DNA of 64,000 bases. Source: an uncultured Candidatus Saccharibacteria bacterium. GTDB taxonomy: Bacteria; Patescibacteriota; Saccharimonadia; Saccharimonadales; Saccharimonadaceae. The notes under the pieces were generated by a model. That model saw only the letters and a program-made list of their open reading frames with translations. It searched no databases and had not been told where the DNA came from. Location: the NCBI GenBank assembly GCA_963538815.1, contig CAUTJK010000002.1, forward strand, positions 17,571-81,570, in the 5' to 3' direction. The position numbers and the translations under genes were made by a program. Position 1 is the first letter of the stretch. Each line of letters opens with the position of its first letter. Below are positions 1 to 64,000 of this stretch, in pieces.

Positions 1-480
1 CTCGAGCGAGATGGCTATGCTGCAGCCACCGCCAAGGATCTGCAGCAGACACTCTTCCGCTTTGTCGATATCTTGCAGGCGATTGTGCTGTGCTTTGGTG
101 CGCTGGCGCTGATTGTCAGCATCTTTGGCATCGTCAATACGCAGTATATCTCGGTGCTGGAGCGAACGCAGCAAATTGGCCTGATGAAGGCACTCGGCGC
201 GAGCCGGCGCGATATTGGCCGCTTGTTCCGCTACGAGGCCGTCTGGGTCGGCCTGCTGGGCGGTGCGCTGGGCGTGCTGGGCGCGTGGGGTGCTGGTGTG
301 GCGCTCAACCCGGTTATCTCAGAGAAGCTCGGATTTGGTGATCATAAACTACTCGTCTTTGTACCAGAGCATGCCGCTGCGGTAGTGGCTGGCCTGATGC
401 TGGTGGCGATCATTGCTGGCTGGCTGCCAAGCCGCAAGGCTGCCAAGCTTGACCCAATCGAAGCGCTGCGCACAGAGTAA
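1..480 (+). CDS. ABC transporter permease, FtsX/MacB-type, C-terminal part (5' end outside window)
   Basis: Frame 1 is open from base 1. It has the LMKALGASRRDI motif, C-terminal TM helices and a KLDPIEALR tail typical of FtsX-domain permeases. A hairpin terminator follows. Confidence 0.8.
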   Translation, partial: LERDGYAAATAKDLQQTLFRFVDILQAIVLCFGALALIVSIFGIVNTQYISVLERTQQIGLMKALGASRRDIGRLFRYEAVWVGLLGGALGVLGAWGAGVALNPVISEKLGFGDHKLLVFVPEHAAAVVAGLMLVAIIAGWLPSRKAAKLDPIEALRTE

Positions 481-506
481 TCTGCATAGATATGAAGAGT
501 CTCAAG

Positions 507-540
507 CCCGCTTTGCTGTGGTAGGCAAAGCGGGTTTTTG
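507..540 (+). terminator. Rho-independent terminator
   Basis: CCCGCTTTGC / GCAAAGCGGG 10-bp stem followed by TTTTT. Confidence 0.8.
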
Positions 541-695
541 GCTGGCCAAGAGGAGTACTACTGTACACCTAACAGAGGTAGGGGGAGAGAAGCGACCCAA
601 AATAGTCAAGCCTCGAAGGCCGAGAAGCTATTACTCTTTAATTTTATAATGCTTGTGCTATAATCAGACAAAAGGGTATAAATAGGGGTATAGCT

Positions 696-2240
696 ATGAA
701 TGAACACCGCAAAAAATTTGCAAGTCGTTCGCTTGTATTTGTCTTGTTTGGGATATTATTAATCATCATTATATTGCTTTGGTGGTGGTGGCCATGGAGC
801 TACAGCTACAATAGCGGCTTCAAGGGTGTGCGGCCAGACCAAGTGAGCTTGCGCCAGCATGATGGGAAGATTCAGTGGCAATTTATGAATGGCGCGTGGC
901 ACGATATTGCCTCGGTCGAGGACTTGCGTGGGGCAAAAGGCGAGCAAGGTGCGCGCGGTGAGGCTGGTGCGAGTGGCGAACGAGGTGCAGACGGTGCCAA
1001 TGGCCGCGATGGTGCAGACGGTGCACGTGGCCGTGATGGTGCTCGTGGTGCAGCTGGCAAGAATGGCGCAAACGGCGCGAATGGTGCCAACGGTAAGGAC
1101 GGTGCAAACGGGGCCAATGGCAAAGACGGTGCATCGGCCGCTAAGGGCGACAAGGGCGACAAGGGCGAAAAAGGTGACAAAGGCGAGCCCGGCAAAGATG
1201 GCAAAGACGGCAAAAATGGTGAAAAAGGCGAGAAGGGTGACGCTGGCCCGAAAGGTGACACAGGTGCCAAAGGCGAGCAGGGTGCACCAGGCACACCTGG
1301 TGCACAAGGAGAAAAAGGCGTACCCGGCCCAAAGGGTGACCAAGGAGACACTGGGCCGCAAGGGCAACCAGGCCAACCAGGCCAGCCCGGCCCACAAGGT
1401 CCGCAGGGTCAAACTGGCCCAGCAGGTGCCGATGGCCGAACAATCGAGCTCCAGAAGGGCACGCTCTACATCCAGTGGCGCTACACTGGCGAAACAGCCT
1501 GGCAAAACCTCATTGCCTACACCGACCTCAAGGGTGAGAAGGGTGATCCCGGCCAGACCGGTCCACAAGGTGCTCAAGGTATCCAGGGGCAGCAAGGTGC
1601 TACTGGACCCAAAGGTCAGGATGGCACCAACGCAACGATTAATGTTACCAACAGCACTCAGCCATGCTCACCAAATATGACTGTCACGGGCAATGGCACA
1701 TCTCAGCTCGGCCTTACCTTTGCAGGTAGCACGGTACCGGCGGGTGGCACGGTTGGCCAAATATTGTCGAAGAAGTCGGCCGCAAACTGTGACATGGAAT
1801 GGCGAAGCCTCCCCCAGATGACCATCTTTACGGCAACACTTGGCAATGGCAATGGCGGCGTTACGGCTGCGACGATTGCCAAGGATACCTTTGCGCCAGT
1901 GCCACTCAAGACCGTCGTGACAAACAACGGTGGCGGGTCGTGGGATGCCGGGAGCAAATCGTACATCGCACCAAGTGATGGCGTCTACTTGATCCAATCG
2001 CGGATTCGCTTGAACGACACATCGTCGGCCCGTGGTGTATACCAGGCTGTCAACGACACGGCTCGCGACACCCCAGAAGGGGTGTGGAGCCACAACCAAC
2101 ACGGCTACCGCTTTACTATGCCGTACACTCGCCTGATGCGAGTAACGGCCGGGACACCGCTCAAGCTCGTTGTCTACTCGGCTGGCCAAGACGCAAACAT
2201 CACCGATGCAAGCCTCAGCATCGTCAAGATATCAGACTAA
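696..2240 (+). CDS. Membrane-anchored collagen-like (Gly-X-Y) protein with globular C-terminal domain (BclA/C1q-like by pattern)
   Basis: N-terminal TM helix (LVFVLFGILLIIIILLWWWW). About 56 Gly-X-Y triplets at nt 930-1433 and 10 more at nt 1533-1622. A ~200-aa non-repetitive C-terminus follows. Confidence 0.85.
   Translation: MNEHRKKFASRSLVFVLFGILLIIIILLWWWWPWSYSYNSGFKGVRPDQVSLRQHDGKIQWQFMNGAWHDIASVEDLRGAKGEQGARGEAGASGERGADGANGRDGADGARGRDGARGAAGKNGANGANGANGKDGANGANGKDGASAAKGDKGDKGEKGDKGEPGKDGKDGKNGEKGEKGDAGPKGDTGAKGEQGAPGTPGAQGEKGVPGPKGDQGDTGPQGQPGQPGQPGPQGPQGQTGPAGADGRTIELQKGTLYIQWRYTGETAWQNLIAYTDLKGEKGDPGQTGPQGAQGIQGQQGATGPKGQDGTNATINVTNSTQPCSPNMTVTGNGTSQLGLTFAGSTVPAGGTVGQILSKKSAANCDMEWRSLPQMTIFTATLGNGNGGVTAATIAKDTFAPVPLKTVVTNNGGGSWDAGSKSYIAPSDGVYLIQSRIRLNDTSSARGVYQAVNDTARDTPEGVWSHNQHGYRFTMPYTRLMRVTAGTPLKLVVYSAGQDANITDASLSIVKISD
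930..1622 (+). repeat. Gly-X-Y collagen triplet repeat region (two blocks)
   Basis: GGN-NNN-NNN periodicity, with one AAK interruption and one 32-aa non-collagen spacer. Confidence 0.9.
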
Positions 2241-2265
2241 GCTAGGCAGCTCACTATCAGCCCCT

Positions 2266-2294
2266 ACAGAACCAGCCATTATGGCTGGTTCTGT
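2266..2294 (+). terminator. Hairpin terminator after collagen-like gene
   Basis: ACAGAACCAGCCAT / ATGGCTGGTTCTGT inverted repeat; weak T tail. Confidence 0.6.
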
Positions 2295-2452
2295 GTTAGT
2301 TCCTCCTCGCTCATGGAGTGCTCGAGAGTAGAAAAGTGAGGCAAAAATGGGGGTCTGCAGGCCGTGTTATCTGCCCAATAGTACCGTGGCTGGGTGGCCA
2401 TCGTGCCCGGAAGTTTTATCGAACAAATTGCCATTACGCTTGGCGCGGTATC

Positions 2453-2461
2453 TGATATAAT
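2453..2461 (+). promoter_or_regulatory. Extended -10 box (TGATATAAT) 7 nt upstream of serS ATG
   Basis: The -10 ends at 2461 and the ATG is at 2468, leaving no room for a Shine-Dalgarno sequence. Confidence 0.55.
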
Positions 2462-2467
2462 ATAGTT

Positions 2468-3712
2468 ATGTTAGATATTCGTTATATTCGCGCGCATGCC
2501 GACGAGGTGCAGACAGCAGCGCGCCATAAGGGCTATGAGGTGTCCATCGCTGCGCTTCTCGCGTGCGACGATCAGCGCCGGGAGCTCCAGCAGCGGGTGG
2601 ACGCTGTGCGTACTACGCGCAACGAGACAGCCGCTCAGATGAAGGGCGGCAAACCCAGCCAAGAGCTCATCGCTCAAGGCAAGGCGCTCAAAGCCGAGCT
2701 CGCCACGCTGGAGGAAGAGCTGCGCACCATAGAGAACAACTTTTTTGCTCAGTTAGAAGCAGTGCCAAATATCACCCTGCCAGACGTGCCGCTGGGCGGC
2801 GAGGCAGACAGTGTGGAGGTTAAGCAGTGGGGTGAGCGGCGTGAGTCGGCGCAAGATCACCTCGACTTCGCCACGAGCCGGGGCTGGCTCGACTTCGAGC
2901 GCGGTGCCAAGGTGGCTGGCACGAAGTTTTACTATGTGCTGGGCGACCTCATGCTGCTCGAGAATGCCATCTACCAATATGTCCTTAACTTCCTTGTTGA
3001 CAAAGGCTTCCGCCCCATGACGGTGCCGCATATGGTGAGTGGCCGCGTGGCGCGTGGCTCGGGCTTTGCACCCAAGAGCGATAAGGAGAGTAACGAGTAC
3101 TTTATTGAGGGCGAAGACACTATGCTTATTGGCACAGCCGAGGCCCCACTGACGGGCTTCCATGCCGATGAGATCTTGCATGAGAAAGACCTACCACTGC
3201 TCTACGCAGGCTACAGCCCCTGCTATCGCAAGGAGGCTGGCGCAGCCGGGAAGTTTAGCCGCGGGCTGTTTCGGGTTCATCAGTTTAACAAATTAGAGAT
3301 GTATATCTATTGCTTGCCCAAGCAGTCGGCTCAGATGCACGAGAAAATCCTCGCACTGGAGGAGGAGATTTGGCAAAGCCTCGGTGTGCCGTATCATGTG
3401 GTAAATATCGCGGCGGGAGACCTCGGTGCACCAGCTGCCAAGAAGTATGACATCGAGTATTGGTCGCCCGTTGATGGCGCCTACCGCGAGCTCACCAGCT
3501 GCAGCAACTGCACCGACTTCCAAGCCCGCAATCTCGGCATCCGCGTCCGCCGGGCCGACGGTTCACTTCAGGTGGTACACACCCTCAATGGCACGGCAGT
3601 GAGCTTGGCTCGTGCACTGGTAGCGATTATCGAGAATTATCAAACAACGGATGGCCAGCTCCGCGTGCCAACGGTGCTGCAGCCATATCTGAACAACAGG
3701 GAGGTACTCTAG
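2468..3712 (+). CDS. serS: Serine--tRNA ligase
   Basis: N-terminal coiled-coil arm and class II core motifs (RVHQFNKLEMY, TLNGTAVSLARALVAIIENYQ). Confidence 0.95.
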   Translation: MLDIRYIRAHADEVQTAARHKGYEVSIAALLACDDQRRELQQRVDAVRTTRNETAAQMKGGKPSQELIAQGKALKAELATLEEELRTIENNFFAQLEAVPNITLPDVPLGGEADSVEVKQWGERRESAQDHLDFATSRGWLDFERGAKVAGTKFYYVLGDLMLLENAIYQYVLNFLVDKGFRPMTVPHMVSGRVARGSGFAPKSDKESNEYFIEGEDTMLIGTAEAPLTGFHADEILHEKDLPLLYAGYSPCYRKEAGAAGKFSRGLFRVHQFNKLEMYIYCLPKQSAQMHEKILALEEEIWQSLGVPYHVVNIAAGDLGAPAAKKYDIEYWSPVDGAYRELTSCSNCTDFQARNLGIRVRRADGSLQVVHTLNGTAVSLARALVAIIENYQTTDGQLRVPTVLQPYLNNREVL

Positions 3713-4840
3713 ATGGGGCGCACAATCAGAAAAATGAGCCGCAAAGGCTATGCCAAAGTTGCCAAGCCGTTTCTCTTCCGGCGGCAGCCCGATGCAGCGC
3801 ACCAGTCGATGCTCTGGACGGCGCGGGCACTGCATGCTATTCGGGGTGAGCAGCTCCTTAGTGGCTGGCGCTACAAGAACCCTCGCCTCGAGCAGACTAT
3901 TCTTGGCCTCAACTTTGTTAATCCCATTGGTCTGTCTGCTGGGCTGGATAAAGATTTTGATCTGCCCTCTGTGGCAAAGAAAATTGGTTGCGGCTTTGAG
4001 ATTGGTGGCTCGGTAACGGCCATGCCTTGTGAGGGTAACCCCAAGCCGTGGTTTCGTCGCTTGGCTAGTGAGCAGTCGATCGTCGTCAATGTTGGGTTGG
4101 CCAATCGCGGCGTGGCCAAGGCGATTGAGCAGATCCGCAGCTACTCACCACGGGTCTGGCGCGACTTTCCGCTCAGCGTATCCGTAGCCAAGACAAACAG
4201 CCCCAAGCAAGTCCGCCCCAAGCAAGCAATTGCCGACTACTGCGACAGCCTCCGCCAGCTTGAAGCAGCTGGTTGTGCACCACTGTATGAGATCAATATC
4301 TCGTGCCCCAATGCCTATGGCGGCGAGCCCTTTACCACGCCCGCTCGCCTCAAGAAACTCCTCACTGCGGTGGATGAGCTGAAGCTCTCGCGCCCCGTCT
4401 TTATCAAAATGCCAACGGATAAGACGTGGACGCAGTTTGCCAAGCTCCTCTCCATCATCGACAAGCATAATGTGGCGGGCCTGACGATCGGCAACCTCGT
4501 CAAAGATCGCAGCAAGCTCACTGACCCAAGTGTCTTGCCCGACGATACTCCCGGTAGCCTTAGTGGCCGGCCAGCTCAGGCCATTACCACGCGGCTTATC
4601 CACAAGACGTATGCACTGTATGGTGACCGCTTTGTCATCATTGGTGTGGGCGGTGTCTTTACGGCGGAGGATGCGTACGAGAAGATTCGAGCTGGCGCGA
4701 GCCTCGTCGCGTTGGTGACGGCGCTGATGTTTGAAGGGCCGCAGGTCGTGGGCGACATCAACGAAGGCTTGGTAGAGCTGCTCGACCGGGACGATTACGT
4801 CTCCATTAGCGAAGCAATCGGCGCAGCGCACCGCAAGTAA
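3713..4840 (+). CDS. pyrD: Dihydroorotate dehydrogenase (quinone), class 2-like
   Basis: NPIGLSAGLDKDFD and NISCPNA motifs, GVGGV near the C-terminus. The start abuts the serS stop (TAGATG). Confidence 0.85.
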   Translation: MGRTIRKMSRKGYAKVAKPFLFRRQPDAAHQSMLWTARALHAIRGEQLLSGWRYKNPRLEQTILGLNFVNPIGLSAGLDKDFDLPSVAKKIGCGFEIGGSVTAMPCEGNPKPWFRRLASEQSIVVNVGLANRGVAKAIEQIRSYSPRVWRDFPLSVSVAKTNSPKQVRPKQAIADYCDSLRQLEAAGCAPLYEINISCPNAYGGEPFTTPARLKKLLTAVDELKLSRPVFIKMPTDKTWTQFAKLLSIIDKHNVAGLTIGNLVKDRSKLTDPSVLPDDTPGSLSGRPAQAITTRLIHKTYALYGDRFVIIGVGGVFTAEDAYEKIRAGASLVALVTALMFEGPQVVGDINEGLVELLDRDDYVSISEAIGAAHRK

Positions 4841-4848
4841 GGAAGCTG

Positions 4849-5427
4849 GTGGCGTTCGAAACGAGCGGTTCACGCGTTGAGCATTTTGCTCCTCCCATGC
4901 GGTACGCAGCAGCGTGGTTTGGCCAAGCGGTGGTACGGCACATCACCGGTGCAGCATTTGCCCGGGCTAAGCGGTGGGAAGCGATAGAAACCCACGTCCT
5001 TCCTGGGTGGCAGCATAATAGGCCTGCAGTAGAGTACCGAGTCGCCCAATATGTTGGTACACATGCGAGGGAGGATTACCCGCTCCGCGACACAACACTG
5101 ATCGTTTCTGGCTATGTTGATCGCACAACCGACCGCTGTGTGGGTGGCCAAGCGGTTGACGTGTATCGGCTAACGGGCCAAACGAGCGCGTATCGCCGCA
5201 TGGTCGATCGCCAGACAATGCAGCCATATGTGGCACATCTTGCCCCAGTTTGTCCTAACGAACGACAGGATAAGCCACCAGCTGTAACCATGCGCAGCTT
5301 TGTCCCCGTAGATAGTCTACGACGGGTTGGCCGCCTGATAGAAGCGCTCAATAGCCTTGCAGCGCACACCGTTGAGGTAGAGGTGAAGTACCAGACATTG
5401 CTTCGCTACCGAAATCAGCAAACGTAA
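4849..5427 (+). CDS. Hypothetical protein (start uncertain; GTG 4849 or ATG 4897)
   Basis: Only long ORF in this interval; the opposite-strand ORFs are short and in mixed frames. No recognisable motif. Confidence 0.35.
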   Translation: MAFETSGSRVEHFAPPMRYAAAWFGQAVVRHITGAAFARAKRWEAIETHVLPGWQHNRPAVEYRVAQYVGTHAREDYPLRDTTLIVSGYVDRTTDRCVGGQAVDVYRLTGQTSAYRRMVDRQTMQPYVAHLAPVCPNERQDKPPAVTMRSFVPVDSLRRVGRLIEALNSLAAHTVEVEVKYQTLLRYRNQQT

Positions 5428-5521
5428 AATGGCCCGGCGTCACAGCTTGGCTCACAACCATTTGACATTACCCATAATATGCTGCACTATAGGACGAGAA
5501 TTGTGTAATAAAGGAGCAAGA

Positions 5522-6187
5522 ATGAACGAAAAACAGCCACCAGCAAACGGAGAGCGGCAAGACCCGTCAAAATTGGCAGACCGGCTGCAAGAAAAGCTCA
5601 GCCGTATCTTAACAGAAAGACCCTTCGAGTATGCATGGTGGAGGCAGAGTGCTTTGCAGGAGCGTCGTATCCAAACCAACCCAGAGCTCAGCAAAGATGG
5701 TGAAACCAACGCCACCGAGCGTACGATATTCTTAACAGGCCGCGAGGGCGAGTATATAGCGGTATTTGGCGTTGTGCCCTATAGTCTACCAGTTGTTTGG
5801 GGCCCGACTGTCGCTATTATGGCGCCTGATGGTAAAGACTGGGTGGTGTATCGCTCGAAGTCTGGTCGTCCAAAAGATGGTCATGATGGTCAGTGGCAAA
5901 TTGAGCGTATCCATGGCAGCCAGGCAGATCGGTCAGATCAGCTCGACAGTGAGCCGTACACGTTTTTTCAGTCGGTAGATGAAGATGGTGAGCAAGACAT
6001 GGAGCGCGCAGAGACTGATGCGCAAGAGTTGAAAGATGTCATAAATCTCATCGAAGGAGCGCACTGCCGCACAGAGACACCACCTAAGAGCAAAGAGACT
6101 GAAGCTTTGCTCGACCAGATTAAAAAGCTGCGCGAAGAGGCAGCCTATCAGCTAAGCTCGCTAGCCAAACGCCTCTCTCTGCGCTGA
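5522..6187 (+). CDS. Hypothetical protein
   Basis: ATG preceded by AAAGGAG; the upstream extension to 5429 lacks an RBS. Confidence 0.6.
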   Translation: MNEKQPPANGERQDPSKLADRLQEKLSRILTERPFEYAWWRQSALQERRIQTNPELSKDGETNATERTIFLTGREGEYIAVFGVVPYSLPVVWGPTVAIMAPDGKDWVVYRSKSGRPKDGHDGQWQIERIHGSQADRSDQLDSEPYTFFQSVDEDGEQDMERAETDAQELKDVINLIEGAHCRTETPPKSKETEALLDQIKKLREEAAYQLSSLAKRLSLR

Positions 6188-6267
6188 TAATCCACTCATA
6201 ACAACCCCTGTTTCTCCTCAACCATGCTATACTATAAGCACAAGTTGCTAACACGAAAGGGGTCAGC

Positions 6268-6657
6268 ATGATCGCAAACATCGACATTACCGGTATTGGC
6301 AAATACTCGCCAGACGAGCCAACCAAAAAATACATTCGCAAGAAGATCGGTGCGCTCGACCGCATGGTGTCGCGCCACGCCCGCAAGACCGTGAGCGCTA
6401 TGGTGCGCATTGAGGAGATTAATGGCGAGCATGGTAATAAATATGAGGTAGAGGTAGTCATTACTGTGCCAGACCAAACCATCAAGGCCAAAGACTCTAC
6501 ACTCAACGTCTTGGCTGCCACTGATATTGTCGAGCGCAAACTCGCTGGCCAGTTGCGCAAATATAAGCAAAACCAGCTGCCGCACCTTGGTCGCCGTGGC
6601 CTTCTCGCTCGCTTCAAACGCAGCTTCGAGCGCGAGCAGGATCATCCTGCGGAGTAG
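6268..6657 (+). CDS. hpf: Ribosome hibernation promoting factor / RaiA family
   Basis: Its size, its beta-alpha-beta pattern (MIANIDITG...KYIRKKIGALDR...YEVEVVITVPDQTIKAKD...ATDIVERKL) and its position upstream of secA all fit HPF. Confidence 0.8.
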   Translation: MIANIDITGIGKYSPDEPTKKYIRKKIGALDRMVSRHARKTVSAMVRIEEINGEHGNKYEVEVVITVPDQTIKAKDSTLNVLAATDIVERKLAGQLRKYKQNQLPHLGRRGLLARFKRSFEREQDHPAE

Positions 6658-6823
6658 ACGATAGGTATGCAAGAGTTAAGAGGCTGATATCGGTTGGGTA
6701 TCGGCCTCTTGCTCATACTTTGTGCGGGCCACTCTTCCCAAACAGCCGCAAACCCGGTATAATGAGGGGAGTTTTTTGAATTGAATGGCCGCTTAGAGAG
6801 GAAAGCGAGGGAAGTTTGACACC

Positions 6824-9454
<2,631 letters not shown>

Positions 9455-10741
9455 ATGCAGCACACAGTAACAGAGGTCAGGCTAAAGAATGGTGCCTGTG
9501 GCCTTCTCATCGACGTGCCTGGCGCAACCGTGATGAGCTTTCAGTTCCAATTCCGGGCGGGCAACCGCTATGTTGCGAGTAAAGACATTTACGAGACGGC
9601 GCACATTATGGAGCATATGGCCTTTGGCGCCAATGCCCAGTTTGCGAGCGAGCACGAGTACGAGGCGGAGTTTATCAAAAACGGTGCCTACCACAATGCC
9701 TGGACGAGCGACCTGTCTATGGTGTATGTGGCGGACTGTGCGGACTTTGAGTGGGAGCGTATTTTGCAGTTGCAGCAGGTGGCCATCACCCAGCCAAAGT
9801 TCAACCAGACGGAGCTCGAGGCTGAGAAGGGTAACGTGCGCAGCGAGCTTGTGGGCTATCTCAACAACCATAATCGAGTGCTGTGGCCCAAGATCCAGCA
9901 GCTGCTGGGGAATGACATCTACACCTATCATCAGCGCGTGCGCACCATTGCCCACGTGCAGCTGAGCGATATTCAGGAGCACTACCGACGTACCCACACC
10001 AGCGATAACCTCCGATTTGTCATTGCTGGCAAAATGGCGGGGCGCAAGGCGCAGATCAAGCGCATGCTCGAGAGCTGGCAGCTGCCGCGTGGTGAGCGCT
10101 TTGCGGTGCCGCACGACGAACTTCACAGTGGTAAGCCTACCCTCATCCGCCGCAAAGAGGCTAGCAACCTCACCTTTGGTTGGTCAATGGAGATCCCGCG
10201 CGAGCTCAGCGACAAAGAAGACGCCGCACTCGACTGCCTCAACCACATCCTCACCGGCACCATGCACTCGCGCATCTTTGGTAAGGCGCGTAAGCAGGGC
10301 ATGGCCTATGGGATGTTTAGTGATGGCTCGGTGGGCAAGTATGAGAGCAGCTGGGACTTTGGTGGCGAGGTAGAGTGCGATAAGGCAGAGCGGCTCTTTA
10401 GCCTGATTGTCAGTGAGCTCCAAGCGGTGCTGCGTGGTGAGATTACCGAGGCAGAGCTTGAGGCAGCCAAATCCTATGGCCTGGGGCGTTACCAAATGGG
10501 GGCGCAAACAGTAGCACAGATTAGTGGATTCTACACCAGCCGCTTCTTCTGGGATGGGTATGTGAAGGACTATGCCAAGGTGCCGCAAGAGATCAAAGGT
10601 ACGACCCTCGAGCAGATGAACGCCGTAGCACGTGAATTCATTGCCGCCAACACCTGGGCACTCGCTGGTGTAAGTAGCGGCGAGCGCAGCGACATCGTGC
10701 GGCTGGGAGAGCAGCTGGAAGGGCTGTTTGTACAGAGGTAG
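9455..10741 (+). CDS. M16 family (insulinase-like) zinc peptidase
   Basis: Inverted zinc motif HIMEH. The start abuts the secA stop (TAAATG). Confidence 0.85.
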   Translation: MQHTVTEVRLKNGACGLLIDVPGATVMSFQFQFRAGNRYVASKDIYETAHIMEHMAFGANAQFASEHEYEAEFIKNGAYHNAWTSDLSMVYVADCADFEWERILQLQQVAITQPKFNQTELEAEKGNVRSELVGYLNNHNRVLWPKIQQLLGNDIYTYHQRVRTIAHVQLSDIQEHYRRTHTSDNLRFVIAGKMAGRKAQIKRMLESWQLPRGERFAVPHDELHSGKPTLIRRKEASNLTFGWSMEIPRELSDKEDAALDCLNHILTGTMHSRIFGKARKQGMAYGMFSDGSVGKYESSWDFGGEVECDKAERLFSLIVSELQAVLRGEITEAELEAAKSYGLGRYQMGAQTVAQISGFYTSRFFWDGYVKDYAKVPQEIKGTTLEQMNAVAREFIAANTWALAGVSSGERSDIVRLGEQLEGLFVQR

Positions 10742-10950
10742 AAACACCTCAGCTTAGTATAGTTGCCTGCCTTTGCGCTACAAGAGTCGAAGTTTTTGGT
10801 GGCGATGCTTCGCCTATCTGTTTATATAATTTGATCAAATTATTTTTGCTATTTTCTAGTGAAGGTATGAAACGCGAAGGCAAGTAGAGAAGCACTTGCA
10901 TTTATCGGGCTGCGTTGTATTATTAAAGTAATAGCAAAGGAGAACAACAC

Positions 10951-11241
10951 ATGAGTGACGTCAATCCAACCAATAGTGCAAGTTACCGCCCGGGAGATGA
11001 AAAGCGAGGGTATAACGATCCAGTGTCAATCGTTCTCACCATGCGGGAGTGCTCAGATTTAATGACTGCGATCACTGAGCTAACCATGGGTCCATATTCA
11101 CCTTCTAAAGAAGAGTGGGAATGGCTGGAGAATGTCATGGGGATGCCGACGCAAGACAGCTTGCTAGCAATCTGCGATAAGATGAGCTCCTACGCAGGTG
11201 ACGCTCTAGCGCAAAAGAACAGCAAAACAGCAAACGATTAG
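10951..11241 (+). CDS. Hypothetical small protein
   Basis: AAAGGAG RBS 8 nt upstream; lies in an AT-rich spacer. Confidence 0.55.
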   Translation: MSDVNPTNSASYRPGDEKRGYNDPVSIVLTMRECSDLMTAITELTMGPYSPSKEEWEWLENVMGMPTQDSLLAICDKMSSYAGDALAQKNSKTAND

Positions 11242-11347
11242 CTATTTCACACAACTGCTCTCAACGCACGCCATGCAAAGTCACACCGTTCTGCATGGGT
11301 AAACGAATCGTTCATATTTCCTCTATACCTTGACGTTAGGTAAGATA

Positions 11348-11566
11348 ATGAGCACTGAGGCTCAGTTGGACATCGATCAGTATGGTTTTAATCCAGACGA
11401 CATGCCCGATTGCTTTCTCCCCGATAACTTTGACGAAATATTTCAGCGTATCGGTATACATGGCACAAGGCATAGCGTGCTAGTTTCTCAGTTTACTCTA
11501 GCCTATAACATACAGCCGACCATAAACGGTCGGCTGTATGTGTTGGTTGTGCGTTTGCGCTTTTAG
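11348..11566 (+). CDS. Doubtful small ORF
   Basis: ORF only. Its 3' end contains a perfect 14-bp terminator hairpin, which argues against coding. Confidence 0.25.
   Translation: MSTEAQLDIDQYGFNPDDMPDCFLPDNFDEIFQRIGIHGTRHSVLVSQFTLAYNIQPTINGRLYVLVVRLRF
11508..11541. terminator. Bidirectional hairpin terminator between convergent genes
   Basis: ACATACAGCCGACC / GGTCGGCTGTATGT perfect 14-bp stem with a 6-nt loop. Confidence 0.75.
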
Positions 11567-12516
11567 CCTGCGCGGTACACTGCCATCTTCGCGTTGAGTA
11601 GTTTGTTCATCTCGGTGAGGCCGCTGTCCTTCTTGTGGAGGACGCCGTCGTCGATGACATATGTCTCGGCTTTGCTGTCTCTGTTGTCGGGCATTTTGGG
11701 CGCAGTGTTTTGCCCGCTGTACTTGCTGCGGCTGGTTAGGTCGCTGTGTGTGCGGTAGTATTGAGCAGCTTTGAGGCGGTGGTCTTTGACCTTTTGGTAA
11801 TACGTAACGTATTCGGCACCAAGCTTGCGTGCGTTGTCATTTTCGCTGATGTTTTGCACTTTTTTGGCTTGCTCGATGCACGAGCCATAGGTCTTGCTTG
11901 CTTCCTTTTCGATCTCGCTATCGGTCAGTGCAGGAGCGCTCGTAAGCGCTGCACTGCCACCCTTGCGGAAGTCAAAGTTCAGAATTTGGCGGTTGAGCGT
12001 ATTGGTATCGGCGCACTCTTTGATAAAGGTAGCGACGGTGGAGTAGTAGCTCGGCAGCTTGCCCAGTGCAGTGACGGCTTCGTCCGTCTCGTGCTTGTAT
12101 TGCTCGTACGCACGCTTGATATCTTCGTCGTGCACAGCGCGTGAGTTGCCAAGCTTGCTTATGAGTTCTTTGCGGTTGTCTGCAAATGCCTTGGTGTCGA
12201 TCGTCTCACCACGAGAAAGTGGCTGCAGCAGGCGATCCTCGGTGCGGCTATGGGTGCGGATGAGCGCCTGGGCGTCTTGCAAGTCTTTGCGGCTTGGTGG
12301 TGCCGACTGCATAGCCACAACGATGATAATGATGATGACTAGCACAATGCCCACCGCGCCAGCAATCAGCCCATACAGCAGTCTCTTGTTTGCGAGCAAT
12401 GGGTTACCCGAGTGGGGTGGCGGTGTATTGCCAGGCTGCGATGCGTTCATATTCATGGTGTTCGTTGGCGAGGTCATAGCTGGTTGGTTATGGCCAGGAG
12501 TGGGCTGAGTGTCCAT
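11563..12516 (-). CDS. Membrane-anchored hypothetical protein (Pro-rich N-terminus, one TM helix, extracytoplasmic domain)
   Basis: TM segment LLYGLIAGAVGIVLVIIIIIVVAM; long ORF with normal composition. Confidence 0.7.
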   Translation of the reverse strand: MDTQPTPGHNQPAMTSPTNTMNMNASQPGNTPPPHSGNPLLANKRLLYGLIAGAVGIVLVIIIIIVVAMQSAPPSRKDLQDAQALIRTHSRTEDRLLQPLSRGETIDTKAFADNRKELISKLGNSRAVHDEDIKRAYEQYKHETDEAVTALGKLPSYYSTVATFIKECADTNTLNRQILNFDFRKGGSAALTSAPALTDSEIEKEASKTYGSCIEQAKKVQNISENDNARKLGAEYVTYYQKVKDHRLKAAQYYRTHSDLTSRSKYSGQNTAPKMPDNRDSKAETYVIDDGVLHKKDSGLTEMNKLLNAKMAVYRAG

Positions 12517-12800
12517 TGCTTGTGTCCTTTATCTTCGTTGTTGATACTCAAATTAACTATAGACTATATATTATAGCAATAGTTGCAGTGAGCGCAAATT
12601 GACGGAAGAAGAGCTGTTGCGGGATGTTGCGTATAGTGATATGCTAATGCGCGTGGTATACAAGAAACAAGCGAAAAAGCAATAATGCCGCTATGAGAGA
12701 TAGCGATCATTAATAAGGAAATGATGAAGGAGCGCCAAGAACAAGGGCAGTATGATATACCCTCTGACCTCTGTATATTCTGTGTTTTGGGCGCTGTGTA

Positions 12801-12809
12801 TGCTATAAT
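12801..12809 (+). promoter_or_regulatory. Extended -10 box (TGCTATAAT) 7 nt upstream of murD ATG
   Basis: The -10 ends at 12809 and the ATG is at 12816. Confidence 0.55.
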
Positions 12810-12815
12810 AGCGGT

Positions 12816-14162
12816 ATGAAAGTTGCGATTGCTGGGTACGACGTTGAGGGTCGTGCAACATATGATTATGCGCGGCAGGTGTGGCCTGCGGCGGAGATTG
12901 TGATAGCCGATGAGCGGCGCATTACTGATGTGCCGCCTGGGGTGGTGGATGTATTGACAGGCCCAGATGCCTTTGCTCAGCTGGGCGATGCCGATATCGT
13001 CATGCGCACCCCTGGGTTGGCACCGTGGCGGATCGAGACGGACGGCACGGTGTGGTCGGCTACGAATGAGTTCTTCGCACGCTGCCCCGCGCCGATCATT
13101 GGCGTGACAGGCACAAAGGGCAAGGGTACAACGGTGAGCCTCATCGCTGCTATGCTGCAGGCCCTTGGTCGCACTGTCCATGTGGTGGGCAATATTGGCC
13201 GGCCAGCTCTGGCGCAGCTGGGGCAGATTGGCCCGGATGATGTGGTGGTGTATGAGCTGAGTAGCTTCCAATTGTGGGATGCCGAGCGTTCACCGCAGAT
13301 CGCGGTGGTGCTGATGATTGAGCCCGATCACCTCGATAAGCACGTTAATTTTGCTGAGTATGTCGATGCTAAGGCTAATATTCGGCGGCACCAGCGGCCA
13401 GGCGATGTGTGTATTTATCATCCGAGCAATCCATATGCCGCGCAGATTGCTGAGTCGCTTGACACGGACGTTGCGCGTGGCAGCCTGGGTACGCCACCAC
13501 CGGCGTATCGCTATGGCACACCAGACGATGGCATGGTGTATGTGAAAGATGGTGCCTTTTGGCAGGGCGAGCGGCGGCTTTGCACAACGGATCGCCTGCA
13601 GCTGCCGGGTGCTCATAATATTGAGAATGCCTGTGCGGCGCTGAGCGCAGTGCTCGCCTTCGATCCACAGGCTGTGCCGCAGCGCCTGGCGGAGGGGCTG
13701 GCGAGCTTTGCTGGCTTGCCGCATCGCTTGGCCTTCGTGGCAGAGCAGGATGAGGTACGGTATTATGACGACAGTATTGCTACCACACCGGGCAGTGCCA
13801 TTGCAGCGCTGTGTGCCTTTGCAGAGCCTAAAGTTCTCATCGTTGGTGGGGCAGACAAAGGTGGTGATTACGAGCCACTGGCACAAGAGGTGTATAATCA
13901 AGGTGAGTCTGTCCGCGCTATCATTACGATGGGAGCGAATGCTTCGGCGATTGCAGCGGTATTACAAAACTATGATGTTGCTGCACCTATCATAACACTT
14001 GGTAGTGTGTCTATGACAGAGGTCGTGGCTGCCGCTCGGCAGCAAGCCGAGCCTGGTGATGTCGTCATCTTAAGCCCTGCTGCCGCGAGCTTCGACCAAT
14101 ACCGTAGCTATGCCGACCGTGGTGAGCAATTTATTGCAGCGGTGCAGGGCGGCGGAGTGTAA
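12816..14162 (+). CDS. murD: UDP-N-acetylmuramoylalanine--D-glutamate ligase
   Basis: GVTGTKGKGTT P-loop and Mur ligase middle and C-terminal domains (DDSIATTPGSAIAAL). Confidence 0.9.
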   Translation: MKVAIAGYDVEGRATYDYARQVWPAAEIVIADERRITDVPPGVVDVLTGPDAFAQLGDADIVMRTPGLAPWRIETDGTVWSATNEFFARCPAPIIGVTGTKGKGTTVSLIAAMLQALGRTVHVVGNIGRPALAQLGQIGPDDVVVYELSSFQLWDAERSPQIAVVLMIEPDHLDKHVNFAEYVDAKANIRRHQRPGDVCIYHPSNPYAAQIAESLDTDVARGSLGTPPPAYRYGTPDDGMVYVKDGAFWQGERRLCTTDRLQLPGAHNIENACAALSAVLAFDPQAVPQRLAEGLASFAGLPHRLAFVAEQDEVRYYDDSIATTPGSAIAALCAFAEPKVLIVGGADKGGDYEPLAQEVYNQGESVRAIITMGANASAIAAVLQNYDVAAPIITLGSVSMTEVVAAARQQAEPGDVVILSPAAASFDQYRSYADRGEQFIAAVQGGGV

Positions 14163-14245
14163 GCTATTTTGCGATTGAGCAGGATATACTATAATATATA
14201 CAAATAATTTATATAACTGATACAAGATAAGGAATCGATAGCCCA

Positions 14246-15208
14246 ATGAATCAGCAACCATACACCAACTCACCGCAGCCTGCCGCAGCGCCGCAGTATA
14301 GCAAGGGGCAGCTTGCCGTGGCCCGTGCTGCTATGTCTAGCGACAACACCGTGCTGGCAGTCACCTTTATTGGCTTCTTTTTTATGACGTCGGCGTATTT
14401 TATTTTTACGGCGCTGGCCGAGCACTTTAGTGTAGAGGGGACTGATATGGCGGTAGAGCAAGTCCCACTTTGGCTGAGGCTTATTATTGCTTTGTTTAGC
14501 GGTGCTATCCTCTTTGGCGTCATCCTTCTTGTCGGGATGTTTTTCATCCGGATGGAGCGGCAGAAGATGTTGGGTAATGCTATGCAGGTGGAGTATAGCG
14601 ATTATGCTTGGCTGCGCGACTGGGCCAACGTCACAGCGGCCGACCTCGGTTTGCCACGGGTAGAGATTTTCGTCACGCAGAACCCGGTCATCAATGCTTA
14701 TGCCTTTGGCTTTATGAATCCATACTGTATTGTGCTGCACTCTGGCTCGATCCGCTATCTCACGCCCGATGAGCTTAAGACGGTCGTCATTCATGAGATG
14801 GGGCATATTAAGTACAAGCACACCATAGCGATGCTGTATCTGCAGCCGTTCTTGGCACTGCCGTTTGTTTCTTCGGTGTCTGGCTGGCTAGCGGGCTTTT
14901 GGCAGCGCCGCACCGAGTATACGGCCGACCGCTTGGCGCTTACCTACACTGAAGATCCAGAGCTCGTCAAGAATGCACTCGTCAAGGTGCACATTGGCCC
15001 TGATGTGGCGGAGGGTATGAACGAGACTGCTCGCCAGTGGCAGCGCTACACCGCCAACCGGCCAATGAACCGCTTTGCCCAGACCTTGAGCGACCATCCA
15101 TACCTCGTGCGCCGGCTTGATCGCATCGACGAAATGACTACCAAGCTCCTTGCGCCTCAAGCGCCAGCTGCACCAGCCCAGCCCACGACACCAGTCCAGC
15201 CACAGTAG
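14246..15208 (+). CDS. M48 family (HtpX-like) membrane metalloprotease
   Basis: HEMGH zinc motif flanked by TM helices. Confidence 0.8.
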   Translation: MNQQPYTNSPQPAAAPQYSKGQLAVARAAMSSDNTVLAVTFIGFFFMTSAYFIFTALAEHFSVEGTDMAVEQVPLWLRLIIALFSGAILFGVILLVGMFFIRMERQKMLGNAMQVEYSDYAWLRDWANVTAADLGLPRVEIFVTQNPVINAYAFGFMNPYCIVLHSGSIRYLTPDELKTVVIHEMGHIKYKHTIAMLYLQPFLALPFVSSVSGWLAGFWQRRTEYTADRLALTYTEDPELVKNALVKVHIGPDVAEGMNETARQWQRYTANRPMNRFAQTLSDHPYLVRRLDRIDEMTTKLLAPQAPAAPAQPTTPVQPQ

Positions 15209-15236
15209 GGGGCTACAGGCGTATTACTCTGCATAT

Positions 15237-15274
15237 AGAGGCTGCTATCTGTGTGATAGTGGCCTCTTGGTTTT
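15237..15274 (+). terminator. Hairpin terminator
   Basis: AGAGGC..CTATC..GATAG..GCCTCT nested stem followed by TGGTTTT. Confidence 0.6.
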
Positions 15275-15559
15275 GCTCTATACCTACGATAGTGCACACT
15301 TCGACCATAAAGGTTCATCGATCACTTGTGCCTTTTCCTTTTGTTGTTCCTCTTCTCAGAGTGATGCGTACCTCTCTTGATTATAAGCTTGCCAGTATCA
15401 GCGCTGAAAATATCATTATAGCAACGAGATTTCACACCCTGTCTAAACGAAATAATGGATTAAACGAACACACAGCAATACGCTGCGAGATGTGTGCTCC
15501 AGCAATACTTTGCGCTACATAGTAGGGCTAGCCCTCCAAGAGTGCGGTATAATATACCT

Positions 15560-16648
15560 ATGCAACCACTCAAAAAGCGTGCCGCACAGCTCCTCGCCGA
15601 TATCCTCGATGCGATCCATCGTTTGCAGATTACTGACAAAGCCACTCAGCTCGCTCAGCTCGAAGCGCAGCTGGCCGACTCGCAAATTTGGGCTAATCCA
15701 GCCCACGCTCAGCAAGTGTCGCGCCAGGCAGCAGCACTGCGAGGGCAGATAGAGCCATGGCAGGTGCTGCAGGCTCAAGTGAGCGACATTGTGGAACTAA
15801 TGGATCTTGGCGATGATTCGATGATACCAGAGTTCGAGCAGCAGCTTGCCGCCCTCGAGCACGACTACCAAGCGCGCCACCGCGATCTCCTCTACAGTGG
15901 TGAACATGACGATCAACCGGCTATTATTAAGATTAGCGCTGGAGCTGGTGGTACCGATGCGCAGGATTGGGCAGCGATGCTCGAGCGGATGTACCTACGC
16001 TTTGCTGAGCAGCATAGTCTCCAAGCGGAGCTCCTCGAGCGCTCGACGGGGGAAGAAGCTGGCATCAAGAGCGCGACATACAGCCTCCATGGTGCGTATG
16101 CCTATGGCCAGCTGCGTAGCGAGCATGGCGTGCACCGCTTGGTGCGGCTCAGCCCGTTTAATGCCGACCATTTGCGCCAGACGAGCTTTGCTCTGGTGGA
16201 GGTGATGCCAGAAATTGCTGAGCCCGAGCAGGTGCAGCTTGAGGACAAAGACCTCCGGATCGACGTCTACCGCAGTGGTGGCAAGGGTGGGCAGGGCGTT
16301 AATACGACCGACTCAGCCGTGCGCGTTACCCATCTACCCACCGGCATCGTCGTTGCCATCCAAAACGAACGCAGCCAGATCCAAAACCGCGAGACCGCTC
16401 TCACCATTCTGCGCTCGCGCCTGGCTCAGCTCCAGCACGAGCAGCAGGCCGCCAGCTTGGCCGACCTCCGCACCGGTGAGTCTGCCAGCTGGGGTGCGCA
16501 GATCCGCAATTATGTGCTCCACCCCTATACCCTCGTCAAAGACACTCGCACCAAACATGAAGCCCACGACGCCCAAGCTGTCCTCGACGGCGCCATCGAC
16601 GGCTTTATCGAGGCATATTTGGCGATGGGGGTGGGGGAGAAGTCGTAG
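15560..16648 (+). CDS. prfB: Peptide chain release factor 2 (single uninterrupted frame)
   Basis: SPF tripeptide (RLSPFNA) and GGQ (GGKGGQGVNTTDSAVR). TATAAT ends 7 nt before the ATG. Confidence 0.92.
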   Translation: MQPLKKRAAQLLADILDAIHRLQITDKATQLAQLEAQLADSQIWANPAHAQQVSRQAAALRGQIEPWQVLQAQVSDIVELMDLGDDSMIPEFEQQLAALEHDYQARHRDLLYSGEHDDQPAIIKISAGAGGTDAQDWAAMLERMYLRFAEQHSLQAELLERSTGEEAGIKSATYSLHGAYAYGQLRSEHGVHRLVRLSPFNADHLRQTSFALVEVMPEIAEPEQVQLEDKDLRIDVYRSGGKGGQGVNTTDSAVRVTHLPTGIVVAIQNERSQIQNRETALTILRSRLAQLQHEQQAASLADLRTGESASWGAQIRNYVLHPYTLVKDTRTKHEAHDAQAVLDGAIDGFIEAYLAMGVGEKS

Positions 16649-16674
16649 CTTTCTCGCTCCATCCCCCAGCCATA

Positions 16675-16683
16675 TGCTATACT
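16675..16683 (+). promoter_or_regulatory. Extended -10 box (TGCTATACT) 7 nt upstream of ftsE GTG
   Basis: The -10 ends at 16683 and the GTG is at 16690. Confidence 0.5.
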
Positions 16684-16689
16684 GGTATA

Positions 16690-17373
16690 GTGATATTGTT
16701 AGACAGAGTAACCAAACGGTATGATAAGGACGCCAAGCCGGCGCTCGATCGGGTGAGCTTGCATGTTGAGCCCAATGAGTTCGTCGTTATTATTGGCACG
16801 AGTGGGGCGGGCAAGAGCACGCTGCTCAAGCTCCTTACTCGCGAAGAGAAGCCCACGACGGGCAAGATTGTGGTCGGTGGTATCGACTACGACACCCTCA
16901 AGGATAAGCATATTCCACTGCTGCGCCGCAAGATCGGCGTGGTGTTTCAGGATTTTAAGCTGTTGCCGCAGCGCACGGTGTTTGAAAACGTGGCCTTTGC
17001 GCTGGAGATTGCAGGCATGAGCAACCGCGAGATCAAGAACACAGTGCCCAAGGTGATCGACCTCGTTGGCCTCCGGGGCAAAGAGAAGCAATTTCCACAT
17101 CAGCTCAGTGGTGGTGAGCGCCAGCGCGTGGCGATTGCCCGCGCCGTTGTGCGCCAGCCCAAAATTCTTATCGCTGATGAGCCCACTGGCAACCTCGACC
17201 CTAAGCACAGCTGGGATATCGTCCGTTTGCTCGAGAAGATTAATAAATATGGTACCACCGTGCTCCTGACCACCCACAATGTCGAGATCGTTAACCGGCT
17301 CAAGCGCCGCGTCATCACCATCGAGCATGGTAAGATCACGCACGACCAAGCCAGAGGGAGTTACCGCCAATGA
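16690..17373 (+). CDS. ftsE: Cell division ABC ATPase FtsE
   Basis: Walker A GTSGAGKST, signature LSGGERQRVAIARA, Walker B ILIADEP. Confidence 0.92.
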   Translation: MILLDRVTKRYDKDAKPALDRVSLHVEPNEFVVIIGTSGAGKSTLLKLLTREEKPTTGKIVVGGIDYDTLKDKHIPLLRRKIGVVFQDFKLLPQRTVFENVAFALEIAGMSNREIKNTVPKVIDLVGLRGKEKQFPHQLSGGERQRVAIARAVVRQPKILIADEPTGNLDPKHSWDIVRLLEKINKYGTTVLLTTHNVEIVNRLKRRVITIEHGKITHDQARGSYRQ

Positions 17374-18350
17374 GCCGCCGCAAAGATACTGCTCGTGCTC
17401 TGATGCAGCAAAAGCGCCGCCGTCGCCAGTGGCTGACGTTTGTCCGGATGTGCCACTACGGCGTTAATAACTTTAGCCGCAACGCCTGGCTGACTGTTGC
17501 TGCAACGCTGGTGATGACAATTACACTGCTGATTGTCTTTACTACCTTTGTCGCGCAGCGTTCGCTGGCCGACACCGCTCAGGCTATCAACAAGGATATT
17601 GACCGCTCAATCTACCTCCGCCCTGATGTCTCGGAGGAGCGCGCTCAGCCGGTGCTGGTGAGTTTGCGCCGCCTCAGCAACGTCGAGTCAGTCCGCTTCA
17701 TTAGCACAGAGGAAGCCAAGGAGCAGTTTGCCAAGGCTAACAAGGACGATGAGGCTAAACTGAACGCCCTTAAGGAGGCGACGAATTCACTGCCCGCGAC
17801 GATCCGTATCACCCTGCATGACAATAACGATACATCGCAGCTGATAGACTTCGTCAATACCAATTCTGCCCTCAAACCACTGATTAGCGCCACCCAAACA
17901 CCGACCTTTATGAGCCAGCGGCGCAACGGTACAACGCGCATCGCAGAGTGGACGCATATGTCGCAAAAGGCTGGAGTAGCGGCTAGCGTGCTCTTTATCG
18001 CTATTTCATTCTTGATTATCTTTAATACCATCCGTATGGCGATCTTCAACCGGCGCGATGAGATCGAGATGATGAAACTGATTGGCGCCGACCGGGGCTT
18101 TATTCGCGGGCCATTCCTCGTGGAGGCAGTGGTATACGGGGTGATTGCCGCGGTGATTGCGACCACGCTGGGTATCATTACGCTCTTTCTCTCGGGCAAT
18201 TCGCTCAAGAAGTGGGGGGTGGCCCTCCAGCCCACCATTGATATGGCAGCATCCTACTGGTGGCTTATCGCCCTGGTGATGATGGCACTAGGCGCATGCA
18301 TTGGCGTCATCTCATCGCTGGTGGCCACCCGCCGTTACCTAAAGATTTAG
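17370..18350 (+). CDS. ftsX: Cell division permease-like protein FtsX
   Basis: ATGA overlap with ftsE. One TM helix, a periplasmic-type loop and three C-terminal TM helices. Confidence 0.9.
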   Translation: MSRRKDTARALMQQKRRRRQWLTFVRMCHYGVNNFSRNAWLTVAATLVMTITLLIVFTTFVAQRSLADTAQAINKDIDRSIYLRPDVSEERAQPVLVSLRRLSNVESVRFISTEEAKEQFAKANKDDEAKLNALKEATNSLPATIRITLHDNNDTSQLIDFVNTNSALKPLISATQTPTFMSQRRNGTTRIAEWTHMSQKAGVAASVLFIAISFLIIFNTIRMAIFNRRDEIEMMKLIGADRGFIRGPFLVEAVVYGVIAAVIATTLGIITLFLSGNSLKKWGVALQPTIDMAASYWWLIALVMMALGACIGVISSLVATRRYLKI

Positions 18351-18409
18351 CATTGATACAAAGGAGGCCCGTGTTGACAAAGCACACACCGCTTGTTACC
18401 ATAAGAAAT

Positions 18410-19663
18410 ATGAAACAATCCACCACATCTGTTTCGCGTGCCCACACTGCTGTGGCCGCACCTAAGAAAACCAAGGGGCTTGCCACCAAGTCGGTCATTG
18501 TGGCAGCTGCCGTAATTATGGCGCTCAGTACGCCAGTTAGCACCTACCTCGGAGTGACCACCGGGACTGCCTCGGCCGTGTCGCAGGAGGAATACCAGCG
18601 ACAGATCGATGCGCTCAATAAGGAGATTGGGCAGTATCAGTCGCAGGCTAAGGAGCTGAACGAGAAGGCGAAGAGCTTGCAAAATGAACTCGAGGTCTTG
18701 TCGAAGCAGAAGGCGATGATCCAAGCGCAGATTGATATCAGCCAGAAGAAGCACGACCAACTGCAGGAGAAGATTGCCCAGACCAAGCGCGACATCAAGG
18801 CCAACCAAGACGCCTTGGGCGACACGCTGGCCGATATGTACGTCGACCGCACCATTAGCCCGCTGGAGATGCTGGCCAGCAGCCGGAACCTTGGTGACTA
18901 TGTGGTGGAGCAAGATCGCCGCGATAGCATCCAGACCACGCTGAGCGAGACGATTACCCGGGTCAATAAGCTCAAAAAGCAGCTAGAAGAGCAAAAGAAG
19001 GAAGTTGAGCGTGTCCTGGCAGACCAAAAGAATGCCCGCGAAGCCCTCGCCGCCAAAGAGCGTGAGCAAGCTGACCTCCTTGCCCGCACGCAAAACGAAG
19101 AAGCAAACTACCAAAAGCTCACCGCCGACCGCGAGAGTGAAAAAGCCCGCGTCCAGAAGGCACAGCAGGATGCCATCCAAGCGGCCATCCGCAACGCTGG
19201 TGGTGGTGGCTCGCTCGGTATTACCTCTGGTGATGGCTCGATGGGTGGCTACCCATGGGCTGGTGGCTGTACCGTTGATGCCAATGCGCTGTCGCACGGT
19301 GGCGCATCCGGTGGTGGCGAAGATCCACTGGGCTATGGCTGCCGCCAGTGTGTAAGCTACACTGCCTGGAAGACTTACCAAAAGACTGGCTACGCACCAC
19401 GCTACTGGGGCAACGCCAATATGTGGCCAAATGCCGCTCGCAATGCTGGTTTCTCGACGGGCCGCACTCCACGAGCCAACGCCCTTGGTGTCATCTCGGC
19501 AGGGCAGTATGGGCATATCGTCTACATCGAAGGCTACGACGCTGGCAGCAACACCGTCCGCATTAGCCAGTTCAATTACTTCAATGCCGGCGGCCCTGGC
19601 TGGGGTCATTATAGCGAAATGACGGTGCCTGCTAGTACGTACGATACGTATATTTATCTGTAG
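18410..19663 (+). CDS. Secreted coiled-coil + CHAP-domain peptidoglycan hydrolase (PcsB/EnvC-like partner of FtsEX)
   Basis: Signal/TM segment and a ~230-aa heptad-rich region. The C-terminal CHAP motifs are GCRQCVSYTAWK (Cys) and GHIVYIEGYD (His). Confidence 0.85.
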   Translation: MKQSTTSVSRAHTAVAAPKKTKGLATKSVIVAAAVIMALSTPVSTYLGVTTGTASAVSQEEYQRQIDALNKEIGQYQSQAKELNEKAKSLQNELEVLSKQKAMIQAQIDISQKKHDQLQEKIAQTKRDIKANQDALGDTLADMYVDRTISPLEMLASSRNLGDYVVEQDRRDSIQTTLSETITRVNKLKKQLEEQKKEVERVLADQKNAREALAAKEREQADLLARTQNEEANYQKLTADRESEKARVQKAQQDAIQAAIRNAGGGGSLGITSGDGSMGGYPWAGGCTVDANALSHGGASGGGEDPLGYGCRQCVSYTAWKTYQKTGYAPRYWGNANMWPNAARNAGFSTGRTPRANALGVISAGQYGHIVYIEGYDAGSNTVRISQFNYFNAGGPGWGHYSEMTVPASTYDTYIYL

Positions 19664-19680
19664 GAGAGAATATATAGCGC

Positions 19681-19714
19681 AAACGACCACCCAAGTAACG
19701 GTGGTCGTTTTTTA
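19681..19714. terminator. Bidirectional rho-independent terminator
   Basis: AAACGACCACC / GGTGGTCGTTT stem followed by TTTT. Confidence 0.8.
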
Positions 19715-19734
19715 GTGGGTGGAACTCTCGAGGC

Positions 19735-20448
19735 CTACGCTGCAGATAGGGTAGGCTGGTGCGGGGCTTCGGTTTGGGTGATGGTTGTATCAGTGGTAGT
19801 ACTCACCTCAGGCGGACCAACTCGGTACCCATACTGGTTGTACTCTGTGCCAATTGGATCATCCCTCTCGCAGCGCCGGAGGGGTTCAATATCAGTGGGC
19901 AGCTGGGCAATGTAGCTGTTGCTAAAGGCGGCGCGTGTATCGGCCTGGGCCATATGGCCCAGTAGGACAAAGAGCTCTTTGACGTTGCTGATTGCTTCGC
20001 TTGTGCTGGGCGGCTTCTCACCACCGTAGGTAAAGCCGTGCTGCTCCTGCGCTAAGAGGTCTTGATTAAAACCGTGGCCGCAATCGCGGCAGTCTAGACA
20101 GCGCTCATAGAAATAATGCACTGAGTAGGTAATCTCGCTATGTGCGATGGTGATGGGCGGCTGGCCACCATGGGCGCTCCCTTTCATCTTGGTAATGATG
20201 TTTGTGAGGCTGTCGATGACATCGTGGAGGATTTGCTCGCGCTGGTGGCGTTCGTCGTCGATAATGCGCATCGCATCGAGCTCCTCGCTGCTATGGCGCG
20301 GAATAGTCGGCAATTCAGCAACAAGCGCAAGACGCCCAACCTGGCAAGTCTGAGGGGTAGGCTTAGTAAGCAGCTGTGAGCTACCTTCAACAGTGGATGG
20401 TAACGGGAAAACAGGCGCTGCTTCTGAGCTGACAACAGCAAGAGACAT
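19735..20448 (-). CDS. Hypothetical protein (Cys-containing, CxxC-like CLDCRDC)
   Basis: Long ORF with a GAGG RBS and an upstream TATAAT on the minus strand. Confidence 0.6.
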   Translation of the reverse strand: MSLAVVSSEAAPVFPLPSTVEGSSQLLTKPTPQTCQVGRLALVAELPTIPRHSSEELDAMRIIDDERHQREQILHDVIDSLTNIITKMKGSAHGGQPPITIAHSEITYSVHYFYERCLDCRDCGHGFNQDLLAQEQHGFTYGGEKPPSTSEAISNVKELFVLLGHMAQADTRAAFSNSYIAQLPTDIEPLRRCERDDPIGTEYNQYGYRVGPPEVSTTTDTTITQTEAPHQPTLSAA

Positions 20449-20639
20449 TAGGTAACCTCGCTTATTTTGTTAGAAAATGGTAATTGTCTATTATACGAGG
20501 ATGAGGCAAAAATGCAAGGGGTTCGAAGTATCGCATTATTGTGACCAATAAAAACATAAGCTCTTCTGTTCATTGTTTGTTCTGCTACCTTCTCTCCCCC
20601 TTCCTCCCCTCTATTTCTCTCATTTTCTTCCTTCAAAAA

Positions 20640-20659
20640 GGCGAATTTCGAAATTCGCC
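20640..20659 (-). terminator. Perfect 20-nt palindrome GGCGAATTTCGAAATTCGCC, terminator-like on the minus strand
   Basis: On the minus strand the hairpin is followed by TTTTT. No annotated minus-strand gene lies upstream of it. Confidence 0.5.
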
Positions 20660-20699
20660 TGGTTTACCCTGTTTTTTCCCTGTTAGCGTGGGTTCTTTT

Positions 20700-21010
20700 T
20701 TCTCTTCTTTTATATATTTATATATAATAGGAGAGAAATCGATATGGATGGATATGGATATATAAAGATAGAGGATAGAGATAAATAGAGAAATAGAAAG
20801 AATAAGTAAATAGAGATAAAAATAAAGATAAATAGATAAAGAAATATAAAGATAAGGAAATGGATAAATAGAGATAGAGAAAGATAAAGAGATAGATATG
20901 AGTATAGAAATAGATATAGATATAGATAGAGATAGAGAAATATAGAGAAAGAGATGCATAGAGATAGAAAAGGAGAATATATGAAGATAGATATAAAAGA
21001 AATAACTGAA
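20700..21010. repeat. Cytosine-depleted GATA/AGATA/ATAGAGA low-complexity tract
   Basis: By eye only about 2 C in ~260 nt of the + strand and about 30 GATA occurrences. A 60-nt polypyrimidine run precedes it at 20575-20635. Confidence 0.9.
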
Positions 21011-21094
21011 TGTGAAGGATAGAATAGAGCGGTAGGTCAATGGTTATCTTCGTACTCTTTTGCCGCGTCGCTTGGCGTAGTATAATACCATAGT

Positions 21095-22327
21095 ATGGTA
21101 CAGAGTGACACGGCGAGCGCGAGCCGCTCGAAATATGACTATGATGAACCAAAAAAGCTGGCTATCTCGCAGCTAACGGCCTTGCTCGTGGCGGTGCTGC
21201 TACTGGGGGCTGGCTTTGTGGCAGGGATGTACGCCGACAAGCTCTATGCGGCGATTGCACCAGTCTTTGGCTTCAAGGTATCGGCCGATAGCATTGACCT
21301 GAGTAGTGTGCAGCAGACCTATCGCAAGCTCAAAGCAGAATATGATGGTAAATTGGACGATACGAAGCTGATCGATGGCGCTAATCGTGGCCTAGCTGCA
21401 GCTACTGGCGACCCTTACACTACCTACATGGACAAGCAAGAGACCGAGCAGTTCGACCGTAGCCTCAATGGCGAAGTGAGCGGTATTGGTGTGGAGATTG
21501 CATCACGGGGCAACCATCCAACAGTAGTGCGCGTCGTCGATGATTCACCAGCAGCCAAAGCAGGCCTGCGGGCCGGCGATATCTTCCGCAGTATTAATGG
21601 CCAATCGGTGGTGGGGCAGAACTCTGAGGTGGTGGCAAGCAAGGTGCGGGGTGAGGCCGGCACAACCGTCAAGCTGGTGATGCAGCGCGAGGAATCGACC
21701 GAGGAGTACACCATCGTCCGGGCCAAGGTAAGTGACGCCAGTGTGCGTAGCCAGATTCGCGACGGCGTGGGTATCCTCACCATTACCCGATTCGACGACC
21801 AAACTGGCCGACTCGCGCGCCAAGCGGCAGAGCAGTTCGTTCAGCAGGGGGTACGGGCTGTGGTGCTCGACCTACGTGACAACGGTGGCGGCTATGTAAC
21901 GGCTGCTCGCGAGGTCGCCAGCCTGTGGCTTGAGAACAAAGTCGTGGTGGTAGAGAAGTCTGGCGACGTCGTGCGGGATACCGTGCACAGTAGTGGCCAG
22001 GCGCTGCTCAAAGGAATGAAGACAATCGTCCTCGTCAATGGTAACAGCGCCAGTGCCAGCGAGATTGTAGCGGGGGCACTGCACGACCATAAGGCAGCGA
22101 CATTACTCGGCGAAAAGACCTTTGGTAAGGGCACCGTGCAGCAGCTATTTGACCTACCTGACGGCCGCAAGCTCAAGATCACTGTGGCGCGTTGGTATAC
22201 CCCAAATGGCCGCAATATCTCGCAGGGCGGCATTGCACCAGATACTGAGGTCAAAATGAGCACCGATGATCGCAACGCTGGCCGCGACCCACAGCTCGAT
22301 AGCGCCCTGCAAAAGCTCGCAGAGTAG
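21095..22327 (+). CDS. ctpA: S41 family C-terminal processing peptidase with PDZ domain
   Basis: N-terminal TM helix, PDZ (GIGVEIA...VVRVVDDSPAAKAGLRAGD), catalytic region NGNSASASEI and FGKGTVQ. Confidence 0.9.
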   Translation: MVQSDTASASRSKYDYDEPKKLAISQLTALLVAVLLLGAGFVAGMYADKLYAAIAPVFGFKVSADSIDLSSVQQTYRKLKAEYDGKLDDTKLIDGANRGLAAATGDPYTTYMDKQETEQFDRSLNGEVSGIGVEIASRGNHPTVVRVVDDSPAAKAGLRAGDIFRSINGQSVVGQNSEVVASKVRGEAGTTVKLVMQREESTEEYTIVRAKVSDASVRSQIRDGVGILTITRFDDQTGRLARQAAEQFVQQGVRAVVLDLRDNGGGYVTAAREVASLWLENKVVVVEKSGDVVRDTVHSSGQALLKGMKTIVLVNGNSASASEIVAGALHDHKAATLLGEKTFGKGTVQQLFDLPDGRKLKITVARWYTPNGRNISQGGIAPDTEVKMSTDDRNAGRDPQLDSALQKLAE

Positions 22328-22406
22328 ACATATATCCAACAAAATGCAAACAATTGTTCGCCAAAAGTATTGTATTTGCCTTGTATCTACGCTACCATAA
22401 AGGCAT

Positions 22407-22793
22407 ATGGACAGACGAAAGAAAATTCTCTTGGTAGAAGACGACACCGCGCTGCTGGCAGTGTATCGCTCGCGGCTCGAGCTGGAGGGCTTTGCGGTGA
22501 GTGAAGTGCACAATGGTGAGGATGCGCTCTCGGCAGTGGTCGACGTTCGGCCCGATCTCATCTTGCTCGATGTAATGATCCCCAAGATCAGCGGCTTCGA
22601 CGTGCTCGATATCTTGCGCAACACCCCAGACACTACCAACGTCCGCGTTATCATGCTGACGGCGCTGAGCCAGCCCAAGGACAAAGAGCGGGCCAAGCAG
22701 CTGGGAGTGGATGACTACCTCGTCAAGTCGCAAGTGATGATTGGTGACGTAGTGGCCCGCATTAAGTATCACCTGGGCATGAGCCAAGAATAA
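22407..22793 (+). CDS. Single-domain response regulator (receiver only)
   Basis: KKILLVEDD...DLILLDVMIPKISG...LTA...K pattern of CheY-like receivers. Confidence 0.85.
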   Translation: MDRRKKILLVEDDTALLAVYRSRLELEGFAVSEVHNGEDALSAVVDVRPDLILLDVMIPKISGFDVLDILRNTPDTTNVRVIMLTALSQPKDKERAKQLGVDDYLVKSQVMIGDVVARIKYHLGMSQE

Positions 22794-22884
22794 CAGAGGC
22801 CAGAGGGCTGTCGAACAAAGCGTGCAGCGATCCCTTGCTTCTGAGTGATTTTTCTTCAGCATTGTTTCATGGTATTATAAAAAG

Positions 22885-23475
22885 ATGACGGAAAAATATT
22901 CGGCATCACTCCCACCACGGCAGCCTGAGTACCTCTTGACCCAGCCAATCACGACGGACGGCACGCCAAAAGAGTGTGCAACTCATCCCGATACGCACAG
23001 TATTCCCAAGCGCGACGATGTGCCGCAGCATCTGTGGAATGTCTTGCGCAGCAGCGGTCAGCTCGACGAAGGGTGGATTGATAGAGAGATTATCGACAAG
23101 GATGGCACGGTGCTAGTGCGGATGACCAAGCTAGTCAACCGAAGCAATATCCACCAGCTCGAGAAATGTGTACCGCTCGCGGTGCTGCAGGAGCAAAACA
23201 TTGACTTCACTAATGCATACCTGCAAAGAGCCTATGGTGTGATGATGGAGGATGGCAAGCTGCAGCCCGTTGCTGATACCACTCATACTACTCACCAGAA
23301 TGACTCAACTGATGAGCAAGAAACAGAGGTAATGCCTGCTCAAGGAGGCGATACGTATGAGCATCTCAGTGGGGATAGTGCGCGCCAATTAGTGGGGAGT
23401 GTGGCAGCAAAAGTGAGCGACGGAGAAGTGGATAATAGCCCACTGGTGCGGCGGGCGCTTGAGCGTATAAGATAA
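22885..23475 (+). CDS. Hypothetical protein
   Basis: ORF with normal composition; TATTAT box just upstream. Confidence 0.55.
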   Translation: MTEKYSASLPPRQPEYLLTQPITTDGTPKECATHPDTHSIPKRDDVPQHLWNVLRSSGQLDEGWIDREIIDKDGTVLVRMTKLVNRSNIHQLEKCVPLAVLQEQNIDFTNAYLQRAYGVMMEDGKLQPVADTTHTTHQNDSTDEQETEVMPAQGGDTYEHLSGDSARQLVGSVAAKVSDGEVDNSPLVRRALERIR

Positions 23476-23664
23476 TACGCGGCTTATTCCAAAAGGCAGC
23501 AATAACTGGAATCACTAGTGTCAAAGCCCTTGCTTCTCAGGCGAGAGACTGGCTGAAAATGATGAGTATGTGTCGTTCATAGCTGTAATACAAAGCATGC
23601 CATTGCTAAGTAGTACGGGCGGCGCCTATCGATAGCAAGCACCGAGTTCGCTCGGGTTACCATC

Positions 23665-23699
23665 AAAATAAGAAAACCACCTCGATCATGAGGTGGTCT
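23665..23699 (-). terminator. Rho-independent terminator of rpmA
   Basis: Minus strand reads AGACCACCTCATGATCGAGGTGGTTTTCTTATTTT. Confidence 0.8.
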
Positions 23700-23718
23700 T
23701 GCGTGCGCTATAAAACAC

Positions 23719-23997
23719 TTACGCTGCGCTGACGCACACCTGGGTGCGTGGCTGGGTCTTGCCAGTGAAGGTAGACTTCTTGACCTTCTTGAAGCTGACA
23801 ACACCACTGTGAGCGGCGTGGATGGTGTAGTTGCGGCTCATGTATGTGCCAGGGCCAGCAATCTTCGTAGCGCCCGTCTGGCGGACGAGGACCTCACCAG
23901 CATTGACCTGCTGGCCACCGAAGCGCTTGACGCCAAGGCGCGCCCCAGCGTTATTGTGGACGTTCTTGCTTGAGCCACCTGCTTTGACTTTTGACAT
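23719..23997 (-). CDS. rpmA: 50S ribosomal protein L27
   Basis: KAGGSSKNVHNNAGARLGVKRFGGQ...G.ILVRQ consensus; AAAGGAG RBS. Confidence 0.95.
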   Translation of the reverse strand: MSKVKAGGSSKNVHNNAGARLGVKRFGGQQVNAGEVLVRQTGATKIAGPGTYMSRNYTIHAAHSGVVSFKKVKKSTFTGKTQPRTQVCVSAA

Positions 23998-24189
23998 ATC
24001 ACTCCTTTAGCTAATATAAACAATCTATACGATTATACGTGAGGGCGTGGGCGAAGTCAAGCGGCGAGAGGATGAGATCGCACCATCTCGCTGCGTGGCG
24101 CTTGCTTTGGCGGCCGCGCCGGCCAGGCAGATATTGGCCAGCTGGCGCTATGGTGGTATAATAGGTGCACTACCAAATACAATAACGAT

Positions 24190-24549
24190 ATGAAGAAGGG
24201 AGTGATGATGGAAGGACGATATGGAGGAATGGGGTGGGATAATGATGCATCCCCAGTCGGTGGCTTGGACCTGGAAGAAAATTTGGGGGAGATAAGAAGA
24301 GAGATACGAGAAGCTGGTGGCTCCACTGCAGAGCGGGCAGCAGGGCTTTCACCTGAGCAGCTTGCTCAGGCGGGTCAGACCCTAGAAGAGGCTCGACGGT
24401 ATTTTCATGGGGGGCTTGATGCCTTACATGATTTTATGCGCACGCTTTCTCCTGAGCAGCAAGCAGCGCTTCACCAAGGTATAATATCTTTATTTGAAAA
24501 AGCTGCCGACAAGCTGCAGGCCACAAAGGGTGCAATCACTCCACAATAA
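24190..24549 (+). CDS. Hypothetical small protein
   Basis: TACAAT ends 7 nt before the ATG; a terminator follows. Confidence 0.55.
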   Translation: MKKGVMMEGRYGGMGWDNDASPVGGLDLEENLGEIRREIREAGGSTAERAAGLSPEQLAQAGQTLEEARRYFHGGLDALHDFMRTLSPEQQAALHQGIISLFEKAADKLQATKGAITPQ

Positions 24550-24587
24550 ATAACTATCAAAAAGTTTCTCACTACCAGAGTGGTATA

Positions 24588-24627
24588 AAGAACCTCAGCA
24601 TGATATACCTGAGGTTCTTTGCTTTTT
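24588..24627. terminator. Hairpin terminator between convergent genes
   Basis: AAAGAACCTCAG / CTGAGGTTCTTT stem followed by GCTTTTT. Confidence 0.75.
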
Positions 24628-24694
24628 GTAACTGTTAGCATGCAGAAGAAATACATGCCTGCTGGATGACCAGAATGAGTTTCACTCCCCAAGG

Positions 24695-25906
24695 TTATTT
24701 CATTACTTCCATCACCAACAACTCCCGCGCTACCACTTGGTTCTCGCGGTAATAACAGAGGTCGGTGGGGCGAATATGCTGGAGTGGACGGCGCTGGTAT
24801 CCCAGTTGCTTTAGCTGGGTGATGAGTGGCAGGTGAGTAAACTGCCCGTCGCTGCCGCGCCAAGCCGGCACCGCGATGACTAGTGGTGTGCCAGAGCGCA
24901 GCTGGGGGTGAAGATTAGTGAGAAAATGGCTGATGATATGGTTGCAGGTGGTACGCACAGCGCTAAGCTTGGCCGGAGCGGGTGGGGCAGAGAAGGGCTG
25001 GCCTAGGTATGTCTCACAGACAACGGCGCTGAGCTGCTGGGCAAGTGGCCACTGATGGGTAGTGGCATCGGCTTGAGTAACGCTATGCACCGCGCCAGGA
25101 GCAGCCGCAGCAGAGCGGTGCTGCAGCCAGGTGAGGTTCTCGCTGGTGTAGCTGACCATCTTGGGGTTCAGATCGCTGCCGCACACATCGTAGCCCAGGA
25201 GGAGTGCCTCTTGCAGGACAGTGCCAGTGCCGCAGAAGGGGTCAAGCAGTATAGGGCGCGGCGCTGGCTGCTTGGCGGCGAGAGAGGATTGCACCAGTGG
25301 CTCAGTCATATTGACCATCATGCGGGCGAGCTTGGGTGGCAGCATACCGACGAAGGCGTCGGTGCGCGGGCGAGCTTGGTCGCGTGCGGCCAGGGCAGAA
25401 ATGTTTTGCGCGCCAACACTCTCCGCCACAATAACCCGTCCATCCTGGGCTCGCACCACCAGCAGCTCAATGTGGTGGGACGAGCGACCAAGCTTGTTGT
25501 GGTGGCTCGTGGCAGTATTGAGCGCTGGAGCGGCGTTGGGGATGAGACGTAGGCTCGTGCCAGAAGCGCGCAGCTTTGCCTTGAGAATAAGGCCGGTCTT
25601 TTGCACCTCGCGGGCGGTGGCAGAGAAGCCATAAGCACTCATGCCCAGCGTAATCTTGTGCGGCGCGCCCTGCCACTGCGCGCTATAGTGGCGAACGATC
25701 TGCCGGCTCACCGCCAGCCAGTTACCGCGCAGATCTAACACCACCCGGCCCGCCTTTTGGCTGCCACCTAGGCGCTCAAAATCGAATATATCAGAGGTAA
25801 TAGTAGCGGCCTGCGCGCCAAACCAACGTACCGCCGCCGCGCCATACAAACACTCCAGCTCCGCCACACCCAGGGCCGGCTGCCGGCCAAGAATTGCAAT
25901 ATACAT
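24695..25906 (-). CDS. SAM-dependent RNA (guanine-N2/Trm11-like, UPF0020-type) methyltransferase
   Basis: Motif I LDPFCGTGTVLQEA and an N-terminal THUMP-like region. TATACT ends 7 nt before the ATG at 25906. Confidence 0.7.
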   Translation of the reverse strand: MYIAILGRQPALGVAELECLYGAAAVRWFGAQAATITSDIFDFERLGGSQKAGRVVLDLRGNWLAVSRQIVRHYSAQWQGAPHKITLGMSAYGFSATAREVQKTGLILKAKLRASGTSLRLIPNAAPALNTATSHHNKLGRSSHHIELLVVRAQDGRVIVAESVGAQNISALAARDQARPRTDAFVGMLPPKLARMMVNMTEPLVQSSLAAKQPAPRPILLDPFCGTGTVLQEALLLGYDVCGSDLNPKMVSYTSENLTWLQHRSAAAAPGAVHSVTQADATTHQWPLAQQLSAVVCETYLGQPFSAPPAPAKLSAVRTTCNHIISHFLTNLHPQLRSGTPLVIAVPAWRGSDGQFTHLPLITQLKQLGYQRRPLQHIRPTDLCYYRENQVVARELLVMEVMK

Positions 25907-26000
25907 ATGCCTAGTATAGCGCAAAAGTGGGTAAGAATGGAGGGAATAAGCAACCGGCCCGAGAATTGACAAGAGCGACCAGGAGGCATATCATACGCCT

Positions 26001-26549
26001 ATGACATCATATTATACAATAGCTCGCCTTCTCACCTATGATGACAGGCGTTTTGTCGGTATGGGGTGGGAGATTGATTGGCCATGGATTCATCAACCTG
26101 ACAACCCGAAGAGTCCCTACCTGTCATTTGGTGACCCACGCTGCCCATGGGCGATTGAGGTTGGCGTCTGCATTACCCCGCGCGATAAGTCAGTCCGTGA
26201 GAAGATGGACATCTCCCCTAATCATGATGTTGGCGTGGGCACGACCGAGCCAGGGCGCTATATCCTCACCGTGTGTTCCCAGTCATTCTTGGATGACCCT
26301 GCTGGTGCAGAGTATTTTGATGGCGACCCAGTTACACCACTAGTCATGCCTCAGCTTGACTTCGTCGAGATAGCAGCATTTGTTGAAGCAAAGCTTGCCA
26401 AATACCAGCATGTTCCAACAGTCGATAACCCATTCGGCACCGACAGAGAGTTCTATGAAGCGACGAAAGACTGGTTGTACGACACTGAATACGAAGAGTG
26501 GACGGCTTATGAGGCGACGATTGCGTGCCCGGCGAGTATGCTGGAGTAG
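26001..26549 (+). CDS. Hypothetical protein
   Basis: ORF with normal composition; no motif recognised. Confidence 0.55.
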   Translation: MTSYYTIARLLTYDDRRFVGMGWEIDWPWIHQPDNPKSPYLSFGDPRCPWAIEVGVCITPRDKSVREKMDISPNHDVGVGTTEPGRYILTVCSQSFLDDPAGAEYFDGDPVTPLVMPQLDFVEIAAFVEAKLAKYQHVPTVDNPFGTDREFYEATKDWLYDTEYEEWTAYEATIACPASMLE

Positions 26550-26584
26550 CTGCAGTTAACCTCGTGGTATAATATACCGTAGCT

Positions 26585-27658
26585 ATGCAGAAATATATCA
26601 AAAAAATGAAACAGCTGTCCTTCCGCACCTGGCTGAGTATTATGACGTTTGTGCTGATTGCCTTGATTCTATTCTTGTCGCGGCACGAACTTCTCCAGGC
26701 GTGGCATTTGCTACAGCAGGTCAATATATGGGTCTTGATTGCCGTCTTCCCAGTGGCGGCGTTGGGGTATTTAGCGGCGGGTGAGATGATCTTCTCATAT
26801 CTGCGGCAAAAGGGCTTCGTGCGTGATGTGAGCCCTTTTGCCCTGATGCGCTTGTCGCTGGAGCTAAACTTCGTCAACCACGCCTTTCCCAGTGGCGGCC
26901 TGAGTGGTATATCATATGCCAACTGGCGCTTACGCAAATACGGCGTCTCGACGGGGCGCGCGACGATGGCTCAGATGGTGCGCTATGTCATGGGCTTTGT
27001 GGCAGTGGTGCTGTTCCTTGCAGTGGCGGTGGTAATAGTGACGATCGATAGCGGAGTGAACCGCTGGATTATCCTGATGAGCGGGGGGCTGGTGTTTTGC
27101 TTGACGATGATCACGCTACTGGGGGTATATTTGCTGACGAGCCAGCGGCGGCTCCACAAGGCGGCGCATCAGGTCACGCTGACAATCAACGGCTTCGCGC
27201 GGCGCATCCTGCGGCGCACAAAGCCAGTGATGGACGAAGCTGCGGTGCGGCGCTACTGCGATGACCTCCACACCGACTTCCTCGAGCTGCGGCGCGACAA
27301 GAAGCTGCTGTGGCAGCCCTTCGTCTGGAGTATTGTCTTTACGATTATGGAGATTTTGCCCTTCTGGATGACCTTCCAGTCGCTGGGGGTATCAGTTAAT
27401 CCTGCATCAATTCTCATCGCTTATGGTGTGGCCACGACAATGGCGGTGGTCGTCGCTACCCCTGGTGGAGCTGGTGCGTATGAGGCGGTCATGGTGGGGA
27501 TCTTGGCACTCTCGGGTGTGAGCCAGGGCCAAGCCATCGCTGGGACGATGCTCTACCGCGTGATTGCTATCGTTACCACACTGGTGTTTGGCTATGCATT
27601 TTACCAACTAACTATCATGCGCTATGGACGCGACAAACCTCCCACCACTGAGCGTTAG
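26585..27658 (+). CDS. Integral membrane protein, UPF0104/lysyl-PG-synthase-TM-like family
   Basis: About 8 TM helices; the N-terminal pattern resembles the flippase-like UPF0104 family. Confidence 0.6.
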   Translation: MQKYIKKMKQLSFRTWLSIMTFVLIALILFLSRHELLQAWHLLQQVNIWVLIAVFPVAALGYLAAGEMIFSYLRQKGFVRDVSPFALMRLSLELNFVNHAFPSGGLSGISYANWRLRKYGVSTGRATMAQMVRYVMGFVAVVLFLAVAVVIVTIDSGVNRWIILMSGGLVFCLTMITLLGVYLLTSQRRLHKAAHQVTLTINGFARRILRRTKPVMDEAAVRRYCDDLHTDFLELRRDKKLLWQPFVWSIVFTIMEILPFWMTFQSLGVSVNPASILIAYGVATTMAVVVATPGGAGAYEAVMVGILALSGVSQGQAIAGTMLYRVIAIVTTLVFGYAFYQLTIMRYGRDKPPTTER

Positions 27659-28742
27659 CGACTTCCTTGCCTGTGCGAGCCAGGTACTGGAGGGAGCATT
27701 TCCGGTACTAACGGTCGAGGGCGAGGTGGCTAGTATGGCAGTGCGCCAGGGGAAGTTTGTCTTTTTTGACCTCAAGGACGAGACAGGCAGCGTGAGCTGC
27801 TTTATGATGGTGTGGCAGCTCCGGGTGGCGCTGGAGGATGGCATGCAGGTGGCGGTGCAAGCCGTGCCCAAGCTCACGGCGCGCGGCAAATTCAGCCTGA
27901 CCGTGCAGCAGGTGCGACCAGTCGGGCAGGGGAGTATTAAGAAAAACTTCGAGCTGCTGCGCCAGCGCCTTGGCGCGGAGGGGCTCTTTGCTCCAGAGCG
28001 CAAGCGGCCGGTGCCCGAGTGGCCCGAGCACATTGCTGTGGTGAGCAGCCCCCAAGCGGCAGGCTATGCCGACTTTATGACGATCATTGGCCAGCGCTGG
28101 GGTGGTATGCAGGTCGATGTCTATGCAGTGCCAGTCCAGGGTGCTGGCGCAGCCGACCGGATCATCCGTGCCATTGAGCGCTGCAACCGCCAGGCAACCG
28201 TGCCGCAGGTGCTGGCGATTGTGCGCGGTGGTGGCAGCGCCGATGATTTGCAGGTTTTTAACGACGAAGCACTGGTGCGGGCGATTGCTGCAAGCCGCGT
28301 GCCAACGGTGGTCGGGGTAGGGCACGACACCGATGAGACACTGGCCGACCTTGCCGCCGACGTCCGGGCTGTGACACCAACTAACGCTGCTCAGCTTATC
28401 ACACCTGATGCCACGGCAGTGCAAGCGCGGCTAGCCGAACAGTTACAGGCAATGAAGCAGACGATTATCGCCACAGTAGATGATGAGCAAGTAGCGGTGC
28501 AGCATCAGCTGGCCGAGGCTCGAGTGAAGCTAGCCAGGCAGCAGCAGGTACTCGAGCAGCAATGCACAGCACTGCAGGCCCGGCTTCGGCTGTATAACCC
28601 TGCAGCAACCCTAGCGCGTGGCTATGCCCTCGTGCGCGGCCAGGCCGCCGTCGGCCAGGCGATCACCATCGAGCGATATAGCGATATGATAACAGCGGAG
28701 GTAACCCATGTCGAACGCAAAACAACCACCAAAACCAGCTAA
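27624..28742 (+). CDS. xseA: Exodeoxyribonuclease VII large subunit
   Basis: OB-fold N-terminus (VEGEVAS...FFDLKDE), IAVVSSPQAAGYADF, IVRGGGSADDL, GVGHDTDETLADLAAD. Confidence 0.9.
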   Translation: MDATNLPPLSVSDFLACASQVLEGAFPVLTVEGEVASMAVRQGKFVFFDLKDETGSVSCFMMVWQLRVALEDGMQVAVQAVPKLTARGKFSLTVQQVRPVGQGSIKKNFELLRQRLGAEGLFAPERKRPVPEWPEHIAVVSSPQAAGYADFMTIIGQRWGGMQVDVYAVPVQGAGAADRIIRAIERCNRQATVPQVLAIVRGGGSADDLQVFNDEALVRAIAASRVPTVVGVGHDTDETLADLAADVRAVTPTNAAQLITPDATAVQARLAEQLQAMKQTIIATVDDEQVAVQHQLAEARVKLARQQQVLEQQCTALQARLRLYNPAATLARGYALVRGQAAVGQAITIERYSDMITAEVTHVERKTTTKTS

Positions 28743-29127
28743 AACAACTACCACGCCCAATGCCAGCACTCGGCGCACTTCATCAGCTCCTCGGGCCAAG
28801 CGCGCCACGCTGAGCGATGACGACCAACTGGCAATGGCCCTTGCAGCAGAGGGAATCACGCCGGATTATAGTCAAACGAGCAACCCGTCGGTTGACTCAT
28901 CAACATCGCCACAACCTGACCAGCAGAGCAATGCAGATAACCGTTCACTACGTGAGCAGATGGAACAGCTGGAGGAGATCTTGGCATGGTTTGACAGTGA
29001 TGAGTTTGAGCTCGAGGCGGCGGTAGAGCGCTACCAGCAGGCAGCACGCGTTGCCGAGCAGATCGACCAGCGCTTGAGAGAGATCAAAAACAAAGTAACC
29101 ATCATCACAGAGGACGCAGCCGCCTGA
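28708..29127 (+). CDS. xseB: Exodeoxyribonuclease VII small subunit with ~70-aa low-complexity N-terminal extension
   Basis: C-terminal helical hairpin LEEILAWFDSDEFELEAAVERYQQAARVAEQIDQRL. It overlaps the xseA 3' end by 35 nt. Confidence 0.75.
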   Translation: MSNAKQPPKPAKTTTTPNASTRRTSSAPRAKRATLSDDDQLAMALAAEGITPDYSQTSNPSVDSSTSPQPDQQSNADNRSLREQMEQLEEILAWFDSDEFELEAAVERYQQAARVAEQIDQRLREIKNKVTIITEDAAA

Positions 29128-29636
29128 TGATGTGGTGGGCACTGTTGGTCATCATCCTGCTGTTTTGCGTGACGGCGCTGACGGGGGCACCCTATGTGCC
29201 ATCGCACCACCGCGATGTGCAGCAGGCGCTGACCAAGCTCTATCGCCTTGGGCCAGAGGATTGCTTGGTAGACATGGGCTCGGGCGATGGCGTTGTCTTA
29301 AAGATTGCCCGCCAGCAGGGCGCACGGGCCTTTGGCGTGGAGCTCAACCCGCTCCTCGTCTTGCTCTCGCGCTGGCGCTTGCGTGGTGATACTAAAGCGA
29401 TGGTGGTGTGTGGTAACCTCTACCGCACGAATTTTCCAGCTGGCACCACAGTGGTCTACACCTTTGGCGACTCGCGCGACATCGCTCGGATGGCTGCCCA
29501 TGTGCAGCAGCAAGCCACCCACCTGGGCACAGATCTATGGTTCATCTCCTACGCCTTCGCCGTGCCTGGCTGGACGCCAGTGCGCGAGCAGGGTGCGCAT
29601 AAGCTATATCAAGTGCGAGCAGAACAGCACAAATAG
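29127..29636 (+). CDS. Class I SAM-dependent methyltransferase with N-terminal TM helix
   Basis: Motif I VDMGSGDGVV; TGATGATG overlap with the xseB stop. Confidence 0.7.
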   Translation: MMWWALLVIILLFCVTALTGAPYVPSHHRDVQQALTKLYRLGPEDCLVDMGSGDGVVLKIARQQGARAFGVELNPLLVLLSRWRLRGDTKAMVVCGNLYRTNFPAGTTVVYTFGDSRDIARMAAHVQQQATHLGTDLWFISYAFAVPGWTPVREQGAHKLYQVRAEQHK

Positions 29637-29681
29637 CATCCCGCTCTTGTCTATCGCCCCAGGCATAAGTATAATAGGGAT

Positions 29682-30347
29682 ATGACGAAGCAATCTTACA
29701 AACGACGAAGTTTTCTTAGTGGTAGCACCTTTGCCATTATCGGGCTGGCACTGCTGGTGGTGCTCTTTGGTGGGTTTTCGGCCTGGGCCTACACTAACTA
29801 TACCGAGGCCAAGAGCAACCTCGATAGCAAGATTACCGCGGCACAAGCTGAGGCCAAGAAGACGCAAGCAGACGAAGACGAGAAGAAATTTGCCGAGCGC
29901 GAGAAGCAGCCTATGCTGCAGTTTGTTGGGCCAGATGACTATGGCCGCCTAACTTTTGATTATCCCAAGACCTGGAGTGCTTACCAAGCCACTGATGTGA
30001 GCGAGGGTGGTGGCAAGACATATGAGGCGTACCTCAACCCCCGTGTCGTGCCACCAATAACAGATACGCAGAAGATTGCCATTCGTATCAGCATTGAGCA
30101 AAAGATCTACGACAAAGCGGTGGCCGACTACGACAGCCAGATTAAAAAAGGCGAGCTGAAGTCGAGCGCCTGGAGCAACGACAAAGGCCTGACAGGCACG
30201 CGCCTAGAAGGGAACTTTAGCAAAGACATCCGCGGCACCGCAGTAGTAATCAAGATGCGCGACCGGACGCTCACGGTGCGGACAGATGCCGACGTATTTA
30301 ATAACGACTACGAAGCCCTGATAAAAACCATTAAATTTAACGAATAA
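29682..30347 (+). CDS. Membrane-anchored hypothetical protein (PsbP/DcrB-like pattern)
   Basis: One TM helix then a soluble domain. TATAAT ends 7 nt before the ATG. Confidence 0.6.
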   Translation: MTKQSYKRRSFLSGSTFAIIGLALLVVLFGGFSAWAYTNYTEAKSNLDSKITAAQAEAKKTQADEDEKKFAEREKQPMLQFVGPDDYGRLTFDYPKTWSAYQATDVSEGGGKTYEAYLNPRVVPPITDTQKIAIRISIEQKIYDKAVADYDSQIKKGELKSSAWSNDKGLTGTRLEGNFSKDIRGTAVVIKMRDRTLTVRTDADVFNNDYEALIKTIKFNE

Positions 30348-30388
30348 ATATAGAACATTGCGACGATCTGTGCTACAATGCAGCTGGT

Positions 30389-31126
30389 ATGAGCACGGAG
30401 GGGAATGCGGTTATGATGAGCGGCGCTTCCTGGGGGGAGGCGTCGCTCTTTGTTGCGGCGGCACACGACCTCAAGTCGCCACTGGCGCTGCTGCGGCAAT
30501 TGGCGTTGAGCTTGGAGGCTGGGGGGCTGTCGCCCGTCGAGGTGGCCGAGCTAGCCCGGCGGATGGCACTAACCAGCGAGCGGGCCTTGCGCCTCACTAC
30601 CGACTTAACGCAATCCACCCGTCTCCACGAGGAGCTATTTGGCATCGAGCCGCTCAACTTGGCATTGGTGGCGCGCGACGTTGTGGCCGAGCTCCAACCG
30701 CTCTATGCCGCCAAGGGGCGTCGCCTAGCGGTACGTGTGCCGCGGCGGGCAGTGGTAGGTCTCGGCAACCGCGACCTCCTGCGGCGCGTTCTGTGCAACT
30801 TCGCCGACAACGCACTCCACTACAGTGGCGAGGGCGACGCACCTGTGGTAGTGCGACTCTCCCGGCGAGCTGGCGGCCAGGTAATCCGCCTGGCGGTACG
30901 CGACTATGGTCCAGCCATTCCGCCATCGCTCTGGCAGCAATTGGAGCAGCGCCTTGGCGTCAGCGCGCAGCCGCTGCACAACCGGCCCGGCAGCAGTGGC
31001 CTCGGGCTCTACATTGCAGGGCAGTTTGCCAGTGCGATGGAGGCGCAGATTGGGGCAGTTCGGCACCGCGATGGCGCGACCTTCTACATCGATCTCCAGG
31101 CGGTGTATCAACAGAGGTTATTATGA
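30389..31126 (+). CDS. Soluble histidine kinase core (HisKA + HATPase_c, no sensor or TM domain)
   Basis: H-box AAAHDLKSPL, N-box NFADNALHYS, G1 RDYGPAIP, G2 GSSGLGLYIA. Confidence 0.85.
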   Translation: MSTEGNAVMMSGASWGEASLFVAAAHDLKSPLALLRQLALSLEAGGLSPVEVAELARRMALTSERALRLTTDLTQSTRLHEELFGIEPLNLALVARDVVAELQPLYAAKGRRLAVRVPRRAVVGLGNRDLLRRVLCNFADNALHYSGEGDAPVVVRLSRRAGGQVIRLAVRDYGPAIPPSLWQQLEQRLGVSAQPLHNRPGSSGLGLYIAGQFASAMEAQIGAVRHRDGATFYIDLQAVYQQRLL

Positions 31127-31515
31127 CGCAATCGCCACCGCGGGTGTTGGTCATCGACGATGATCAATGGTTTGCTGAGCTGCAGCTTGCGGCAGTGCAG
31201 CGGGCTGGTATGGTGCCTGTCTATGCGGCCGATGTGCTGGCTGGCATGGCAGCGCTCGACGAGGCACTCCCAGCAGTGATCATCCTCGATATGTTCATGC
31301 CAGGGGGTAATGGCCTGGTGCTGCTTCACGAGCTGCAATCGTATAGCGACACGGCACGCATCCCCATCATCATCTGTAGTAATAATGCGAGTGACATGAC
31401 CTTGGCCGATCTTGCTCCCTACGGTGTGGTGGCCTTGCTAGACAAAACAACGATGCGCCCCAGCGACGTGACGAACTTACTACGCAGGTACATCCCAAGC
31501 GAGGTAATCGCATGA
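31123..31515 (+). CDS. Single-domain response regulator (receiver only)
   Basis: RVLVIDDD...AVIILDMFMPGGNG...ICS...K pattern; ATGA overlap with the kinase stop. Confidence 0.85.
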   Translation: MTQSPPRVLVIDDDQWFAELQLAAVQRAGMVPVYAADVLAGMAALDEALPAVIILDMFMPGGNGLVLLHELQSYSDTARIPIIICSNNASDMTLADLAPYGVVALLDKTTMRPSDVTNLLRRYIPSEVIA

Positions 31516-32186
31516 GTATGCAGCGCACCACAGCGATCGTCCTGCGCCGCACCAACTATGGCGAGGCCGACCGCGTGCTGCAATTGCTCACGCCAGAGGG
31601 GCAGCGGGCGGTGATCGCCAAGGGTGTCCGGCGCGAGAAGAGTCGGCTGGCTGGGGCGGTTGAACTCTTTGCGATTAGCGATGTCGTCATCCGCCAGGGG
31701 CGCAGTGAGCTGGGCGTGCTAACACAGGCTCGCCTAACGAAGTATTATCAAACCATCGTGGCCGATTATGACCGCCTACAAGCTGGCTATGCCGCCATCC
31801 AGTTGGTGGCGCAGGCCAGCCGTATGCTGGACGAGCCGGCGTGGTATGAGGTACTGCGCTTGGTATATGAGGGGCTCAATCAGCCTAGCGTACCCGTCAT
31901 GCTTACTCAAGCCTGGCTAGCCACCCACTATGCGGCACTGCAGGGCTACGAGCTGAACCTACTGCGCGACGTCGTAGGCCAGCCCCTCCAGCCCGAGCGG
32001 CGGTATATGTACGATGGGTCAGAACGGGGCCTGCGCCTGAGCGACCAAGGCGACATCACCGCAGCGCACATCAAGCTGCTCCGCCTACTGGCAACGCGCC
32101 CACCCACGGTGGTAGCACAGGTCGGTGGCGTGCTAGCCATCCTGCCCGAATGCTGGCTGGTGGCACGGCAGCATGCTGGGGTGTAG
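31512..32186 (+). CDS. recO: DNA repair protein RecO
   Basis: N-terminal OB pattern AIVLRRTNYGEADRVLQLLTPEGQR; ATGA overlap with the upstream regulator. Confidence 0.9.
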   Translation: MSMQRTTAIVLRRTNYGEADRVLQLLTPEGQRAVIAKGVRREKSRLAGAVELFAISDVVIRQGRSELGVLTQARLTKYYQTIVADYDRLQAGYAAIQLVAQASRMLDEPAWYEVLRLVYEGLNQPSVPVMLTQAWLATHYAALQGYELNLLRDVVGQPLQPERRYMYDGSERGLRLSDQGDITAAHIKLLRLLATRPPTVVAQVGGVLAILPECWLVARQHAGV

Positions 32187-32189
32187 CTG

Positions 32190-32305
32190 CAGTACAGTAT
32201 ACATGCCGAACAAGAAAATATCTGGAGGCCAGTGACTAAGCAAATGGATGAGCTCTGTATATATTCTGGCCGGAACATTTTCGGTTTGATGTGTATACTG
32301 TACTG
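32190..32305 (+). repeat. Hairpin-closed ~113-nt conserved element, copy A (candidate structured RNA)
   Basis: An ~84-nt core is ~87% identical to 59018-59101. The closing stem CAGTACAGTATACAT/ATGTGTATACTGTACTG is unique to this copy. Confidence 0.8.
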
Positions 32306-32440
32306 TTTTATCATCCACCCGATGAAGAACGTACCCACCTCAAGAAATGCTATAATAAAACTAAAGAACCAATCATGAAGCTGCCGCGTTGCCAACGCGG
32401 AGAAAGGACGCGTGTGAGTAGCGCAACGAGCAACGTAACA

Positions 32441-33772
32441 ATGGAAGCAATTATCAGCCTATGCAAGCGCCGCGGCTTTATTTATCAGGGGTCGGACGTG
32501 TACGGCGGCCTGAGTGGCACATGGGATTATGGCCCGCTAGGCGTGCAGCTCAAACACAATATTATGAACCTATGGTGGCGCAGATTCGTCGATGAGCGTG
32601 ATGACATGTATGGCGTCGATGCGGCGATTTTGATGAATCAGAAAGTGTGGAAGGCCAGTGGGCATGTCGATACCTTCGTCGATCCGCTGTGCGAAGACAC
32701 GGTCAATCACCGCCGCTACCGCACTGACCATATCCTCAAAGACAATGGTGTTGACGCCGATGGTATGACGATGGAGCAGATGGATGCGGTGATTGCCGAA
32801 CAAGGCATTAAAAGTCCCGATGGCAACTCGCTGAGCACATCGCGGACGTTTAACATGATGTTCAAAACCCACGTTGGCGCGACCGAGAGTGAGGATAGCA
32901 TCAGCTACCTGCGCCCCGAAACCGCTCAAGGCATCTTCACCAATTTCAAAAACGTCGTCGATAGTTTTTATCCGAACTTGCCGTTTGGTATCGCTCAGCA
33001 GGGTAAAGCGTTTCGTAATGAAATTGCGCCGCGCGATTTCGTCTTCCGCTCTCGGGAGTTTGAGCAGATGGAGATTGAATATTTCGTCGATCCTGAGCAT
33101 TGGCAGGAGGCGTTTGATGAGCTGCTGGCGGCGACGCATGCGTTTTTGGCAGAGCTAGGTTTGAAGCCAGAGCATATCCACGAGCTGGACGTGCCGGCGG
33201 AGGATCGGGCGCACTACAGCAAAAAGACGATCGACATCGAATACGACTATCCGATCGGTCGCGAAGAGCTGATGGGCATCGCCTACCGGACCGATTTTGA
33301 CCTGATGAACATCCAGCGCGCCAGTGGTAAGAGCATGGAGTATACCGTCAAGGGGACGAACACAAAATTTGTTCCGCACGTCATCGAGCCGTCGTTTGGT
33401 GTCGAGCGGGCGCTGATGGCAGTGCTGGCCAGTAGCTACCGCGAGGACGAGCAAAATGGCGAAAAGCGGGTGTATTTGGCGTTGCCAGAGCATTTGGCGC
33501 CAGTTAAATTTGCCGTTTCACCGCTACTCAAAAATAAGCCAGAATTGGTAGAAAAAGCCCGCGAAGTCTACGCCCAGCTCGCCAAAGCTAACCCTGGCCG
33601 AGTGATGTGGGATGACAACGGTAACATCGGCAAACGCTACCGCCGCCAAGACGAAATCGGCACCCCGCACTGCGTAGTCATCGACTTCCAGACGCTGGAG
33701 GACGGTACGGTGACGGTACGTGAGCGAGATACGACGGAGCAGAGGCGGGTTGTCGTCGATAAGCTAGTATAG
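32441..33772 (+). CDS. glyQS: Glycine--tRNA ligase (dimeric class II type); N-terminus ambiguous (ATG 32441, GTG 32414 or ATG 32375)
   Basis: LCKRRGFIYQGSDVYGGLSGTWDYGPLG, FRNEIAPR, anticodon-binding C-terminus. Confidence 0.9.
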   Translation: MEAIISLCKRRGFIYQGSDVYGGLSGTWDYGPLGVQLKHNIMNLWWRRFVDERDDMYGVDAAILMNQKVWKASGHVDTFVDPLCEDTVNHRRYRTDHILKDNGVDADGMTMEQMDAVIAEQGIKSPDGNSLSTSRTFNMMFKTHVGATESEDSISYLRPETAQGIFTNFKNVVDSFYPNLPFGIAQQGKAFRNEIAPRDFVFRSREFEQMEIEYFVDPEHWQEAFDELLAATHAFLAELGLKPEHIHELDVPAEDRAHYSKKTIDIEYDYPIGREELMGIAYRTDFDLMNIQRASGKSMEYTVKGTNTKFVPHVIEPSFGVERALMAVLASSYREDEQNGEKRVYLALPEHLAPVKFAVSPLLKNKPELVEKAREVYAQLAKANPGRVMWDDNGNIGKRYRRQDEIGTPHCVVIDFQTLEDGTVTVRERDTTEQRRVVVDKLV

Positions 33773-33861
33773 CGGTAGTACGTCCGCTTATTGCCGAAAC
33801 ACTACAATTGCAATATACTATGCAAAAACGGTAATTGAATTATAAATAGAAGGAGCGACTG

Positions 33862-35127
33862 ATGAACGGAGAGAAATCTATCCCGAGTGGTTGGGAGTCA
33901 CACATATACTCAGTAACAGGTGAAAAGACGGAATTTATCATTCCAAAAAAGGGTGTGTATATTGAGGTGCCAAAGCAGTCCCAAGAGAGGCTGCTGTCTC
34001 TAGATCGGCGCGGTGAGATCTCGTTCGTTGAGGAAGCGAAGAGCGAGATCTTCGACAAGAAAGAGTATCGGGAATTCGGCGAGTCTTTCCTTCAGGCGCT
34101 GCGATCGACATCTCGCATCATTAGCTATGCAACGGGCCAACCATATCACGAGATGGGGCTAAAAAGCTGCGCGCCGCTTGGCATGAGTGCCAGCAGAGGA
34201 CTTTTGCGTCTGGCTCATCGGTATGAAAAACTCAAAGAGCGTGAGGATGACCCACGTGTTGTTGTAACGCCGTATAATCTTAGCCGCAAGCTATGGGAGC
34301 AAGCCTTTCGGCGAGCGATGGAAGATGATAGCATCGAGAATAACCCGTTGCGGCAGCAAATTGATACAACACACGATATGAAGCGAACGATATATGGCCT
34401 ACATGTCCGCAGGAGTCTATCCCATGATGTGTGGCCAAAATTTAATACAGTTCCAAAGGATACAGCGGTTTTTTATAGCCCTGATGGCATCCCCTGTACG
34501 GCAAGTGTTATTGCTGGTAGGCAAGAGCCTCGATTTCGAGGGATGAGCTACCAGAAAATCCACAAGCTAGACTGGTGGGCCGATATAGAAGAGCCTGAGC
34601 TGTCGGTCGAACAGGCGCTCTCGCAGGTGGCGGCTGCGCTCATAGGTCGGAGCGGTCAGCAGTCACCGGAAAATAATAGAAAGCCCGATCCAACACTGAA
34701 CGTGACTATTATTCCAGGCCTTTCGGTTGGAGGGATTCCGTTTCCTTTTCTTCGTAAGCTTGAGCAGAAGCAAAACCCCGATCAGATGCATGCGAAAAGT
34801 CTTGATGTAGTAGCTACAGAAGGGCAGAATCAATCTCCGTTAGATAAAGACCCGAATCTCTATAAGCGGTATGGTTACGACAGCCAAACCATCGCAGAAG
34901 CTCTAACTGCTGAGCTGAGTCGGATTATCGAAGGAGAGTCACAAGCACCGGGCTATCAAGTCTATGGAGCATACTGCAAGGCACCAGAGCAGTCTCTGTA
35001 TGCTCCGTATGTTTTATGGGGTAACAACGGCTGTGTGACGCTGTTGCTCCAAGCTATCAAAGAGGGCGATAGGCGAATCGGCTTTCGCCATGCCACGCGG
35101 TGTCTGTCTGAATCACCTCGGGTGTAA
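33862..35127 (+). CDS. Hypothetical protein (orphan, visibly lower GC)
   Basis: AAGGAG RBS; 421-aa ORF with no motif recognised. Confidence 0.65.
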   Translation: MNGEKSIPSGWESHIYSVTGEKTEFIIPKKGVYIEVPKQSQERLLSLDRRGEISFVEEAKSEIFDKKEYREFGESFLQALRSTSRIISYATGQPYHEMGLKSCAPLGMSASRGLLRLAHRYEKLKEREDDPRVVVTPYNLSRKLWEQAFRRAMEDDSIENNPLRQQIDTTHDMKRTIYGLHVRRSLSHDVWPKFNTVPKDTAVFYSPDGIPCTASVIAGRQEPRFRGMSYQKIHKLDWWADIEEPELSVEQALSQVAAALIGRSGQQSPENNRKPDPTLNVTIIPGLSVGGIPFPFLRKLEQKQNPDQMHAKSLDVVATEGQNQSPLDKDPNLYKRYGYDSQTIAEALTAELSRIIEGESQAPGYQVYGAYCKAPEQSLYAPYVLWGNNGCVTLLLQAIKEGDRRIGFRHATRCLSESPRV

Positions 35128-35218
35128 CTGGTGGCAATGAGTCATCAACGTACTTGATAGATGCAACACAAGCTAGATAACTGACCGTTCGGTACTTTTA
35201 GCGAGAAAGAAATAAGGA

Positions 35219-35227
35219 TGCTATAAT
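35219..35227 (+). promoter_or_regulatory. Extended -10 box (TGCTATAAT) 8 nt upstream of the Nudix ATG
   Basis: The -10 ends at 35227 and the ATG is at 35235. Confidence 0.5.
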
Positions 35228-35234
35228 TACTCTC

Positions 35235-35714
35235 ATGCCAAAAAATACCAACGGACACCTCATTACGCACAATGCAGACGGAATAGTCCGCCACGATTAC
35301 CTCTACCGCATCTCCTTCAAAGCATTAATATATAACGACGCTGGGCAGGTCTTGGTCGTCAAAGAGATCGATCGGCCGTTTTGGGATTTGCCTGGTGGCG
35401 GGATGGATTATGATGAGACGATTGAGTCGTCGCTAAAGCGTGAGCTGCATGAAGAAGTTGGCTACCGGGGCGATGTGCGCTATCAACTTTTTGACGCATC
35501 GGACCAGATATACATTGAGCGGCTTGATGCGTATCAAATCTGTTTTTATTGTCGCGTTTGGCCAGAGAACTTCGACTTTGCGCCAGGAGAGGAGGGTGAT
35601 GACGTGATGTTCATCAGCCCTGACAACCTACAAGGCACCGGTTATGATGCGACCGATCGGGCATATGCGGCGCATAGGCAGTGGCAACAACTGTATAGTA
35701 AAGTTGCACAATAA
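35235..35714 (+). CDS. NUDIX hydrolase
   Basis: Canonical Nudix box GGGMDYDETIESSLKRELHEEVGY. Confidence 0.85.
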   Translation: MPKNTNGHLITHNADGIVRHDYLYRISFKALIYNDAGQVLVVKEIDRPFWDLPGGGMDYDETIESSLKRELHEEVGYRGDVRYQLFDASDQIYIERLDAYQICFYCRVWPENFDFAPGEEGDDVMFISPDNLQGTGYDATDRAYAAHRQWQQLYSKVAQ

Positions 35715-35757
35715 ACCTTGATTGAGATGTGTTTCTTTGCTACTATAGCCTTATAGC

Positions 35758-35792
35758 ACCTCGACTTGGGTCAGTCCCCGTCGAGGTTTTTG
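35758..35792 (+). terminator. Rho-independent terminator
   Basis: ACCTCGAC / GTCGAGGT stem followed by TTTTT. Confidence 0.7.
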
Positions 35793-36297
35793 GTATGATC
35801 ATTGATTGCCAAAACTTCTTATATAAAGCTGCTGAGATCAGTAAAGTAACGAGTGGCCAAGAGAGTATTGAGTGTTGGATAGATATACTACAGTAAGTGA
35901 ATCACATCGGCACCGGTCACATGCCAGAGCACACCGTAGTGGCTAGCGACTACGCCATCAAGGTCATCAATCTCCTTTATCCCGGCGATAGGGCCGCTAT
36001 CACCCACGAACGCCAGTGGCAGGTGCGGGTGATGAGGGAGGGGATGGCGGTTGCATAGCTGAGGTAGTAAGTTAGCCGTCTGGCGCGAATATAGAAAAAG
36101 AAAAGGGTCCTTAGGCAACTAACCGTTCGGAACCTTTTCGTCTTAATAGCTCTATTGTAGCGACGATAGAAGAATAAAGCAAATGAGCTAATCTAGTTAC
36201 GGTGGACAATTATCTATATAAGTAAATAGCGAGAAAAGCTTCAGGGTGGTATAATCACCTCATACGAACAAAATCACAAAAGGCTAGGTGTATACAT

Positions 36298-37272
36298 ATG
36301 AGTAACACGACAGAAAAAACATCTAATTCACTCCCCCTCATTAAAAAAGAGCATCGCAACAAAGTACTCATCACCCTCTTTGTCTTGACGGCACTCGCCG
36401 GAGGCGGCTACTGGGCGGTTGTAGCTGCGACAAGCAGTAGCGCGCCGCCGGTGGCGCTAGCATTGCGCTTGGCGTACGTTGCGATTTTGTATATGCCGGT
36501 GCCACTGTATACTCTCTTGCTGAGTCGATTTATGCTTCGCGTGCCAGTACCATTTCGTGCGTTGTTGTCATTGAAACAAATCACAGCCAAGAAATATGCA
36601 TTGGTCGCTGGGCTATTCTTGGCCTGGGTAGTATTGATGATAGGCTCCGTTGCTATTCTTGGCTGGCTGTGGCCAGAGACTTTTGGGCACCTGGCAACGA
36701 CTAATGGACATTTGGTACACAACCTTGAGAAGCTCATCGGCGCATCGGTCGATACTAGCGCGATGAATATGCCGCCAACACCGCTTGCTATGCTGCCACT
36801 TGGTATCTTTGGTGCATTGATGGCTGGGCTGACGGTAAATGCGATCTTTGCGATGGCGGAAGAGATCATGTGGCGTGGTTACCTTGCGCAGGCATTTGCT
36901 GGGCGGCCATTTTGCAAGAAATATGTGACGATTGGCGTGCTGTGGGGGCTGTGGCATATTCCACTGATTGCTCTAGGGTATAACTATGGCACAGCGAACG
37001 CGCTTCCGGGGTCGGTGTTGTTCATTGGATTTTGTGTGGTGATGTCGCTTGTGCTTGGTTTTGTCGTTGAGAGAACCAGAAGCGTGTGGCTCGCTGCTGT
37101 GCTGCATGGGACGTTTAATGGCTTCTCGCAAGTTATGTTGCTTCTGGTTGTTGGTGGGAGCTCACTGTTGGCTAGCTCAGCAGTAGGCGTTGTCTCGCTT
37201 GTGGCGTGGCTGGTAGTGTTTGCGGGTTGCTATATAAGCACTGCTTTTGCATCTGTCACGGAGCGAGCATAA
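36298..37272 (+). CDS. CPBP family intramembrane glutamic endopeptidase (CAAX protease/Abi-like)
   Basis: EEIMWRGYL (EExxxR), WGLWHIP and HGTFN motifs in a polytopic protein. Confidence 0.85.
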   Translation: MSNTTEKTSNSLPLIKKEHRNKVLITLFVLTALAGGGYWAVVAATSSSAPPVALALRLAYVAILYMPVPLYTLLLSRFMLRVPVPFRALLSLKQITAKKYALVAGLFLAWVVLMIGSVAILGWLWPETFGHLATTNGHLVHNLEKLIGASVDTSAMNMPPTPLAMLPLGIFGALMAGLTVNAIFAMAEEIMWRGYLAQAFAGRPFCKKYVTIGVLWGLWHIPLIALGYNYGTANALPGSVLFIGFCVVMSLVLGFVVERTRSVWLAAVLHGTFNGFSQVMLLLVVGGSSLLASSAVGVVSLVAWLVVFAGCYISTAFASVTERA

Positions 37273-37333
37273 GCGGACTGTCTCATCTAGGAGGGTCGAT
37301 TTCGCTAAACTACTATAGAGGTATAATAAAATC

Positions 37334-37927
37334 ATGCGTATAACTCGTCGTATTCAAGCGGTAAAGCTTCGCCATATTGGGGGACTGCTGGTAATTTTTC
37401 TCCTTGGTATGGCTGCGATGCGGCAGGCAGCTTGGTATGTGTCGCTGGTGTCTGGTGGTACGGCAATCCTCGACCTTAACTTTGGCAATAGTGCCGCCCA
37501 CATTAACCATACATTGGCCGCTCTGGGTGAGGCTGGCAGAAGCGCGTATCTTCATGTCTTTTTGCCGATCGACGCCTGCTATGCAGTTATCTATGCGGTG
37601 TTTTATGCTTGCACATTGGCGTTTTTTCTCCGACGTCTCCCGCTGCGGCGGTGGAAGTTGAGCTGGGCTCGGTGGATAGTTGTGCTGCCTGTGGTGGCTG
37701 CTGCTTGCGACTGGTGGGAGAATATAGCTTTTGCGTTCATGCTGAGCCAATTTCCGGCACTCGTGCACCCAGCACTTGCGGCTAGCACAACAGTAGCGAC
37801 TATGGCAAAATTCGTACTCGTGTATCTATCGTTGCTGCTTGTGCTGGGTCTTGCGGTATACCATATGGCGCGGTGGATTGCTACCAAGCACAGCTCCAGT
37901 AACAACGACAAGCACCACCACTCATAG
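37334..37927 (+). CDS. Polytopic membrane protein, unknown function
   Basis: 5-6 hydrophobic helices. TATAAT ends 7 nt before the ATG. Confidence 0.6.
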   Translation: MRITRRIQAVKLRHIGGLLVIFLLGMAAMRQAAWYVSLVSGGTAILDLNFGNSAAHINHTLAALGEAGRSAYLHVFLPIDACYAVIYAVFYACTLAFFLRRLPLRRWKLSWARWIVVLPVVAAACDWWENIAFAFMLSQFPALVHPALAASTTVATMAKFVLVYLSLLLVLGLAVYHMARWIATKHSSSNNDKHHHS

Positions 37928-38051
37928 CGCATCGTGAGGTGTACCACCGGTCATTGCTCAATTACCCCCTTGTTACCATAAGCACAATAATGATATAATG
38001 CGAACGTTATATTAAGGTGTTGTGTTTCACAACAGAAAAGGAGGGTTTTGC

Positions 38052-39512
38052 ATGAGGGAACTCAGGCAAGCAAAGTATAATAAATGGAGAACGCTCGCTC
38101 GCGTGTCTCAGGCTGGGTGCCTCGTGGCGGTAGCCGCTATGGTGGCACTGTTTGCCCAGCCTACACGGGCTGCCCAAGAGGTAGCTTGGAAGGAGCAAGC
38201 TGGCTCTGGTGTAAAGAACTGGTCGGCAATGGCTGGCTCGACAGACGGCACCAAGCTCGTTGCAGCAGTGAATGTCGGGAATATCTACACCTCGACAGAC
38301 AGCGGTGTCACCTGGATGGAACGACCAATAACCGGCCTTCCTGCGCCGCAAAAGTGGACGGCTCTTGCCAGCTCGGCTGATGGTAGTAAGATCGCTGCCT
38401 TTTACCAATGGGGTGGCTACATGTACACTTCGAATGACTCAGGTGCTACCTGGACGAAAAATGGTCTCCCAGGAGCTGCTGGTGACTGGGTGTCTGTGAC
38501 GAGCTCGGCCGATGGCACCAAGCTCGCTGCTGTGGCAACCAACCGTGGGGTATTTACCTCTACCAACTCTGGCGCAAGCTGGAAAGAGCAAGCCAACCCA
38601 GGTGCGAAGAAGTGGACATCGATCGCCGGCTCGGCTGATGGCACCAAGCTTGCCGCGACTGTTGCCGACGGTGTTGTCTACACCTCGACAGACAGCGGTG
38701 TCACCTGGACAGAGCAAGCAGCCGCTGGCACTCAGAAGTGGACATCAATCGCTAGCTCGGCCGATGGTATGAAGCTCGCTGCAACCGTCAATGGTGGCAA
38801 GATTCACACCTCGACAGACGGCGGTGTTACTTGGAAAGAGCAAGCTGCATCAACCCCACAGAAGTGGACATCAATCGCTAGCTCGGCCGATGGTATGAAG
38901 CTCGCTGCAACCGTCAATGGTGGCAAGATCTACACTTCAGATGACGGTGGTGCAACCTGGATGGAAAATGACAGCGCTGCTACCGGTGCGTGGTCGGCTG
39001 TTGTTATGTCGAACGACGGGGCCAACCTCGCTGCAGCACTCAACGGCGGCAACATTAACACAGCAACAGCTAAGGACAAGCCAGTTGTGCAGCCAGCTCC
39101 GGCCAACCCAGCGCCCGCAAATCCTGCGCCTGCCAACCCAGCTCCGGCGACACCTGCGCCCGCAAATCCAGCGCCAGCTACACCCGCTCCGGCCACCCCT
39201 GCGCCCGCAACCCCAGCACCAGCTACCCCGGCACCTGCCAATCCGGCACCTGCTACACCCGCGCCTGCAAATCCAGCCCCAGCTGAGCCAGCCGTAGAAC
39301 CTGCACCAGCAGAAGAGCCGGCTCCGGCTGCAGAGCAAGCACCAGCAGCCAACCCAGCACCTGCAGCTAAACCAGCAGAGGCTGCCGCTCCTGCTAAGCA
39401 AGAAGGTCCAGCTCTCGCTGACACTGGTGACAGTGTATGGCTCGTTGCTGCACTCGCAGCCAGTGGTCTTGGCGCCGGAAGCTTCTGGTTCGTCAAGAGC
39501 CGCAAGAACTAG
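38052..39512 (+). CDS. Cell-surface BNR/Asp-box beta-propeller protein with Pro/Ala linker and LAxTG sorting signal
   Basis: AAAGGAGGG RBS and a signal peptide. Seven or more S-x-D-x-G-x-T-W blades. The C-terminus is LADTG plus a hydrophobic helix plus KSRKN. Confidence 0.85.
   Translation: MRELRQAKYNKWRTLARVSQAGCLVAVAAMVALFAQPTRAAQEVAWKEQAGSGVKNWSAMAGSTDGTKLVAAVNVGNIYTSTDSGVTWMERPITGLPAPQKWTALASSADGSKIAAFYQWGGYMYTSNDSGATWTKNGLPGAAGDWVSVTSSADGTKLAAVATNRGVFTSTNSGASWKEQANPGAKKWTSIAGSADGTKLAATVADGVVYTSTDSGVTWTEQAAAGTQKWTSIASSADGMKLAATVNGGKIHTSTDGGVTWKEQAASTPQKWTSIASSADGMKLAATVNGGKIYTSDDGGATWMENDSAATGAWSAVVMSNDGANLAAALNGGNINTATAKDKPVVQPAPANPAPANPAPANPAPATPAPANPAPATPAPATPAPATPAPATPAPANPAPATPAPANPAPAEPAVEPAPAEEPAPAAEQAPAANPAPAAKPAEAAAPAKQEGPALADTGDSVWLVAALAASGLGAGSFWFVKSRKN
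38733..38929 (+). repeat. Perfect 71-nt direct repeat at 126-nt (one propeller blade) spacing
   Basis: 38733-38803 equals 38859-38929 (CAGAAGTGGACATCAATCGCTAGCTCGGCCGATGGTATGAAGCTCGCTGCAACCGTCAATGGTGGCAAGAT). Confidence 0.9.
39094..39390 (+). repeat. PAPAN/PAPAT-coding tandem repeat (Pro/Ala-rich stalk)
   Basis: Reiterated CCAGC.CC.GC.AA(T/C)CC units encoding PAPANPAPATPAPA... Confidence 0.85.
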
Positions 39513-39541
39513 AGCACTGCACTGCAGCGTCTCTATACCCA

Positions 39542-39577
39542 AGAGAAAGGCATACCGTATGCCTTTCTCTTTTTTTG
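39542..39577 (+). terminator. Rho-independent terminator
   Basis: AGAGAAAGGCATAC / GTATGCCTTTCTCT stem followed by TTTTTTT. Confidence 0.85.
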
Positions 39578-40111
39578 GTTGGCAGGGTAGAATGTGGCCT
39601 GTATTAGAGTAATTATATTATATTGAGCGGCTCGGGTACTGACGTAGCGGCGATATAGCATAGCTGTGCTTGAGCATAAGTAGCAAGGAAAATACCCTAC
39701 GCAGGTAGAACGCCAGCACTAGCGCGCTGCTAGGGGTTCTTGGGCGAGAATAGGTGGGCCACGACCGTGTTGGTGCGGCCTTTGGCTGTGCGCGGTTATG
39801 ATGCTAGAGATGGTGGCCGCCGATAGAGCTTACCTCCCGTGTGGCGTGTCTCGGTGCCGATCACTAGTGTATCGGCATGTAGGCTACATCAACGGCAGCA
39901 AGAGTGATTGTATTGAGTCAACAAATGGCCTTCCGCTAGCCCTCCGCCGATGAGGGCAGCTTGTACTTTTTGGAGAGACACCGTATAGCGTGCTCTTATC
40001 TTACCCAAAGCAGCGTTGGGGCGGCTAGAGTGCTAGCCGTACACGGCCAACCAATGCGAATTTCGCTCATACTAGCAAGCTTATATACGCACACCAATAC
40101 ACGCGCGGTGG

Positions 40112-40150
40112 CAAAAGAAATCGGCTTGGATAGCATAGTATCCAAGCCGA
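40112..40150 (-). terminator. Rho-independent terminator of the GH16-BNR gene
   Basis: TCGGCTTGGATA / TATCCAAGCCGA stem; the minus strand continues TTTCTTTTGC. Confidence 0.75.
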
Positions 40151-40177
40151 GGTGCACCTGTGCGGGGTAGTAGTGCG

Positions 40178-42874
40178 CTACGAGCGCCGCCTGCGGAGTA
40201 TCCACACCCCGCCGCTGCCTAGCGCAATTGCAGCGAGGACAGTGGGGAGGAGGCTGTCGCCAGTGTTGGCGAGGAGGCCACTAGGGCGCGATGAGTTGCT
40301 GGTAGAGCCAGTGTGCGATGTATCTTCGTAGATGGCGATGGGGTCGAGGATCGTGCCGTTGGCAGTGCCATCTTCGTCACCAAAGCCGCCGTCGGTCACA
40401 TCGTAGGCAATTGTTGTGCGTGTGCCGCTGGGGTTTGTACCAAAGTTGATCCGGCTTGTGATATCTTCGATGACTGAGCCGCCTTTGGCCAGCTTGAGCA
40501 CGGTGAGGCGGCTTGGGTCGCGGTGGTGCTGGCTTAGTGTGAGTGCTACATGGGTGGTGTAGCCAGTGTGAGCGGTCTGCCCAGCACAGGTGATGGTGAA
40601 GCGCACGCTGTTGCGCAGAACCCGGCCTTGGTACTGCGCGGGGGCGGTTGCTGGCTCGGCTGAGGCAATGTGGCTGCACGGTTTGCCGGCCGTAGCGAGC
40701 GATACCGCACCGCCGTGTGGCTGGGTAATGGTAGTTGAGTTGGTCGGCTGATTTGGCTGCGTGGGCTGCTTGGGTGTTGGTGTGGATGGGGCTGATGTGA
40801 TGGCGTTAAGCCGAGCCTGGAGAGCGGCTTGTTTGCGTGCATCCTTGACGGCCGCAATGCGGGCTTGAGCAGCAGCAATATCTGCAGGGCTCTTGCTGGC
40901 TTCGGCTCGGGCCACAGCAGCTTCGGCAGCGGCCAGTGTGCGATCATCTACCGGTGGAGTGGTGGTATATATCATGCCACCGTAGGCAGCAGCTATCAGC
41001 TTGCTCCCATCGGTCGAGCTGGCAAGGGCTGACCAGTTGGGCACGCCAGGAGACGTCTGAGCTACCCACGTTGTGCCGCCGTCGGTCGATACGTAGATAT
41101 AACCACCACCGCCAGCTGTTGCAGCGAGGGTGTCGCCATCGGCCGAGATGGTTGCCGCTGTCCAGTTGTGCCGGCCGTCCACACTGCGCTCCGTCCATGT
41201 CACGCCACCATTGGTCGAGATGTAGACGTTACCACCAGCAGCTGTTGCGACGAGCTTTGTGCCATCGGGCGAGCTGGCAATTGATGTCCAGGTGCGGCTG
41301 CCAGCTTGGGTGCGTTCTGTCCAGGTCTTGCCGCCGTCTAAGGAGGTATAGATAGCACCGCCTTCGACGACTGCAGCTAGTTTGTTGCCATCAGCCGAGC
41401 TTGTGACGGCGCGCCATTTGCGGCTGCCCGACTTTGGCTGCTCCGTCCAGGTTGCACCGCCATCGCGCGAGGTGTAGATAACGTGATCCTTGGCGACAGC
41501 CACCAGCTTATTACCATCAGCCGAGCTCGCGATCGACATCCAGTTGATCGAGCCACTCATCGCGTGCTTGCGCCACGTTGCACCGCCGTCTTGCGATGTC
41601 ATGATGTAGCCGCCCCAGTCGTAGAGTGCCGCAATCTTGCTCCCATCGGCCGAGCTCGCGATGCTCACCCAGTTGCGCACCTCAGACTTTGGTTGCTCCG
41701 TCCAGGTCGCGCCACCGTCGCGAGAGGTGTGGATTGTGCCACCCCAGGCGGCAGCTGCAATCTTGCTCCCGTCGGTCGAGCTGGCAAGGGCCGACCATTT
41801 GCGGTCGCCTGCAGCATCATGCTTAGCCCATTTCGTGCCAGTTGCTGGCACTGGCGTCTCGGGTGGCTGCGTGCCCGCACCCTTTTGGAAGACACGCACA
41901 TAGTCGATCAGCATCGTCTGGGTGGGGAATGGCTCGGATGGGTCGATAGGGCTGAGATTTTTGCTAATCTCGACGTAGTCATTGAGGATGAATTGCCAGC
42001 CGCGGTGGAATGCACCATTAATATTCTCTTGGCTGGCGACCTTCGTCAGTGGTTCGGCATCCGTCCTGGGGAGGATGTTGCCATCGTCGGTAGGGCTCAC
42101 ATGGTAGCGATATACCTTGATGGGTTGGTCGTCTACAAAGTACTTGACCGTCGTACCATCATACTCAACGGCCCAGGTGTGCCACTCGTAGGCAAACGAG
42201 CCTGGCCGCGCACCGGCATAGTGCTCGCCACTGTGCGAGAGGGAGCGTGTCCGCCAGCCGGTCTTCCATTTGCCATCGGCACCGTGGTGGTAGCACGACA
42301 TGTGTGTGGTGGACCACGCGTAATTTGGTGTGGATGAATACCACTCGATGATGTCTAGCTCACCGTATGGGTCGTTGGCCTTGGGGTTGTCGTTGCAGTT
42401 TTGGAGCGTATTGCCACTCACCATCCACAGCGATGGCCGTGTGCCACGCTTGCCATTCCAATTAAACTTTGCCCGAATCTCGGCTCGGAATGGCTTGGTG
42501 CCGTCCACAACCTTGCCCTTGTTTTTGACCCGTCCACTAAGGTAGCGGGTTGTGGTGCCGCTGGGGCAGGGCTGCTCACTCATGTTGGCACTGGTAAGCG
42601 GCTCGCTGAGGTTGCTCACGCAGTGGCGCTGCGTGGTGATCTCGAGGTGGCTGTTGGCAACCTTGAGATTGTTTGGGCTGTAGGCGAGGTGCGTATTGCG
42701 CAGATTATCAGTATTTTGCTTGAGTATATCCCACTCGCCAGACACAGCCGAGCCAGTAAACTCATCGTGCCACACCATACCCCACTGGTCGGCATGCGTT
42801 GTGCCATGATAGAGAAGTGCAAGCAACACAACACTACCAAGTGCCGCAAGCACAATAATTGCTTTTTTTATCAC
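40178..42874 (-). CDS. Secreted GH16 glycoside hydrolase fused to BNR/Asp-box propeller, Ala-rich linker, C-terminal domain and LAxTG sorting signal (start GTG 42874 or ATG 42916)
   Basis: Signal peptide IKKAIIVLAALGSVVLLALL and GH16 catalytic motif GELDIIEW. Repeated S/T-x-DGG-x-TW blades. The C-terminus is LANTG plus a hydrophobic helix plus RRRRS. Confidence 0.85.
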   Translation of the reverse strand: MIKKAIIVLAALGSVVLLALLYHGTTHADQWGMVWHDEFTGSAVSGEWDILKQNTDNLRNTHLAYSPNNLKVANSHLEITTQRHCVSNLSEPLTSANMSEQPCPSGTTTRYLSGRVKNKGKVVDGTKPFRAEIRAKFNWNGKRGTRPSLWMVSGNTLQNCNDNPKANDPYGELDIIEWYSSTPNYAWSTTHMSCYHHGADGKWKTGWRTRSLSHSGEHYAGARPGSFAYEWHTWAVEYDGTTVKYFVDDQPIKVYRYHVSPTDDGNILPRTDAEPLTKVASQENINGAFHRGWQFILNDYVEISKNLSPIDPSEPFPTQTMLIDYVRVFQKGAGTQPPETPVPATGTKWAKHDAAGDRKWSALASSTDGSKIAAAAWGGTIHTSRDGGATWTEQPKSEVRNWVSIASSADGSKIAALYDWGGYIMTSQDGGATWRKHAMSGSINWMSIASSADGNKLVAVAKDHVIYTSRDGGATWTEQPKSGSRKWRAVTSSADGNKLAAVVEGGAIYTSLDGGKTWTERTQAGSRTWTSIASSPDGTKLVATAAGGNVYISTNGGVTWTERSVDGRHNWTAATISADGDTLAATAGGGGYIYVSTDGGTTWVAQTSPGVPNWSALASSTDGSKLIAAAYGGMIYTTTPPVDDRTLAAAEAAVARAEASKSPADIAAAQARIAAVKDARKQAALQARLNAITSAPSTPTPKQPTQPNQPTNSTTITQPHGGAVSLATAGKPCSHIASAEPATAPAQYQGRVLRNSVRFTITCAGQTAHTGYTTHVALTLSQHHRDPSRLTVLKLAKGGSVIEDITSRINFGTNPSGTRTTIAYDVTDGGFGDEDGTANGTILDPIAIYEDTSHTGSTSNSSRPSGLLANTGDSLLPTVLAAIALGSGGVWILRRRRS

Positions 42875-43179
42875 CGTTTTGTCCCCCCTGTTTTTGTCTA
42901 AAAACGTTATGAGCATGATTATAACGCTTATGGTTAGCTTTTGGCAAGGGGTTAGGCCCATAATCTTGCAAGACTCGCTGCATAATGCATATTTTTGCCA
43001 GGGCGAGAGAGCACTGTATATGCTCGCAGTGTGGGCAGTTATCCACGCGATTTCCACAGCACGATGTGGTTTTTACACCGCTACAGAGATGGGGTAATAA
43101 GGGGTGGTCTTTTGGGCTATTGCAGCAGAGGATAGTGGGGTATACTAGAGGCACGACAACCTAACACAAAGGAGGGTGT

Positions 43180-44040
43180 ATGACGAAGTTAATTAACTAT
43201 TCGCTGGCCGGTGTGGCAGTGGCCGCAGCCATGGTGTGCCTGAGTGGTGCGCCAGCTCATGCCACCGAGCAAGAGCTCAGTGCAGCGCGTGCGGCGTGTA
43301 GTACAGTGGTTGGCCAGGTCAAGGCAGCCAAAGCATATGCCTACTGGAAGATGCCGGAGGGCTATCCGGAGGATCACAGCGCCGATGCAACCAACAGCTT
43401 CCGCCAGCAGCATGGCTGGGTGGTGGCCGGCACAGAGGTGTACGACTGGGCGTCTAACGAAGCATTTGCCAACAGTGGGCGCTTTGTCTGGGGCAGCAAG
43501 ACGGTCAACTTTGCGCCAGGCAACTTCTGCTTGAGCAGTGGCAAGACGACGGGTGGCCGCGAGCTCCTTCTCACCTTCCAAAAGGATGGTAACCTCGTGC
43601 TCTATAGCCACACTGGCACGGCCCAGTGGGCGTCTAACACGCAGGGCAAGGGTGCACGCCTGGCCTTCCAGGGCGACCGCAATATTGTTGTGTACGACAA
43701 GAACGACAAAGCTCTCTGGGCATCGAGCTGGCAGTGGAGTACCCCGCGCCGCGGTGCCAAGATTGCTCAGCCCGGCCAGCGCTGGTGGCACGGCTATGGC
43801 AAGGCACAGCAAACACCAGAGTGGTTTCATGCGTCGCGTCGCACTACAACCAAGCCACAAGACACTGGCGTGCTCACCCTGCGCGCCACCGACCGCACCA
43901 TCGAGGGTATCCCCGAGACCAACTGGGCCTCGCCACAGTACCCACAGCGCGCTACCTATGGCTCGGTAGTGGTAACCAACGAAGCACGAGGTGATGGCAT
44001 ACGAAACCACGTCAACATCGTTGGGACGTTCGACAACTAA
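43180..44040 (+). CDS. Secreted bulb-type (mannose-binding, B_lectin) lectin domain protein
   Basis: AAAGGAGGG RBS and a signal peptide. Two exact QxDxNxVxY motifs (QKDGNLVLY, QGDRNIVVY). Confidence 0.8.
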   Translation: MTKLINYSLAGVAVAAAMVCLSGAPAHATEQELSAARAACSTVVGQVKAAKAYAYWKMPEGYPEDHSADATNSFRQQHGWVVAGTEVYDWASNEAFANSGRFVWGSKTVNFAPGNFCLSSGKTTGGRELLLTFQKDGNLVLYSHTGTAQWASNTQGKGARLAFQGDRNIVVYDKNDKALWASSWQWSTPRRGAKIAQPGQRWWHGYGKAQQTPEWFHASRRTTTKPQDTGVLTLRATDRTIEGIPETNWASPQYPQRATYGSVVVTNEARGDGIRNHVNIVGTFDN

Positions 44041-44078
44041 GCAGCGTATGTAGCCTATATCACGTTCTGCTCACTATG

Positions 44079-44112
44079 CCCCGCATCATACTGATGCGGG
44101 GTGTTTGGTTTT
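44079..44112 (+). terminator. Rho-independent terminator
   Basis: CCCCGCATCA / TGATGCGGGG stem followed by TGTTTGGTTTT. Confidence 0.8.
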
Positions 44113-44241
44113 CTGTGGAGTAGTGTAAAGTCGTTTTAAAATGCCTTGACCTAAGATAGCACCTATTGTAGCTATGCTTGCCCATAGAGCAGGGCTATAC
44201 TATTATATCTAGTATCACAAGGTAAGTATAAGGATCAACCT

Positions 44242-44766
44242 ATGAGCAGAAACGAAGGACTACAGACAGAGACCAACTGGCGCAGCCGATCAGCGAAGAT
44301 TGTTGGCTCAGTGGCGGCACTAGCGGTTGCCACAGGAGGCGCGGCTGGCTGTGCAAGCTTGGAAAAAGATGTGGGTGTGACGATAGAAAGGCAATGCACA
44401 ACACATGATGGCGGTCTCGTTGGCTGGGAAAATGTTTCGTATAAAGATAACCCACCTTCCTTTAGCGGGTATGAAGCCGATAAGGCAACGCTTCATTGCC
44501 CAAAGGGGTCGACCGTTACACCGGAGCACAGTGTGAGCTATACATTATTTGACCCAACTGACTCCACGCAGCTCAATCATGCACGATGGGATCAGATGAA
44601 AGGCAGCAGTGTCTCGTATATTGTCAAAGAAACAAATCGTGACGACCCAGTCCTGACGACAGAAAGCGACAGCACCGGCACAGAAGTGACAATACGTACA
44701 GTGGAGCAGAGTGGGCTTGCTGTGCATCTGGAGCGATACGAGCCAAAGAAACCATCACAGGAATAA
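44242..44766 (+). CDS. Putative lipoprotein, unknown function
   Basis: Lipobox-like GGAAGC after a hydrophobic N-terminus. Confidence 0.6.
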   Translation: MSRNEGLQTETNWRSRSAKIVGSVAALAVATGGAAGCASLEKDVGVTIERQCTTHDGGLVGWENVSYKDNPPSFSGYEADKATLHCPKGSTVTPEHSVSYTLFDPTDSTQLNHARWDQMKGSSVSYIVKETNRDDPVLTTESDSTGTEVTIRTVEQSGLAVHLERYEPKKPSQE

Positions 44767-44826
44767 GTAAAAAGATAATCCCGTCTGCCTTGCTAGGTTA
44801 TATAATGGGAAAGGAATCTAGAATAG

Positions 44827-45507
44827 ATGAAAACAATCTATATCCACGAATCTGGTACGTTGGACTTGGGTTGCCATAAGCCGTACTTCGTTATGGCAGC
44901 GCTGATGATCGACGACGAGAAAGCGCTCAAGCGGATGAAGAATTTGATCCGGCGGGTAAACGGCTACGTTTTGCGACGATACAAACCAGGGTCATTTCTT
45001 GTCGATTGGTACGTCAAAGAACATATTGAGCAGTATATTACGAAAAGCCTACCAGCTCGGGATGATCACTCTATCACGTATGTTGTGATGAAGCGCGACA
45101 AAGAGCAGACGCGAATGCGCAATAAAGCAGCACGTATCCATATGCGGCAGGTGCTGCTGCGCCGGCTGCTGCTCGATACACTGGTGCGGTGCCATGAGGA
45201 TGTACGTATCGTTATGAGCAATAAGACGATCAAGGCGGCAACGGCGCGTCAGATACAGCGCTACATGCAACAGCAGGCGCGTGAGCACGGGTACCAGCAT
45301 GCACTTGTGATTGACGCGGTTGAGCCGCAAACTAACTATGGACTGCGTATGGCGCATTTTATTACCCGCCTTGTTTTTGTGACGTATATGCGACCAGTGT
45401 ATCTTGGCCGGGTGCTGCACAATCTTCCATTGGCGCGGCTCCGCATTGCAAAAGGTGAATTCATTCACGAGAGCCATACCAACTGGTTGCTCGATCAGCT
45501 TGCTTGA
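44827..45507 (+). CDS. DUF3800-like protein
   Basis: N-terminal IYIHESG (family motif is Y-I-D-E-S-G-like) and C-terminal GLRMAHFITRLV (resembles the LQ-AD-I motif). Assigned from memory only. Confidence 0.55.
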   Translation: MKTIYIHESGTLDLGCHKPYFVMAALMIDDEKALKRMKNLIRRVNGYVLRRYKPGSFLVDWYVKEHIEQYITKSLPARDDHSITYVVMKRDKEQTRMRNKAARIHMRQVLLRRLLLDTLVRCHEDVRIVMSNKTIKAATARQIQRYMQQQAREHGYQHALVIDAVEPQTNYGLRMAHFITRLVFVTYMRPVYLGRVLHNLPLARLRIAKGEFIHESHTNWLLDQLA

Positions 45508-45667
45508 TATATACTAAGTGGGCACCACATGTGGTGTCTGTGGAGTCAGTCTTATGTCTTGCTTAGTGTAGTAAGTGACGTGTATCGTCACCGAGACATA
45601 AGCATCCATGGCGCGTTTGCTGAACGCGCCATTTTTTGATGTCATGTTCCTATAGATTATTATATTG

Positions 45668-45676
45668 TGATATAAT
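45668..45676 (+). promoter_or_regulatory. Extended -10 box (TGATATAAT) 9 nt upstream of the ATG
   Basis: The -10 ends at 45676 and the ATG is at 45685. Confidence 0.5.
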
Positions 45677-45684
45677 CTATCTCC

Positions 45685-46239
45685 ATGACAGAGAAGTTCC
45701 AAACATCAGCACACCCATCACCTGAAGAACCCAACGTGCAGATACATCTGCGCAATTTGCGGGCAGACGATGATGCGGATAAGGCACGCCTTGGTGTGTG
45801 GTATGGTCTACATCGAAGTGCGGGTGATATCTATGTGGCAGATATCGGGGTAGGAAACCAGCCGCATCATAAGGATTTGCGGGCTGAGATTGGCTTTGAA
45901 TCTAAAGATTCATACCTAATATTACCAGAGGATTTTGCCTATACACTTGGTTTTGCGTTTGGGCGCTATAATCCAGATAAGACTGAGCAGGATGCTTATG
46001 GTGCTTCTTACGATTTGCAGGCAGAGCGCTTCCATCAGGCAGAGGTATCTGCCGCAACGACCGATGCCATTGTCCGCACAGCAATGCTTGGAATGAAGTA
46101 TGCGCTTGTGGTTGACGCAAAGCAGCTAGCTGATCTGCCGCCGACTGTGCAGCATCCTGATACACAACTTCTTATACCTGAAGACTGGCAGGGCAAGGTC
46201 GACACGACAGGTATCGACCGCAGTGGCCGCCCAATATAG
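45685..46239 (+). CDS. Hypothetical protein
   Basis: ORF with normal composition; promoter-proximal ATG. Confidence 0.6.
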   Translation: MTEKFQTSAHPSPEEPNVQIHLRNLRADDDADKARLGVWYGLHRSAGDIYVADIGVGNQPHHKDLRAEIGFESKDSYLILPEDFAYTLGFAFGRYNPDKTEQDAYGASYDLQAERFHQAEVSAATTDAIVRTAMLGMKYALVVDAKQLADLPPTVQHPDTQLLIPEDWQGKVDTTGIDRSGRPI

Positions 46240-46251
46240 CGTAGAGTACTC

Positions 46252-46788
46252 TTACTGATACACCGCCGGCTTCAACACACCAATATACGGCAGGTTGCGG
46301 TAGTGCTGGCGGTAGTCGAGGCCGTAGCCCACCACGAATTCATTGGGGGTGGGGATGCCGATGTAGTCGGCCTGCACATCCACCGTGCGGCGCTCGGGCT
46401 TATCCAGCAGAGTGCAGAGCTTGGTGCTGGCGGTGTGGCGCTCGGCAAATAAATCAAACAACGCCTGAGCGGTGTGGCCCGTATCCACAATGTCTTCTAC
46501 CAGCAGCACATGCCGGCCAGCCACATCTGTATCGAGGTCCTTGAGGATGCGCACATTGCCAGTGGAGGTAAGTTCATCGCCATAGCTCGAAACGTCCATA
46601 AAGTCGATTTCCAGCATGCAATCCATCGCTCGCACTAGGTCGATCATAAAGGGCGCTGCCCCGCGCAAAATACCCACCACTAGCGGGTTTTTATCGGCAT
46701 ATTCCTGGCTCAGCTGCTCACCCAGGCGCGCCACAGCACGCGCAATGTCATCTTTGGTAAAGAGGATTGTTTCGATATCATTATGCAT
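46252..46788 (-). CDS. hpt: Hypoxanthine-guanine phosphoribosyltransferase
   Basis: [12 protein letters not shown] and PRPP loop [13 protein letters not shown]. Confidence 0.92.
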
Positions 46789-46873
46789 AAGGATTATTGT
46801 AGCAGATGTGCAGGGCGAGGGCGAATTTTTTGGAAGATGATGTGCGGTGAAAAATGCGTGGAGACGTGAACAA

Positions 46874-46882
46874 TGCTACAAT
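46874..46882 (+). promoter_or_regulatory. Extended -10 box (TGCTACAAT) 7 nt upstream of the ATG at 46889
   Basis: The -10 ends at 46882 and the ATG is at 46889. Confidence 0.5.
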
Positions 46883-46888
46883 ACCATC

Positions 46889-47458
46889 ATGACACAACGT
46901 ACCATTCCATCCCATGCTCGGATGATTCCGCCCGAGGCACAGTGTGTCTTTGTGGGCGAGATATTTCGCGTCTACCAGTGGCCGCAGCGGCTCTATAATG
47001 GCTCAGTAGCAACCTTCGAAATGGTGCGCCGACCCGACACAGTATTCATCATTGCGGTCGATGATGCAGGCAAGGTGCTCGTAAACGATGAAGAGCAGCC
47101 AGGCGGCATCGTGCGGCGTGGCCACCTGCCAGCAGGGCGGGTCGACCCTGAGGATACAACCATCATCGCGGCGGCGCAGCGCGAACTGCGCGAGGAGACA
47201 GGCTGGGAGTTTGCCGACTGGCAGCTGCTGGAGGTGGTGCAGCCCGAGCCGAAGATGGAGTGGTTTATCCACCTTGTGTTGGCCCAGCAACCCGTGCGCC
47301 ACATGCCACCACACTGCGATGCGGGCGAGCGGATTACCACTCGCGCAATCTCCTGGCAAGAACTTGTGCAATCGGCGGTGCTACTGCGGCATTTCCCATG
47401 GCTACGCGATGTTGCCTCGGTGGAGGAGCTTGCTCCGCGTCATAGGGGTGACCTATAA
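46889..47458 (+). CDS. NUDIX hydrolase (ADP-ribose pyrophosphatase-like)
   Basis: Nudix box core AAAQRELREETGW. Confidence 0.8.
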   Translation: MTQRTIPSHARMIPPEAQCVFVGEIFRVYQWPQRLYNGSVATFEMVRRPDTVFIIAVDDAGKVLVNDEEQPGGIVRRGHLPAGRVDPEDTTIIAAAQRELREETGWEFADWQLLEVVQPEPKMEWFIHLVLAQQPVRHMPPHCDAGERITTRAISWQELVQSAVLLRHFPWLRDVASVEELAPRHRGDL

Positions 47459-47583
47459 GGGCAATAGGGGTGTGGGTATATCATGTTTCTTATCTAGCGG
47501 TATAGCTAAGCCTAGTCGATATTGCATACACAACAGGGTAGAATAATTGCCTTCTGCGCTTCATACGGTATAATAGAAAAATT

Positions 47584-48387
47584 ATGAATCGACCTATCAA
47601 GCAGATAAAACACATCAAGCAGCAGGGTAAGCTCCTGCGGATTTTTTGGCAGGCGCTGGCAGTGGCGACAGTGGTGGTGAGCGTGAAGTTCGTCCTGCAC
47701 CGTCTGGGGTGGGAGCCGATTGAGCAGAGCTCGCTGCACAATAGTGTGATATCCAGCGTGACCTTTGTGATTGGTTTTTTGCTCTCGGCTACGATTGCAG
47801 ACTACAAAGAGTCGGAGCGGATCCCAGCGGAGTTTGCGGCACTACTAGAAGATATGTATGATGACGCCGCGGCGATTCATCAGAGCTATCCGGTGTTTGA
47901 TCTCGATGGCTTCCGGCACCAACTCCATGCTGTGGCCCAAGGGTTTTCGAGCGATGTGCGCCACTCGGCCTACGATGCCCGGCAGGACATCCGGGGCTTA
48001 ACGCCGTATTTTGCCACGATGGAGCAGGGCAATGTACCGCCCAACTTCATCGTCAAACTCAAGCAGCAGCAGACGGTACTGCTCCGCCACCGCCATAGGG
48101 TAGATTACATCCAGCGGATCCGTTTTATTCCCTCGGCATCCATCTTGGCGCGCTCTATTGTGGTGGCGTTGCTTGGCCTCTTGCTTATTACCAACATCGA
48201 CCCATTTGTCGCCAGCCTGACGGTCGTGGGGCTGATTAGCTTCGTCTTGGTGTATATGATCATCCTCATCCATATCATCAGCACACCCTTCCACAAGGCT
48301 GGCAAAACCCGCGACGACGTCAGCCTCTTCCTTATTCGCGATGCAGAAGAATACCTGAGCAGCCCAAGCAACACGACGAGTAAATAG
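47584..48387 (+). CDS. Membrane protein, unknown function
   Basis: Four hydrophobic helices in two pairs separated by a soluble domain. Confidence 0.6.
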   Translation: MNRPIKQIKHIKQQGKLLRIFWQALAVATVVVSVKFVLHRLGWEPIEQSSLHNSVISSVTFVIGFLLSATIADYKESERIPAEFAALLEDMYDDAAAIHQSYPVFDLDGFRHQLHAVAQGFSSDVRHSAYDARQDIRGLTPYFATMEQGNVPPNFIVKLKQQQTVLLRHRHRVDYIQRIRFIPSASILARSIVVALLGLLLITNIDPFVASLTVVGLISFVLVYMIILIHIISTPFHKAGKTRDDVSLFLIRDAEEYLSSPSNTTSK

Positions 48388-48568
48388 ATTACCACGATAG
48401 CAAATCTCTGTGCTTTATCAATAAAGATATAGATAACAGGTGTATTATTACCCATAGAATAGAGGTATACGGCTATAGCAGCTCCCTTTTCGCTAGTAGG
48501 TGGCTCGCTATTATCGCCCAACATTGCTATAATACAACTGTACTAACATTAACCATGGAGGACATCAC

Positions 48569-48784
48569 ATGGGACTTACTGACGACATCAAAGCCAAAGC
48601 CGATGACGCACAAGCTAAGGTCAAAGCAGCAGCCAGTGACGCAAAAGACAAAGCTGAAGAAGTAGCTGAGAAGGCCAAAGACGCTGCGCAAAACGCCGTT
48701 GATACTGTGAAAGACAAGGCAAACGACATTGAGAACAAAGCTCACGAAACCAAGGGCTACGTAAAAGGCAAGATGGATAAATAA
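48569..48784 (+). CDS. Small hydrophilic Lys/Ala/Asp-rich protein (LEA/CsbD/YtxH-like stress protein pattern)
   Basis: GGAGG RBS and repetitive KAxDAxxKxK amphipathic pattern; a terminator follows. Confidence 0.6.
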   Translation: MGLTDDIKAKADDAQAKVKAAASDAKDKAEEVAEKAKDAAQNAVDTVKDKANDIENKAHETKGYVKGKMDK

Positions 48785-48806
48785 CCCCCGCCTCTTGATG
48801 GCTACG

Positions 48807-48838
48807 AGAGCTGCTCTGCATGTTAGAGCAGCTCTTTT
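48807..48838 (+). terminator. Rho-independent terminator
   Basis: AGAGCTGCTCT / AGAGCAGCTCT stem followed by TTT. Confidence 0.7.
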
Positions 48839-48905
48839 GGTGTGAGCACGCATTTGCGAGGCAGCACTATACATGGTACGATGAGAAAAAATATAAGGAG
48901 AAATT

Positions 48906-49478
48906 ATGCCCATCCATAACCCTGCCGATTATCCCGCCATCATCGCGCGCCTCAAAGCCAAGCTAGCCGAAAAGGGCGTCGTGATGGGTCCAACGCTCAG
49001 CGAGGCAGACATTACCGCCTTTGAGACCGCCTGCAACACGCGCCTGCCCGAGGCCTATCGACTCTTCCTCCAGCAGGTAGGCGATGGCTGCCAAGATATT
49101 CGGCAACCCAGTGGTATCTCTATCTATGGCCTCAAACGACTGGCTGATACCGAGGTAAAGGACCTCTCGCGCAGTGTGACGATCGATGACTACTGGCTCT
49201 GGGAGGAAGAAGAGGATGAGGCACTGCTCACGGACGAAGCATTTGAGGAGCGGCTGGGTAACGAAGGTGTGCTGCTCCTCGACCAAGGCTGTGGCGATAC
49301 CTACCAGCTTATCACCTCTGGCAAATGGGCTGGCGAAGTGTGGAACTTCTGCGACGTAGGGGCTGGCCCATGCTGCGAGCGCCAGGACTTCCTTGGCTGG
49401 CTGGAGCTGTGGGTCGATAGCGACTTTGACGCAGACTTCTTCAAGGATTATGTCTATCCAGGTGATACTGCACAGTAA
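48906..49478 (+). CDS. SMI1/KNR4 (SUKH-1) family protein, immunity-protein-like
   Basis: AAGGAG RBS; the N-terminal pattern ...ITAFETACNTRLPEAYRLFLQQVGDG is typical of the family. Confidence 0.65.
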   Translation: MPIHNPADYPAIIARLKAKLAEKGVVMGPTLSEADITAFETACNTRLPEAYRLFLQQVGDGCQDIRQPSGISIYGLKRLADTEVKDLSRSVTIDDYWLWEEEEDEALLTDEAFEERLGNEGVLLLDQGCGDTYQLITSGKWAGEVWNFCDVGAGPCCERQDFLGWLELWVDSDFDADFFKDYVYPGDTAQ

Positions 49479-49549
49479 TACCCCCATGCCCCATAGCACG
49501 TGTCTGCAGGGGGTATTAGCCACCGCCAGGCCATGCTACACTAAGGAGT

Positions 49550-50290
49550 ATGACGAAACCATTTGTATTGCTACAGTCGCGCCCCGAGGATGAGGCGTCG
49601 GATAATGAATATCAGGCATTTTTACACTTTGGTGGCCTTGCGCCAACCGACCTCGAGCGAGTGCGCATTGAGGCAGGGCAGCGCCCTGCGCAGTCGCTTG
49701 CTGCCTATAGTGGTGTGCTGATGGGTGGTGGCCCGGCCAACTTTGCCTACGCTCCAGCCGAGAAGCCCGCCGAGCAGCGCGAGTTCGAAGCCGTGATGAT
49801 GCCACTGCTGCGCGAGATTATTACCCATGATATCCCATTTCTTGGCGCCTGCCTGGGGGTTGGCGCGCTGGTCTCGGCGCTGGGTGGTACGCCTAGCTTT
49901 GCGTATGGTGAGGCAATTGGTGCTGTGCCGATCACCCTCACGCCAGCAGCTAGAGATGACCCACTCCTCGCTGACGTACCTACTACCTTCGACGGCTTCG
50001 TTGGGCACAAAGAAGGGGTGCTTGAGCCACCGGCTGCTTGTACTGTCTTGGCGCGCTCGCGCAGGTGCGTGCAGATGCTGCGAGTGGGGCGCAACGTGTA
50101 TGCCACGCAGTTTCATCCCGAGCTCGACCCGGAGAGCCTTGCTCTGCGTATCGATATCTATCGCCACGCTGGCTACTGTGCTCCGGACGAAGCCGATACC
50201 CTCATCGCCAATGCCCGCCAGCAAACCGTCACCGAACCAGTCAAGATTCTGCGCCGGTTTGTGCAGCATTATCGGCAGGAAGAGCTCTAG
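49550..50290 (+). CDS. Class I glutamine amidotransferase domain protein
   Basis: Nucleophile elbow FLGACLGVG and TQFHPE. Confidence 0.85.
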   Translation: MTKPFVLLQSRPEDEASDNEYQAFLHFGGLAPTDLERVRIEAGQRPAQSLAAYSGVLMGGGPANFAYAPAEKPAEQREFEAVMMPLLREIITHDIPFLGACLGVGALVSALGGTPSFAYGEAIGAVPITLTPAARDDPLLADVPTTFDGFVGHKEGVLEPPAACTVLARSRRCVQMLRVGRNVYATQFHPELDPESLALRIDIYRHAGYCAPDEADTLIANARQQTVTEPVKILRRFVQHYRQEEL

Positions 50291-50668
50291 GCTCGATCTT
50301 ACTCATCTTCCGCTTGCTATGCTTCCATCAAGCTATGAATGGCCGACATATTCGTTATATCGACCGCTAAGAGTTGGAGGAAAGTTAGCTTATGTGGCAC
50401 ACTTATTATTTACCAAATGAGATGGTAGGGAAGAGGCTCGCATAGGCAAAAATGGTTTTGATGTAAGAACGCGTACTATTTGTCTACTTCTTGTGCAAAA
50501 ACATACCCCTTGACCTATATAGGCAGTAGGCTATAGCACATAGCTTTGAGTAATAGTTGTAGCTAGATACTAGCTGTATCTTGCTTGGGTATAATCCTAT
50601 TAAATCCAGCTATGAACCCATATAGGGGGTGGCCTATGGGGTATTGGTAAGAACAGAGGTAATAAGAT

Positions 50669-51256
50669 TTGCAAATTATCAATATATCATATATGATAAT
50701 GAGCATTATGAAATTATTTGAAAAAAGTTCAATTCCGAATCACGTACGGATTCATACTGATTCTGTCGTTCTGCCATCGATCAAGCGCTATGACGGTGCG
50801 TATACCACACCGGTTAGCCTGGCAACTGACATACGTCTAGAAGGTGAGGGGCGCAAGCAGCAATTGGTGGTGGATGTCGTCCATACGACGCAGGGGAGCC
50901 ACAAGGATTTTCTTGATCGAGGTATCGTATCAGACTATGGATTTACAACGGCAGCGCTACCTGGCATAACGGGTGAGATGCGTGGCTGGATGGGCGAAGG
51001 CGAAGGTGATGGAGTGGTAAATGTCCTCGCACTTATTCGGCCGGTTGACGTTGCAAAGAGAGGTATGGTTAATGAGCGGCACAACCCAGAGGTAGTGCGC
51101 GCACGGCACATTGGTAAGCTCGCTGCTATGGCAATGGCCCAGTACCTGCTCCTTGACAAGCAGGCCGATGCAGATATGACCTTTGATACGAAGATACTGC
51201 AAAAAACCATGAACAAGCATAAAAAGCGTGGTGATGTAGCAATACTCCTGCCGTAA
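50669..51256 (+). CDS. Hypothetical protein (start TTG 50669 or ATG 50693/50708)
   Basis: ORF in an AT-rich segment with GAGG upstream; no motif. Confidence 0.5.
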   Translation: MQIINISYMIMSIMKLFEKSSIPNHVRIHTDSVVLPSIKRYDGAYTTPVSLATDIRLEGEGRKQQLVVDVVHTTQGSHKDFLDRGIVSDYGFTTAALPGITGEMRGWMGEGEGDGVVNVLALIRPVDVAKRGMVNERHNPEVVRARHIGKLAAMAMAQYLLLDKQADADMTFDTKILQKTMNKHKKRGDVAILLP

Positions 51257-51310
51257 GCTCATGCCTCGCAAGGGGTATAGGCACACTATATTACAAGCCT
51301 GTGGAAACAT

Positions 51311-51347
51311 AAGAAGCTCGATAGTTCATACGAGCTTCTTTGCTTTT
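51311..51347. terminator. Bidirectional hairpin terminator between convergent genes
   Basis: AAGAAGCTCG / CGAGCTTCTT stem followed by TGCTTTT. Confidence 0.75.
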
Positions 51348-51466
51348 GGCGGGGGTAAAGAATCGCTACTCGCGGAGAGGTCAAACTGTTGTGCTTAGCT
51401 ACTATTGATTGAGAAAATAATCTTCACGTAGATACCCTGCCACCCACTGATAGGATAGGGCTACCC

Positions 51467-51841
51467 CTATGCATCAGTGTGACACACTGCCTCAATATTA
51501 TGCCCGTTTGGGTCGATGAGGAAGGCACCGTAATAGTTTGGATGATAGATCGCTCGCACGCCTGGTGCGCCATTGTCCTGTGCTCCTGCTGCTAGGCCAG
51601 CTGCATAGAATGCATCAACTGCTGCCCGCGATGGTGCAGCAAAGGCAAAGTGCAGTGGCGATGATGGCTCGCCTTGCCCAAGCCAAAGTATCCCGGTGTG
51701 TTGCATCCGGACTGGGCTGCTAAAGCCTACGCCATATGATTCGTCAATTGTCTTGGCATAGCCCAGTGGTGCCAATACCACTTCATAAAAGGCCTTGCTT
51801 GCTTCAATGTCTTTAACGATGATGCCGAAGTGGTCGATCAT
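51467..51841 (-). CDS. VOC family protein (glyoxalase/bleomycin resistance/dioxygenase fold)
   Basis: AGGAGG RBS; MIDHFGIIVKDIEASKAFY...GAFLIDPNGHNIEA. Confidence 0.85.
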   Translation of the reverse strand: MIDHFGIIVKDIEASKAFYEVVLAPLGYAKTIDESYGVGFSSPVRMQHTGILWLGQGEPSSPLHFAFAAPSRAAVDAFYAAGLAAGAQDNGAPGVRAIYHPNYYGAFLIDPNGHNIEAVCHTDA

Positions 51842-52043
51842 GAGGTACCTCCTTGTGATATACCGCTTAGTATGTTGTCTCCCAGTATACGCCACAAATG
51901 ATGACAGAGGCAATGGGCTCGTAAGGTGAAATGATAGATAAATACAGGTGGGTGATAGGGGTATGGGCATTACTCTTGCCTCCCACTATTACACGCAATG
52001 GAATGAATAGTGGCGTTGATAGCTATGCAGCAATGCAAAAGCG

Positions 52044-52069
52044 AAAAAAATGACCACCCCACAGTGGTC
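52044..52069 (-). terminator. Orphan minus-strand terminator-like hairpin
   Basis: Minus strand reads GACCACTGTGGGGTGGTC followed by ATTTTTTT. No minus-strand gene is annotated upstream of it. Confidence 0.45.
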
Positions 52070-52280
52070 TAGTGCCAGTAAAAAATCTCCACGACTTTTC
52101 CACACCATCCTAGACACTAGATATGGGCACGCTATATATAGCGTAGGTAAGGATAGAACTCTTGATCATAACAGGGGTAGTGATGGTGCGCGGCATCAAC
52201 ATAATGCTGTATTTGGCAAGCACTCCACACACCATATGGTATAATTACCTCGATAACCCCATAAACAAGGAGACAAGCAG

Positions 52281-52658
52281 ATGAGTAATTTTCCGGTAGT
52301 GCGCGTTGAGCGTGTTGATGTGCGGAATGAGAGCGCGTCGAAAATTGACGTGTGGGCACGCATCAAGAATGAGTCCGACCGGCAGGTGAAGGTTGTGAGC
52401 TGGGAGTATCTGGGGAATATGCGCAACGAGTCGCACACGCTCAACCCGGGCAATACGGTGGATATGATGCTCTACAGTGGTGTGCCCAAGAACTACCCAG
52501 ACCAAATGTACATTCGCTACGAAGCCGAGCATGATGGTGGCAGGCATTACTTCTTGGCGCGGCACCAGGCGAAATTTGACGAGCGCTATAACAATGACAC
52601 CAAGTGGTATCGGCCATCAGACTGGATGGAGTTCCAGCGCGTGGACCGTGGTAACTAG
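52281..52658 (+). CDS. Hypothetical small protein (co-transcribed with rnhA)
   Basis: AAGGAG RBS; its stop codon is 1 nt before the rnhA ATG. Confidence 0.6.
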   Translation: MSNFPVVRVERVDVRNESASKIDVWARIKNESDRQVKVVSWEYLGNMRNESHTLNPGNTVDMMLYSGVPKNYPDQMYIRYEAEHDGGRHYFLARHQAKFDERYNNDTKWYRPSDWMEFQRVDRGN

Positions 52659-52659
52659 C

Positions 52660-53100
52660 ATGGCAGCCGCTCCACGCATCTTCTACACCGATGGCAGCGC
52701 CAGCCCCAATCCTGGCCCGGGTGGCTATGCCGTTATTGAGCAGGGTAAGCCCGTGGCGCTGGGCAGCGAGCCAGGCAACACGACGAACATCCGCATGGAG
52801 GGGATGGCCCTCATCGCAGCCATGCAGTTAGCTGGGGCTGAGGAATGCGAGATCCATACCGATAGCGAATTTTGGGTTAATGTCCTCACCAAGTGGGCAC
52901 CTGGCTGGGCAGCCAAGGGTTGGCGCAAGAGCAGCGGGCCCATCAAGAACCTTGAGCTCGTGCAAGAAGCCTATGCGCTTTATACCACCGTGCAGCCGAA
53001 GCTCATCTGGGTGCGCGGCCACAACGGCCATGAGCAAAATGAGCTCGCCGACCAATGGGCCAACCGAGCACGAGCTGGGGAGCGCCTTGGAGGAGAATGA
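52660..53100 (+). CDS. rnhA: Ribonuclease HI
   Basis: DEDD(H) residues in FYTDGSA, NIRMEGMA, IHTDSEF, HNGHEQNELAD. Confidence 0.9.
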   Translation: MAAAPRIFYTDGSASPNPGPGGYAVIEQGKPVALGSEPGNTTNIRMEGMALIAAMQLAGAEECEIHTDSEFWVNVLTKWAPGWAAKGWRKSSGPIKNLELVQEAYALYTTVQPKLIWVRGHNGHEQNELADQWANRARAGERLGGE

Positions 53101-53108
53101 GCAGCAAG

Positions 53109-53134
53109 AAACCGGTCATAGCGACCGGTTTTTT
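53109..53134 (+). terminator. Rho-independent terminator
   Basis: AACCGGTC / GACCGGTT stem followed by TTTT. Confidence 0.8.
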
Positions 53135-53362
53135 AGTTATGGAAAATCTGGCTGCGGAGTGCTTACTCTATATAAAAGAATGTATACTCTATGTACCAGG
53201 CTCAAGCTCGTTGAATAGTCTTGGATCGTAGCCAAGCAGCTGGATAGCTCGTTCTTCCTCTGACCTAGAGCTAGCTGCTGCTTGAGCGGTAGCTTGGGCA
53301 GCAGCATCTTTCTTGTCGCGTTGTGCTACATCGACGAGGTGGATATTTCTAACACAAATATA

Positions 53363-53371
53363 TGCTATACT
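53363..53371 (+). promoter_or_regulatory. Extended -10 box (TGCTATACT) driving the SAM riboswitch-metK transcript
   Basis: Located about 15 nt upstream of the P1 helix of the aptamer. Confidence 0.55.
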
Positions 53372-53385
53372 ATTACCAATATCAC

Positions 53386-53550
53386 TAATATCCAGAGTGC
53401 GACGAGGGACTGGCCCGATGACTCGCCAGCAACCTGCCCAGGAAGTGAGCAAGGTGCTAATTCCAGCCTGTGCGCAGGGAAGATATGAGATACATAAGAG
53501 CATAGCTCCGTTCTCGCCTGGCAGTGCAGGATAAGAGAAGGGAGTTTTTT
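53386..53550 (+). promoter_or_regulatory. SAM-I (S-box) riboswitch with terminator/SD-sequestering expression platform
   Basis: The aptamer matches the S-box consensus: AUAUCCAGAG...GAGGGACUGGCCCGAUGA...CAGCAACC...GGUGCUAAUUCCAGC...GAAGAUAU. The platform stem CTCCGTTCTC/GAGAAGGGAG plus T6 (53506-53550) contains the SD. Confidence 0.85.
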
Positions 53551-54561
53551 ATGACAGCAACGACTATAATATCAGCACAGTTTCGCACTGCCGAGAGTGT
53601 GAGCCCAGGCCACCCCGATAAGCTGTGCGACCAAATGAGCGACGCCATCCTCGATGCCTACCTAACTCACGACCCGCAGGCACGTGTGGCGGTGGAAGTG
53701 TGTGGCGGCCACGGCACGGTGTTTGTGACGGGCGAAGTAACGTCCCGAGCAGTGGTGGCAGTAGCGCCGATTGTGCAGCGTTTGGCGGGGAGTGAGATAG
53801 AGATTATTGAGCACATTGCGCAGCAGAGCCCGGAGATTGCGCGCGGTGTGGATGATGGCGGGGCGGGCGACCAAGGCGTGATGATCGGCTACGCTTGCAA
53901 CGAAACGCCTGAGCTGCTTCCACTAGAAACAGTGCTGGCGCGGCGATTGAACCAATTCTTGTATCAACGTTGGCCCTACGATGGCAAAACGCAAGTAACA
54001 CTGCGTGGCGGGCAGATAACGGCAATTGTTGCAAGCTTCCAACACGCGCCAAAAGACGAATTAACAGAGGCGGTAGAGGAGTGGCTTCAGCAGCAAACGT
54101 ATGTGAACACATTTTTTAAGGATAAGCAATATGACGCGCCAGTGCTACACTGCAACCCAGCCGGGGACTGGCAGATTGGTGGCTTTGCGGCTGATGCTGG
54201 CCTGACGGGGCGCAAGCTCATTGTCGATAACTACGGGCCGCGAGTGCCAATTGGTGGTGGAGCCTTTAGCGGCAAGGATGCCACCAAGGTGGATCGCTCG
54301 GCGGCGTATATGGCGCGGCGCATTGCAGTGGATTATCTACGGCAGCACCACGCGCAGGAGGTGCTGGTGCGCCTGGCGTATGCAATCGGCCACGACCAGC
54401 CCGTCGAGGCCATCGCCATCATCGATAGTGTAGAGCAGCCTATTACAGGCTACGACCTCAGCCCGCATGGCATCATCACCTCGCTTCAGCTCACTCAGCC
54501 TATCTACGAGCCAACCGCCCGCTGGGGGCACTTTGGTGAGGGGTTTGTGTGGGATCGGTAG
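53551..54561 (+). CDS. metK: S-adenosylmethionine synthetase
   Basis: ESVSPGHPDKLCDQMSDAILD, GAGDQG, GGGAFSGKDATKVDRS. Confidence 0.92.
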   Translation: MTATTIISAQFRTAESVSPGHPDKLCDQMSDAILDAYLTHDPQARVAVEVCGGHGTVFVTGEVTSRAVVAVAPIVQRLAGSEIEIIEHIAQQSPEIARGVDDGGAGDQGVMIGYACNETPELLPLETVLARRLNQFLYQRWPYDGKTQVTLRGGQITAIVASFQHAPKDELTEAVEEWLQQQTYVNTFFKDKQYDAPVLHCNPAGDWQIGGFAADAGLTGRKLIVDNYGPRVPIGGGAFSGKDATKVDRSAAYMARRIAVDYLRQHHAQEVLVRLAYAIGHDQPVEAIAIIDSVEQPITGYDLSPHGIITSLQLTQPIYEPTARWGHFGEGFVWDR

Positions 54562-54684
54562 GGTGGTGAGGCTGAGCCAATATTTCATCAGGTGAGTTTG
54601 CTGCAGTGGGCTGATAGGGTGTCTTGACGTGCGGCTTCCTTCTATTGTATTTTTTGCCCCATTGTGCTTTACTATAATAATTCT

Positions 54685-55212
54685 ATGCGCGAAACAATTG
54701 TGACACCCAAATCAGCAGCAACTGCATATGTAAGTGCGTTTTTTGTTGGTGAAGAGCACCCAGCGGCACGGCTCGGTATGGTGATCGACCTCACCTTTGA
54801 TGATAAAGATAATCCAGAATTTGATATAGCAATTGGCAATTATGGGGGGCATTGGCAGCTTGCTCAGCGTGCTGGTAAGCATAATTTGCGTGCACCATTG
54901 CCGCTGTGCTGTGCATATGACCAAGGCATGGCGCGTGGGTGGTTTGATGAAACACTTGGCGGTAGTGTGGCGCATGGCGTAGACGACCTCCGCGAGACGA
55001 ATATTCAAACACCCGAAGAGACGCGGCGTATAGTGGCTATTGGTGGCTTGGTAGTAGCGCATTTTCTCGATAATCCACAGCAGGCATTCCTTGCTCACCT
55101 CAGTCGTCGGCACGCAATAGCCATGCAGTCATTTAATACAGCACAACTGCAAGCACTTGAGCAAACGCACTACACGCAGCTCATTCCTGGTAGTGCAACA
55201 TTACCACAATAG
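54685..55212 (+). CDS. Hypothetical protein
   Basis: TATAAT (54673-54678) ends 7 nt before the ATG; no motif. Confidence 0.55.
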   Translation: MRETIVTPKSAATAYVSAFFVGEEHPAARLGMVIDLTFDDKDNPEFDIAIGNYGGHWQLAQRAGKHNLRAPLPLCCAYDQGMARGWFDETLGGSVAHGVDDLRETNIQTPEETRRIVAIGGLVVAHFLDNPQQAFLAHLSRRHAIAMQSFNTAQLQALEQTHYTQLIPGSATLPQ

Positions 55213-55260
55213 ACTACCCATACTTTGCCTCTCACCCCACAACCTTGTATACTAGAACCT

Positions 55261-56793
55261 ATGGATCAGACACTTGCACAGGAGATTTTGCTCAGTAGCC
55301 AGAGTGCGCTGCTGACAGGCCCGGCGGGCACGGGCAAGACGTATGTGTTGGGGCAGTTCATCCGCCAGTGTAGGGCGGATGGCAAGTATGTGTCCGTTAC
55401 TGCCACGACAGGGCTTGCGGCGACTCACCTGGGCGGCAGCACCATCCACGCATGGGCGGGGATTGGCATCCACGATAGCTTGCCGAACAATTTTTTTGAT
55501 CACCTGTCGAAGACGCGGCGCGATATCATTGCCAAGACAGATGTACTCATCATCGATGAGATTAGTATGTTGCACGACTACCGCCTGGATATGATCGACG
55601 AAGTGTGCCGCCGCGTGCGCGAGGTACCGAATCAGCCTTTTGGTGGGCTGCAGGTAGTGATGAGTGGGGACTTCTTCCAGCTACCGCCAGTTAATCGCGA
55701 TGGCGGGCGGCAGGGGAGCTTTGTGGTACAGTCGCAAGCCTGGCACCAGCTCGACCCAGCCATTCTGTACCTCGACCAGCAATACCGCCAGCAAAAGGGC
55801 GACGCTCTGCTCGATATCCTAACGGCTATGCGAGCTGGTGATCTGCGCCGACGCCATGCCGAGCAATTACTGGCCCGCACAGAGGTAGAGCCACCTCACG
55901 AGAGCGACCTGACTGAGCTTCATACTGTTAATATCGACGTCGATCGGATCAACCAAGCTCGCCTCGCTGAGCTGCCTGGCGACGAAGTATCGTACCAGCG
56001 CAGCAGCACTGGTGGGCAAAATTACGTCGATACCTTGCAGCGGAGCATTCTTGCGCCAGAAGTGCTAGTGCTCAAGCGGGGTGCACTAGTGATGGCCATC
56101 AAGAACGACCAAGCCCGGCGCTTTGCCAATGGGAGTATTGGCCGGGTAACAGGCTTCGAGCCAGGCACAGACTACCCGGTGGTGGAGTTTCGTAATGGCC
56201 ATGTGGTGACGATGCAGCCCGATACTTGGGAGCTGCGCGATGGTACGCGCAAACGGGCCAGCATCTCGCAGCTGCCACTGCGCCTGGCTTGGGCGATTAC
56301 TGTACACAAGAGCCAGGGGATGACGCTCGATGGCGCACGCATCGACCTACGCAAAGCCTTTGTTCCGGGTATGGGCTATGTAGCACTGAGCCGCGTTAAG
56401 AGCCTCGATACTATATACCTCACCGGCATCAACCGCATGGCACTTACCATGAGCGATGAAGCATACATCATCGACACGCAGCTGCGCACCCGAGCTACCC
56501 AAGATGCCGAGCGCTTTGCACATCTGCGCGAACAGGCTGCTCAGCGTGCTACAACGCAGCAGAAGAAGCCGACGAGTAAAACTAGCAGCACTAGCTGGGC
56601 GGCCAAGATCGCCACAATGCGCCAGACCCACCCCAATGCCTACAAACCATGGACAAAGGTTGACGATGAGACGCTCAAGCAGGCCTTCGTCCAAGGCGTG
56701 AGCATTGGCCAGCTCAGCCGCACTCTCGGCCGGCACGAAGGCTCGATAAAAATGCGACTGCAAAAGCATTTTGGCGAGGATGCGGTGCAGTAG
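55261..56793 (+). CDS. Pif1/RecD-family SF1B DNA helicase with C-terminal HTH-like tail
   Basis: GPAGTGKT, IIDEISM, GDFFQLPPV, ITVHKSQGMT, YVALSRV. The tail is WTKVDDETLKQAFVQGVSIGQLSRTLGRHEGSIKMRL. Confidence 0.85.
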   Translation: MDQTLAQEILLSSQSALLTGPAGTGKTYVLGQFIRQCRADGKYVSVTATTGLAATHLGGSTIHAWAGIGIHDSLPNNFFDHLSKTRRDIIAKTDVLIIDEISMLHDYRLDMIDEVCRRVREVPNQPFGGLQVVMSGDFFQLPPVNRDGGRQGSFVVQSQAWHQLDPAILYLDQQYRQQKGDALLDILTAMRAGDLRRRHAEQLLARTEVEPPHESDLTELHTVNIDVDRINQARLAELPGDEVSYQRSSTGGQNYVDTLQRSILAPEVLVLKRGALVMAIKNDQARRFANGSIGRVTGFEPGTDYPVVEFRNGHVVTMQPDTWELRDGTRKRASISQLPLRLAWAITVHKSQGMTLDGARIDLRKAFVPGMGYVALSRVKSLDTIYLTGINRMALTMSDEAYIIDTQLRTRATQDAERFAHLREQAAQRATTQQKKPTSKTSSTSWAAKIATMRQTHPNAYKPWTKVDDETLKQAFVQGVSIGQLSRTLGRHEGSIKMRLQKHFGEDAVQ

Positions 56794-56990
56794 CGCATTG
56801 CTATCCCAAAGTCTGGGATCGTCTCATGCTTCTCAACAGATTACAGTAAACAAAAATGAATGTTCTTGTAACGCGCTCAGCTCCTATACGAGCGTTGCAA
56901 ACCTCTCAGTACCTCCCTCCTGTAGTTTACTAATTGACAAACCTCCTCGGTATCTCTTACAATAAGTAATCTAGACAATAAGGAGAAAAT

Positions 56991-57818
56991 ATGGCAAATC
57001 CAGAGAGAGAGAGAGAGAGAGCCTTAACAGGCAGCGCTGAGCGCCGAAGTATAAAAGACTCCACGATCATCCAGTCGTTGGGTCAGTTGTCGACCCATCG
57101 TGTAATCACACTAGAAAATACATCACCAAGTACAGCTAGCATCATAAAACAACCGACAGGTGCCGCCTCCATCCGACAGAATAGTGTTTTCCTTAGCGCT
57201 CGAGAAAAGATGAAAGACAGCTTCATTATGTTGGGGTATGTAAAGGAATCTCAAGCGACCATGCGGCTTAATTCACATGATATTGCCTATGTAGAGATGA
57301 ACTCGTCTGGAAGGGTATCTCTTGAAAAAAACGAGACGGGTGTGATAGCGACAAGCGGGTTGGCAGGCTGCACTGGTGTGGCTGGTTTTGCAAAAAGTCG
57401 AGATGGGAAAATTCAATCGTTTGTTTCGCATTATGATGCTCTGAGTCAGAATAGCCGCATAACAAGAAAAGATAGTCCGGTTAATCGGGATCTCTATACT
57501 TTTCGCTACCAAGTAGAAAAAGACGACACCCAAAGTACGCCATTGTATGTTGTTTCATATCCTGCATCGAGTTGCTATGATCAGGATTATGGTAAGCGAC
57601 GGGGAGTGTTTCGAGAATGGCATTATATGGACCAGATCAATACTACAATAGCGCAGCTGGGCAAAAACGCACAAGTCCTCCTCTTGCCATATGAGCTTAA
57701 CTCACAAGGTCACTCTCTTGCGAGTGGCCGTATTGATGGCAAAGAAGGGATATTTTGGGATGGTGTCTATATTGATTTTGCTGACTATATTGGCGATACG
57801 GCAGCTAACAAACGGTAA
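56991..57818 (+). CDS. Hypothetical protein, low GC, with (AG)10 tract in codons 4-11
   Basis: AAGGAG RBS; ORF intact at the present repeat length. Confidence 0.6.
   Translation: MANPERERERALTGSAERRSIKDSTIIQSLGQLSTHRVITLENTSPSTASIIKQPTGAASIRQNSVFLSAREKMKDSFIMLGYVKESQATMRLNSHDIAYVEMNSSGRVSLEKNETGVIATSGLAGCTGVAGFAKSRDGKIQSFVSHYDALSQNSRITRKDSPVNRDLYTFRYQVEKDDTQSTPLYVVSYPASSCYDQDYGKRRGVFREWHYMDQINTTIAQLGKNAQVLLLPYELNSQGHSLASGRIDGKEGIFWDGVYIDFADYIGDTAANKR
57002..57021 (+). repeat. (AG)10 dinucleotide microsatellite inside the 5' coding region
   Basis: AGAGAGAGAGAGAGAGAGAG starting 11 nt after the ATG and encoding ERERERER. Confidence 0.95.
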
Positions 57819-57859
57819 CAAGTTTAGTTATAAAGGTATAGTTGTAGTAGAATAGCTAC

Positions 57860-58975
57860 ATGCATAACCAACCAAACACACAAACCCCCACCACCGATAC
57901 CACCCCAGTAACGTCACCAGAGCTAGCTGCTGCGCCGCAGAGTGATGCAGACGTAGCCACTCATGCCGAGACTCAGCCAACTAATACTACCGCTCAGCCC
58001 GCTGCTGACACGGCTGGCGATACTACCGACATCTTCCTCTGGGCCAATCAAGCCGACCGCGACAAAGACCAGCTGGAGGTGGATCTCTTCCTCTTTACCA
58101 AGGGTTATACGGTGTACGCCACTAACTATGCAGCTGAGCTCAAGGCGCAGCTCAAGGTGCTCTTCCTCTACGATATGATCACGGCGGTGCAGACAGGTGC
58201 AGCGACTGGCCTGATGGTGCGGGACTTCGAGGCAGCCAAGGCGGAGGAGAATGTCCTCGAGCGCACCACGCTCGACCGGGTAGTGCATGCTCAGGAAGTC
58301 ATCGAGCAGATCACCTACAGCGAGGCAGATCTCGAGACCTTCAACGAAGGCGACCATGAATTCAAGAAGGTTAAGGGTATCATTGCGCGCTTCCGGATGG
58401 GTACGGATGGCGAGCCATTCTTCGTGGCCAAGCTGCTACCCCAGTCGCAGGTGCTCAAGGGGGCAACCGCCTGGATGTACAGTGGTGGGTCGTTCCAGCC
58501 ATTTGTGGCTGATGCGGGCTTGCGCATTACGCCGGATAATCAGGTGCTGATCGTCGGCAACGATATCTTTGCCTTTAGCGAGAGTAAATTCGTCCGGCTC
58601 TTTGGCTACGATGCCAAAAAGCACGCTGTGGCGGAGGAGAAGATCGCTGCCATCACGCAGCAGTTTAAGCTTACCTTACCTGAGGGGCTCACGCTCGACC
58701 GCCTGGTGCGCGACACGCCAGCGCTGGTGACCAAACTGCAAAAGCTTGATCCCGCCCAAGTGACACAAGATCAACTCGTCGACCACGCGGACGAAATGGG
58801 CCTGGGTCTGATGACGGACGACGCGGCAGAGAGCATCATTATCATGGACGCCAAGGATGCAGCCGTCTTCGTCAATCTCCTCAACGACGACTACGTCACG
58901 AGCGACCTGACCGGCGTCAAATACGAAATGCGCGGCAAGAAGATCTTGCGCGAGAATGAGCAATTGCCAGAGTAG
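57860..58975 (+). CDS. Hypothetical protein (possible DUF4868/KwaB-like; unverified)
   Basis: TAGAAT ends 7 nt before the ATG. Thr/Pro-rich N-terminus. The C-terminal LLNDDYVTSDLTGVKYEMRGKKI resembles my recollection of DUF4868 C-termini. Confidence 0.6.
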   Translation: MHNQPNTQTPTTDTTPVTSPELAAAPQSDADVATHAETQPTNTTAQPAADTAGDTTDIFLWANQADRDKDQLEVDLFLFTKGYTVYATNYAAELKAQLKVLFLYDMITAVQTGAATGLMVRDFEAAKAEENVLERTTLDRVVHAQEVIEQITYSEADLETFNEGDHEFKKVKGIIARFRMGTDGEPFFVAKLLPQSQVLKGATAWMYSGGSFQPFVADAGLRITPDNQVLIVGNDIFAFSESKFVRLFGYDAKKHAVAEEKIAAITQQFKLTLPEGLTLDRLVRDTPALVTKLQKLDPAQVTQDQLVDHADEMGLGLMTDDAAESIIIMDAKDAAVFVNLLNDDYVTSDLTGVKYEMRGKKILRENEQLPE

Positions 58976-58998
58976 GGAAGAGATATTCTCTGTGTCTA

Positions 58999-59113
58999 GC
59001 TAGTATCATGCTATTGGACAAGAAAATATCTGGAGGCCAGCGACCAAGCAAGCGGGAGAGCTCTGTTATATCATCTGGCCGGAACATTTTCGGTTCGATG
59101 GCATGATACTAGC
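58999..59113 (+). repeat. Hairpin-closed ~113-nt conserved element, copy B (candidate structured RNA)
   Basis: The core matches copy A. The closing stem GCTAGTATCATGC/GGCATGATACTAGC is unique to this copy. Confidence 0.8.
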
Positions 59114-59179
59114 CTCTGAGGTAGCCGCTCGTGATAACTGCATCCACCCAATGTTCTATTTTTCTTAATCCTCTGCTGA

Positions 59180-59188
59180 TGGTACAAT
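59180..59188 (+). promoter_or_regulatory. Extended -10 box (TGGTACAAT) 8 nt upstream of the GH1 ATG
   Basis: The -10 ends at 59188 and the ATG is at 59196. Confidence 0.5.
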
Positions 59189-59195
59189 AAGCATT

Positions 59196-60752
59196 ATGGC
59201 TAAGCAACAATCTACGGTGCAATTTCCAAAACATTTCCTCTGGGGCGCTGCCACGAGCGCGCATCAGGTCGAGGGTGGTATGCACAACCAGTGGTCGGAG
59301 TGGGAAAAAGCTCAGGCCAAGACCCTCGCTGCTCAGAGCCAATATCAATATGGCGACTTGCCCAACTGGTCGCACATTGCCAGTGCCGCCAAAGATCCAA
59401 ACAATTATATCTCGGGCAAAGCTGCCAACCACGCCGAGCTCTACACGCAAGACTTCGCCCTGGCCAAGAAGATGGGCCTCACCTCGTGGCGCTTTAGTGT
59501 GGAGTGGTCGCGCATCGAGCCAGAAGAGGGTGCGTGGAATGCCGAGGCGATCAAATATTACAAGGCGTACTTGGCTGCCCTAGCCGATGCTGGGCTAGAG
59601 CCCGTCGTGACGCTGTTTCACTTCACCCTGCCGGTGTGGTTTGCCGCCCGTGGGGGCTTTGCCAAGCGCGATAATGTGAAGTATTTCGTGCGCTTTGTCG
59701 ATAAGTTGATGGATGAGATTGGCGCCACAGTGCGCTACGTCATTACCATCAACGAGCCGTGTGTCTACGTGACGGAGAGCTACTATAACGGCACTTGGCC
59801 GCCCAATGTGCGCAGCAAGTGGCAAACCTACCGCGTGCTGAGCAACCTTGCCTACGCGCACAACCAAGTAGCCAAAGTCCTCCACGCCAAGAGCCGACGC
59901 TTCAAGGTGGCAGTGGCCAAGAATTCAGCCTACACCTACCCGGGCGACGACGCCTGGCTTAGCCGAGCGACAGCGCGGGTGGTGCAGTTCTTCCAGGATG
60001 ATTATTTCCTGCGCAAGGTGGTGCGGCAGAGCGACTACATTGCCGTTAATTATTACTTTAGTAATCGTATCTATGGCTATCGCATCCACAATCCCGAGAC
60101 GACGCCAAATGATCTCGGCTGGACGATGCAGCCCGATCATCTCGAGCTTGCACTGGAGCGTCTCTGGGGCCGCTACAAGCTGCCTCTGCTCGTGACGGAG
60201 AACGGCGTGGCCGACGAGCGCGACCAGTTCCGCAAGCAATGGCTCACTCAGTCTATCCTTGCTATGCAGCGCGCCCTTGGTAGTGGAGTAGAGCTGCTGG
60301 GGTATATGCACTGGAGCTTCCTCGATAACTTCGAGTGGGATAAAGGGTTTTGGCCGCGCTTTGGCCTCTTTGCGGTCGACTACAAGACGTATAAGCGGAC
60401 ACCGCGCCCCAGTGCGCTATGGTTTGCTCGCGTATTGCAGCAGCAGAAGAAACAGGCAGAGCAGCCCATCGAACCACTGCCGTCTGTACCAGCCCGCAAG
60501 AAACCAGCCAAGCCAGCTGCTGCACAAGCTCAGGCCAAACCTACGTCATCAGCGTCTTCATCGCCGCGCTCTGTTCGCTCTACGCCAGCCGTGCCACCCA
60601 AACCGACGCCGCCGACGCCACCGCAAACACCCCAAATGCCACCATCTACACCAGGGCCAGCGGCACGCTCTAGCGGGGTGATTACACCGCCGCGCCGGCC
60701 AGCAGTTGCATCACGCAGTCGTTCACGTAGTCATAATAATTGGGAGGAATAA
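59196..60752 (+). CDS. GH1 beta-glucosidase with ~110-aa Pro-rich basic C-terminal tail
   Basis: FLWGAATSAHQVEG, acid/base ITINEP, nucleophile VTENG. Confidence 0.9.
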   Translation: MAKQQSTVQFPKHFLWGAATSAHQVEGGMHNQWSEWEKAQAKTLAAQSQYQYGDLPNWSHIASAAKDPNNYISGKAANHAELYTQDFALAKKMGLTSWRFSVEWSRIEPEEGAWNAEAIKYYKAYLAALADAGLEPVVTLFHFTLPVWFAARGGFAKRDNVKYFVRFVDKLMDEIGATVRYVITINEPCVYVTESYYNGTWPPNVRSKWQTYRVLSNLAYAHNQVAKVLHAKSRRFKVAVAKNSAYTYPGDDAWLSRATARVVQFFQDDYFLRKVVRQSDYIAVNYYFSNRIYGYRIHNPETTPNDLGWTMQPDHLELALERLWGRYKLPLLVTENGVADERDQFRKQWLTQSILAMQRALGSGVELLGYMHWSFLDNFEWDKGFWPRFGLFAVDYKTYKRTPRPSALWFARVLQQQKKQAEQPIEPLPSVPARKKPAKPAAAQAQAKPTSSASSSPRSVRSTPAVPPKPTPPTPPQTPQMPPSTPGPAARSSGVITPPRRPAVASRSRSRSHNNWEE

Positions 60753-60755
60753 TAT

Positions 60756-61754
60756 ATGGCACAGAGCAATGGTGGAGCACGCGTCGTCGTCATCGGCGGC
60801 GGGACGGGGAGCTTTACGCTCCTGACAGGCCTGAGGCAGTATGCCTCGCAGGTCACGGCACTCGTCAATATGGCAGATGATGGCGGCTCGACGGGCCAAC
60901 TGCGTGATGAGCTCGGCGTCTTGCCGCCTGGTGATGTGCGCCAATGTCTGGTGGCGCTGAGCAATAGCCCTAAGGTGCGCGACCTCTTTAATTATCGTTT
61001 CGATGAGGGGAGTTTTAAGGGGCATGCCTTTGGTAATCTCTTCCTCACAGCCCTTGAGAAAATGACCGGCAGCTTTGCCGAGGCGGTGGCACTAGCCAGT
61101 CAGGTGCTTAATATCGATGGGTGCGTTGTGCCCGCAACACTCAGCAATGTGACGCTTTGCGCAGAGGGCGAGGATGGTCAGCCTATCAAAGGAGAATATG
61201 TCATCTCACAGCAGGCGCTGGCGCGTCGGCCTAAGATTTGGCTTGAGCCAGAAGCCCAGGCTAACCCCGCCGCGGTGGAGGCAATTCGCACCGCCGATAT
61301 GGTCGTCGTGGCTCCCGGCAACCTCTATGGCAGCTTGGCACCTGTCTTGGTCATTCGCGAGATCCAAGAGGCACTTGCCGCCACCAAGGCGCGCTGTGTC
61401 TTTGTCTGCAACCTCGTCACCAAGCCCGGCCCAACAGACGGCTTTTCGGTGAGTGACTTCGCGAGTGAGATCGAGCGCCTAGCGGGTAGTCAGTTCCTCG
61501 ACTATGTCGTCTTTAACAACACGCGCCCCAGCCCCGAGCTGATGGATAAGTACGCCCACGATGGCGAGCTGATGGTCGAGTACGATATGGACGAGATGCA
61601 CCGCCAGCACTACCGCTACCGCGCCGCACCAGTCCTCGCACAAGACGTGTGGGATGGTGCCCAGGCTAGCGATCCATTGGCTAGCACGCGCAGCTTCATC
61701 CGGCACGACCCCGACGTCGTGGCGCGCCAGCTGATGCGGATATACTTTGCATAA
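60756..61754 (+). CDS. YvcK/CofD-family (gluconeogenesis factor, UPF0052) protein
   Basis: VVIGGGTGSFTLLTGL and NMADDGGSTGQLRDELGVLPPGD. Confidence 0.85.
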   Translation: MAQSNGGARVVVIGGGTGSFTLLTGLRQYASQVTALVNMADDGGSTGQLRDELGVLPPGDVRQCLVALSNSPKVRDLFNYRFDEGSFKGHAFGNLFLTALEKMTGSFAEAVALASQVLNIDGCVVPATLSNVTLCAEGEDGQPIKGEYVISQQALARRPKIWLEPEAQANPAAVEAIRTADMVVVAPGNLYGSLAPVLVIREIQEALAATKARCVFVCNLVTKPGPTDGFSVSDFASEIERLAGSQFLDYVVFNNTRPSPELMDKYAHDGELMVEYDMDEMHRQHYRYRAAPVLAQDVWDGAQASDPLASTRSFIRHDPDVVARQLMRIYFA

Positions 61755-61784
61755 ATATCAAGGACTGGCTATACTGTAAAGATC

Positions 61785-62573
61785 ATGGAGCATATGACGG
61801 GCCACTATCACATCTATGTCGACCTTGACCGGACGATCATCAACACTACGCAGTGGCTGCGCGAGATAGCGGAGGCACTAGCCCAGCTCTACCCAGCGCA
61901 GGTGACCGCTCAGGAATTCTTGGCGGCGCAGCCTCGCTATATGCTCCGGCCCAAGACGAACCCCACCGCGCCGACCTACGTCTTGGCAGCGCAGCTTGCA
62001 GCGCTGGGCCTAGATGCGGCGTCTGTTATTGAGCAGCTCGAGCAGACGGCTCTTGCCGATGGCCATCTCCAATACCCAGGCGTGGCACAGATGCTGCGCA
62101 CGCTCAGCCACTATGGCACGGTGCAGATACTGACCTATGGTGATCCCATCACGCCGCACTGCAAAGCCCGTCTGTGCCCAGCAGTGCGTGCGCTCGTGGC
62201 TCAGCAGGGTGGGCAGGTGATTATTACTACCTTGCAAGATAAAGCCCAGTGGCTGCGCCGTGCTGCTGCTGCAAACCCCGGCCAAATAATCTACCTAATC
62301 GACGATAAGCCCGTTGCTACCGCCTTTGCGTCCGAGTCAGACCCGCCTATCCGCTGCGTGCAGATCGACCACACTGGCCAGCTTACGCCGCGCTCTATCA
62401 ATTGGCGCTCAGGAGACTGGCCCATTTGTCATACGTTAGCTCAAGCAACTAATATCATACAAGGAGACATCGAGTATGCAATGCACCAAAGCAATCATCC
62501 CCGTAGCAGGCTGGGGGACACGGCGCCTGCCCGTCACCAAGACGATCGAAAAATGCATGCTGCCGCTGGGTAA
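61785..62573 (+). CDS. HAD-superfamily-like hydrolase (3' end overlaps galU by 98 nt)
   Basis: N-terminal DxD motif YVDLDRT and a later LIDDK. The C-terminal 30 aa are read through the galU start region. Confidence 0.5.
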   Translation: MEHMTGHYHIYVDLDRTIINTTQWLREIAEALAQLYPAQVTAQEFLAAQPRYMLRPKTNPTAPTYVLAAQLAALGLDAASVIEQLEQTALADGHLQYPGVAQMLRTLSHYGTVQILTYGDPITPHCKARLCPAVRALVAQQGGQVIITTLQDKAQWLRRAAAANPGQIIYLIDDKPVATAFASESDPPIRCVQIDHTGQLTPRSINWRSGDWPICHTLAQATNIIQGDIEYAMHQSNHPRSRLGDTAPARHQDDRKMHAAAG

Positions 62574-63297
62574 CCGCCCGGTAGTAGACTACGCCGTGCA
62601 AGACTGTATCGCGGCAGGCATCCGCGATATCTACTTCGTGGTGAGCGAGCAGAGTACGCAGATTCGCGACTTCTACCGCTCCAACGTCGACCTCAACAAC
62701 TATCTGCGACGCAATGGTAAGGCAGATCTATTGCCCCTCATCGCTCCACCGAAGGTTAATCTGCACTACATGGTGCAATCGAGCTATGGCAAGTACGGCA
62801 CAGCCATCCCGGTGAGCCTGGTGGTGCCGCAGCTCGACCCGGGCGAGCCGGTGGTCGTGCTGATGGGCGATGACTGCGTGTATAATGCCGATGGCACATC
62901 AGAGGTAGCGCGCCTCATCGAGGCAGCAGGGGAGGATCGTTCGGCTATTCTGGGTGTGCACATGCCACCCGACCAGCTCAGCCGCTACGGCGTGCTGGAT
63001 GTTGCCGATGATGGCCGCCTGCGCGGTGTGGTAGAGAAGCCAGCGCCAGGTGAAGCGCCCAGCGAGATGATCAACGTGAGTAAATACGTCCTCAGCTACG
63101 ACCTCCTGCAGCGCATTGCCGCCCACGCCGACCGTGAGGATGTCGCGGGCGAATACTACATCACCGACCCCTTCAACGACTACCTCGCTGCTGGTGGCCA
63201 CATGGCCGTCGTCCCCACCAAGGGCCACTACCTCGACACTGGCACGCTCGAGACCTGGGTAGCAGCCAACAACTGGCTCCTCGAGCATCAGGGGTAG
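62476..63297 (+). CDS. galU: UTP--glucose-1-phosphate uridylyltransferase
   Basis: AAGGAG RBS; AIIPVAGWGTRRLPVTK. Confidence 0.9.
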   Translation: MQCTKAIIPVAGWGTRRLPVTKTIEKCMLPLGNRPVVDYAVQDCIAAGIRDIYFVVSEQSTQIRDFYRSNVDLNNYLRRNGKADLLPLIAPPKVNLHYMVQSSYGKYGTAIPVSLVVPQLDPGEPVVVLMGDDCVYNADGTSEVARLIEAAGEDRSAILGVHMPPDQLSRYGVLDVADDGRLRGVVEKPAPGEAPSEMINVSKYVLSYDLLQRIAAHADREDVAGEYYITDPFNDYLAAGGHMAVVPTKGHYLDTGTLETWVAANNWLLEHQG

Positions 63298-63310
63298 GGG
63301 AGAAAGAATA

Positions 63311-63340
63311 AAAAACCGGCTCATACCAGCCGGTTTTTTC
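63311..63340. terminator. Bidirectional rho-independent terminator
   Basis: AAAAACCGGC / GCCGGTTTTT stem with A and T runs on both sides. Confidence 0.85.
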
Positions 63341-63453
63341 TTGGCAAAAACACAGCCCACCAACTGCCACGGCCAAATCGGGTTTCCAGGCCCGAGAATA
63401 CTCTAGAGTACTCAATCAGGCGTGGTGATTGGCGGGCTGTGTTGGTGGGCTAT

Positions 63454-63657
63454 TTAGCCCCTGTCCTCATAGCACCTAAATGATACTATGAGCTTTGCAT
63501 TGACGTAGGAGCTCAGGGTCGTGGGTAGAAAATCCCCACGTGTTACTGCTCCTTGTAAAAAGGTAGCAGCATAATCTGGGCTCTTAAAGGTCTTTTCTAG
63601 CGGGTAAGACCCGCCAGTGGTTGTGTCAACCTCGACCTTGTACTTCTTCATCGTCAT
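63454..63657 (-). CDS. Hypothetical small protein
   Basis: GAAAGGAAG RBS before the ATG at 63657; 67 aa. Confidence 0.45.
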   Translation of the reverse strand: MTMKKYKVEVDTTTGGSYPLEKTFKSPDYAATFLQGAVTRGDFLPTTLSSYVNAKLIVSFRCYEDRG

Positions 63658-63890
63658 GATGATCTTCCTTTCGGATCCAGAGGCCAAAGAGCTGCTTTTC
63701 GCTCTTTGAGACAAACCTCTGAGCTGAAAAGCTAATATATATATCAATATATGAGAGTGGCGTCAAGCTATTTTGCTTATAATGCCATAAAATCAGCGTA
63801 TTTTCTACTTTTGTGCGTATAAAATGGCAAGATATATCTACTATAGACGCGCTTAGATCAGATCAAAACACTCACCAATCTCGCTTATTC

Positions 63891-63966
63891 TTATCCACAC
63901 CATAGGAGTTGTGGAAAGCAACTGACCCCTGATACTGGTTGAGCTTTTCCACAGATTTGTGGATAA
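63891..63966. promoter_or_regulatory. Cluster of four DnaA boxes
   Basis: TTATCCACA at 63891-63899 (perfect) and TGTGGATAA at 63958-63966 (perfect, reverse). TTTTCCACA at 63945-63953 (1 mismatch) and TGTGGAAAG at 63910-63918 (2 mismatches, reverse). Confidence 0.65.
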
Positions 63967-64000
63967 GCGCCAGCGCGGCGGGGAACGCCGTGGGTAAAAG

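Follow-up and report, generated by a model that had tools for sequence, protein, structure and literature searches.

An apparently undescribed family of hairpin elements with conserved cores and locus-specific closing stems in oral Saccharibacteria

The window analyzed here, a 64,000-nt stretch of DNA from an uncultured Candidatus Saccharibacteria bacterium (contig CAUTJK010000002.1), contains two intergenic copies of a hairpin element, 27 kb apart and both on the plus strand. Copy A (116 nt, 32190–32305) starts 3 nt past the recO stop codon (32186) and is separated by 43 nt from an extended -10 promoter of the downstream glyQS; this promoter-like sequence, TGCTATAAT (32348–32356, plus strand), is a consensus match only, and its location downstream of copy A positions the copy upstream of the glyQS transcription unit. 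Copy B (115 nt, 58999–59113) starts 23 nt past the stop codon (58975) of a KwaB-like gene and lies 66 nt from the extended -10 promoter-like TGGTACAAT (59180–59188, plus strand) of the downstream GH1 beta-glucosidase gene, a sequence that is kept in species without the element. A covariance model trained on 55 family members scored copy A at 121.1 bits (E = 9.5e-33) and copy B at 123.5 bits (E = 1.8e-33). Both lie at the positions given in a first-pass annotation of this DNA. In an unfiltered search of the window with the model only copies A and B were recovered, the next score being 13 bits, and a fuzzy pattern search of the window found none beyond these two.

Both copies share one plan. In copy A, a locus-specific closing stem is formed by a left arm (CAGTACAGTATACATGCCGAAC, 32190–32211) and its partner right arm (32284–32305; GTTTGATGTGTATACTGTACTG, then TTTTAT), and it encloses a conserved left core arm (AAGAAAATATCTGGAGGCCAG, 32212–32232), a semi-variable apical tip of 32 nt (32233–32264) and a conserved right core arm (TCTGGCCGGAACATTTTCGG, 32265–32284). 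The corresponding parts of copy B are the closing stem arms GCTAGTATCATGCTATTGGAC (58999–59019) and GTTCGATGGCATGATACTAGC (59093–59113), core arms identified by pattern match at 59020–59040 and 59074–59093, and a tip of 33 nt (59041–59073), all on the plus strand. Within the tip, a CGG that is nearly invariant across the family reads TGG in copy A. The 21-nt left arm AAGAAAATATCTGGAGGCCAG is found at 32212–32232 and 59020–59040 and the right arm, as TCTGGCCGGAACATTTTCGGTT, at 32265–32286 and 59074–59095; each has exactly two occurrences in the window, even at a tolerance of 3 mismatches, and shuffled sequences are expected to give 0.

The first-pass annotation had described a core about 87% identical between the copies, with about 11 differences, and the measured identity is close to this (88% over 49 nt and 91% over 34 nt, with one indel). 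As it had claimed, outer ends from different copies are unrelated, and those of the same copy pair perfectly, over 14 bp in copy A (CAGTACAGTATACA/TGTATACTGTACTG) and 13 bp in copy B (GCTAGTATCATGC/GCATGATACTAGC). With the inner flanks included, the proposed closing helix of about 20 bp measures 22 bp in copy A, with one C-A mismatch and G-U pairs, and 21 bp in copy B. The minimum free energy of copy A (116 nt, plus strand) is -43.7 kcal/mol, compared to -24.2 +/- 3.2 kcal/mol for shuffled sequences (z = -6.1). Of the two internal pairings suggested, GGCCAG/CUGGCC is present in the consensus fold, and the local CCGGAA/TTTCGG hairpin is replaced there by pairing of GAAAAU with AUUUUC and of UCU with GGA.

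The element belongs to a family that extends well outside the window. More than 116 stretches carry it and, among the matches listed, all are from Candidatus Saccharibacteria MAGs. Single genomes contain several copies, with at least seven loci in one MAG; these copy numbers, from a pattern scan of one genome per species, are lower bounds. About 160 copies were recovered with the covariance model, and they fall into roughly 20 orthologous groups, each at the same site in several species. Copy A has orthologues in L009, L017, L025, L089, L090 and L109, and copy B in L063, L100 and L101, with truncated versions in L124/L125. The family unit is a rod-like hairpin of 115–135 nt. In its core of ~82 nt, two arms of invariant sequence, slightly asymmetric and carrying small internal loops, flank a semi-variable tip of 32–34 nt; the core is closed by a helix of 20–28 bp whose sequence is specific to each locus, giving about 20 unrelated stem types. 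The arms, spaced 33 bp apart, are imperfect inverted repeats of each other, both carrying GAAAAT..CTGG..CCAG, and each can form a small local hairpin. A conserved interior with unrelated, complementary ends, the architecture first proposed from two copies, is valid in about 150.

Elements of the family are intergenic and lie near the ends of unrelated housekeeping genes (recO/glyQS, KwaB-like/GH1, priA/def, fmt, nrdA/nrdF, proS, xerC/ndk, thrS and recJ). At copies A and B, as well as several other loci, an extended -10 motif is found between the element and the next gene. Raw counts of orientation relative to the flanking genes were 49 co-directional, 38 antisense, 23 divergent and 4 convergent, and the core strand was distributed 62:87 with respect to local GC skew, with no link to the replication strand. 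Orientation is independent of both transcription and GC skew. Copies A and B are members of an apparently undescribed family of ~130-base hairpins in oral Saccharibacteria (TM7), and full-text literature searches on repeats or structured RNAs of Saccharibacteria, Patescibacteria and TM7x turned up no account of it.

Several known categories were tested and set aside. At gathering thresholds, Rfam 15 matched the whole window only at a SAM riboswitch (53385–53489), and at E up to 10 both copies gave only chance-level matches, outside the element or at its edge; no family was matched, in line with the first-pass annotation. Its argument that the element is not a classical MITE also stands: the ends are locus-specific, the conserved arms are internal, and target-site duplications are absent. 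The arms can be read as terminal repeats of an 82-nt core, yet complementary flank runs beyond them. A terminator scan found no intrinsic terminator at A or B, and the stems are not G+C-rich; between the two copies only A has a U tract (TTTT), and most locus types lack an adjacent T run. An integron attC site is suggested by ..GAAC/GTT.. at the core-stem junction, but complementarity continues 15–20 bp further and the copies are single and dispersed. A small ORF or type I toxin was considered on account of a 48-aa GTG ORF (32232–32378) over copy A; copy B has GCG and no counterpart, and tip length differences that are not multiples of 3 speak against an ORF. No sigma-70-like site was found within the core, which speaks against an internal or invertible promoter. 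A TAnnnT-like run before CTGGCC is semi-conserved only and without a -35 partner. Resemblances by eye to a K-turn, SRP-like RNA, the tRNA T-arm, attC and Chi-like sequences were also discarded, since none fits all copies.

Comparison of orthologues reveals where the constraint lies. Pairwise divergence per site was 0.95% in the left arm and 0.67% in the right arm, compared to 7.9% in the tip, 7.4–9.7% in the stems and 7–8% in the flanks, so that the arms are held roughly ten times tighter than their surroundings (7–10%). Core sequence is invariant even within helices. The core helices of intact copies never covary, and covariation therefore gives no proof of core pairing.

In the closing stems, complementarity is maintained while sequence changes. 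Across the consensus fold, both sides have changed in 19 of 34 pairs, and 95.7% of cells are paired, compared to 79.7% in shuffles and 29–45% when the partners are slid. Within orthologous groups, whose copies are not phylogenetically independent (as also applies to the G-U/A-C and strand-stability counts below), there were only 11 clear compensatory changes, such as the T-A to C-G change via a U-G intermediate in the stem orthologues of copy A (L009/L090, L017/L109). Single-sided changes in the same groups left 75 G-U, 41 A-C and 40 other mismatch states; in the outer stems only, the excess was modest (44 G-U to 28 A-C). At fixed positions the G-U:A-C counts were 32:13 in co-directional, 27:19 in antisense and 13:13 in divergent copies, and fixed-position and per-group counts give about 1.8:1; fixed positions are preferred, because a helix-extension rule inflates the count (246:55). 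Stems folded at -32.8 kcal/mol on the core strand and -28.1 kcal/mol on the opposite strand, with the core strand favored in 90 copies and the opposite strand in 21. An excess of G-U over A-C and more stable stems on the core strand favor a single-stranded fold of that strand.

These data bear on the earlier suggestion that selection acts on an RNA or ssDNA fold and that covariation is its signature. The first part gains support from the wobble excess and the better folding of the core strand. The second is weakened, since most both-sided change is found between paralogous loci with wholly different stems, where a DNA palindrome would look alike. DNA palindrome dynamics could explain part of the pairing and wobble pattern, and the perfect outer stems, the flips and the 'compensatory' changes can also arise from DNA-level palindrome recombination or templated correction alone. 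Taken as a whole, the earlier interpretation is partly supported. The combination of a conserved core with differing stems suggests a functional RNA or DNA module.

The preferred explanation for these interspersed palindromic repeats, which is tentative, is that the units, lying at transcription-unit boundaries, are transcribed and fold as an RNA rod with a docking core. The elements would be transcribed together with their neighbors, or by read-through or antisense transcription, and in RNA each would fold into a long rod. Its generic stem of at least 20 bp may act as a 3’-end, processing or stability hairpin, with a length that suits RNase III-type enzymes, and the invariant core may be a docking site for a putative sequence-specific factor. 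The family would evolve as units are duplicated or deleted, as hairpins trade cores by gene conversion or by recombination through their arms, and as segments invert via the stem arms. Membership in the family, its build, the conservation pattern, the genomic setting, the flips and the lack of hairpins at empty sites are observed; that the elements are transcribed, work as RNA and have a binding partner is inferred. With orientation mixed, read-through at many loci would yield RNA that contains the core in reverse complement, and elements flanked by divergent genes may go untranscribed altogether.

Much of the family's behavior is that of a repeat. A mainly selfish DNA element is a possible but less probable explanation. 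The ~82-nt core would then be a non-autonomous mobile unit, with the arms as imperfect terminal inverted repeats recognized by a transposase, a tyrosine/HUH recombinase or a homing enzyme encoded elsewhere; it would move or copy into palindromic DNA, or create the palindrome, leaving the hairpin as a by-product, and the arms would be conserved through recognition in trans together with gene conversion. Consistent with this are the many copies beside unrelated genes, the mutually imperfect inverted arms, and orientations independent of transcription and GC skew. At five or more loci the core and inner stem are inverted at the same site in different species, the flipped segment being bounded by the inverted-repeat stem arms. 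Related species differ by insertion or deletion of the element, and cores appear to have been exchanged between stems: near-identical tips, with their arms, are found in unrelated stems, and several different tips occur in a single stem type. Some copies are decayed or truncated, one (L079) is chimeric, and one contig terminates within a copy. Arm conservation does not follow from such mobility, as long-resident orthologous copies have preserved the arms about tenfold better than the flanking sequence, whereas an immobile selfish copy should decay, and since the tips are not homogenized, broad gene conversion fails to explain the identity of the arms. Target-site duplications are missing, as the longest direct repeats at the hairpin base of 75 loci were no commoner than in shuffled flank pairings. 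Scans and BLAST of viral contigs, phages and plasmids found no related sequence (an 18-mer match within a phage coding region lacks the left arm and is due to chance), and no longer 'master' element was seen. Finally, a mechanism acting on double-stranded DNA does not predict better stem folding on one strand.

Unrelated outer stems could also result if the core had inserted into the loops of long hairpins already present between genes, for instance terminator-like stems, and this would account for the differences in stem between loci. The window does contain perfect hairpins of similar stem length without the core (11508–11541, and 39538–39571 with a U tract), copy A's stem is followed by TTTT, and one core subtype occurs in unrelated stems. 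We nevertheless regard this origin as improbable. Related species without the element have only short spacers at the A locus (L129, L130/131) and the B locus (L117, L120, L122, L127), none with a long-stem hairpin and L130/131 with merely a 5-bp stem. Among 16 metagenome contigs with the left stem of type t1a, all 16 also carry the core and none has the stem around a small loop (<=30 nt). The similarity of paralogues fades gradually outward into the stem, with no sharp stop at the core edge. About 13 bp of inner stem are common to copy A's type and type t5a, and most stems have no U tract.

A binding site in double-stranded or cruciform DNA for a chromosomal protein, with a role in nucleoid organization, recombination, replication or segregation and the arms as a bipartite palindromic site, has similarly little likelihood. 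It would fit the independence from gene orientation, the tolerance of flips, the invariance of core sequence even in helices, and the dispersal of intergenic copies, including copies flanked by divergent genes, which are doubtfully transcribed. It gives no reason, however, for an additional 20–28 bp of free-sequence complementarity or for the bias of G-U over A-C, and the lack of a link to GC skew (62 vs 87) and the asymmetry of the arms and their 33-bp separation also argue against it. Least probable is a family of stand-alone small RNA genes or of cis regulators resembling riboswitches. The predicted fold is strong, and aptamers and ribozymes typically have a conserved core with a variable closing helix. 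However, neither inside nor outside the element was a shared promoter or terminator found, the flanks are locus-specific, Rfam gives no match even at E up to 10, and the neighbors have no common function. Multiple copies in mixed orientation (co-directional, antisense, divergent and convergent), with same-locus flips, decay, indels and core exchange, do not support a discrete regulatory RNA gene, riboswitch or cis-regulatory leader.

Similarities to known repeats place the family more precisely. ERIC/IRU elements of enterobacteria and vibrios (~127-bp imperfect palindromes) are alike in size, long hairpin and tens of copies, and are also intergenic near gene ends, in either orientation, and present or absent at a locus between relatives; depending on their orientation, ERIC hairpins in RNA alter how stable the flanking mRNA is. 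ERIC, however, is conserved over its full length, termini included, and has been likened to a MITE with TA duplications, whereas in the present family the center alone is conserved, the terminal 20–28 bp are locus-specific, there are no duplications and no sequence similarity, and the phylum is another. Correia elements (CREE/NEMIS) of Neisseria are likewise short palindromic intergenic repeats (100–160 bp) and are co-transcribed, and their hairpins are processed by RNase III and change the expression of neighboring genes. Features of Correia elements that are not seen here are conserved terminal inverted repeats of 26 bp, duplication of a TA target, an IHF site and a copy number in the hundreds. 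REP/REPIN sequences with RAYT transposases resemble the family in placing two conserved, inverted short sequences around a less conserved spacer in a hairpin, but have no additional locus-specific complementary flanks, usually number in the hundreds, carry a GTAG-type 5’ motif and co-occur with the RAYT gene.

An invariant internal-loop core closed by a free-sequence helix is also the form of riboswitches and ribozymes. A typical riboswitch P1 has 4–8 bp, compared to the nearly perfect 20–28-bp closing helix here, and the present family, unlike riboswitches, is multi-copy, flips, has no constant orientation or gene association, and has no Rfam match. Segments bounded by inverted repeats and present in both orientations at one locus are known from hairpin-loop inversions and invertons; in the present family no promoter was detected in the invertible part and the flips were seen between species, and, as every locus has its own inverted repeats, they are unlikely to be the substrate of a site-specific invertase. 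The family is a new set of interspersed palindromic repeats with an unusual build, in which the center is constrained and the ends are free.

Beyond the tentatively favored transcribed rod lies a stronger proposal, which we consider somewhat unlikely, that the Candidate Phyla Radiation (CPR) has a new functional nucleic-acid module, in which a generic helix of at least 20 bp presents an invariant, asymmetric core with internal loops that a dedicated factor reads on one strand (RNA or ssDNA). Such a factor might read a processing, termination or decay signal, or the element might serve as a protein sponge or scaffold; alternatively, the core might be a new self-cleaving motif. If true, some 20 or more operon boundaries of a reduced ~1-Mb genome would have retained the module in dozens of species, and the flipping and swapping of cores between hairpins would be a loop-cassette form of mobility with no described counterpart among other bacterial repeats.

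Ultrasmall and living as episymbionts, Saccharibacteria have genomes of about 1 Mb, which a TM7x transcriptome paper describes as densely coded and without validated small RNAs. In genomes this small and densely coded, the upkeep of many ~130-nt elements is unexpected. The family also has practical consequences: it marks operon boundaries, it breaks assemblies, as the contig that ends within a copy illustrates, it can cause rearrangements, as the chimeric and truncated copies indicate, and it provides a lineage-specific sequence marker for this oral TM7 group. Classical bacterial repeats and MITEs are built the other way round: here the center is constrained and the ends are free but complementary, and an account of how units reach new sites, invert and swap cores could uncover a repeat dynamic of a new kind. 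Saccharibacteria are naturally competent (Cell 2023, PMC10633639), and because genetic tools now exist for them, the function of the family is testable. That the core evolves about ten times slower than the adjacent DNA in dozens of species points to RNA or DNA biology not yet recognized in the Candidate Phyla Radiation.

The first-pass annotation had described an element occurring twice in the window, with a conserved core and complementary ends unrelated between the copies, and its positions, identity and helices were borne out. Copy A (32190-32305, + strand) and copy B (58999-59113, + strand), delimited by reading the sequence, each carry a left arm, AAGAAAATATCTGGAGGCCAG (A 32212-32232; B 59020-59040, +), and a right arm, TCTGGCCGGAACATTTTCGG (A 32265-32284; B 59074-59093, +), located by fuzzy pattern search on either side of an apical tip of 32 nt in A and 33 nt in B. 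Each arm has exactly two matches in the window at up to three mismatches, where shuffles expect none, and a repeat finder aligned A to B with 88% of positions identical over 49 nt and 91% over 34 nt. The outer 13-14 nt of A show no relation to those of B, and inside each copy they are perfectly complementary; with the inner flanks the closing helix reaches 22 bp in A and 21 bp in B. Minimum free energy for copy A was -43.7 kcal/mol (z = -6.1 against shuffles), and the window has a G+C content of 54%. Copy A is intergenic between recO (31512-32186, +) and glyQS, and copy B separates a DUF4868/KwaB-like gene (57860-58975, +) from a GH1 beta-glucosidase gene (59196-60752, +). The KwaB-like gene, directly 5' of copy B, matches Pfam PF16162 (DUF4868, Kiwa anti-phage system), and the order KwaB-like, GH1 beta-glucosidase, CofD-like gene is kept in other Saccharibacteria.

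The window also holds plain hairpins lacking the conserved core: perfect 14-bp stems at 11508-11541 and at 39538-39571, the latter followed by a U tract and resembling a classical terminator, and an interrupted A+T-rich stem at 20699-20738. This last adjoins a purine-rich, very A+T-rich tract (20690-20965, G+C about 0.2) with degenerate AGATA/GATAAA-type repeats. Tandem repeats, presumably coding, occur at 38161-39057 (126-nt units), 39093-39287 (15-nt units that would give Pro/Ala-rich pentapeptides) and 40964-41814 (126/255-nt units with a common CCATCGG.CGAGCT core).

Scanning one genome per species across bacteria and archaea with the pattern TCTGGAGGCCAG N{15,45} TCTGGCCGGAAC returned at least 116 stretches, in many cases several to a MAG, with both strands represented. 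Among the matches listed, the hosts were Candidatus Saccharibacteria or Nanosynbacter MAGs only, which indicates that the window derives from such a genome. A covariance model built on 55 diverse copies found A and B as its sole matches in the window and about 160 copies in loci fetched from other Saccharibacteria genomes; around 25 of these have arm substitutions, and several are decayed or truncated. Searches of viral contigs, phage records and plasmid records gave no related sequence, and a full-text literature search turned up no account of the family.

The consensus fold is a rod: variable stem - AC [AA] GAAAAU [A] UCU [GGA] GGCCAG - tip - CUGGCC GGA [AC] AUUUUC [G] GU - variable stem. 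Beyond the conserved AC/GU pair, gapless flank pairing averages about 22 bp (maximum 33 bp), in stems whose sequence differs from locus to locus. Since the inner 8-12 bp are semi-conserved (e.g., GTNYGGTGAG on the right side), similarity between loci fades gradually outward with no sharp end. The tip has no uniform fold, carries a nearly invariant CGG and frequently forms a small hairpin around GCGGAnnA.

Constraint on the arms, as judged from sequence comparison, argues most strongly for a functional element, or at least a functional core, over a merely decaying insertion. In orthologous sets (same flanks and orientation, different species; copies found by a tolerant pattern allowing up to four substitutions per arm), mean pairwise divergence per site was 0.95% in the left arm and 0.67% in the right, against 7.9% in the tip, 9.7% and 7.4% in the left and right stems, and 8.0% and 7.0% in the two flanks. 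The arms are thus kept roughly ten times tighter than their surroundings, and the stems change at the background rate while retaining pairing.

Among the 55 sequences, paired cells made up 95.7%, compared to 79.7% in shuffles and 29-45% with slid partners, and the innermost 15 core pairs did not vary at all. The earlier claim of covariation stands insofar as 19 of the 34 consensus pairs changed on both sides, but part of this may be palindrome mechanics. An initial tally of G-U against A-C (246:55) was biased by the rule for ending helices; at fixed positions in unique stems the ratio was 32:13 for copies co-directional with neighboring genes, 27:19 for antisense copies and 13:13 for those between divergent genes. 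When a state was scored a single time for every position in an orthologous group, the totals were 75 G-U, 41 A-C and 40 other mismatches, with 11 compensatory Watson-Crick exchanges within groups. Placed on a neutral loop, stems folded better on the core strand (the strand reading left arm, tip, right arm) than on its opposite (-32.8 vs -28.1 kcal/mol; 90 copies vs 21), as did the outer 16 bp alone (-18.5 vs -17.4; 65 copies vs 44). In copy A orthologues, CAGTAC/GTACTG passes through CAGTAC/GTGCTG, with a U-G pair, to CAGCAC/GTGCTG, and at another locus three A-to-G changes each yield a G-U pair. Taken together, the G-U excess, the better folding and these cases favor a single-stranded fold of the core strand, a moderate signal from counts that are not phylogenetically independent.

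By raw counts, 49 copies were co-directional with their flanking genes and 38 antisense; another 23 were flanked by divergent genes and 4 by convergent ones. Orientation did not correspond to local GC skew (62 vs 87). Scans of the element and its edges gave nothing resembling a promoter or terminator, except for a TTTT after copy A. At A, B and several other loci, an extended -10 motif (TGnTAnAAT) separates the element from the gene that follows, so that the element comes after one transcription unit has ended and before the next one's promoter. An exact 9-mer, CATCCACCC, occurs 3' of both copies (32312-32320 and 59141-59149, +), 36-39 nt upstream of the extended -10 (TGCTATAAT, 32348-32356; TGGTACAAT, 59180-59188), and is marginally enriched in the window (25 one-mismatch matches vs 15.5 expected). 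At other loci CATCCACC[AC] lies 45-70 nt from elements; the motif may be promoter-associated or a piece of a larger inserted unit. The glyQS leader contains a hairpin (32386-32402, +; CCGCGTT-GCC-AACGCGG) leading into the conserved GGAGAAAGG, and the relative L129 has compensatory changes on both sides (CCATGTT-GCC-AACATGG). This small structure may occlude the ribosome-binding site, and translation of glyQS probably begins at the GTG at 32414 rather than at the ATG at 32441.

In-place arm conservation, maintained pairing, strand asymmetry and position at transcription-unit boundaries lead us to favor, tentatively, a transcribed hairpin. Its generic helix of at least 20 bp would supply a 3'-end, processing or stability structure, and its invariant, asymmetric core would be the recognition site for a putative factor.

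The main alternative, which we consider rather unlikely yet a serious contender, is that the element is mainly selfish DNA, with arms recognized by a recombinase or transposase encoded elsewhere. It accounts well for flips, exchanges and polymorphism, but poorly for in-place conservation and strand asymmetry. At five or more locus types (copies grouped by stem and flanks), different species carry the core in opposite orientations between the same flanking genes, with inversion breakpoints in the outer stem arms because the conserved inner right stem GTTTGGTGAGCT moves with the core. One copy (L079:3324-3452, -) is a chimera whose left and right halves come from two different locus types. In organisms closely related to that of the window (KwaB-like protein 95% identical; L124 and L125:4161-4241), the 3' half of copy B is swapped for about 230 nt of other sequence; the right-hand junction in L124 coincides with the CATCCACCC/CATCCACC motif. 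One contig (L126) ends inside an element. The family promotes rearrangements and breaks assemblies. The check for a MITE found no target-site duplications at the hairpin bases. Two same-subfamily elements in inverted orientation (L015:48-104, +, and 4425-4481, -), sharing the inner stem ATTGCCAGAC / GTCTGGTGAT, bracket nrdA-nrdF and could allow inversion of the whole operon. Elsewhere, an intact and a truncated copy overlap head-to-head (L049:3022-3150, +, and 3131-3256, -), which suggests nested or adjacent insertion or inter-copy recombination.

Near-identical tips sit inside unrelated stems (copy A type, t4, t5a), stem type t1a carries three tip types, and at locus t5 the tips differ between its two orientations. 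Such mixing indicates core exchange between hairpins or gene conversion spreading from the arms. The copy A type and t5a have 13 bp of inner stem and about 75% of the outer stem in common, suggesting whole-hairpin duplication or long conversion tracts. A more unusual option appears unlikely, though not far-fetched: a new functional module of RNA or ssDNA, or mobility of a loop-cassette kind.

That the core was inserted into pre-existing hairpins is improbable. Species with a 76-80% identical KwaB-like protein retain the KwaB-GH1 order with 29-46 nt from stop codon to ATG, no hairpin and a conserved promoter (TGGTACAAT or TGATATAAT); compared to one such locus (L127), the window has about 180 extra bases, comprising 23 nt, the 115-nt element and about 44 nt. 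At locus A, L129 and L130/131 (GlyRS 96% identical) have the glyQS promoter and leader almost directly after the recO stop, with no long hairpin. The core accompanied the t1a left stem in 16 of 16 metagenome contigs, and none had t1a stems closing a loop of at most 30 nt. Judging by these empty sites and contigs, the stems do not resemble terminator hairpins that were already in place before an insert arrived. Stem and core come and go as one unit. Telling gain from loss would take a phylogeny, and long palindromes are readily deleted.

A double-stranded DNA or cruciform protein site has similarly poor prospects, the strand evidence favoring a single-stranded fold. Least probable is a stand-alone sRNA or riboswitch: neither copy matched an Rfam family, and the unrelated housekeeping neighbors (recO, glyQS, priA, def, fmt, nrdA, nrdF, proS, xerC-like, ndk, thrS, recJ, pilin genes, a glycosyltransferase and others) rule out a riboswitch-type gene association. 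According to a TM7x transcriptome preprint, small RNAs have not been validated in TM7x. The sole Rfam family over its gathering score in the window is a SAM-I riboswitch aptamer (RF00162; 53385-53489, +; 75.3 bits, E 7.6e-16).

The data fit a family of lineage-specific interspersed palindromic repeats, closest in kind to ERIC/IRU, Correia and REPIN elements; in contrast to these, the constraint is reversed, with an invariant center and free complementary ends. The element itself is genuine and occurs widely in an enigmatic phylum; it is under strong constraint and has an atypical structure, and its proposed function is putative.
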